35,710 nt of DNA from assembly GCA_044450345.1 (NCBI GenBank), contig JBIOIY010000032.1:1-35710 (forward strand), written 5' to 3'. Positions within the stretch are counted from its first letter, which is position 1. Each line of letters opens with the position of its first letter. Made by a program: the position numbers and the translations under genes. Positions 1-35,710 of this stretch are shown piece by piece. The notes beneath the pieces were generated by a model that saw only the letters and a list, made by a program, of their open reading frames with translations, was not told the origin of the DNA and made no database searches. This DNA comes from Thermodesulfovibrionales bacterium (lineage in GTDB: Bacteria; Nitrospirota; Thermodesulfovibrionia; Thermodesulfovibrionales; UBA6898).

Positions 1-31
1 GCCCCAAATACTTTGTGATATACTGATCCAT
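1..31 (-). CDS. 5' end of a gene running off the window, probably an IS110-family (DEDD) transposase
   Basis: Minus strand has SD AAGGAGG (40-46) 8 nt before ATG at 31 and reads MDQYITKYLG, resembling the IS110 N-terminus x-K-Y-[VL]-G-L-D-V-H-K. Only 10 codons are visible. Confidence 0.5.
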   Translation of the reverse strand, partial: MDQYITKYLG

Positions 32-133
32 AAACCTGTCCTCCTTAATTGTGGCTCTGAGCCTTTGGTTTTTCCAACCTTAAAGCTTAACCCACGCGCC
101 TTAAGGTAGGACAGGTTTAATACATTATGTCTA
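31..133. mobile_element. Structured non-coding end of the putative IS110 element
   Basis: Inverted repeat TAAACCTGTCCTCCTTAA (31-48) / TTAAGGTAGGACAGGTTTA (101-119, one bulge) encloses inner stems GTGG/CCAC, TGAGC/GCTTA and TTGG/CCAA. The outer stem covers the SD of the gene at 1-31. Confidence 0.5.
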
Positions 134-507
134 CTCCTCACCGCGAAGAAATCGGGGGACGCATGAATTCCGAAACGACTCCGCACAATCATAAAAAACT
201 CCTTGCGGCAGTGTTCATCCAGTACACGGTACTGGCAGATTTTTGAGTTAAGCGCGGGTTTCTGTTCGGACTAAATACCTGAGAAGTTAACGACCAGTGT
301 TTGTTACAACCGAAAAATGCTGCACAGACATAACCTGACCATTACATAAATTTGGGGTTGTACTCTGGAGATTCTTGGTGAATGAATCTCAAATGTGGCG
401 GCTACCGACTGCACCGACATCCACCAGAGGGCACCCATTTAGAGGGTAAACACCAACCTCTAACGATCGCCAAGAATGAGGATTTCCAGTAGAATGTGAG
501 ACGAGAG

Positions 508-594
508 AACCCGACACTGATCCGCACTGATCCCTCATGAAGAATAAGAACTCTTGAAATCATAGAGTTTCCGTGAAAATCAGTATCAAGGGTT
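508..594. repeat. REP-like imperfect palindrome with internal tandem CACTGATCC units
   Basis: AACCC-GACACTGAT at the left pairs imperfectly with ATCAGTATC-AAGGGTT at the right. CACTGATCC occurs twice in tandem and there is an inner hairpin AACTCT...AGAGTT. Confidence 0.4.
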
Positions 595-597
595 ATC

Positions 598-2616
598 TCA
601 GAGAAGTTCTCCTGACACAGAAACCGCCAATCTTTTCCCAAGCTCATGGTTCTTGTCTTTGAACCAGCATATCAGCTCTTGGACAAGATCTATTTCGAGC
701 AGGAACGCGCCGGTAGCATCAGGGGAAATTATCTCCATCTCGAAACCTAACGCATCACCCGGGTGGATATCACAGGGAAGCGGGGTCCTTGGACGCTCAT
801 ACACGAAGGTGCGTCCGTCACTGTAAAACCAGTGGTACGTAATGAATATGGGGTTTTTATATGAGCTCGAAAGAACGTCCGTCCCGGTGTTCGTGAGAGT
901 CACGCGGGCGTATGCCATTCGATTTGGCCTCACTGCGTCCGGGAAGTCAGCCGCCAGCTCATAGCTGGGATCGGTGACGACGATGTTCGAGGGTTTCCGT
1001 ATCATCCTGGGGCTATTTGACTTCTGCTTCGAAAACGTGCCGCGCAATAGCCGGAAAAGGCTCTTCGGCAAGGATGCCGGAGATAAAGCCTTGTCCTTAG
1101 GTCTCCCGATTCTGAAAAGCGCCATGCCCCGGGCTGTGGGGAGGAAGTCAATGAGCGTGAGATCGTGCAGAACCTGGTAGGAGTAAATATTGGCTGCATC
1201 GCGCAGCGTATCGTGGAAGAGGACGTATTTTGCCTCCACGTGGTGAAGGATCTGCGTCAGGATCCTGCTCCTGTTTCTCGTACTGATGGAGGAATCGATG
1301 AAGATGAGATCGACGGTTTCCGAGAACGTCCGGAGCGCATCTGCGATCCCCTGCTCGTCAAAGAGCACCTTGTCGTTGAGGAACGGCACGTTCTTGACAG
1401 CGCAGCCGTGATTAATCCCGTGCTCGGACCAAGGGCTCAGAGTGGCCTCGATGGAAAGCGTTTTCAAATCGAGGCCCCTGAACAGGGCCGAACTCTCTCC
1501 TGCTCCCGCTTCGACAACGCTCCCTATCCCATAGGCCGTGATGAGATCTCTCATGTGGGCGTACTCCCTCGCCTCGAGATAGACGCCGTCGCACTTCAGG
1601 CCGTTCCAGGTATTGTGCGAGTTGGGCTTTGCCAGCGCCGCGGACAGGATCGTGTCCCTGTCCTTAAGATAGGACTCAAGTCCCGAGTACCTTTTCCGGA
1701 ACTGGTGTGAGGCCATCTCGTCGAGCTCCCTGAGGAGCGCGTGAAAGGCATTCACGACAAGCTCGTCATTCGGAGATGTGCTGAAATGGTCCTTCAGTGA
1801 CGCCAGATAGGCGAAGAGCTCCCGCTCCGAAAAAAGAGAATCGGTGTCGACGCCGTAATGCAGGATGAGGCTCGATACATCAAGGGGGAGGCCCATCAGA
1901 AACCCGTCCATGTCGTATACTCCGGCGAAGTGGACCAGCTTCAGCTTCTTCTGATTCAGTCTGTTGACCAGGGAATCCCCGCTCCTGTTCACCATCAACG
2001 AGCCGGTCCTGTTAAACCCCTGCCAGTTGTAGACCTCTCCGTCGACGAGCTCGATGGGCTCCTTCTTCATATTAATGAAGGCGCAGAGGAAATGGTTGTC
2101 ATGCAGCTCTTTGAGCGTGTAAGCTTGCCATGCCTCATCCTCCAGCGACTTCTCATACATTTCCCTGAAGAAAGGCTGTCTTTGCTGCGGCGCATAAAAA
2201 ATACCAGAATTGATGTATAGCGCATTCCTCAGGGCGGGGTCGCCTGTCCAGGGATACTCCTTGTTCGTGATGTATGGGCAGGCAGAGAGATCGTCGAAAC
2301 AGCCTCTCAGGGAATCGCCCCCGAGCAGTTCCGAGAGGTCGTCGAGCACGATGATATCGGCGTCCAGGTACAAGAACCCGCCCCTCCTGATCGCGTCGTA
2401 GTAAGCCTCGAACTTCGCCCTCTTGACCCCCAGGGTCCTGATCGACGGCAGCTCGATTAGCTCGCAGATGCATGTGTTTTCAAGAATTCCGAATCCTCCC
2501 CGGTCATCGCAGTAGATCGTGAGGAGAAAATCCCTGTTGGTCTTCCTCAGTGAGGTCAGGAGCCTCCGGACGTAGCGGAGATAGTTCGATGTGGCGATTG
2601 TTATAATGTGCTTCAC
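598..2616 (-). CDS. Multidomain glycosyltransferase: GT-A (GT8-like) N-terminus, class I SAM methyltransferase-like middle, Ig-like C-terminus
   Basis: 672 aa, GTG start. YLDADIIV (DxD), INSGIF and HFAG in the N-terminal half; VVEAGAGESS, LIFIDS and VLFHD in the middle; VTLTNTG...TYHW...RTPLP...LEIDLVQE..CWF at the C-terminus. Confidence 0.7.
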   Translation of the reverse strand: MKHIITIATSNYLRYVRRLLTSLRKTNRDFLLTIYCDDRGGFGILENTCICELIELPSIRTLGVKRAKFEAYYDAIRRGGFLYLDADIIVLDDLSELLGGDSLRGCFDDLSACPYITNKEYPWTGDPALRNALYINSGIFYAPQQRQPFFREMYEKSLEDEAWQAYTLKELHDNHFLCAFINMKKEPIELVDGEVYNWQGFNRTGSLMVNRSGDSLVNRLNQKKLKLVHFAGVYDMDGFLMGLPLDVSSLILHYGVDTDSLFSERELFAYLASLKDHFSTSPNDELVVNAFHALLRELDEMASHQFRKRYSGLESYLKDRDTILSAALAKPNSHNTWNGLKCDGVYLEAREYAHMRDLITAYGIGSVVEAGAGESSALFRGLDLKTLSIEATLSPWSEHGINHGCAVKNVPFLNDKVLFDEQGIADALRTFSETVDLIFIDSSISTRNRSRILTQILHHVEAKYVLFHDTLRDAANIYSYQVLHDLTLIDFLPTARGMALFRIGRPKDKALSPASLPKSLFRLLRGTFSKQKSNSPRMIRKPSNIVVTDPSYELAADFPDAVRPNRMAYARVTLTNTGTDVLSSSYKNPIFITYHWFYSDGRTFVYERPRTPLPCDIHPGDALGFEMEIISPDATGAFLLEIDLVQELICWFKDKNHELGKRLAVSVSGELL

Positions 2617-3156
2617 GGTCTCTTGATTCGTCCTAAAGCTTCATCCCTGTCCTGGCGCCCGAGGGGCAGATACGAAAGAACGGGATCGGCTTGCACCTCC
2701 TTCTCCTTTGAGATATTCTATTGCCTGATTCTCAATTATTACTTATCATGAAAATTAAAACAAGCCAGCGCAATGAACATTGGTGTGTCATAAAATATTG
2801 ATTATTTCTGGTACTCATCGCTGCAACGGATTTGACCAGTGACTGATTATTAATAGCAGGGGGAAACTGACACCTGCGATCTAAGCCGGTTTTGTTGAGT
2901 AGGAGTGGTGCCCCGCATGCCATCACAGCAGGGGCAACATTTAGTTTAAAGAGAAACGTTGCATCTGTAACAGAAACGCCACAGGGTTGATTTCAGGAAG
3001 CACATCTCATTCTGCATCTGCCTCTTTGAGGTGTAGATAATTAGCGGCAATCGAAAGTGCGAGCACGGCATCGGACTTATCGCTGGATGCCCGCTTGGTG
3101 ACATTTAGCGAGATTTTTGTTAAAGTTTTATTACTTTTCCAAGACGGAGGCACGAC

Positions 3157-3960
3157 ATGATAAAAATAGGAGTTGCCGGCGCAGCCGGCAAGATGGGAAG
3201 CAGGATAGCGGCCCTCTCAAAGGAATACGAGGGACTTCAACTTGCCGGAGCGTTCGAAAGGGCCGGGCATAAAGATGCCGGCAAGGACATCGGAACAATT
3301 ATCGGTATCGGGGAGACAGGCGTCAGACTTTCCGACGGCATCGAAAAGATAATCGATGCAGTTGACCTGATAATCGACTTTACTTCGGTAGAGTCGACAA
3401 AGCAGAATCTAAGGACCGCCGCGGCCAGGGGGAAGGCGATGGTGATCGGCACAACCGGATTTAGCGGAGAAGATATGAAAGAGATCGGGTCTCTCACGAA
3501 GCAAATTCCGTGCGTGATGGCTTCGAACATGAGCCTCGGCGTCAACCTCTTGCTGAAGGTGCTTCAGGATGTGGCGAAGGTGCTCGGTGATGACTATGAC
3601 ATCGAGATCGTTGAGGCCCATCACAGGCTGAAAAAAGACGCACCGAGCGGTACGGCGTTGAAGATGGCCCAGGTCATAGCTGAAGCGGTAGACCGCAACC
3701 TGGATGAAGTCGCCGTCTATGCCCGGAAAGGTATCATCGGGCAGAGGACGAGAAAGGAGATCGGCATCCAGACCGTGCGCGCCGGAGATATCGTAGGCGA
3801 GCATACTGTGCTTTTCGGGGGGCTCGGCGAGAGGATAGAGATCACCCATAAGGCGTCGAGCAGGGACACCTTCGCACGCGGCGCGCTCAGAGCGGCCCTC
3901 TGGCTTGCCGCAAAACCGGCGGGACTATACGATATGCAGGATGTCCTCGGCCTTAAATAG
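3157..3960 (+). CDS. dapB: 4-hydroxy-tetrahydrodipicolinate reductase
   Basis: GAAGKMG nucleotide-binding loop, IGTTG, EAHHRLKKDAPSGTA, RAGDIVGEH; SD GGAGG upstream. Confidence 0.97.
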   Translation: MIKIGVAGAAGKMGSRIAALSKEYEGLQLAGAFERAGHKDAGKDIGTIIGIGETGVRLSDGIEKIIDAVDLIIDFTSVESTKQNLRTAAARGKAMVIGTTGFSGEDMKEIGSLTKQIPCVMASNMSLGVNLLLKVLQDVAKVLGDDYDIEIVEAHHRLKKDAPSGTALKMAQVIAEAVDRNLDEVAVYARKGIIGQRTRKEIGIQTVRAGDIVGEHTVLFGGLGERIEITHKASSRDTFARGALRAALWLAAKPAGLYDMQDVLGLK

Positions 3961-3968
3961 TAATACCG

Positions 3969-4130
3969 TTATCCTTCTCTCTCGAACTGGTCTTTGGGCG
4001 CACCGCAGATAGGACAGACCCAATCATCCGGAATTTTTTCGAAGGGGGTACCCGGCGCAACGCCGTTGTCCGGGTCGCCTGTTTCAGGATCATAGATATA
4101 GCCGCATACCAAACATTTCCATCTTTCCAT
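3969..4130 (-). CDS. Rubredoxin (53 aa, absent from the ORF track)
   Basis: Manual translation [53 protein letters not shown], with two CxxCG motifs; SD-like AAAGGGG upstream. Confidence 0.97.
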
Positions 4131-4268
4131 TCGAGACCCCTTTGGAATTAGATTTATGAAAGTAATTTATTTAATTGTATACTCTCACGTTCCCGAATAC
4201 AACTCATCTTAGCAAGTCCCTCCGCCCCTACTATATATATTTTTTACTTTCTAAACTACGTCTTATCA

Positions 4269-4297
4269 TTGATTTTTTCACCCTTTTCTGATATAGT
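4269..4297 (+). promoter_or_regulatory. Putative sigma70 promoter for scpB
   Basis: TTGATT-17 nt-TATAGT, ending 11 nt before ATG 4309; no SD in between. Confidence 0.5.
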
Positions 4298-4308
4298 TTC
4301 ATCCTATT

Positions 4309-4839
4309 ATGGAAATGAAAGAGAAGAAATCTCTGCTGGAGGCATTGTTGTTCGTTTCCGGAGAACCCCTTATGCTCAGCGAATTGAAGAACACCACCGA
4401 CCTCCCCGAGCCGGAACTTAAACAACTCCTCGATGAAATGATGGAGGAATATAAAGAGAGGAACAGCGGCCTGCTCATTGTCGAGATAGCAAATGGCTAT
4501 CAGATCGTCACAAACCCCCGCTATGCCCAATGGATAAAGAAATTCAAGAACACCGCCGCCTCCGGTAAACTCTCCATGCCTGCTCTCGAAACCCTCGCGA
4601 TCATCGCGTATAAACAGCCGATCATCAAGGCCGAGCTCGAGCAGATAAGGGGGGTCAATTCCGACGGTGTGATAAAGACCCTTCTCGACAGAAGGCTGGT
4701 CAAGATCATGGGACGCAAGGAAGTGCCCGGCAAGCCTCTCCTTTACGGCACGACGCGCGAATTCCTCCAATATTTCGGGCTAAAAGACTTGACCGAACTT
4801 CCTACAATTTCGGAATTAACACGCGAGGAGGCAGCATGA
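4309..4839 (+). CDS. scpB: SMC-Scp complex subunit ScpB
   Basis: LEALLFVSGEP, LSMPALETLAIIAYKQPI, IRGVNSD, GKPLLYGTTREFLQYFGLKDLTELP. Confidence 0.96.
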   Translation: MEMKEKKSLLEALLFVSGEPLMLSELKNTTDLPEPELKQLLDEMMEEYKERNSGLLIVEIANGYQIVTNPRYAQWIKKFKNTAASGKLSMPALETLAIIAYKQPIIKAELEQIRGVNSDGVIKTLLDRRLVKIMGRKEVPGKPLLYGTTREFLQYFGLKDLTELPTISELTREEAA

Positions 4840-5981
4840 GGAATTATCTGTCGAGGACCTCATCCTTTTTCCTGCTTATTGTCTTATTTTTCATCTCATC
4901 TACCGTCCAGGCATCCATAGAATACACCGTAAAAAAGGGCGACAGCCTTGCGTCCATTGCCAAAAAATACAAAGTGAACGTCAAAGGACTAAAGAAAGAG
5001 AACAAAGTCTCGGCCAGGCATATGAAACCGGGTACGATTATCGTTATCCCCGGTGCAAAGGCAGCGGCAAAAAAGAACGGAAAGGACCTAGCAAAGAGAA
5101 AAGGGTCCGTCCATACGGCCAAAGCCGCCCACGAGGATAAGCAGATAGAGGCTGAGGCATCGGCAGTAAAGGCCCCTGATACCCTTTATCACACAGTGAG
5201 AAAAGGCGAGACCATCGCCTCCATCTCGAAGAAATATGCGATATCAACCGACGAACTCAAAGAGCTTAATAACCTGAAGTCCTCTAAACTGAGAAAGGGG
5301 AGGAAGCTCCTTGTAAAGCATATAGGTCCCAAGACCTACACGGTTAAGAAAGGCGATACCCTCTGGAACATCGCTAAGAAGTTCGACATGGAAGCCGATG
5401 ATCTGATGCGGCTGAACGAGATGGAATCTCCTTCCCTGCCGGTCGGCCAGAAACTCTACCTTGAAGAAAAGGTGGACCCCGCAACCGCCGACACATACAG
5501 CGAGGTGATCGGGAAGCGTGTCAATATCGACGAAGAGCTGAAGAAGGTCTCGGAGTCGGAGGAATTTACAGAAAAACCCATGCCGGACAAGCTCGTCACC
5601 TTCGCGAAAAAGCTGGTCAATATACCCTATAAGTTCGGCGGCAACAGCATCCTCGGGATCGACTGCTCCGCATATGTCAAAAAGGTCTACGGTCTCCTTG
5701 GCATCCAACTTCCGAGGACTGCCCGGGAGCAGTTTCAGACCGGCGAGACCGTGGACAAAGACGAACTGTCCATCGGCGACCTTGTTTTCTTCAGGACCTA
5801 CGCGTCATTCCCTTCCCACGTGGGCATTTATCTCGGGAACGACCTCTTCATCCATGCTTCATCGAGGGGGAAAAAAGTGACGATCGACAGCCTGGAGACC
5901 CCTTATTATCTCAAGAGGTTCATCGGCGGGAAGAGACTCCTGACCGAAGAAGAGGGGAAAGATAAGGACGTGAGCAGCTGA
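4836..5981 (+). CDS. Secreted LysM (x3) + NlpC/P60 peptidoglycan endopeptidase
   Basis: Signal peptide, three [YH]TV[KR]KG[DE] LysM repeats, PYKFGG..GIDCSAY (catalytic Cys), HVGIYLG and FIHAS; 4-bp overlap with scpB. Confidence 0.93.
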   Translation: MRNYLSRTSSFFLLIVLFFISSTVQASIEYTVKKGDSLASIAKKYKVNVKGLKKENKVSARHMKPGTIIVIPGAKAAAKKNGKDLAKRKGSVHTAKAAHEDKQIEAEASAVKAPDTLYHTVRKGETIASISKKYAISTDELKELNNLKSSKLRKGRKLLVKHIGPKTYTVKKGDTLWNIAKKFDMEADDLMRLNEMESPSLPVGQKLYLEEKVDPATADTYSEVIGKRVNIDEELKKVSESEEFTEKPMPDKLVTFAKKLVNIPYKFGGNSILGIDCSAYVKKVYGLLGIQLPRTAREQFQTGETVDKDELSIGDLVFFRTYASFPSHVGIYLGNDLFIHASSRGKKVTIDSLETPYYLKRFIGGKRLLTEEEGKDKDVSS

Positions 5982-6183
5982 TTGTTCGGCTATCTCGTGG
6001 TCAAGTGCGTTTGCATGATTGAACAATGCTGATTAATTCGCGCCATTTTCTTGTCAAATTCCTTTTTTAAGTGTTATTCTAAATTCCTATGCAAAAAATC
6101 GATTCAAGCCCATTTTTGCCGTCCAGGGTATTCACTTCCGAAGAGCGGACTTGTGATCCCCTGACGGCCATGAGGATAATGGA

Positions 6184-7359
6184 ATGCTACATCTAAAAAG
6201 ACAACTGCCTTACAGGCCTACAGAAAGAATGAACGTCGTAAGCTACCCGATACGGGACATCGTGATGGAGGCGAAGCGCGAGGAGGCAAAGGGCAAGAAG
6301 ATGATTTACCTCAACATCGGGGACCCCCCTCAGTACGGCTTCGAGCCGTTTAAGGTGATCGCCGAGCAGGTAAAAACTGCGCTGGACGAAAACTGGAAGG
6401 GCTACGCCCCGTCCGAGGGCGACGAACAGTTCAGAAAGACAGTGGCTAAAATAGAGAAGTGCAGTCCCGAGGATGTGTTCGCCGTCGCAGGTCTTACCGA
6501 GGGCATAGACTTTTTTTTCCATTCGTTCATCGGGTTCGGGGAGAAGGTGCTCCTTCCGAACCCGGTCTATCCGCTTTACCTGAGCAAGGCGAAACAGTTC
6601 GAGGGCGACAGCGTTTTTTACAGGCATGATGCCGACGGTCAGATAGACGTAGGAAATCTGGCGAAGAAGATCGAGGGCGCAAAGGCGATGGTGATCATCA
6701 ACCCCAACAACCCTTTGGGCTCCGTGTATTCAGAAAAGAACCTCGCGGAAGTGGTGAAGCTATGCGCTGAATACGACGTCCCCATATTCTACGATGGGTC
6801 CTACGACCGGCTCATACTGGAAGGCAAGACAGTGGACTTCAGGAAGGTCGCGAGGGATAAGGTGTCTTTTATATACGGGAGCTCGCTTTCCAAGGACTTC
6901 AGTTACACCGGGGCGCGGATAGGATGGGTAGCGTTCCACGGCGACAGATGGGCAGAGGTCAAGAATGCCTTCTTCCTGCTATGCAACCAGCGCCTTTCCG
7001 TGAACTGGGAATACCAGAGGGCGGCTGCCGCGGCAATGGTTCACCCCGCCTATCCGGCGTACATCGCTGACATGAACCGCAAGCTCATCGAGAGGCGTGA
7101 CACATTCGTGAAGATGGCCTCAAAACTGCCGCTTTCGTTCCCGGTCCCCAAGGGCGCCTTCTACGCGTTCATAAAAATAGAAACCTCGAAATGGAGGAAG
7201 GACCTGCAATTCGTTCGTGCTGCGCTTAAAGAAGGGGTCGTTTTCGTCCCCGGCTCGGGTTTCGGGAGACAGGAAGACGGGGTGTATTTCAGAAGCACGT
7301 TTCTCCCTGAGCCGCATATCATAGAAGAGGCTTTCTCGAAAATCAGACGGATACTGTGA
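6184..7359 (+). CDS. PLP-dependent class I/II aminotransferase (AlaA/AlaAT-like)
   Basis: [18 protein letters not shown] (PLP lysine)...[22 protein letters not shown]-like GAGGA upstream. Confidence 0.9.
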
Positions 7360-7396
7360 AAATACAGTTTATGGATCTTTCTTAAGGAGGTATCTA

Positions 7397-7993
7397 ATGA
7401 AAAGGCATTTTAGCAATCTTGTTTTTATTATCCTGTCCGCTATGCTTCTGGGCCTCTCGGGCTGCGGGTACAACCAGATGCAGGCCAATGAAGAGGCTGT
7501 AAAGGCCGCCTGGGGAGACGTCGAGGCTTCATACCAGAGAAGGAACGACCTAATCCCGAACCTTGTGGAAGTCGTAAAGGGCTATGCGAAACATGAGAAG
7601 GAAACGCTTACGCAGGTAACTGAGGCCAGGGCAAAGGTAGGCTCGATCCAGATGTCCAAAGACATGATCAACAATCCCCAGGCCCTCCAGCAGTTCCAGC
7701 AGGCACAGGGGGCGCTATCGAGCGCTCTTCAGCGGCTGATGGTGGTAGTCGAAAAATATCCGGACCTCAAGGCAAACCAGAATTTTCAGGACCTGCAGCA
7801 CCAGCTCGAAGGGACTGAAAACCGGATTAACGTTGCCCGCGTCCGTTACAACAAAGCGGTAGAGGGCTTCAACGTTTCCATCAGGACGTTTCCTAACAGC
7901 CTGACAAACAGTCTGCTCCTGCACCTTCAGTTAAAAGAACCTTTCAAGGCAGAAGCCGGGGCGGAAAAAGCGCCCAAGGTCCAGTTCCAATAG
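7397..7993 (+). CDS. lemA: LemA family protein
   Basis: [62 protein letters not shown]. Confidence 0.95.
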
Positions 7994-8007
7994 CGATATC
8001 AATGATG

Positions 8008-8147
8008 ACAGGGCAGGGGATGTTTTTTCGCTCATTCTCGTCCCGGAAACTTGATAGTGTCCTTAGGACATACCAAGCTTTCGGGACTCCGAGGCTTTTG
8101 CCGCAGAGCCGGCAAAAGAAACCCCTCAAATTCATCCCCTGACCTGT
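8008..8147 (+). repeat. Structured intergenic element, copy A (related to 13153-13260)
   Basis: Closing stem ACAGGGCAGGGGATG/CATCCCCTGACCTGT; then TTTTCGCTCATTCTCG; hairpin GTCCCGGAA..TTTCGGGAC; CTCCGAGG; hairpin CTTTTGCCG/CGGCAAAAG; AAACCCCTCAAA. Confidence 0.75.
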
Positions 8148-8173
8148 ATACTAGTATAAAAAGAATGACAAAC

Positions 8174-9103
8174 ATGCATAGACAACCGTCAATCGTTAAC
8201 GCCAGTCTCGCCGGATTTTTTTCTGGCGGGATTCGAGTGTTGTTATTGTCGGTTCTTTTTCTGCTCCTCGTGCCGTTGGTCTCCTATGCCCTCGATGTCC
8301 CGAAGCTTCAGGGATACGTGAATGATTACGCGAATATGATTTCGCCTCAGGCGAAGACCCAGCTCGAAAACGAGCTGAAGAATTTCGAGCAGACCGACTC
8401 CACACAGATAGTGATCCTGACTGTGCCTTCCCTCGAGGGGGAAGTGATCGAGGACTTCGACATCAAGGTCGCAGAGGTATGGAAGATAGGGCAAAAGGGA
8501 AAAGACAACGGCGTAATCTTCGTCGTTTCGAAGCAGGACAGAAAGTTGAGAATCGAGGTGGGGCGTGGGCTCGAAGGCAAGTTGACAGACCTTATGGCCG
8601 GAAGGATAATAGACCTCGTGGTAAAACCGAGGTTCAAGAGGGGAGATTATGACGGGGGTTTCATCGCAGGCGTCTCTGCGCTCGTCGATGCAACGCGCGG
8701 AGAGTTCAAGGCGGATGGAAACCATCGGACCAAAAAAAGCGAGTCGTCTTCACGTCTCTTCACTTTCCTAATTTTCATCGGCATTGCAGTCGTCGTCCTC
8801 GGGAGCATATCTCGTCCCCTCGGAGCGGCGGGGGGGGCCTTAGGCTTACCCCTGAGTGTCTTTCTGGCTTCCGTATCCATGGGCCTGGTCGGCTTTTTTA
8901 TCCTTGCCGTCGTGGGTATCGTAGCAGGACTTCTGCTTCCCTCCCTCTTCTCATCGGGCGGACGGGGAGGAGGCTTCGGACCCGGCGGATTTTTTGGGGG
9001 AGGGTTCGGAGGAGGAGGATTCGGCAGCGGCGGCGGAGGCAGCGACTTCGGCGGTGGTGGTGGAGGCGACTTCGGCGGCGGCGGGGCGTCGGGAGACTGG
9101 TAA
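8174..9103 (+). CDS. TPM domain-containing membrane protein (YgcG-like) with Gly-rich tail
   Basis: Signal peptide then VNDYANMIS, QIVILTVPSLEG, WKIGQKGKDNGV, RIEVGRGLEG; ends GGGGDFGGGGASGDW. Start uncertain (8165 or 8174); the ORF-track start at 8051 falls inside the repeat element. Confidence 0.9.
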   Translation: MHRQPSIVNASLAGFFSGGIRVLLLSVLFLLLVPLVSYALDVPKLQGYVNDYANMISPQAKTQLENELKNFEQTDSTQIVILTVPSLEGEVIEDFDIKVAEVWKIGQKGKDNGVIFVVSKQDRKLRIEVGRGLEGKLTDLMAGRIIDLVVKPRFKRGDYDGGFIAGVSALVDATRGEFKADGNHRTKKSESSSRLFTFLIFIGIAVVVLGSISRPLGAAGGALGLPLSVFLASVSMGLVGFFILAVVGIVAGLLLPSLFSSGGRGGGFGPGGFFGGGFGGGGFGSGGGGSDFGGGGGGDFGGGGASGDW

Positions 9104-9738
9104 TGGGACACAGAGCCGAACATTTTTTTACGAAGGAAGAAAAGGAAAGGATAAAGAACACCACCAAAGAGGTGGAGTGCCGCACCTCCGGCGAGATCGT
9201 GGTAATGGTGGTGGACAGAAGCGACGACTATTTTGACGGAGAGGTGATAGGCGGGGTCGTTGCCGGGAGCCTGTGTTCCCTGATCATTACCGCCCTCTTC
9301 TTCAACGCATCGCTCTGGTTTTTCATACCCCTGACATTCATTTTCTTCTTCCCTTTCAGATTTATCTTCAGGAAATATCATCATCTCAGGACCGCCTTCC
9401 TAAGCGCGCGCAGAAGGGAGCACGCGGTGCGTCACCGTGCCATAAGGGCCTTCCATGAAAAGGGGCTGACCAGGACGAAAGGGCATACCGGCGTCCTCTT
9501 CTTCATCTCCCTCCTCGAACGGAAGGTCTGGGTTTTGGCCGACAGGGGGATACACGAAAAGATCGGGCAGGAGACCCTGAACAAATTCGCCGCGCAAGTG
9601 TCGAAGGGCATCGCCGACGGCATCGCCTGCGATGCGCTCTGCGAAGCGATCAAAGAGGCGGGAGACCTGCTCGCCCGTCACTTCCCCTGTAGCCCCGATG
9701 ACACGGACGAACTGCCCGACGGCGTGATCACGGAATAA
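9103..9738 (+). CDS. TPM domain-containing membrane protein, third gene of the lemA cluster
   Basis: ECRTSGEIVV, two TM segments, TGVLFFISLLERKVWVLADRGI, HFP...DELPD; overlaps the previous stop codon. Confidence 0.88.
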   Translation: MGHRAEHFFTKEEKERIKNTTKEVECRTSGEIVVMVVDRSDDYFDGEVIGGVVAGSLCSLIITALFFNASLWFFIPLTFIFFFPFRFIFRKYHHLRTAFLSARRREHAVRHRAIRAFHEKGLTRTKGHTGVLFFISLLERKVWVLADRGIHEKIGQETLNKFAAQVSKGIADGIACDALCEAIKEAGDLLARHFPCSPDDTDELPDGVITE

Positions 9739-9793
9739 TACCAGTCCCCCGAGAGACCGCGCTTACCCCGAGCACCTCTTTTCGCACCGGCCC

Positions 9794-9807
9794 CCTACCC
9801 AGGTAGG
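9794..9807. promoter_or_regulatory. Palindromic candidate operator CCTACC-CA-GGTAGG
   Basis: Perfect 6-2-6 inverted repeat just upstream of a -35-like TTGAAT (9809-9814), ahead of the LuxR-HTH gene. Confidence 0.4.
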
Positions 9808-9909
9808 ATTGAATATCCGTCTCACAAATCGCAAACTATACGTAATAAACGCGGCCGAATGGCAAAACATGTTATGACTGCGAACGCAGCAAAAAAGTGA
9901 GGCGCTAAA

Positions 9910-10737
9910 GTGAACAAAGAAATAAACTTGGGACACATGAAAGTCCGTTTCGGACTGACGCGGAGAGAAGCCGATGTGCTTAAGCGTCTCCTTGATGGCC
10001 TGAAGAACGCAGAGATAGCTGTAAATATGACGATTGCGGAGCAGACCGTGAAGGACCACTTGAGCAGGATATATAAAAAGATGGGAGTAAAGAACAGATT
10101 TGAACTCATGCGTTCACTTATTAAGACATCCGGCAGAAAGGCAAGGTCGGCAACTCCCAAAAATACCCGGCCCAGGCCGGCGGAAAGGGGGCTTAAGGAA
10201 GCCTCTCTCACGGGTGAACTGACCGGCATATACAACCGCAGGGGATTCCTTACACCGGCCGAGCATCAGATGAAGATAGCCGGGAGACAAAATAAGAGAC
10301 TCTATGTGTTATATGCCGAAGTGGATAACCCCGGGATTAGTGCCGATACATTTGAGCCGGAAGGGAGAGATGTTCTGCTGAGAGAGGCAGCAAACATACT
10401 CAAAGACACGTTTCGGGAATCCGATGTCATTGCGCGGGTCGGAGGTGACGAGTTCGTCGTCATTCCTTTGGGTGCTACGGAGGTTGAGAGGGACCGGGTA
10501 GTGGCCAGATTACAAAAGGGCCTGGAGCTTTTCAACTCGAAGAGAGAAGGCGAGCAGGCATTATCGATACGTTATGGCGCCTCTCACAGCGATCCGAAAA
10601 GTCCTTGTTGCATTGATGAACTCCTTCGGCAGGAAGACAGGTCAACGGACAAAGATAATAAGGAAAAAGATGATGAGCGGGAAGACGGCCCCGATCCCCG
10701 CGGTGCTGCCGGAGACAAAGGCGAGTTTACCGTTTAG
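9910..10737 (+). CDS. LuxR-type HTH fused to a degenerate GGDEF domain
   Basis: LTRREADVL..L.DGLKNAEIA....IAEQTVKDHLSRIYKKMGV (GerE/LuxR HTH), then ELTGIYNRRGF...FRESDVIARVGGDEFVVI. Confidence 0.88.
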   Translation: MNKEINLGHMKVRFGLTRREADVLKRLLDGLKNAEIAVNMTIAEQTVKDHLSRIYKKMGVKNRFELMRSLIKTSGRKARSATPKNTRPRPAERGLKEASLTGELTGIYNRRGFLTPAEHQMKIAGRQNKRLYVLYAEVDNPGISADTFEPEGRDVLLREAANILKDTFRESDVIARVGGDEFVVIPLGATEVERDRVVARLQKGLELFNSKREGEQALSIRYGASHSDPKSPCCIDELLRQEDRSTDKDNKEKDDEREDGPDPRGAAGDKGEFTV

Positions 10738-10862
10738 TTTGAGATCCATCGTCTTCTCCTTTAGCTTCTTGTATCAGACTTTAAAGCATACCCACTTCTG
10801 TTACCTTGGTACGATTACATCGCCTCCCCGGTTGTCAGGAAACTTTTATTGACAGTTCCAAG

Positions 10863-11318
10863 CTATCGTGTCCATGTCGTTGTCCCACCGATGAGCGATA
10901 TGCCGATGAAGCCCCTCACATTTAATTGATTAGGTGAACCGAGTGTCAGCTTGCCGCTGTATGTCTTGCCGTTGTCCGAGTTGTATATTCTCCCGTTCTT
11001 CCACGAGTTATCACCGGCAAACACGAAGTCAAGAAGAATGGGTAGCCCGACAAGAGGAGTTCTTCTCAGTTCCGGGTCCGGGTTGTTATAATCAAGCATC
11101 GGCGTGTTCGGGATCCCTTCTTTTGAACCAGCAGGATAAGTCGGTTCCTTCAACCAAACAATTTTGCCGCAGTACTTTATGCCGCATTTATAGATTCCTA
11201 TCTTTGCGTCTCTCTCCTCCGTGTTCCACACCCCAAGAATATCGTATGGGCCCGCAGCATAGGCAGATGCCGTGGCCAGTATTATGCTCGTGAAAACTAT
11301 AAGCATGCATCGCCTCAT
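10863..11318 (-). CDS. Secreted DUF2147-family protein
   Basis: Signal peptide, GVWNTE, YCGKIVWL, D.NNPDPELR, GRIYNSDNGKTYS, LNVRGFIGISLIG.T.TWTR. Confidence 0.9.
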   Translation of the reverse strand: MRRCMLIVFTSIILATASAYAAGPYDILGVWNTEERDAKIGIYKCGIKYCGKIVWLKEPTYPAGSKEGIPNTPMLDYNNPDPELRRTPLVGLPILLDFVFAGDNSWKNGRIYNSDNGKTYSGKLTLGSPNQLNVRGFIGISLIGGTTTWTR

Positions 11319-11764
11319 ATCGTCTCAGCTTACAGGTGTCCGTCCCGCATTACAAAATATAATCTTCACTCTGCCAAAGTATATCACATGTACAAATTTT
11401 GGGATGGACTTGATGTTGGCCGCTATCGGCACGCCAGCTCTCATGTTACGCCCTGTACTCTTCCGGCAAAAAGACATGAGGTCCTTTTTTTTGAGGCAAA
11501 ACAGATTTTTCGACTGCTTCCTGTACCTCACAGCGGAGCCTTTCCCACATTTACTGTGGGTCACCTAAGAAAATAGTCAGTCTGCCAACTTTACTGCAAA
11601 TTGCGAATATTCGCTTTTAGTCCTTATTATCAGCAATTATAAAAATTGTAACGGACGCTTGTTTTGTTTCTTCCATCGTTTTTCGCGATGTGATATATTT
11701 AGTTCAGGTGGTCACCCAACTGGAAGTTCATATAATCATTGTCCACTAGCCATGGAGATATAAA

Positions 11765-12184
11765 ATGTCTATTGAATATGACATCATAATGGACAAAAAA
11801 TTAGTACTGGCAAAAGGCTGCAATGTGATTTCTGGAATTACTGTAATGGAGCATCTTGCCGCCTTGGCCATGGACTATAGGTATAAAGCGCCGATGAAAA
11901 AGCTCGTCGATTACAGAACTATTGATAGCATCAGAATTTCTCCGAAAGAAGCATATTCAATCGCCCGGATAAAGGTAAGACTTGCCAGTACATTTACCGG
12001 CGAGAGATGCGCTTTTGTGTCGCCGAAGGATGATTCATATAGCTCCTCACGAGTGCATCAGGCACTTGTTGATGGCATTGGCCTCAACACGGAAGTTTTC
12101 AGGCGCATCGAGGACGCTCTGGAATGGCTTGATGTTACTTTAGACAAGAACCATGAACAATGGCTACTCAAGCGTTGCACGTGA
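11765..12184 (+). CDS. Hypothetical protein, SpoIIAA-like (STAS/SEC14-like) fold
   Basis: 139 aa with SD GGAG; pattern LVDYR...RCAFVS...VFRRIEDALEWL typical of SpoIIAA-like small proteins. Confidence 0.65.
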   Translation: MSIEYDIIMDKKLVLAKGCNVISGITVMEHLAALAMDYRYKAPMKKLVDYRTIDSIRISPKEAYSIARIKVRLASTFTGERCAFVSPKDDSYSSSRVHQALVDGIGLNTEVFRRIEDALEWLDVTLDKNHEQWLLKRCT

Positions 12185-12549
12185 TGCCGAGAACGTCTTC
12201 GGGTTAACGGGCAAATTTTTTGAGCGGCGCACGTGAGCTCAATCGTTGCTTTCTTTTGAAAATCTTCACTGTTGCAGATTTATGAACCACGATTGCTTGT
12301 CGGTGAAAGTGTCATCGCTCGCTGAGAATACTGGAGCACTCTCTTTTGAGGTCGGTATCGATGGAGGTTTCTCCCGCCATTCCAAACAGGCGAAAGTGGA
12401 CTCCATAATCCTCTCGACGTAAGATTATATATCGGACTCCGGAGGGAGCCATGGGGCGAATTCAACAGTCATAAAAAACGAGGCTGGTGTTTAGTTCTGT
12501 GAGTACCCCGCGGGCACTATCTGTAGGGTCAATTAGTTGCAGCTACAAA

Positions 12550-13140
12550 TTATGCGGAATTAGCGGGAGTGCACCTGATCACACGACGGTCCGTGACGAT
12601 CATGTCGGCCCTGATATCATGAGGTTCAGCGGGGACCGATTCAACTATCTGTTCTTCATATGCCAGGGCGACGACCGGGACATGATGCGTCAGCGATGAA
12701 AGAAGTCTGTCGTAGTATCCTCCGCCATAACCGATCCTGTTGCCTTCGGCATCGAAACCGGCACCGGGGACTATCGCCGCATCGACGTTGTAAATATCGA
12801 CCATTCTTTCTTCGGTAAGTACGGCGGGCTCCGGGATGTTCATATACCCTGCGGTCAATTCTTCAATGCCCTTCACTTCGTAAAGAAGCAAGACATGCCT
12901 TTCCCTGTCCACTTTAGGGAGCACGATGCGCTTGCCATTAATGAGTAGTTGTGCAATTGCATCCAGGGTATTCACCTCGGACCTGAAAGAGGCGAAAAAG
13001 AAGAGCACGTTCGCCTTCTTGATCTCATCGAGTGACATCAGGCGTTCGTGTATCACCCTGTCCTTCGCCTTCCTCACCCCAGAGGGGATCGCATCTCTCT
13101 TTTTCAGAAGTTCCCTTCTGAGCAAACTTTTATCGATCAT
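12550..13140 (-). CDS. ygfA: 5-formyltetrahydrofolate cyclo-ligase
   Basis: K..LRRELLKKR, SEVNT, IPEP, VPGAGFD..GNRIGYGGGYYDRLL, EPHDIRADMIVT. Confidence 0.95.
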   Translation of the reverse strand: MIDKSLLRRELLKKRDAIPSGVRKAKDRVIHERLMSLDEIKKANVLFFFASFRSEVNTLDAIAQLLINGKRIVLPKVDRERHVLLLYEVKGIEELTAGYMNIPEPAVLTEERMVDIYNVDAAIVPGAGFDAEGNRIGYGGGYYDRLLSSLTHHVPVVALAYEEQIVESVPAEPHDIRADMIVTDRRVIRCTPANSA

Positions 13141-13152
13141 CTTGTTTTCCGA

Positions 13153-13260
13153 AAGCAGGACGCCGCGTTTGAGCGGATTCTTTTATCCCGATATTTATCG
13201 GGATAAAAGCCCTCGGAGGTCGATACGACCGAGAATGAGCGAAAATGCAGCGTCCTGCTT
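13153..13260 (-). repeat. Structured intergenic element, copy B (related to 8008-8147)
   Basis: Minus strand: closing stem AAGCAGGACGCTGC/GCGGCGTCCTGCTT; TTTTCGCTCATTCTCG; hairpin GTCG-TAT-CGAC; CTCCGAGG; hairpin CTTTTATCCCGAT/ATCGGGATAAAAG; AATCCGCTCAAA. Confidence 0.75.
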
Positions 13261-13277
13261 GCGTCAGTGAATAGCCA

Positions 13278-14057
13278 TCATCCATTCAGTATTTGCTCGA
13301 TCGCCGATTTGATCTTCCTAATTTCGTCGACGGTGGCGGGAGAATGCATGAAAGGAGAGGCACCCTGAATGTCGGCCTCCATCACGGAATCGCTTAAACT
13401 GATATGTCCGATGAGACCCACATCGCCTATACCGCCTTTGATGAATTCCACATCCTTACCGCCCCTGACCTTATTGGCAACGACAAACACGTTTTTTACC
13501 CCCAGCTCTTTCGCCATCTTCTTGACAACGCCGGCGGTCTGGATAGACCTCTGTCCCGGTTCGACCACAACGATGAAGGCGTCGACGGCCCCTGCGGTCC
13601 CCCGCGTAAGGTGTTCAATACCGGCCTCCATATCGACTATCACCACTTCGTCCCTTTCGACGACAAGGTGTTTGAGCAGCCTTTTGAGGAAGACACTTTC
13701 CGGGCAGTAGCATCCCGACGCGGCGGCCTTTGTCTTCCCCATAACAAGCAGGGTCACTCCGTTCACCTTAAAGCCGAACCCCTCTGGAAGGTCGTCCACC
13801 TTGGGATTAAGTTTGAAAATGCCCCCCATGTTGCCGGGCTTTGAGCCTGTTCGTTCTTCTATCAACTCGCCGAGTTCTGCAATCGGCCTTATCTTTGCCG
13901 CATCTTCTCTGGATACGCCGAGTGCGGAGGCCAGGTTTGCGTCAGGATCGGCATCGACCGCGATGACCTTCTTTCCCTCCGAGGCAAAAAGAAAACTCAA
14001 TATGGCGGAAAGCGTAGTCTTGCCTACTCCACCTTTTCCTGTCACTGCGATTTTCAT
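13278..14057 (-). CDS. cooC: CooC/AcsF-type nickel-insertion ATPase (CO dehydrogenase maturation)
   Basis: Deviant Walker A GKGGVGKT, DADPDANL, GCYCP (CxC metal site), DMEAGIEHLTRGT. Confidence 0.9.
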   Translation of the reverse strand: MKIAVTGKGGVGKTTLSAILSFLFASEGKKVIAVDADPDANLASALGVSREDAAKIRPIAELGELIEERTGSKPGNMGGIFKLNPKVDDLPEGFGFKVNGVTLLVMGKTKAAASGCYCPESVFLKRLLKHLVVERDEVVIVDMEAGIEHLTRGTAGAVDAFIVVVEPGQRSIQTAGVVKKMAKELGVKNVFVVANKVRGGKDVEFIKGGIGDVGLIGHISLSDSVMEADIQGASPFMHSPATVDEIRKIKSAIEQILNG

Positions 14058-14226
14058 GTCACATATTATCCTTTCATTTTATATACTTTACAATACTTTA
14101 CCATATTCACAACCCATTACTCCTTATTGATCAAATGACGTAATGCGTTTTTGTATATGTACGCGGGGCGGATATATCACCGCGCTTCAAAAGACAGGCG
14201 AGGGAGATTTAAGCATGTAAACCCGA

Positions 14227-15540
14227 TTATATCTCAGTCATCCAGCCCCTGCCCTGGGCTGAAGCGCCTTTCTTCATTGCAGCCAAAAAAGTCGATCGCA
14301 ATGCATCGCTCATCAATGACCGCTTCACAGGGGGGAGGCGCAGAAATCCTCCGATAAAGCCCCGCATAAACTTATGTGTCGCGCTCCGGGGATTGTCAAA
14401 GAGCTGATTCTGGATCGTCCCCCTTTCAAGGCACTGAAGCATAATGCGTTCAAATGTCGTGTCAGGCGTAAGGATCCGTTTCTGCCGGCGGACGAGGGCC
14501 AATGCCTTGCTCTTACACTGCAACGCACAAACTCCACAGCCCAGGCAGATACCTGCGTCGGTAACCGGCCTCTTCTTTCTTTTTGATCCAGGGTCATCGT
14601 CTGCAACCATGGTCCTGGCATCTATGGGACAGGCACGGGCGCATAGGCCGCAGCCCGTACACCTTTCACTGTCAGTTTCGGGAAGGAAGTTAGCGGTGAT
14701 GACGATGTTGGTATACCCCCATCTCTTCATGCCGACGAGAAGATGACAGCAATCGCTGCAACAGTGGCAGAGGTAGGCGGAGTTTCTCCGCACATTATCT
14801 ATATTGAGCACCAGCCCGAGTTCTTTCGAGCGCGCGACGTTATCACGCATCTCAGATTTTGACACCTTCCTGGCAAGACCGCGCCGCGTAAGGAATTCCG
14901 CGGCTATGCCGAATGAGGAGCAGGTATCGAGAGGAACTTTGCAGGTCTTTGTCCCGGCGTGCGTGGCCGTATGCCTGCATGAGCAGGTGCCGATAGCGAA
15001 ATTGGTTTGTTCGTCGATGATCGCCGAGGCCCGCTCGTAATCGAGGATCTCGACATAGTCCTCCTGATCAATCATCTCCTCGTGCGGAATGGTCCTCAAG
15101 AGACCGACCTTCTCCCCATGGGCGTAGTTCGCCGCGATAAAATCCGGCTGCGCGATCATATAGTCATGAAAAAGCCTGCTGATCTTCTTCCAGTCCTGGT
15201 CCGGAGCGCTCCTCATCATCGTCATTTCAAATATCCCAATTACCAGGGGGGCCGGCATATAGTGATAGGAACCGGACAGCCAAAAGTCCATGAGCAGTCC
15301 CTTCGAGCAGAGACTGTCCAGGAGATTGCGCAGATGTGCCTCGTTGTATCCCGTTATGGATATCAGACGGTCAAAGGGTGTCAGCGTAAAAGGCATCCGG
15401 ACTACAAGGTCCGCTTCCTCCGGTGCATAGAGTTCTTTTAAGATGGCATGGAAGGTTTCATTCCACGGCGCACGAAAAGTCAGATTATCTATTTTTGCGC
15501 CAAGCCTTCTGTGGATATCTTTTCCCGTGGCGTGTTCCAT
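14227..15540 (-). CDS. 4Fe-4S dicluster domain-containing protein
   Basis: CSCRH, CHCCSDCC, CTGCGLCARACP and CLGCGVCALQC. Start placed at MEHATGK (15540); the ORF-track extension to 15630 looks non-coding. Confidence 0.88.
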   Translation of the reverse strand: MEHATGKDIHRRLGAKIDNLTFRAPWNETFHAILKELYAPEEADLVVRMPFTLTPFDRLISITGYNEAHLRNLLDSLCSKGLLMDFWLSGSYHYMPAPLVIGIFEMTMMRSAPDQDWKKISRLFHDYMIAQPDFIAANYAHGEKVGLLRTIPHEEMIDQEDYVEILDYERASAIIDEQTNFAIGTCSCRHTATHAGTKTCKVPLDTCSSFGIAAEFLTRRGLARKVSKSEMRDNVARSKELGLVLNIDNVRRNSAYLCHCCSDCCHLLVGMKRWGYTNIVITANFLPETDSERCTGCGLCARACPIDARTMVADDDPGSKRKKRPVTDAGICLGCGVCALQCKSKALALVRRQKRILTPDTTFERIMLQCLERGTIQNQLFDNPRSATHKFMRGFIGGFLRLPPVKRSLMSDALRSTFLAAMKKGASAQGRGWMTEI

Positions 15541-15711
15541 AATTAATATCATAACCCCATTGCAAATGAATGGTGTTATGCTGGAATTATACAGAGAGAC
15601 TACTGGAGGGACAAGGAAGCAAAGGGGCAAGCTCCGTCTTCTCTCAAAACCTCGATTATGCTATTATTATGCTCACCGGGATGAAAACACCGAATCCATA
15701 TATTAATTATG

Positions 15712-15809
15712 CCCTCGCCAAACAGTTCCTCTATCCTCTTTCTCATCCTCTGAGAAATCCGATATGCCACTGTCTTGTTAAGATCGTGTGCTGTCTGGAT
15801 GTTGAGAAT
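15712..15809 (-). pseudogene. Short remnant resembling the C-terminal part of an IS1182/IS5-like DDE transposase
   Basis: Reads AHDLNKTVAYRISQRMRKRIEELFGEG, similar to the Y.xSQR.RKRIEE.FG motif recalled from these transposases; abuts the inverted repeat at 15810. Confidence 0.45.
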
Positions 15810-15831
15810 AAATAGGGACACATCCCATTTT

Positions 15832-16503
15832 TCAGCATGATTCCCTTCGTGGCCTTCCCTTCGGTCGCTGCAGAAGCTTTCTTTCAAGTTTATTCTCCAT
15901 TTCAATTACAAACCCCTCATTGCCGAAAGGTCTTCCAGTTTTTGTAGCATAGCGCAATCGCTCAATTTCTTTCTTGGGTATATCGGATCGTAGTAGAAGA
16001 ACATAGTCCCGTCGTCTGTCATTGGCGAAAAGGTCATCTCCGAGGACGGCATCCTCGCTTCCTTTGACATGTGCGAGGGCACTTGAATAGGGATAGTCTT
16101 CTGCTTTCTCTACCATCCCTACTCGTACTGGATTTTGCTCGATATATCTGGCCACTGCCCACAAGTACTTCTCGTGATCCACAATGCACGAATGATAACG
16201 ACTTTCCCACAGTCTTCCAGTCCTCCCGTAGGTCCTGTTTATATACTGCGTATAGCAGAGAGTAAGACCCTGCATCATCTTAAACAGGGACTCTTCCGAC
16301 CCGGGTTTCGTCAGAAGGTGGACATGATTGGTCATCAGGCAGTACGCCATTATAGGAGAAGTCCACTTCGCAGAATATTTCTTAAGCAGTGAGAGATACA
16401 GACTTCGGTCATCTTTTTTGAAAAAGACTCCCTCCCGATTGTTTCCCCTTTGAAGTACGTGGTGCGGAAATCCCGCCGCCACCACTCGTCCAATCCTCGG
16501 CAT
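15832..16503 (-). CDS. Y1 HUH transposase, REP-associated tyrosine transposase (RAYT)-like
   Basis: MPR..R......HHVLQRGNNRE, YCLMTNHVHLL (HUH), GRLWESRYHS, YIEQNPVRVG...DYPYSS. Confidence 0.92.
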   Translation of the reverse strand: MPRIGRVVAAGFPHHVLQRGNNREGVFFKKDDRSLYLSLLKKYSAKWTSPIMAYCLMTNHVHLLTKPGSEESLFKMMQGLTLCYTQYINRTYGRTGRLWESRYHSCIVDHEKYLWAVARYIEQNPVRVGMVEKAEDYPYSSALAHVKGSEDAVLGDDLFANDRRRDYVLLLRSDIPKKEIERLRYATKTGRPFGNEGFVIEMENKLERKLLQRPKGRPRRESC

Positions 16504-16508
16504 AAGTG

Positions 16509-16537
16509 ATTCTATCGATTATGGCCCTGTATGTCAA
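16509..16537 (-). promoter_or_regulatory. Sigma70 promoter for the transposase, leaderless arrangement
   Basis: Minus strand TTGACA-17 nt-TAGAAT-5 nt-ATG, no SD. Confidence 0.7.
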
Positions 16538-17070
16538 GAAATGGGATGTGTCCCTATTTTATTTATAATTCCATAGTGTGTTCGAATTCTGCCTTAGTCG
16601 TTTTGATATATCCCTGGATACCCATCTCGTTTCATACTGCCTGCGCTTGAGTGGACGAAACACTTTTTCCTGATTCTTGCTACATAGGAGAGCCATAGGG
16701 AGGACTAAGGCAGGCGTTTTCGCCGGAAGACATCGAGAGGACAGAGAGCCGTCCAGTTCAATTGCACTACCTGACAAGTTCCGTCCGCAATACTTCGAAA
16801 AAAGGGATGTGTGCAGGTCAGACAATCTTTTCATTTTCTTCCTGAACTCGACACCAGGGCTATTCCCTTAGAGTATGTGGAGTACTCTTCGAACTCACTG
16901 TTTTTTTTAATCAATAGTTCTCTTCATCCTCTTGTGTATTTGTGCTATATTCTATCGTAAATGGCAGATCCGAATTTATCATGATCTCTGTTGGTGATAA
17001 ACGAGAAATAGAAATGCAAATGGTCCCATTAATAATCATCCTAGCAGTGGCCGCTATGATAAGGGAATTT

Positions 17071-17937
17071 ATGAGATCAAAGTTCGCCGGTGTTTTTGCA
17101 TTCATGCTCGCGGTAGCTTTCGTTTCCGTTTGTTCTGGAGCAACTGATCCCTGCAAGGAATATGCGGTTAACAAGGAATATGACAAGGCCGTCGAGGAGT
17201 GCACAAAACAGATAAACGGTGAGATAGCGGTAAAGTACCTTGAATATTCTTACAGCAATCGCGGGGCAGCTTATGCGAACAAGAAGCAATACGACAAGGC
17301 TATCTCCGATTACACAAAAGCCATTGAACTGAATCCGGGATATGCTACCGCTTACTTCAACCGTGCGATTGCCTATGCAAACAAGAAGCAGTATGATGAA
17401 GCTGTCTCTGATTTCGGCAAGGTCATTGAACTGAGGCCCGGCGATTCCGCTGCTTACGTGGGACGCGCTACCGCTTATGCAAATAAGAAGCAGTTTGACG
17501 AGGCTATTTCCGATTACACAAAAGCCATTGAACTGAACCCGAATGATTCCGCTGCTTACCACAACAGGGCGATGGTCTACGCGAGCAGGAACCAGTTTGA
17601 CCAGGCAGTTTCTGACCGCAATAAGGCCATTGAACTTTCCGGCGGGGCTTCGTCACCGGCCACGCCCGAAAGCCAGCCAGTCGCAAATCAGGCGCGGAAG
17701 GCAATCTATCATGTACAGCTCGGTATATTCAGAAATGAAATCAACGCAGCGTCGCTCACCAAAAGATTCAAAAAAAAAGGATACAACGTCTTCGTGATGA
17801 AGAGCCCAGCAAAAGGCAATGGGACGCTTTACAGGGTGCTGATCGGGAGGTTTGAAGACAGGCATGAATCTAAGGAACTGGCTGCCAAAATCGGCAAGAA
17901 AGAAAAAATAACGCCGGTTATTTTCTCCGAATGGTAG
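17071..17937 (+). CDS. Exported TPR-repeat protein with C-terminal SPOR domain
   Basis: Signal peptide from ATG 17071 (AAGGGA upstream); four 34-aa TPRs (AY.NRG.AY...KQYD.AISDY.KAIELNP); YHVQLGIF...LYRVLIGRF (SPOR). Confidence 0.9.
   Translation: MRSKFAGVFAFMLAVAFVSVCSGATDPCKEYAVNKEYDKAVEECTKQINGEIAVKYLEYSYSNRGAAYANKKQYDKAISDYTKAIELNPGYATAYFNRAIAYANKKQYDEAVSDFGKVIELRPGDSAAYVGRATAYANKKQFDEAISDYTKAIELNPNDSAAYHNRAMVYASRNQFDQAVSDRNKAIELSGGASSPATPESQPVANQARKAIYHVQLGIFRNEINAASLTKRFKKKGYNVFVMKSPAKGNGTLYRVLIGRFEDRHESKELAAKIGKKEKITPVIFSEW
17251..17640 (+). repeat. 102-bp-period coding tandem repeat (TPR units)
   Basis: CATTGAACT recurs at 102-nt spacing four times; units 1 and 3 share TCCGATTACACAAAAGCCATTGAACTGAA exactly. 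Confidence 0.85.
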
Positions 17938-17945
17938 CTGCTCAG

Positions 17946-18284
17946 TCAAAAAAGAAAACACTTCACTTGAAATTTCCTGCCATCCACGTCCGTCACAAAA
18001 CCCCGCATCGTGTCCGGCGCCTTCTTGCCCTCTTCTTCAATGACTATCAGCACCTCGGTGTCGTTGAACCTCGATATGGTGAGAAACCCAACTTCCTTGT
18101 TTTCCTTGTCCTTTAATTTCCACCGTCCCAGGAGTTTTCCGTCGATCGCGGCGCCGGCCGGCGCGCTCAGGGGCTCGCGGGATTCGTACGGGCAACCTGC
18201 CAGAAGGAGGAGAGTCAACAAACAAAAGAGCGCCTGGATGGCCTGCGGCCACCCGAAACCATTCGTCGTCATGGAAGTCGGCAT
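17946..18284 (-). CDS. Putative lipoprotein, possibly C-terminally truncated
   Basis: SD AAAGGAG before ATG 18284; hydrophobic stretch and lipobox LLAGC; protein-like sequence ends abruptly at GRKF/QVKCFLF. Confidence 0.55.
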   Translation of the reverse strand: MPTSMTTNGFGWPQAIQALFCLLTLLLLAGCPYESREPLSAPAGAAIDGKLLGRWKLKDKENKEVGFLTISRFNDTEVLIVIEEEGKKAPDTMRGFVTDVDGRKFQVKCFLF

Positions 18285-18423
18285 GCGGAGACTCCTTTCG
18301 CCCGTATAATCCCACGGCCGCCGGGAAATTGCAAGATGCTTCGTCTTCGCACCGAGGCATGTAGATGCCCTCACAATTCTTATTCCTTCCTGAAACCTTT
18401 TCCTGCTGCCAATCCCTATCCGA

Positions 18424-18453
18424 TTGATTTTTCAATACTTTTTACGGTATTAT
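18424..18453 (+). promoter_or_regulatory. Sigma70 promoter for argD, leaderless arrangement
   Basis: TTGATT-18 nt-TATTAT-6 nt-ATG (18460), no SD. Confidence 0.55.
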
Positions 18454-18459
18454 TCCTGC

Positions 18460-19656
18460 ATGGATGTCCGGAAACTATTGGAAGAATCAGGCCAGTACAT
18501 CATGAATACGTACAACAGATTCCCCATCGTCCTGAGAAAAGGACGCGGGATGAAGGTCTGGGGTTCGGACGGCAAGGAATACCTGGATTTCGTCAGCGGC
18601 ATCGCGGTCAACTGTCTCGGCCACTGTCATCCGAAGGTCGTTGTCGCAATACAGAAGCAGGCGCAGCGGCTGATCCATGTTTCCAATTATTATCATATAG
18701 AGCCGCAGATCAAGCTCGCGAAGCTCCTCGTCGAGAACTCCTTTGCAGACAAGGTGTTCTTCTGCAACTCCGGCGCCGAGGCAAACGAGGCCGCGATAAA
18801 ACTGGCCCGCAGATATTTTAGGGAACAGGTCGGCGCCAACAGATTCGAGGTCATCACCGCGTTCAATTCGTTCCATGGGAGGACGATAGCCACCATATCG
18901 GCGACCGGCCAGGCAAAAATCAGGGCCGGGTTCGAGCCGCTTGCCCCGGGATTCAAACACGTCGAATTCAACGACGTGGACGCGGTCGACAAGGCGATAA
19001 CGAAGGAGACATGCGCGGTACTTATCGAGCCTATACAGGGAGAAGGCGGAGTAAAAATACCCGACCCTGATTATCTGCGCGACCTTCGGGAACTCTGCGA
19101 CAGGCACGGCATTCTCCTCATACTCGACGAGGTCCAGACAGGCATAGGGAGGACCGGGAAACTTTTCGCATATGAACACTTCGGGATAGAACCTGATATC
19201 ATAACGCTTGCGAAAGGTCTCGGCGGGGGCGTACCTATAGGGGCCATGCTCGCGACCGACAAGGTCGCCTCGGGGTTCCAGCCGGGGACTCATGCCTCTA
19301 CCTTCGGCGGCAATCCGCTCGTCTGCGCCGCGGCGGCCGTCACGATGGAAGTGCTGCTTGAAGACGGCTTTATCCTCGACCAATGCAGGAGGATGGGCAA
19401 ATACCTCAAGAAGAGGCTCGAGGAGATGAAAAAGGAGTTCCCGAGCGTCATCGCAGAGGTGCGCGGAATGGGTCTTTTGATCGGTATGGAACTTACACGT
19501 GACGGAATGCCGATCGTTAAGGCCTGCATGGACAGAGGACTGCTCATAAACTGCACAGCCGGAAATATATTGAGATTTATGCCGCCGCTTATAGTGACCG
19601 AAAAAGAGATCGACCATCTCATCGACGTTCTTGAGCTGACCATCGATCATATTTAA
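18460..19656 (+). CDS. argD: Acetylornithine aminotransferase
   Basis: YLDFVSGIAVNCLGHCHP, FCNSGAEANEAAIK, SFHGRT, DEVQTGIGRTG, LAKGLGGG, HASTFGGNP; upstream of argF. Confidence 0.96.
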   Translation: MDVRKLLEESGQYIMNTYNRFPIVLRKGRGMKVWGSDGKEYLDFVSGIAVNCLGHCHPKVVVAIQKQAQRLIHVSNYYHIEPQIKLAKLLVENSFADKVFFCNSGAEANEAAIKLARRYFREQVGANRFEVITAFNSFHGRTIATISATGQAKIRAGFEPLAPGFKHVEFNDVDAVDKAITKETCAVLIEPIQGEGGVKIPDPDYLRDLRELCDRHGILLILDEVQTGIGRTGKLFAYEHFGIEPDIITLAKGLGGGVPIGAMLATDKVASGFQPGTHASTFGGNPLVCAAAAVTMEVLLEDGFILDQCRRMGKYLKKRLEEMKKEFPSVIAEVRGMGLLIGMELTRDGMPIVKACMDRGLLINCTAGNILRFMPPLIVTEKEIDHLIDVLELTIDHI

Positions 19657-19665
19657 CCGGGAGAA

Positions 19666-20574
19666 GTGATGAAAAGAGACTTTCTTACATTATGGGACTT
19701 GTCTTCGGATGAAATAGGAAGCCTTCTTGAGCGCGCCGCCGGGCTTAAAGCCGGGAAGGACGCTTCAGGATGTCCGCTCATCGGCCGGAGCCTGGGCCTG
19801 CTCTTCGAGAAGCCTTCGACACGCACCCGCGTCTCCTTCGAGGTGGGCATGTACCAGCTCGGCGCCCACGCGGTCACTATGAACCCTTCCGAACTGCAGC
19901 TTGGAAGGGGAGAGACCCTGAGCGACACTGCAAAGACCCTCTCACGGTACCTGAGCGGCATAGTGATACGTACCTTCGCCCATTCGACGCTCGAACAGTT
20001 CGCAGCGAACTCATCCATCCCGGTCATCAACGGCCTCAGCGATCTTCACCACCCCTGCCAGATACTTGCGGATATGATGACAATAATCGAGAAGAAGGGG
20101 CGGCTTAATGGCCTGAAGGTCGCTTTTATAGGCGACGGCAACAATGTCTGCAATTCGATGATCGAGGCGGCCTCTCTGATGGAATTCAATCTTACTGTGG
20201 CATGTCCCGAAGGTTTTGAACCGGATGCCGGCATCCTCGAAAAGGCAAAGGAGTCCGCGCGGAGCGAGATTGTCATACTGCGCGACCCCAGGGAGGCAGC
20301 CGGAATGGCGGATGTCGTGTATACCGACGTTTGGGTCAGCATGGGGCAGGAGGAGCATTCGGCTGAAAAGAAAGAGAGACTCAGGGACTATCAGATTAAC
20401 AGCAGGCTGCTCACCTGCGCGAAAAAAGACGCGGTGGTACTCCACTGTCTTCCGGCGCACAGAGGGGAAGAGATCACCGACGAGGTCATGGACAGTCCGA
20501 ACAGCGCAGTCTTCGACCAGGCCGAAAACAGGCTTCACGCCCAAAAGGCGCTGCTCGAAATGCTCATTATATAA
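19666..20574 (+). CDS. argF: Ornithine carbamoyltransferase
   Basis: FEKPSTRTR, HPCQILAD, YTDVWVSMG, HCLPAHRG, FDQAENRLH. Confidence 0.97.
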   Translation: MMKRDFLTLWDLSSDEIGSLLERAAGLKAGKDASGCPLIGRSLGLLFEKPSTRTRVSFEVGMYQLGAHAVTMNPSELQLGRGETLSDTAKTLSRYLSGIVIRTFAHSTLEQFAANSSIPVINGLSDLHHPCQILADMMTIIEKKGRLNGLKVAFIGDGNNVCNSMIEAASLMEFNLTVACPEGFEPDAGILEKAKESARSEIVILRDPREAAGMADVVYTDVWVSMGQEEHSAEKKERLRDYQINSRLLTCAKKDAVVLHCLPAHRGEEITDEVMDSPNSAVFDQAENRLHAQKALLEMLII

Positions 20575-20720
20575 AAATATACTCTCTCGGCAAAAAGGTA
20601 ACGGGATCTTACGGCAACCCTGGAGCTTTTGCCCTGTATGATTCAGGGTCCGGTTGTCAGCCTTCGCTCTCGAAGGCGTTAAAAAAAGGGGCGGAAATAC
20701 AGTGGAGGTTTACGAATACA

Positions 20721-22376
20721 TTGGATAACGTGCTTTCGGTCATACCGCTGGGCGGAGTCGAAGAGATAGGGATGAACATGACCGTCCTGGAGTACGGGGA
20801 CGACATGGTCATCATCGATGCAGGGCTCATGTTCCCTGAAGAAGATATGCTCGGGATCGACTTCGTCATTCCCGACTTCACCTACATACTCGAAAACAGG
20901 GAAAAAGTGAGGGGCATCGTCCTTACGCACGGACATGAGGACCACACCGGCGCCCTCCCCTTTCTCCTGAAAGAACTGAACGTGCCTGTCTACGGGACCC
21001 CTCTGACGCTCGGGCTCGTACGGGAAAAACTCCGCGAACATAACCTGGAACACGTGGAACTGAACTCCGTGCTCCCGAGGGAGGTGGTGACCCTCGGCGT
21101 CTTTGAGATAGAGTTCATCCGGGTGACCCACAGCATTGTGGACGGCGTCGGCTTCGGCATTAAGACACCGGTCGGCAGGATCGTTCATACGGGGGATTTC
21201 AAGCTCGACCCCACGCCGGTGGACGGTCAGCTCATGGACTTCCACAAGTTTTCCGAATACGGCGAGAGCGGCACGATACTTCTGATGTCCGACAGCACGA
21301 ACGCCGAAAAAGGCGGCTACACTTTTTCTGAAAAAGAGGTGAGGAGGGCCTTTGAGGACATCTTCGCCAAGACAAAAGGCCGGATTATTATAGCCACCTT
21401 CGCCTCGAACATCCACAGGATACAACAGGTGATAGACGTAGCGGTAATGTTCGGCAGGAAGGTTATCCTCTCCGGCAGATCCGTCATCGCGAATACGCAG
21501 ATTGCGCTCGACCTGGGCTATCTCAGGATACCTGAGAACACGTGGATGAAGCTCGACAACCTCAAAAACCTCAAAGACGAAGAAGTAGTCATCATAACTA
21601 CAGGAAGCCAGGGCGAGCCTATGAGCGTGCTTTCCAGGATCGCCACGGACGAACACAAGTCGATAAAGGTGAAAGCTGGCGACGTCGTGATACTCTCGGC
21701 CAAGATGATACCCGGCAATGAGCGGTCGATCGGAACGATCATCAACCACCTCTTCAGGCGGGGCGCGGACGTGATCTATGAGAAGGTCTCGGAGATACAT
21801 GTCTCCGGCCATGCGTCAAAAGAAGAGCTGAAGCTGATGCTCAACCTCGTGAAACCCAAGTACTTTATGCCTGTGCACGGCGAGTTTCGACATAAGATCT
21901 ACCATTCGAGGCTGGCGGAAAAAACCGGGATACCCAAATCGAACATATTTATCCTCGACGACGGAGAAGTGCTTGAGATATCGGACGGCGCCGTTACGAA
22001 GGGTGGTACGGTGACATCCGGCAGGATCTACGTTGACGGCAAGGGAGTCGGAGATGTGGAAGACATGGTCCTGCGCGACAGAAGGAGGCTGGCACACGAC
22101 GGTATCGTGCTCGTCCTCATCGGCATCGAGAAGCTCAGTGGAAACATCATCTCGGGCCCGGACATTATGTCGCGGGGCTTTGTCTTCGAAGACGCTTCGC
22201 AGGAGACGATCACCGACGTCAAGGAACTCGTCATAAACACCATGAAGGAGCTCGACAGCGAGATTATCGCGGACAAATCGCTCATCCAGGCAAAGATCCG
22301 TTCCGTCCTGAAAAAATATCTCAGGAACACCATGGAAAGGAAGCCGATGATCATGCCGATTATCTTTGAGGTGTAG
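20721..22376 (+). CDS. rnj: Ribonuclease J
   Basis: PLGGVEEIGMNM, THGHEDHTG, HTGDFK, DSTNA, TGSQGEP, HVSGHA, PVHGE; TTG start with SD GGAGG. Confidence 0.96.
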   Translation: MDNVLSVIPLGGVEEIGMNMTVLEYGDDMVIIDAGLMFPEEDMLGIDFVIPDFTYILENREKVRGIVLTHGHEDHTGALPFLLKELNVPVYGTPLTLGLVREKLREHNLEHVELNSVLPREVVTLGVFEIEFIRVTHSIVDGVGFGIKTPVGRIVHTGDFKLDPTPVDGQLMDFHKFSEYGESGTILLMSDSTNAEKGGYTFSEKEVRRAFEDIFAKTKGRIIIATFASNIHRIQQVIDVAVMFGRKVILSGRSVIANTQIALDLGYLRIPENTWMKLDNLKNLKDEEVVIITTGSQGEPMSVLSRIATDEHKSIKVKAGDVVILSAKMIPGNERSIGTIINHLFRRGADVIYEKVSEIHVSGHASKEELKLMLNLVKPKYFMPVHGEFRHKIYHSRLAEKTGIPKSNIFILDDGEVLEISDGAVTKGGTVTSGRIYVDGKGVGDVEDMVLRDRRRLAHDGIVLVLIGIEKLSGNIISGPDIMSRGFVFEDASQETITDVKELVINTMKELDSEIIADKSLIQAKIRSVLKKYLRNTMERKPMIMPIIFEV

Positions 22377-22491
22377 ACTTACCCTTACGCTTGCCCGTGC
22401 TCTGCCATAGAAAGCCAATCTGCTTGCGGTGCGCCCGTTAACGTCGTAAAGTTTGATGAGAAGATATCGTATCGAGTAGATGGAGGGACCC

Positions 22492-23502
22492 ATGAGGGTT
22501 TATGAGGTCAGAGAGTCATTCGGCATCGATCATCTTGTTCTTGCAGAGCGCGAGCGGCCTTCGCCCGGCTGCAGGCAGGCGCTCGTAAGGGTCAAGGCGG
22601 TCTCCCTGAACTACCGCGACCTTCTGGTAGTGAAAGGCCTTTACAACCCCAAACTCTCCCTGCCTTTTATCCCCTTTTCGGATGGCGCCGGCGAGGTTGT
22701 TTCTGTCGGAGAAGGGGTTTCGAGAGTAGCGGTCGGTGACCGGGTAGCGGGCATATTTATGCAGGACTGGCTTGCGGGCGAGCTGACCGAGGCCAAGGCC
22801 AAGTCTGCCCTGGGCGGGGGAAAGCAGGGTATGCTGACAGAATATGTAGTCCTCAATGAGGACGGTCTTGTACGGGTCCCTCAACATCTCTCCTATGAAG
22901 AGGCGTCGACACTCCCCTGCGCGGCAGTGACCGCCTGGCATGCCCTCATGGAAACCGGCCTGGGGCCTGGAGAACGCGTGCTTCTCCTGGGCACAGGCGG
23001 GGTCTCCATTTTTTCCCTCCAGTTTGCCCTGATGGCCGGCGCAGAGGTGATCATCACTTCACGCAGCGATGAAAAGCTCGCAAAGGCAGCGCAGCTTGGG
23101 GCGGCCCATTGCATCAACTATAAGGCCGTACCCGAATGGGACAGGAGGGTACGCGAACTCACGGGGGAAACCGGGGTGGATCTCGTGGTGGAAGTCGGCG
23201 GCGCAGGGACACTTCCACATTCCCTTAAGGCCGTCCGCACCGGAGGACGCATCAGTCTGATCGGGGTATTGACCGGCGCCGCAGGAGAGATAAATCCTCT
23301 GCCGATCGTTATGAAGAAGATTCGTGTTCAGGGGATCTTGGTGGGGTCCCGTGAGATGTTCGAGTCTATGAACAGGGCCATAACCCTGCACAGGCTCGTG
23401 CCTGTGATCGACCGCGTTTTTCCCTTCGGGGAAGCCGGCGACGCACTCAGGTATATGGAAAGCGGCGCCCATTTCGGCAAGATCTGTATCTCTGTTGCAT
23501 GA
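22492..23502 (+). CDS. NAD(P)-dependent medium-chain dehydrogenase/reductase (alcohol dehydrogenase/quinone oxidoreductase-like)
   Basis: SLNYRDL, SDGAGEV, LPCAAVTAW, GTGGVS, HFGKICI; SD GGAGGG before ATG 22492. Confidence 0.92.
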   Translation: MRVYEVRESFGIDHLVLAERERPSPGCRQALVRVKAVSLNYRDLLVVKGLYNPKLSLPFIPFSDGAGEVVSVGEGVSRVAVGDRVAGIFMQDWLAGELTEAKAKSALGGGKQGMLTEYVVLNEDGLVRVPQHLSYEEASTLPCAAVTAWHALMETGLGPGERVLLLGTGGVSIFSLQFALMAGAEVIITSRSDEKLAKAAQLGAAHCINYKAVPEWDRRVRELTGETGVDLVVEVGGAGTLPHSLKAVRTGGRISLIGVLTGAAGEINPLPIVMKKIRVQGILVGSREMFESMNRAITLHRLVPVIDRVFPFGEAGDALRYMESGAHFGKICISVA

Positions 23503-23580
23503 GACATCCTGCGGGGTTATCTTTCAGCGTCTCCGATCTATTACGGCATAGTCCTGAAATATATTTAAGGTCCTCCAATC

Positions 23581-23589
23581 TGTTATAAT
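23581..23589 (+). promoter_or_regulatory. Extended -10 promoter for the uppP-ftsK-lolA run, leaderless arrangement
   Basis: TGTTATAAT (TGn-TATAAT) followed by 6 nt and ATG 23596, no SD. Confidence 0.65.
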
Positions 23590-23595
23590 CTCTTG

Positions 23596-24363
23596 ATGTT
23601 TGAGGCGCTTGTACTAGGTATCGTCCAGGGACTGACGGAATTTCTTCCTGTCAGCAGCACTGCGCATTTGATCCTCTTTCCATGGTTCTTTCACTGGGGA
23701 GGCGAGATCGACTCCCTCACCTTCGACATTGCGCTTCACGCCGGAACTCTCCTTGCGCTCGTCATCTGTTTCTGGAAAGACTGGCTTGATATCCTGTTAA
23801 GAAAACAGCGGCTTCTGCTCCTGATAATTATCGCATCCATACCCGCGGGCGTTGCCGGGCTGCTCCTCGAACATATAGTCGAAAGCCGCTTCAGGATACC
23901 CTCTGTCATAAGCGTGTCCCTGATCGTCATCGGTATCTTCATGCTCGTCTCCGAGAAGGCATACAAACAAAGAAAGATCGACGACTTAGGGATTCTCGAT
24001 GCCGTCGTGATAGGCATTTCACAGGCTGTTGCACTCGTCCCCGGGGTCTCGCGTTCCGGGATAACCATATCGACCGGGCTTTTGAGGGGTATCGAGAGAG
24101 AATCGGCCGCGAAGTTCTCCTTTCTTCTTTCCACCCCGGTTATCGCCGGGGCAGTGCTGCTTCATCTGAAAAAAATGATGACCGCCGGAGAGGCGCATGA
24201 CCTCCGGCTCTTCGCCATAGGTTTTATTTCGTCGGCAATCACAGGTTTGGCCGCGATCAAATTCCTCATGAATTACTTGAAAAAGCGTCCCATTAACATA
24301 TTCGCCTATTACAGGTTTGGATTGGCGGCTGTTATACTATTGGGGATATGGCTGAAAGGGTAA
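23596..24363 (+). CDS. uppP: Undecaprenyl-diphosphatase
   Basis: GIVQGLTEFLPVSSTAH, ALVPGVSRSGIT, FSFLLS, FAYYR. Confidence 0.96.
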   Translation: MFEALVLGIVQGLTEFLPVSSTAHLILFPWFFHWGGEIDSLTFDIALHAGTLLALVICFWKDWLDILLRKQRLLLLIIIASIPAGVAGLLLEHIVESRFRIPSVISVSLIVIGIFMLVSEKAYKQRKIDDLGILDAVVIGISQAVALVPGVSRSGITISTGLLRGIERESAAKFSFLLSTPVIAGAVLLHLKKMMTAGEAHDLRLFAIGFISSAITGLAAIKFLMNYLKKRPINIFAYYRFGLAAVILLGIWLKG

Positions 24364-26489
24364 AAAGAGCGAAGCAGGAGGTGCTCGGAATCGTATCGGC
24401 CCTCGGTAGTATTTATCTCGCCCTGAGTGTGTATACCTATTCCAAATGGGACCCATCCCTCGCCAACTACTCCAAGGCTCCTTCAAAGAACTATGGAGGA
24501 ATCGCCGGCGCATATCTCGCTGATATCCTGATCACCACTGCGGGATACGCGGTCTTCGTCCTTCCCTTCTTTCTCCTGGCCTATGGCGTTCGCAGACTGC
24601 TGGGAAAAGAGGGTCAGCGGGTTTATCTCTTCGGAGGGCTCCTTTTTATTTTTTCTTCATCCCTGTTGATATCCCTTATCGCCTCAACCTTCAATCTCAA
24701 AACAGAGGTATACCCCGGCCCCGGGGGCATCATGGGATTCCAGATCGCGGGATTTCTCGAACGATATTTCTCCCTTTTGGGTGCATACATATTCTCGCTT
24801 TCCGGGTTCCTCGCCTCGCTCATCCTTCTGTCCCCTGTGTCGATGGCTTCGCTTTCATCTTCATTTAAGAGAAGAAAGATAAAACCTGCGCCACCGAAGG
24901 TTCAGCCGGGCGAGGTCAAAGATGACATCCTTATTAGAGGACCTGAAAAAATTGAGGCCGGCCCATTGCCCTCCGGGCCAGTGTCGGAAGTCCCGGTTAC
25001 GACGGAGCCTCTGCCCGAACTTATGCTCGAACCTCCGGCTGAAACAGAAACGGAACCACCTCCTAAAGCAGCGCATCGCAAGACGCCATCAAAGGGGGAA
25101 GGATATACCCTCCCTTCGATAGAACTCCTGGCTGCCTACGACACTTCATCCCTGCGCCCGTCAAAGGATGAGCTCTTTGCAAATTCATCGCTCCTTGAGA
25201 GCAAACTGGCGGACTTCGACGTCCAGGGTAAGATAACCCGCGTCCATCCGGGCCCTGTAGTCACCCTCTACGAGTTCGAACCCGCGCCCGGCGTCAAGAT
25301 CAACAGGGTCGTAACGCTCGCCGACGATCTGACGCTGGCGCTCAGGGCACAAAGCACGAGGGTATCCCCGATCCCGGGCAAGGCGACGATCGGAATAGAG
25401 GTGCCGAACAAACAGAGGGAGGTGGTCTCCTTAAGAGAAATTATCTCAGCTGAGGGCTTCGGCAACAGCCACTCGAAGCTTACCCTTGCGCTCGGCAAGG
25501 ACATCTTCGGCACGCCCGTGGTGGCAGACCTGGTCAAAATGCCTCACCTGCTCGTGGCAGGGGCGACCGGCGCAGGCAAGAGCGTGTCGATTAATTCGAT
25601 GGTAATGAGCATCCTCTACAAGGCCTCTCCCTCAGAGGTCAAGTTGATGATGATAGACCCGAAGCTTCTGGAACTCTCGATGTACGAGGACATCCCGCAT
25701 CTGCTGTCGCCGGTCATCACCAACCCGAAGAAGGCCGCTGAGGCCCTTAAGAAGATGGTCTTCGAAATGGAGCGGAGGTACAGGCTTCTTGCAGAAAAAG
25801 GTTCTAGGAACATTGAAAATTTCAACCATCAGTCTTCTGAAGAGGAAAGAATTCCTTACATCATCATATTCATCGACGAACTCGCCGACCTGATGTTCGC
25901 CTCCTCGAACGAGGTCGAGGATTCAATCACAAGGCTCGCCCAGATGGCGAGGGCCGCCGGGATACACCTGATCATCGCCACGCAACGCCCGTCAGTGGAC
26001 GTCATTACCGGCCTTATAAAGGCCAACTTCCCGGCAAGGATATCGTTTCAGGTCTTTTCGAAGATCGACTCCAGGACGATACTGGATTCCCAGGGGGCTG
26101 AACAGCTCCTCGGCAAAGGGGACATGCTGCTGATGCTTCCGGGTTCGAGGATAATCCGTGTCCACGGCGCCCTGGTAACAGAGGACGAGATAACGGCCGT
26201 CACGTCCTTCATCAAGTCCCAGGGCAGGCCCGACTATTCGATATTCGACGACATACCGGCGGAGGCGCCGGCAGCGGAGGAGACCCATGAAGAGAGAGAC
26301 GAGATGTATTATAAGACGGTCGAATTTGCCGAATCCGTCGGAGAGGTGTCGATTTCGTCCATCCAGAGGCGTTTCAAGATAGGATACAACAGGGCCGCGC
26401 GCATCATGGAGATCATGGAAGACGACGGGCTCGTGGGACCTCCCAAAGGTGCAGGCAAGCCGAGAGACTTTCTGAGGAGGCATGGTTGA
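24348..26489 (+). CDS. ftsK: DNA translocase FtsK
   Basis: N-terminal TM domain, PHLLVAGATGAGKS, IDELADLM, ATQRPSVDVITG, gamma domain SISSIQRRFKIGYNRAARI. Confidence 0.97.
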   Translation: MAERVKRAKQEVLGIVSALGSIYLALSVYTYSKWDPSLANYSKAPSKNYGGIAGAYLADILITTAGYAVFVLPFFLLAYGVRRLLGKEGQRVYLFGGLLFIFSSSLLISLIASTFNLKTEVYPGPGGIMGFQIAGFLERYFSLLGAYIFSLSGFLASLILLSPVSMASLSSSFKRRKIKPAPPKVQPGEVKDDILIRGPEKIEAGPLPSGPVSEVPVTTEPLPELMLEPPAETETEPPPKAAHRKTPSKGEGYTLPSIELLAAYDTSSLRPSKDELFANSSLLESKLADFDVQGKITRVHPGPVVTLYEFEPAPGVKINRVVTLADDLTLALRAQSTRVSPIPGKATIGIEVPNKQREVVSLREIISAEGFGNSHSKLTLALGKDIFGTPVVADLVKMPHLLVAGATGAGKSVSINSMVMSILYKASPSEVKLMMIDPKLLELSMYEDIPHLLSPVITNPKKAAEALKKMVFEMERRYRLLAEKGSRNIENFNHQSSEEERIPYIIIFIDELADLMFASSNEVEDSITRLAQMARAAGIHLIIATQRPSVDVITGLIKANFPARISFQVFSKIDSRTILDSQGAEQLLGKGDMLLMLPGSRIIRVHGALVTEDEITAVTSFIKSQGRPDYSIFDDIPAEAPAAEETHEERDEMYYKTVEFAESVGEVSISSIQRRFKIGYNRAARIMEIMEDDGLVGPPKGAGKPRDFLRRHG

Positions 26490-27133
26490 GAAAGAATCGT
26501 CGTTTAAGTTTTATCGCTATTTTTATACTTGCGTTTTTTTTCCATTCCCAGGCGCCGGCAACTTCGTGGGCGTCGGACGCCGATCAGCTGATTGCCAGGA
26601 TACAGAAGGCCTACGAGAACATCAAAGACCTGAAGGGCTCCTTTGTCCAAAAGAGCGTCATCAAGGACCTGGACAAGACCGAGACCTACAGGGGCGAATT
26701 CTTCATCAAACCGCCGCTCAAGATGAAGTGGGTATATAAAGGAAAGACCGCACAGGACATGACTATCAACAATGACACCGTGCTGATTTATAAGAAAGGG
26801 GACAACCAGGCATATAAGAGCAAGTTCGACAGGCATACCTACGGTCAGACGCCGGTCGCGCTCCTGGGAGGTTTCGGCAATATCAAAGATGAGTTCATCG
26901 CTTCGGGTAAAGGTGATTCGATCATCCTGAAACCCAAGAAACAGATGGGCAATGTCACCTCAATCAGTGTCAGGACCTCAGAAGAGGGGTTCCCTATCCG
27001 CTCCTTCGTGATTAATGACTCTTATTCGAATGTGGTCGAGATCGCCATCAGCGACGTGAAGATAAATACGGGACTGAAAGATTCACTCTTCAGCCTGTCC
27101 CTTCCGAAAGAGGTGAACGTATTTGAGCAATGA
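26486..27133 (+). CDS. lolA: Outer-membrane lipoprotein carrier LolA
   Basis: Signal peptide, F.Q...G.F.IKPP.KMKW.Y pattern, C-terminal F.L..P; follows ftsK as usual; TTG start. Confidence 0.85.
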   Translation: MRKNRRLSFIAIFILAFFFHSQAPATSWASDADQLIARIQKAYENIKDLKGSFVQKSVIKDLDKTETYRGEFFIKPPLKMKWVYKGKTAQDMTINNDTVLIYKKGDNQAYKSKFDRHTYGQTPVALLGGFGNIKDEFIASGKGDSIILKPKKQMGNVTSISVRTSEEGFPIRSFVINDSYSNVVEIAISDVKINTGLKDSLFSLSLPKEVNVFEQ

Positions 27134-27165
27134 CGCAATGATACGACTTCCGGAGAGGCGGTAAC

Positions 27166-28821
27166 ATGCCGTTGCACGGCATACCGGCAAAGGACTATCT
27201 GAACAGGGAAGACGAGCTGTCCTACCTGAGGCGTCTCGCCGGACTCCGGAGAGACGACCTGGCGGCAAACGTTCTCCTTGTGGGGGCCCGGGGCGTGGGA
27301 AAGACCGAGCTTCTCAAACAGCTTTACCAGTCGCTTTTTTGGGAGATGCAGGAGGTCGTGCCTTTTTATTATTCTTTTAAGACGGCGGCGCTGAAAAGCA
27401 CCACCTTCGCAAAGGATTATTTCGCGCGGTTCGTTAAACAATATGTCGCCTTCGCAAGAAAAGAACCCCTTTACGTAGATAACGTGAGTATGCCACTTCA
27501 CCGGCTCATGCCGGTGATTTCATCTCTCGGCCTCGACTGGATGATCGACAGCATCAGCGAATTCCAGGAGAACGCCGATCATGGCGATCTTTACGGGCAG
27601 ATCCTCTCCGCAATCTCCGCACCTGTCAACGCAGCGATGAGGGGGGGACGGCCTGTACTTGTGATGCTTGACGATTTCACCGCCTCTGAGGACCTTCACG
27701 AGGCAAAGCGCGGCGACGCGCCGGGGCTGGCAAGCCTGTTCGAAGAGTCGATGAAAAACAGTCTTTGCCCACATATTATTACCGGCTCTCCCGCAGCGAA
27801 ACTTGAGGCCATCTTTTCAGATCCTTCCCTTCATAAAGGGACGGAGAGGATGCGGCTGTCCCCGCTTCCCGAGGACACGGCCCTTTCCCTTTTCGCTTCT
27901 CTCCTTGAGAAGATGGAGATTACCTGTGACCGGGACGCGGCGCTCGGACTCATCCGGAGAGTGAGGGGTAACCCGCTCTATCTCAGAAACATGGCCAAGG
28001 CGGCCTCGAAGATGAAGAAAAAAGAGCTCAGTGAAAGGGACCTCGGCGAATGTTACAGCCATGAAATACTGGATGGGGAGACCGCCTTCTACTGGTCTTC
28101 CGTCTTTGCCGAAAGCATTCGGGACAAGGGCCTGAGAAGGACCGTTCTGGGGCTTATCATGCACCGGCTTGTAAAAGGAAAGGAAGACGGCAGGGAGAGG
28201 CTTTCAAAGGTGCTCGGTGTCAGGGAGGCCGAACTCGGCGCTGCACTGGATGTCCTGGAGTTACACGACCTCGGACAAAACGGCGATCCCGTCATCGGGG
28301 ACTTCATGCACTCCCTCTACATGAGAGAGGTGGAAGGAAAGACTGCCGGCGAGATACGGGAGCAGGTCGAGGCGAAATACGGCTCCCCCCGCGACTCGTC
28401 TGTCTTTGAGATGGTCATTCCGATGAGCGAGCAGGCGGAGCTGGTTGCAGCCCGCGCAATGGACCAGATAGGCAAGAACATAAACCTGGAACCCGATGTC
28501 ATGCATTACCTTCAACTGGCCATTGTCGAGTGCTGCATAAACGCCATTGAACACAGCGGAAGTTATGAGAAGAAGATCTATCTCAAATTCATCGCCTCGC
28601 CGCACAAGTTGGAGATCATGATAGAAAGTCCCGGAAGATATTTTTCACCCGATTCACTGGAGGAAAGCCCCCCTGAGAAAAAGATGGAGTCGGGGCAGAA
28701 GAGGGGCTGGGGATTTACGCTTATGAGAAAGATCATGGATGAGGTCAAGGTCGAAAGGATACATGACAGGACGAGGGTAACGCTCATAAAAAAAATAACA
28801 AAAAGCGAGGTGCGCAAATGA
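27166..28821 (+). CDS. STAND-type P-loop ATPase fused to a C-terminal RsbW/SpoIIAB-like (GHKL) anti-sigma kinase domain
   Basis: YLNREDEL, Walker A GARGVGKT, Walker B VLVMLDDF, IITGS, GNPLYL (GxP); C-terminal LAIVECCINAIEHS (N box), IESPG and RGWGFTLMRKIMDEV (G2). Confidence 0.85.
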   Translation: MPLHGIPAKDYLNREDELSYLRRLAGLRRDDLAANVLLVGARGVGKTELLKQLYQSLFWEMQEVVPFYYSFKTAALKSTTFAKDYFARFVKQYVAFARKEPLYVDNVSMPLHRLMPVISSLGLDWMIDSISEFQENADHGDLYGQILSAISAPVNAAMRGGRPVLVMLDDFTASEDLHEAKRGDAPGLASLFEESMKNSLCPHIITGSPAAKLEAIFSDPSLHKGTERMRLSPLPEDTALSLFASLLEKMEITCDRDAALGLIRRVRGNPLYLRNMAKAASKMKKKELSERDLGECYSHEILDGETAFYWSSVFAESIRDKGLRRTVLGLIMHRLVKGKEDGRERLSKVLGVREAELGAALDVLELHDLGQNGDPVIGDFMHSLYMREVEGKTAGEIREQVEAKYGSPRDSSVFEMVIPMSEQAELVAARAMDQIGKNINLEPDVMHYLQLAIVECCINAIEHSGSYEKKIYLKFIASPHKLEIMIESPGRYFSPDSLEESPPEKKMESGQKRGWGFTLMRKIMDEVKVERIHDRTRVTLIKKITKSEVRK

Positions 28822-29180
28822 ATTCAATACCGTTCAGGGTAGGGTCGCGGGTCGTAGACGATGTGGCGCTCATCTATCCTCAAGGGTACCTCAACAACCT
28901 TGCCGGGGAGGGCCTCGTTGCTGAGTGCGGCAAATACACCCGGTCGGGGATCAAGAAGATCGTCGTAAATTTCAGGGAGACTGACCTTATTAATTCGATC
29001 GGCATATCCCTTCTGCTGCATATCATGGAAGAGTTGCAGACCTCCGGCGGCACGCTCTGCTTCACGGACATGAGCAAAGTCCAGCTCGGCATCTTCGATA
29101 TGCTCGGACTCACAAAATATTTTTGCTTTTTCCCGGACGAAAATGGTGCGTTGCAGTTCCTGAGCGCCGCGCGGGAATGA
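28818..29180 (+). CDS. STAS-domain anti-anti-sigma factor (RsbV/SpoIIAA-like)
   Basis: 120 aa; G.L...., IVVNF.ETDLINSIGISLL (conserved phospho-Ser position), IFDMLGL, F.DE..AL; 4-bp overlap with the previous gene. Confidence 0.88.
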   Translation: MNSIPFRVGSRVVDDVALIYPQGYLNNLAGEGLVAECGKYTRSGIKKIVVNFRETDLINSIGISLLLHIMEELQTSGGTLCFTDMSKVQLGIFDMLGLTKYFCFFPDENGALQFLSAARE

Positions 29181-29183
29181 ACG

Positions 29184-30380
29184 ATGGAACTTAAAAAGGC
29201 GCTCTTCAACATTTCTGCGCTTGCCGACCTCGGGGAAGAGATTACCTCTGAAAAAAACTTTCAGGATAAACTTCAGTCGCTGCTTTACGTCGTCATGGGG
29301 ACCTTTCTTGCCAGCAAGGGGGCTATCACGTGCCAGGAAAGGTCCGGAGAAAAAATTGCATTCGTCTCCCGGAAGGGGTTCGATAACCTGTCCCTCGACG
29401 ACATAGACCTCGGATTTGTCCGCGCTGCGGGAAAAAACGAGCCGTACCGTATCGAAAACGATCCTGCCCTAATGACGGCGGGGGTCGAAATAATTACTCC
29501 CCTCTGGGTAAGAAATGAATTCATCGGCACGATCATGCTCAACAGGAAATTCACCGCAGAGCCCTATACCCCGGGGGACTTCGAGATCCTCAGGGTCATC
29601 GCCCCACAGATCGCGATTACGCTAAACAACAGGGCGCTCTTCATGAACCTGACGGAGCAGTTGAACGATAACCGAAAACTCTACGAGGAGATGCGGAAGA
29701 TCTATCATGACACCTTGCAGGCATTTGCGGCCGCAATTGACGCAAAGGATGTCTATACGAGACATCACTCTCAGAGGGTCGCGAAGTATTCGGTGGCGAT
29801 CGCAAAGGAACTGGGATGGAATGAACACGACATCGAGGGCATCTACGTCGCGGGGTTCCTGCACGACGTGGGGAAACTGGTCATCAGCAATGAAATCCTG
29901 AACAAAAAAACGCCTTTTACGCAGAAAGAAATGGAGGAGATGAGGAAGCATTCACTCTTGTCATACAAAATCATTTCCCATATTAAGTTCCCCTGGAAGG
30001 ACGTGGAAAAGATCGTGAAGCACCACCATGAAAGACCGGACGGCACAGGCTATCCCGATGCCCTGTCACGGGGCGACCTCAGCGAGGGGGCAAAGATCCT
30101 CGCGCTTGCCGATTCTTTCGATGCGATGACCTCCAAGAGGGCTTATCGCGACAAGATGGACCTCAGGGCGGCCCTTGCCGAACTGAGCAGATGCCTCAAC
30201 AAACAGTTCGATGACCGGATCATGCTTGCCTTCTGCAGGGTCCTCGACAAAGAGATCAGGGGCGAACTTCCGGAACCCCATATCCTGCCGCACCTGGACA
30301 AGGATTCAGACCTCTCCGTTATCTCGGCGCTTCTTGAAGGCATCATCAACGAGCTTTCCGGGGACGGCGGAGAAGTCTGA
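29184..30380 (+). CDS. GAF-like + HD-GYP cyclic-dinucleotide phosphodiesterase
   Basis: GAF-like PLWVRNEFIGTI...IAPQIAITLNN; KDVYTRHHSQRV, LHDVGK, HHHERPDGTGYP, ADSFDAMTSKRAYR. Confidence 0.92.
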   Translation: MELKKALFNISALADLGEEITSEKNFQDKLQSLLYVVMGTFLASKGAITCQERSGEKIAFVSRKGFDNLSLDDIDLGFVRAAGKNEPYRIENDPALMTAGVEIITPLWVRNEFIGTIMLNRKFTAEPYTPGDFEILRVIAPQIAITLNNRALFMNLTEQLNDNRKLYEEMRKIYHDTLQAFAAAIDAKDVYTRHHSQRVAKYSVAIAKELGWNEHDIEGIYVAGFLHDVGKLVISNEILNKKTPFTQKEMEEMRKHSLLSYKIISHIKFPWKDVEKIVKHHHERPDGTGYPDALSRGDLSEGAKILALADSFDAMTSKRAYRDKMDLRAALAELSRCLNKQFDDRIMLAFCRVLDKEIRGELPEPHILPHLDKDSDLSVISALLEGIINELSGDGGEV

Positions 30381-30415
30381 AAAGTCCGCATCCCTTCTCG
30401 GTCCGGTCATCTCGT

Positions 30416-30445
30416 TTGATTCTCTGAAAAGCGACCCTTTATAAT
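30416..30445 (+). promoter_or_regulatory. Sigma70 promoter for tsaD, leaderless arrangement
   Basis: TTGATT-18 nt-TATAAT-5 nt-ATG (30451), no SD. Confidence 0.6.
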
Positions 30446-30450
30446 AATCG

Positions 30451-31467
30451 ATGCATATTCTTGGAATAGACACTTCCTGTGACGATACATCCGCATCCGT
30501 CGTCGAAGACGGGACGAAGATAATCTCGAATATCATATCGAGTCAGTCCGAAATCCACGCAAAATACGGCGGCATAGTCCCCGAACTCGCGTCGAGGAGA
30601 CATATCGAGATGATCCAGCCGGTAGTCGACGAGGCCCTTAAAGTAGCCGGAGTATCACTGCCGGATATAGCTGCGGTGGCAGTATGCTGCGGCCCGGGCC
30701 TTATAGGGTCCCTGCTCATAGGATGCTCCTTTGCCAAGGCGCTTTGCTATTCTAAAAATATCCCCCTTGTCGCGGTGAACCATCTTGAGGGGCACATCCT
30801 TTCTGCGTTACTGGACCTTCCGGCCCCGGCGTTTCCCTTTCTCTCTCTTGTCGTTTCCGGAGGGCATACGAGCCTTTACCTCGCCCAAGAAGTCGGCAGG
30901 TACAGTGAACTCGGGAGAACGCGTGACGACGCCGCGGGGGAGGCATACGACAAGGTCTCAAAACTGCTCGGCCTTGGCTATCCGGGCGGTCCCGTCATCG
31001 ACAGACTTGCGCAGCAAGGTGACCCGCGGGCCATAGACTTTCCGAGGGCCTATCTGCCTGAGACCCTCGATTTCAGTTTCAGCGGGATGAAGACCGCGGT
31101 GCTTAACTTTCTGCGGTCGCGGACTGCACCGGAAAAGGAATCCGCTGCTGAAAACACAAAACGTATCCTTAACATCGCGGCATCCTTTCAGGCGGCGGTT
31201 ATGGACGTCCTCGTCAGAAAGACAGAATGGGCTGTGAATAAAACCGTGGTCAGTCGCGTCACCCTCTCGGGCGGCGTCGCCGCAAACAGCGAGTTAAGAA
31301 AGAGGATGAAGGAGATGGGTGAAGAAAGGGGCGTTACGGTGTTTGTCCCTCCGACTGTATTATGCACCGACAACGCCGCAATGATCGCTGCAGCCGGGTA
31401 TCATCGCTTCATAAAAGGAGACTTCGCAAGCCTCGACCTGAACCCCAGGGCCTATCTCGCTCTTTAG
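30451..31467 (+). CDS. tsaD: tRNA N6-adenosine threonylcarbamoyltransferase
   Basis: ILGIDTSCDDT, GGIVPELASRRH, VNHLEGH, VSGGHT, DDAAGEAYDK, CTDNAAMIA. Confidence 0.97.
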   Translation: MHILGIDTSCDDTSASVVEDGTKIISNIISSQSEIHAKYGGIVPELASRRHIEMIQPVVDEALKVAGVSLPDIAAVAVCCGPGLIGSLLIGCSFAKALCYSKNIPLVAVNHLEGHILSALLDLPAPAFPFLSLVVSGGHTSLYLAQEVGRYSELGRTRDDAAGEAYDKVSKLLGLGYPGGPVIDRLAQQGDPRAIDFPRAYLPETLDFSFSGMKTAVLNFLRSRTAPEKESAAENTKRILNIAASFQAAVMDVLVRKTEWAVNKTVVSRVTLSGGVAANSELRKRMKEMGEERGVTVFVPPTVLCTDNAAMIAAAGYHRFIKGDFASLDLNPRAYLAL

Positions 31468-31548
31468 AAAAACAGAGAGATCTGCCCCTGCCTGACGGCC
31501 GCCGGGTCTCACACAGCCCAAGAGCCTTTCCATGAGAAAGGTGAGGGG

Positions 31549-32253
31549 TTAGCTTTCGTTCCCATCCTCTATCGCTGCGCAATATTCTACGAATGTAGCA
31601 AGCATTTCATTATCTTTCTGGGTTAAATCTAAGAACTCTATCCCTATGTTATATGGTTTTGGATCGCCATGTTCCGCAACTTGACATGAAGCAATTCTCC
31701 CCACAAACTTAATAGGATTATCGTCTTGAAGGGATAACTCCATGGGGACCCTGCTTTCGACTTCCAGAGCTTGCGCGGATTCAATCAGCATCCCTCCAAG
31801 GCTGATCTTTTTCACTTTATAACTTGCCGGATAATTCAAACTGGCCTTTTCCGGGTCAGTAATATGAAACCTGACATTAAGCCTGCTGCTTCCCATCACA
31901 TATACTTCCTCCTTCTTGTGCTCCTCAATAAAATCAAGAAGTTGGGTTATCTTTTCAGCAGAAATATTGGTAAATCGCAGGCCCGCCGTATAGATAGGAA
32001 CCATTTCTCCATGAGACCCTTCCTTGGCATCACTCAGTGAAGACCAGACAACGGCGCCTTTTAAGGAGATGACCTTATTCTTATCCTCTAATTTAAGTAC
32101 ATATTCAGTCCCAATATCAAGCCGTCGATTCGCCCTCAGCCTTATACCCCCAATACTAATGTCATCGACTTTGACTTCAGTCGCGGCTATCATCCGGCCA
32201 TGAATTTCCAGGACCTTCAGCGTAAATCTTTTGAATCTCCTTTTGTTCTGCAA
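31549..32253 (-). CDS. Tandem PilZ-domain protein
   Basis: Domain 1 has RRFKR and DISIGG; domain 2 has RLNVR and KISLGG; each ends with a G..F motif. Confidence 0.85.
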   Translation of the reverse strand: MQNKRRFKRFTLKVLEIHGRMIAATEVKVDDISIGGIRLRANRRLDIGTEYVLKLEDKNKVISLKGAVVWSSLSDAKEGSHGEMVPIYTAGLRFTNISAEKITQLLDFIEEHKKEEVYVMGSSRLNVRFHITDPEKASLNYPASYKVKKISLGGMLIESAQALEVESRVPMELSLQDDNPIKFVGRIASCQVAEHGDPKPYNIGIEFLDLTQKDNEMLATFVEYCAAIEDGNES

Positions 32254-32318
32254 GATATGACCCTTTTAATTGACGGCAATCAGTACGTACAATCATTGAA
32301 ATGCGAGCCCGCAATCTC

Positions 32319-32347
32319 TATATAGCACATCCTTCGGCGGGTGTCAA
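32319..32347 (-). promoter_or_regulatory. Sigma70 promoter for the PilZ gene
   Basis: Minus strand TTGACA-17 nt-TATATA with TG immediately upstream (TGC-TATATA). Confidence 0.6.
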
Positions 32348-32375
32348 ATTTTGAAGGTGAAAAAATGAAAAGCGA

Positions 32376-32401
32376 TGGCGGAGAAAGCGGGAGTCGAACC
32401 C
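32376..32401 (-). other. tRNA 3'-end fragment (att-like site), not a full tRNA
   Basis: Minus strand GGGTTCGACTCCCGCTTTCTCCGCCA is a T-loop, acceptor 3' strand, discriminator G and CCA (Ser-like). No matching 5' acceptor, D or anticodon arm upstream. Confidence 0.7.
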
Positions 32402-32446
32402 ATTCCGACCCGCATGAAATAAGGCTCGGCGGTGGGGTCACTAAGG

Positions 32447-32983
32447 TTATCTATCCCTGTCCTTGCCCCCTCCATCGCCCTGGAGCATCCTTTCTACCCA
32501 GGGGTTCAGTCTTATCTTGATAACTACCTTATCGTCTTTCAACCAGTAATCCGTTAAAAGCACGTCCTGAACGCCGTACGCCAAGGGTTCATAGAGAGGT
32601 CGTAACTCATATCCAAGGGTCTCGCCGTTAGGGCCGATGATCCCATACGTCTGGAAGTGCAGGAATGACGTATTGCAATTAACGAATTCCCCTGCCTCTT
32701 TAAGTGCCGCCTCTGCCTGCACTCCCTTCTTAATCTTAAATTTGAAATCCGGGGCATAAGGTTCGAAGACGTATTTGTCGTTCTCTTTATCGAGGAAGGC
32801 GATTGTCTCAAGATCGTTACCGAAATTGCAGCCGAACAAAATGACTCTGTAGGTTCCTTCGGCTTTGGAATACCCCGTCCCTTGTGTATTGAGACGGATT
32901 CCAGAAGTGCAGGAGACGACGACTAATGCAGCAAGCAGAAAAGCAGCAAGACAAACCATTTGCGTACTCTTTATTCTTTTCAT
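32447..32983 (-). CDS. Hypothetical lipoprotein
   Basis: SD GGAGG before ATG 32983; basic N-terminus, hydrophobic core and VVSC lipobox; 178 aa. Confidence 0.75.
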   Translation of the reverse strand: MKRIKSTQMVCLAAFLLAALVVVSCTSGIRLNTQGTGYSKAEGTYRVILFGCNFGNDLETIAFLDKENDKYVFEPYAPDFKFKIKKGVQAEAALKEAGEFVNCNTSFLHFQTYGIIGPNGETLGYELRPLYEPLAYGVQDVLLTDYWLKDDKVVIKIRLNPWVERMLQGDGGGKDRDR

Positions 32984-33659
32984 GTCAACCTCCTCCGTCG
33001 CTATCAAAGGAGAATACCTAACTTTATTTTATCCCCTCCAAGAAATCCTGTCTTATTGGAATTTCTAATGGGTGGATAAATACTTATCGCCACATAATAC
33101 TGCCTCTTTGCCCTGTTGCCTGCTTAGCGGTAAAGTGCTGGTATTCATGAAGTGTCTCTTCTATCCCATTCAAGACCCATCCTTCCTGTGCCGCAACCGA
33201 AAAATCGCCGATATAGACACACCTGTCCTTATATTGCATATGCCTGGGCATTACGACAAAGGAACCCCCAGTTTCAAAACCTGGATCTCTCACGTTTGAA
33301 GAACTTGGATCGGAAATAAACGGGTATCTATAACCGAAACTGTCGCGGATTTCAGGAAGCACATTTCCGTACGTAATTCCGGGCGAAAGAGACTCACCAC
33401 GACCTACCATCAGTGGCCAAACCCGGATCAGGTGGCCAACTAGTAAAACCCCATAAAAAATAAGGTCGGACAGAAATAAGTCGTCAAAGATTCGAAAAAA
33501 CGTATATATATACTCTCCGGAATAAACTTTAGCCTGAAGCGACCATAAGAAGGCCTATATAGCCGATTGCATATTCTCACAGCAGTGACTATCGTACAAA
33601 CGAGAGATGCTGAAACGTTGTCCCTGCGGGATAACAGTGGGGAAAGGAGGTCTCTTACC

Positions 33660-34916
33660 ATGAGAAAGATTAAGAAATTAGATAAGGCAGCTGACAAGAA
33701 TGCCATTCGTCCGTTTCATGTGAATGTTCCGGAAGCGGAACTTACCGAACTGCGCAGGCGCATAAACGCGACAAAGTGGCCTGAACGCGAAACGGTTACT
33801 GATGCGTCCCAAGGAGTACAGCTCGCGACGATGCAGGCACTGGCGCGCTATTGGGCGACAGAGTATGACTGGCGCAAAATCGAGGCAAAAATGAACGCCC
33901 TGCCGCAGTTCATCACCGAGATCGACGGGCTGGACATTCATTTCATTCACGTCCGTTCAAAACACGAAAATGCGTTGCCGCTGATCGTTACGCACGGATG
34001 GCCCGGCTCGATCACCGAACAGATGAAGATCATCGATCCGCTGACCAATCCCACCGCACACGGCGGAAATGCATCCGATGCGTTCAATGTCGTGATTCCG
34101 TCGATGCCGGGCTACGGGTTTTCCGGCAAGCCGGCCACCACTGGTTGGGACCCCGCCCACATCGCACGTGCCTGGGTGGTGCTGATGAAGCGACTGGGAT
34201 ACACGAAATTTGTGGCGCAGGGTGGCGATTGGGGTGCGATCATCACCGAGCTAATGGGCGTGCAGGCGCCACCGGAATTGCTGGGCATTCACACCAACAT
34301 GCCTAACGTGATTCCGCTCGACATCGACAAGCTGGCCTTTTCCGGCGCGCCGGCGCCGGCGAATCTCTCGGCCGACGAGAAGCTCGCTTACGAGCGGCTG
34401 AGCTTCGTCTATGCGAAGGGCATCGGCTACGGCTTCCAGATGGGGTTGAGACCGCAGACGCTGTACGGAATAGCGGATTCACCGGTCGGCCTGGCGGCCT
34501 ATTTTCTCGACCACGACGCGCGCAGCTACGAGCTGATCGCTCGTGTCTTTGCCGGAGGGAGCGAAGGCCTCACACGAGACGACGTCCTCGACAACATCAC
34601 GCTCACGTGGTTGACGAATACGGCGCTCTCAGGGGCCCGTCTCTATTGGGAGAACAAGTTCGCGTCGTTCTTCGCCGTCAAAGGCGTCGTGGTCCCGACG
34701 GCCGTGAGCGTCTTCCCTGACGAACTCTATCCAGCCCCGCGGAGCTGGGCAGAGCGGGCGTATCTCAAACTCATCCATTACAACAAGCTCGACAAAGGCG
34801 GGCACTTTGCGGCCTGGGAACAGCCGCAGCTCTTTTCAGAAGAGGTCCGCGCGGGCTTCAGATCACTGCGGTCAGGCGTGGCGAAGTCGGATGTGATCTT
34901 GGCCAAAGCTAGCTAA
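33660..34916 (+). CDS. Epoxide hydrolase (EHN domain + alpha/beta hydrolase)
   Basis: IRPFHV, DGLDIHFIH, HGWPGS, PSMPGYGFS, QGGDWG (nucleophile Asp), GGHFAAWEQP; SD AAGGAGG before ATG 33660. Confidence 0.95.
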   Translation: MRKIKKLDKAADKNAIRPFHVNVPEAELTELRRRINATKWPERETVTDASQGVQLATMQALARYWATEYDWRKIEAKMNALPQFITEIDGLDIHFIHVRSKHENALPLIVTHGWPGSITEQMKIIDPLTNPTAHGGNASDAFNVVIPSMPGYGFSGKPATTGWDPAHIARAWVVLMKRLGYTKFVAQGGDWGAIITELMGVQAPPELLGIHTNMPNVIPLDIDKLAFSGAPAPANLSADEKLAYERLSFVYAKGIGYGFQMGLRPQTLYGIADSPVGLAAYFLDHDARSYELIARVFAGGSEGLTRDDVLDNITLTWLTNTALSGARLYWENKFASFFAVKGVVVPTAVSVFPDELYPAPRSWAERAYLKLIHYNKLDKGGHFAAWEQPQLFSEEVRAGFRSLRSGVAKSDVILAKAS

Positions 34917-34930
34917 CTGTTTGTAAGGCA

Positions 34931-34966
34931 GCAGGAGAGCTTCGATGGTGGAGGCTCTCCTGTTTT
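34931..34966 (+). terminator. Probable intrinsic terminator after the epoxide hydrolase
   Basis: Stem GCAGGAGAGCTTC/GAGGCTCTCCTGT followed by a short T run. Confidence 0.6.
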
Positions 34967-35001
34967 GACTCCGAGGAAGATACTAGCGGCAGCATAGGAG
35001 G

Positions 35002-35295
35002 GCGGAGCTTCGCGTCTTCTATGCGCTGCATCGTCGATACCGTCCCGGCGACTACGAGACCTGGAAGTACATTGCGCCCGCCCAGAAGGCAGCTTGGTTG
35101 CACAAGGTGTTCGAATACGGCACGTGGGGTGGCGAGATCCGCCGCGAGTTCGAGCCTCACCCGGGCGAAATCGTGGCCCTCGAGCATTGGGGTTCCAGTG
35201 GTTTCGCCAACACGGATTTGGATTTGCAGCTCAAGAAACACGGCATCCATCAGCTCATCGTCATGGGACTCATAGCACACACGTGTCTGGAGGCA
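35002..35295 (+). pseudogene. Internal fragment of an isochorismatase-family cysteine hydrolase
   Basis: AELRVFYALHRRYRPGDYETWKYIAPAQKAAWLHKVFEYGTWGGE...EHWGSSGFANTDLDLQLKKHGIHQLIVMGLIAHTCLEA. In-frame stop at 34984-34986 upstream; lacks the N-terminal catalytic Asp region and the C-terminus. Confidence 0.85.
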
Positions 35296-35710
35296 GTGGA
35301 GGACACTCAGACCCGCCTTACGCGCCGTTCATTGGACATATATACTTCGCAGAGAATCTTATTTCCTGCGTAGTCTAGTTTCTGTCCGTTGACAATCGAA
35401 AGAAACAAAACACCAGATTATCGCTCGTTACAAGAGTCCGAAGAAAAGGTGATCCACCCTTTGCGAAAAGCGACTGCATTTTTCGGGACAAACTCTTCAA
35501 AAGTTGCGTCTTGCAATATATGTTTGTTCTCAGGTATTCAAAATTCCGGTTGACGCGGGACGCCCATTTAGAGGACACATCCTATAGTGCCTCCTGTCAA
35601 GATAAAAAAAGCAGCCAGAAAAATTGTTTAGAATCGACAATGCTTTCTTCCAAACCTTTCTGGCACAATACCTCCCTTCGTCCTTGCGGTCGATAGTATT
35701 TTGTTCTTGA

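Follow-up and report, generated by a model that had tools for sequence, protein, structure and literature searches.

Copies of a dispersed Y-shaped repeat in a Thermodesulfovibrionales genome, probably the core of an IS1380-type miniature element folding as single-stranded DNA

The window, that is the whole stretch of 35,710 nucleotides of Thermodesulfovibrionales DNA that was analysed, carries two copies of a structured intergenic element, referred to here as the Y-hairpin repeat. The features at the two sites, with the strand of each copy given as the putative folded strand discussed below, are:

7397..7993, + strand: lemA, upstream neighbour of copy 1 (Pfam PF04011)
8008..8147, - strand (putative folded strand): Y-hairpin copy 1, a three-way junction and two hairpins closed by an outer stem of about 20 bp
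8029..8040, - strand: conserved junction strand of copy 1, CGCTCATTCTCG on the + strand, conserved across the 34 genome copies
8087..8094, - strand: second conserved junction strand of copy 1, CTCCGAGG on the + strand
8119..8127, - strand: third junction strand of copy 1, with one departure from the family consensus
8165..9103, + strand: TPM-domain gene, downstream neighbour of copy 1 (PF04536), start codon uncertain
12550..13140, - strand: 5-formyltetrahydrofolate cyclo-ligase gene (ygfA), neighbour of copy 2 (PF01812)
13153..13260, + strand (putative folded strand): Y-hairpin copy 2, an 18-bp outer stem and two shorter hairpins
13267..13273, - strand: TATTCAC beside copy 2, 32 nt before the core, a motif enriched at that distance
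13278..14057, - strand: CooC-like ATPase gene, neighbour of copy 2

The name cooC for the gene at 13278..14057 comes from an earlier, sequence-only reading of this DNA, Pfam placing the product in CbiA/ParA-type families. That reading had located both elements correctly, and had placed them between co-directional genes (lemA/TPM and CooC-like ATPase/5-formyltetrahydrofolate cyclo-ligase) with the proposed strand in the sense orientation, as is indeed the case. The 16-mer TTTTCGCTCATTCTCG is identical in both copies, as claimed (8025 on the + strand, 13245 on the - strand), and the stems pair, all four strand and copy combinations folding with z of about -7 against dinucleotide shuffles, for RNA and DNA alike. 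The claimed order of parts also stands, except that in copy 2 a further G separates CTCCGAGG from CTTTT and that the third junction strand of copy 1 (8119-8127) reads AAACCCCTC, off the consensus at its sixth place, where 33/34 genome copies have G. This departure breaks a core pair and is likely to reflect decay. Copy 1 scores 63.6 bits with the covariance model, and the junction of copy 2 (13171-13179, 13211-13218 and 13230-13241) is the same as that of copy 1. No promoter- or terminator-like site was found at either copy. Rfam 15, the check on novelty that had been proposed, matched neither copy at up to E=5 nor the element in eight other loci at up to E=2, ribozyme families included. No description of the element was found in a search of the open literature. 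A leader-peptide reading was rejected, the frames across copies being different and mostly closed.

The description of the motif as present in two copies proved too narrow: a covariance-model search, as had been suggested, found 33 copies in this genome, and 34 are present in all. The number of exact copies per genome ranges from 0 to 72 among 151 genomes of the order, and relatives also occur in other phyla. Copies lie at a median distance of 18 nt from the upstream stop (n=80) and in 9/154 convergent versus 4/302 divergent gaps (gaps of at least 100 bp), and inverted pairs of the repeat occur. The neighbours are unrelated housekeeping genes with no common function, copies being found even inside operons such as pheS-pheT, and all-against-all clustering of adjacent reading frames returned housekeeping families only. 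Viral contigs held no exact match to the element; a looser pattern gave at least 120 stretches there, of which 80 were tested and none fitted the covariance model, and BLAST gave no match in plasmids or phages.

Comparison of orthologous sites, also proposed earlier, showed that these are often empty, partly deleted or occupied by other repeats. The element is absent from all 13 orthologous cooC-ygfA gaps; among 19 alignable copies of genome G004, 4 are present in genome G000, 6 have left remnants there, as assessed by eye, and 9 are missing. At the copy 2 site itself, the element is missing in a contig of sequencing run X7, in which the stem-bounded unit is gone almost exactly while an end-repeat remnant is retained, so that this allele may be a deletion product; in run X1, copy 2 is present with four changes, one of which breaks a core pair. 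Turnover is high, with copies partly deleted and, at one site, one subtype replaced by another.

Evidence for a transposon vehicle comes from locus L213 (G059), where an IS of 1650 bp with CTAG at both sides encodes a transposase scoring 410.5 bits against NCBIfam NF033539 (cut-off 180), which places it in the IS1380 family. When a match of at least 14/18 to the ends of this IS was required, the 18-bp end repeat adjoined the core in 82/324 copies (31 on both sides) and in none of the reversed-sequence controls. Complete copies occur in related genomes; the 31 of them are 158-214 bp long (median 193 bp), have no transposase within, and are flanked by an exact 4-bp duplication in 13 cases and by one with at most one mismatch in 21, against a shuffled mean of 4.8; 13 exact duplications were reached in 0/5000 shuffles, and the duplicated target is YTAR. 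At the stem ends, duplication was at chance level; it was seen solely outside the IS-type ends. In genomes chosen for near-identical hairpins, an end is kept in 5/6, 6/7 and 5/6 copies, and ends and arms are 73-94% alike. For the spacers the figure is 87-92% in G059; of the four G147/G079 comparisons, three give 35-47% and one gives 77%. A recognisable end is found in 4/35 copies of G000, 1/21 of G004 and 0/28 of G068. In the window, copy 1 scores 9/18 and 8/18, with no recognisable end, and copy 2 scores 10/18 and 9/18; only the 7-bp TATTCAC, likely left over from the inner half of an IS1380-type end repeat, adjoins the latter. PF13701 has no match in G000 (91% complete), and a matching transposase is whole in one and partial in two of the 151 genomes. 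The IS of L213 does not itself carry the Y-hairpin core, IS1380-type ends also flank unrelated cores in G000, where a pattern search found no core-less end-repeat pairs, and, on visual inspection, the shells around copies in other phyla look different.

The earlier proposal that structure is being selected is supported by strong stem covariation: 95.8% of cells are paired versus 72.0% in shuffles, and 21/29 pairs change on both sides. In four orthologous copy pairs of G000 and G004, 9 of the 16 changed arm pairs are double changes from one Watson-Crick pair to another, and one-sided changes in these arms show no strand bias (3:3). Stem length is constant at about 18-22 bp, and a junction of about 28 nt recurs in several phyla with rewritten arms. 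Its invariance is in part a circular finding, because the search for copies used the junction motif itself, and the p-values overstate significance because the genomes are related to each other. A mini-hairpin is inserted into the junction in 5/34 copies, which, together with the core pair broken in the X1 allele, indicates that selection in place is not strict.

The folded strand appears to be the reverse of the one first proposed. G-U pairs had been said to favour the sense strand, where the outer stems of the window copies in fact hold one G.T and one A.C pair. Over 136 distinct copies, A.C exceeds G.T on that strand by 228:62 (60:12 in this genome, 168:50 elsewhere), which points to the opposite strand as the one favoured by wobbles; hairpin 1 is unbiased over its first four pairs (14:14). 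The reverse strand gives the better fold in 122/136 copies with DNA parameters and in 124/136 with RNA parameters, the energy gap between the strands being 7.0 kcal/mol with RNA versus 2.9 with DNA parameters. The loops show the same asymmetry: GNA makes up 49/90 triloops on the folded strand and none on its complement, and 35/39 minimal hairpins read C-GNA-G on the folded strand, with all four N represented; the 59 tetraloops include 9 GNYA, 6 GNRA and no UUCG. PMC13037366 reports that GCGNAGC mini-hairpins are formed by GNA loops only, are much less stable in their RNA than in their DNA form, and are present at the G4 and ssiA priming sites. The C-GNA-G reading is the signature of DNA mini-hairpins. 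With respect to genes, the folded strand is antisense in 66/92 tandem gaps and sense in 26/92, counts that outside G000 rest on longest reading frames and include some wrong calls. With respect to the inferred replication strand, 21-22 of the 34 copies are co-oriented, a bias no greater than that of genes (59%), and the strands of nine copies on one G004 contig are mixed. Orientation therefore follows transcription more than replication, which fits an effect at the RNA level.

Together, it is considered probable, if far from certain, that the window elements are copies of a dispersed Y-shaped repeat, the core of an IS1380-type MITE of about 190 bp, with eroded ends and folding as single-stranded DNA on the reverse strand. 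As most copies have no recognisable end, erosion is what we infer, and another route of spread is possible. The unit would be moved in trans by an IS1380-family transposase, the end repeats and target duplication pointing to this DDE enzyme rather than to an HUH enzyme; its YTAR target contains TAA/TAG, which would account for copies lying just after stop codons. Ends and spacers would then decay or be deleted, whereas the stem-bounded core keeps pairing by compensatory change, a pattern that is observed and a history that is presumed. Selection would act on a DNA form that folds into GCGNAGC mini-hairpins and contains tandem G.A pairs.

It is unlikely, though by no means negligibly so, that the same MITE core is instead selected as a reverse-strand RNA. 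Such an RNA might act in antisense, be a small RNA or serve as a nuclease target; in the most far-reaching version it would be a self-cleaving ribozyme, selected against inside operons for its activity, which would yield the antisense bias. The invariant junction is purine-rich, the stems covary freely and vary in length, the wobble excess suits G-U as well as G.T, the energy gap is larger with RNA parameters, and orientation is tied to transcription and not to replication, all of which agree with an RNA; the GNA triloops with all four N, GNYA being as common as GNRA and the lack of UUCG do not, nor do the absence of an Rfam family and of promoter- or terminator-like sites at either copy, and the 26/92 sense orientations show that the folded strand is not kept out of messages. 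The option, raised earlier, of a sense-oriented cis-acting motif for processing or stability of the flanking mRNAs appears improbable. The first-proposed strand is sense in 66/92 tandem gaps, close behind stops, both strands form strong hairpins, making a passive barrier to 3'-exonucleases plausible, and ERIC-type repeats, which influence mRNA decay as described in PMC3184786, provide a precedent; however, the wobbles and loops point to the other strand, the neighbours are unrelated housekeeping genes, and in close relatives and strains the sites are found empty or occupied anew, the element being absent from all 13 cooC-ygfA loci.

The sequence-only reading had also listed a non-autonomous element mobilised by an HUH enzyme; mobility is supported and single-stranded folding favoured by the present data, the enzyme is not supported. 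In its fuller form, this explanation treats the stem-bounded core as a REP-like unit in its own right that an HUH (RAYT-type) or other enzyme moves as single-stranded DNA and that only sometimes lies within IS1380 or other MITE shells; it is rather unlikely. It would agree with the loop type, the constant stem length, the lack of ends in all 28 G068 copies, the other shells seen in other phyla and the near-exact loss of the stem-bounded unit in X7, where the retained remnant nevertheless suits a deletion. Against it, the stem ends of 136 copies carry no conserved GTAG- or CGTC-type tag and no duplication, and no HUH gene recurs, and no RAYT gene is flanked by the repeat, in 241 element loci searched with the Y1 protein of the window, an IS200-like protein and all-against-all clustering. 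PF01797 is found in 105/151 genomes whether or not the element is present, and the window Y1 gene (15832-16503) scores below the RAYT cut-off (73.4 versus 80) and is bounded by perfect 21-bp end repeats of its own, as are the TIRYT elements described in PMC6006769. Finally, a selfish MITE without function, whose arm complementarity arises from template switching or recombination between copies, is highly improbable: high turnover, partial deletions, subtype replacement at one site and the persistence of copies with disrupted junctions are in keeping with it, but template switching would produce neither a one-strand excess of wobbles and GNA loops nor a junction common to several phyla amid rewritten arms.

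The Y element resembles several known systems. Bacterial MITEs such as Correia/NEMIS, ERIC, RUP, Nezha and Chunjie, as described in PMC3184786, are likewise below about 200 bp, share ends with intact IS, duplicate their target, lack a transposase, have a long fold, show empty and filled sites and lie near gene 3' ends; in contrast, the Y ends are of IS1380 type, a term missing from that review, most Y copies have lost their ends, and the Y core forms a three-way junction, specific to one strand, around an invariant centre, exceeds its vehicle in conservation and spans several phyla. From its description in the same source, bcr1 of the Bacillus cereus group is similar in size (about 155 bp), in its branched fold with compensatory changes, non-conserved positions and short flanking duplication, but is a transcribed cruciform RNA with 5-bp repeats, whereas the Y element has a three-way junction, DNA-type loops and a 4-bp YTAR duplication. 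REP/BIME/REPIN, the GTAG- or CGTC-tagged repeats associated with RAYT, share, in the accounts of PMC3733652 and PMC6006769, the intergenic position after stops, enrichment in convergent gaps, inverted pairs and single-stranded folding; the Y element, at 110-190 bp, is branched, with variable arms and without end tag or flanking RAYT.

Integron attC sites have ends of the form RYYYAAC...GTTRRRY. The flank consensus of the copies has no such AAC...GTT ends, conservation is central and not terminal, and the copies lie beside core genes, as in the housekeeping operon pheS-pheT, apparently not in cassette arrays; XerC-like matches occur in 5/241 loci. As described in PMC5737381 and PMC2864571, attC and the attC-like DUF1874 and Rhodopirellula-1 motifs are similar in keeping structure with little sequence conservation, and Rhodopirellula-1 rows in the PMC2864571 supplement share the hairpin word GCTCGCTTCGCTC with the Y element. 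The priming-site mini-hairpin DNA of phage G4 and ssiA (PMC13037366) likewise carries GCGNAGC and GNNA loops on one of its strands, but the likeness stops at the motif, and searches of phage and plasmid collections did not turn up the Y element. By this analogy, the invariant junction may tentatively be viewed as a site of single-stranded DNA for protein binding, the likeliest kind being a priming or replication-restart signal of the G4 origin/ssiA type. Such a signal would aid the element's own copying and could be retained by the host, which is the least certain step.

As a MITE, the Y element belongs to a familiar type; its unusual feature is a cargo conserved better than the vehicle, with a junction of about 28 nt shared across phyla and apparently selected on one strand with DNA-type loops. 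It is conceivable, at less than even likelihood, that the Y core belongs to a class of functional single-stranded DNA structures not described so far: a three-way junction that binds protein, occurs in several phyla, travels as cargo in unrelated miniature transposons and is still selected, in the chromosome of the host, once the ends of the vehicle are lost. According to PMC5737381, single-stranded DNA motifs more complex than a hairpin are rare and are difficult to distinguish from RNA motifs. If proven, the Y core would establish a further class of folded-DNA signal and would provide a test case for telling RNA from single-stranded DNA motifs in covariation screens, in which candidate new RNAs of this kind may be read on the wrong strand.

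Both elements lie where the sequence-only reading had placed them, and they share an identical 16-mer at 8025 (+) and 13245 (-):

8008..8147, + strand in that reading, copy 1 of the Y-shaped hairpin repeat, between lemA and TPM
13153..13260, - strand in that reading, copy 2, between the genes for a CooC-like ATPase and 5-FTHF cyclo-ligase

Each strand of both copies folds far better than shuffles, as RNA and DNA alike (z about -7). The two copies once proposed belong to a larger family: a profile search finds 34 in the 3.19-Mb genome holding the window (G000), and the suggested covariance-model search, with a model from 32 copies, finds 33. The outer stem, mostly 18-22 bp, closes a three-way junction of three short, nearly invariant strands and two inner hairpins free in length; this invariance is partly circular, most alignment rows having been collected with the junction pattern. 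Across the order, 49 of 151 genomes contain the exact pattern (0 to 72 copies per genome), often with genome-specific hairpins. Of 121 genomes sampled from the phylum, 13 match the covariance model, and 10 of these belong to the same order. A scan of named genomes gave at least 128 stretches; among the 80 matches listed, on which the taxonomy rests, most are Nitrospirota (Thermodesulfovibrionales) and some Desulfobacterota, Planctomycetota, Latescibacterota, Gemmatimonadota and Patescibacteria.

The fold covaries and is strand-specific. When 32 copies are aligned, pairing reaches 95.8% of cells; shuffles give 72.0% and slid controls 36-51%. Of 29 pairs, 21 are changed on both sides, and both results support the proposal that structure is being selected; the 8 junction pairs never vary and hence give no covariation signal. 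RNAalifold favours a different junction register. Over four copy pairs orthologous between G000 and the related genome G004, 16 of 72 arm pairs differ, nine by Watson-Crick to Watson-Crick double changes. The reading had taken the sense strand as the folded one. The opposite strand is indicated, as outer stems of 136 distinct copies hold 228 A.C against 62 G.T on the reader's strand (+ for copy 1, - for copy 2), and the wobbles therefore lie on the reverse strand, which is the better fold in 122-124 of the 136. That strand has a purine-rich junction and, read from the alignment, a tandem G.A pair topping the outer stem. Wobble bias is absent from the first four pairs of hairpin 1 (14:14), as is strand bias from six one-sided changes in orthologous arms.

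Among 218 hairpin-1 sequences, GNA forms 49 of 90 triloops when the reverse strand is read, and not one on the reader's strand; C-GNA-G accounts for 35 of 39 minimal hairpins on the reverse strand, with all four N seen, within GCGNAGC. As DNA this mini-hairpin has exceptional stability, well above that of its RNA form, and it is present in the priming sites of phage G4 and ssiA (PMC13037366, excerpt). Tetraloops (n=59) include nine GNYA, six GNRA and no UUCG. The loop types favour ssDNA over RNA, short of proof; the energy difference between strands is larger with RNA parameters, which counts against a clean DNA reading, and the two are hard to tell apart from sequence (PMC5737381, excerpt).

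A vehicle is suggested by locus L213 of the related genome G059, a 1650-bp insertion sequence that encodes a transposase of the IS1380 family (410.5 bits against a cut-off of 180) and has 18-bp end repeats with CTAG on either side. Of 324 copies, 82 adjoin an end matching those of L213 at 14/18 or better, and 31 of these have one on each side; reversed controls gave no such match. The two-ended copies have YTAR targets and a median length of 193 bp; exact 4-bp duplications flank 13 of the 31, two rows of which look like near-duplicates (shuffled mean 4.8; 13 reached in none of 5000 shuffles). Copies of composite build, bearing both IS1380-type ends and duplications, are established. In three genomes chosen for near-identical hairpins (copies fetched 6/6, 8/9 and 7/17), an end is kept in 5/6, 6/7 and 5/6 scored copies; elsewhere it accompanies 4/35 in G000, 1/21 in G004 and 0/28 in G068. 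The window copies score 8-10/18, under the threshold, and so have no recognisable end repeats. Copy 2 has the inner end-repeat word TATTCAC 32 nt before its core; among 185 copies, 18 have exactly this word at offsets 30-42, where the rate further out is 0.08 per position. On these sequence features the family qualifies as a MITE, its two window copies being without ends.

The core is absent from the L213 sequence; in G000, C21 and C25 carry IS1380-type ends, preceded by YTAR, around other, unrelated hairpin cores, and copies in other phyla seem, by eye, to sit in other shells. The core is therefore cargo, not a piece of the insertion sequence. It appears to lie inside other kinds of outer inverted repeat at L058, L062, L104, L072 and L219, at the last just ahead of an IS1380-family transposase match. 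G000 has no match to an IS1380 transposase, and the L213 type is whole in one and partial in two of 151 genomes.

Mobilisation by a HUH enzyme, which the reading had offered, finds no support at the 241 element loci: none holds a HUH gene, and likewise none an IS1380 gene. PF01797 is present in 105 of 151 genomes. The window's own Y1 gene was rejected as partner, as it bears its own perfect end repeats, as TIRYT elements do (PMC6006769, excerpt):

15810..16559, TIRYT-like unit unrelated to the Y-shaped element, with perfect 21-bp terminal inverted repeats around a Y1 (HUH) transposase gene, 15832..16503 (-)

The GTAG or CGTC tags that characterise REP-type repeats (PMC3733652, excerpt) are absent from the stem ends of 136 copies. 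The element was rejected as a REP or attC site and as a member of any Rfam family, neither window copy matching Rfam in the search that had been proposed. Rhodopirellula-1 has one hairpin word in common with the element, but its ends are attC-like (PMC2864571, excerpt). No account of the element was found in the literature searched, most subscription journals lying outside its scope.

Variants include a palindromic mini-hairpin, some 20 nt long, inserted at one fixed junction place in five of the 34 G000 copies (the G004 orthologue of the C17 copy is without it), and inverted pairs separated by 60-200 nt, whose relative orientation never differs and of which that on C10 is orthologous between G000 and G004:

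G000 C2:42059, mini-hairpin
G000 C9:54679, mini-hairpin
G000 C1:119772, mini-hairpin
G000 C17:27959, mini-hairpin
G000 C23:23781, mini-hairpin
G000 C10:25275-25594, inverted pair
G000 C56:7155-7437, inverted pair
G004 C9:36512-36790, inverted pair
G004 C10:1123072-1123348, inverted pair

Sites turn over between strains. The proposed search for empty sites found the element absent from the cooC-ygfA gap in 13 of 13 relatives; in the lemA-TPM gap, 1 of 14 has the Y-shaped family and 4 of 14 a different hairpin repeat. The lemA stop is an apparent insertion hot spot. Of 21 G004 copies, 19 were alignable to G000, where 4 are present and 9 absent, the other 6 being judged by eye to be partial remnants; seven G000 copies checked in G004 gave 2 present, 1 remnant, 3 absent and 1 unalignable; many 'empty' sites are clearly losses. 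Among close-strain contigs from sequencing runs X1, X3 and X7, each allele resting on a single contig at depth 4-10, X3 misses 8022-8162 with one arm kept, X7 has six other letters for 13143-13261, and all three carry other fillers of 201-254 letters in window gaps. Copy 2 is kept in X1 with four changes: two produce G.T on the folded strand, a third restores a pair and the fourth breaks a core pair.

The lemA-TPM gap of L002, L003, L004 and L007 holds a second branched repeat family, whose end words are similar and which contains a CTCG-hairpin-CTCAGACA module. This repeat is in frame at the N-terminus of TPM, where it lengthens the stretch preceding the signal peptide. Several further hairpin repeat types occur there at L006, L009, L010, L012, L013 and L015, the last being of the Y-shaped family with an open frame into TPM. 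Two more observations concern the window:

8199..8232, TPM leader region, small imperfect hairpin, possibly another repeat's remnant
12550..13140, ygfA, 69% identical to its G004 orthologue, compared with 96% for the adjoining CooC-like protein, a contrast suggesting that one lineage has had its ygfA replaced

Genes beside G000 copies are housekeeping and mutually unrelated, and copies occur within operons (e.g., pheS-pheT). In G000, 15 of 21 tandem gaps have the folded strand antisense (gene strands checked by Pfam), as do 66 of 92 in kin genomes (crude gene calls); this strand agrees with the inferred leading strand no better than genes do. Copies follow the upstream stop at a median distance of 18 nt (n=80).

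The unit was probably transposed in trans into YTAR sites, a target that includes a stop codon, and its end repeats would have eroded. The element would work like the Correia, ERIC, Nezha and bcr1 repeats (PMC3184786, excerpt). The ssDNA fold would be under selection and, more speculatively, the junction may bind a protein, a signal for priming or restart being its likeliest role.
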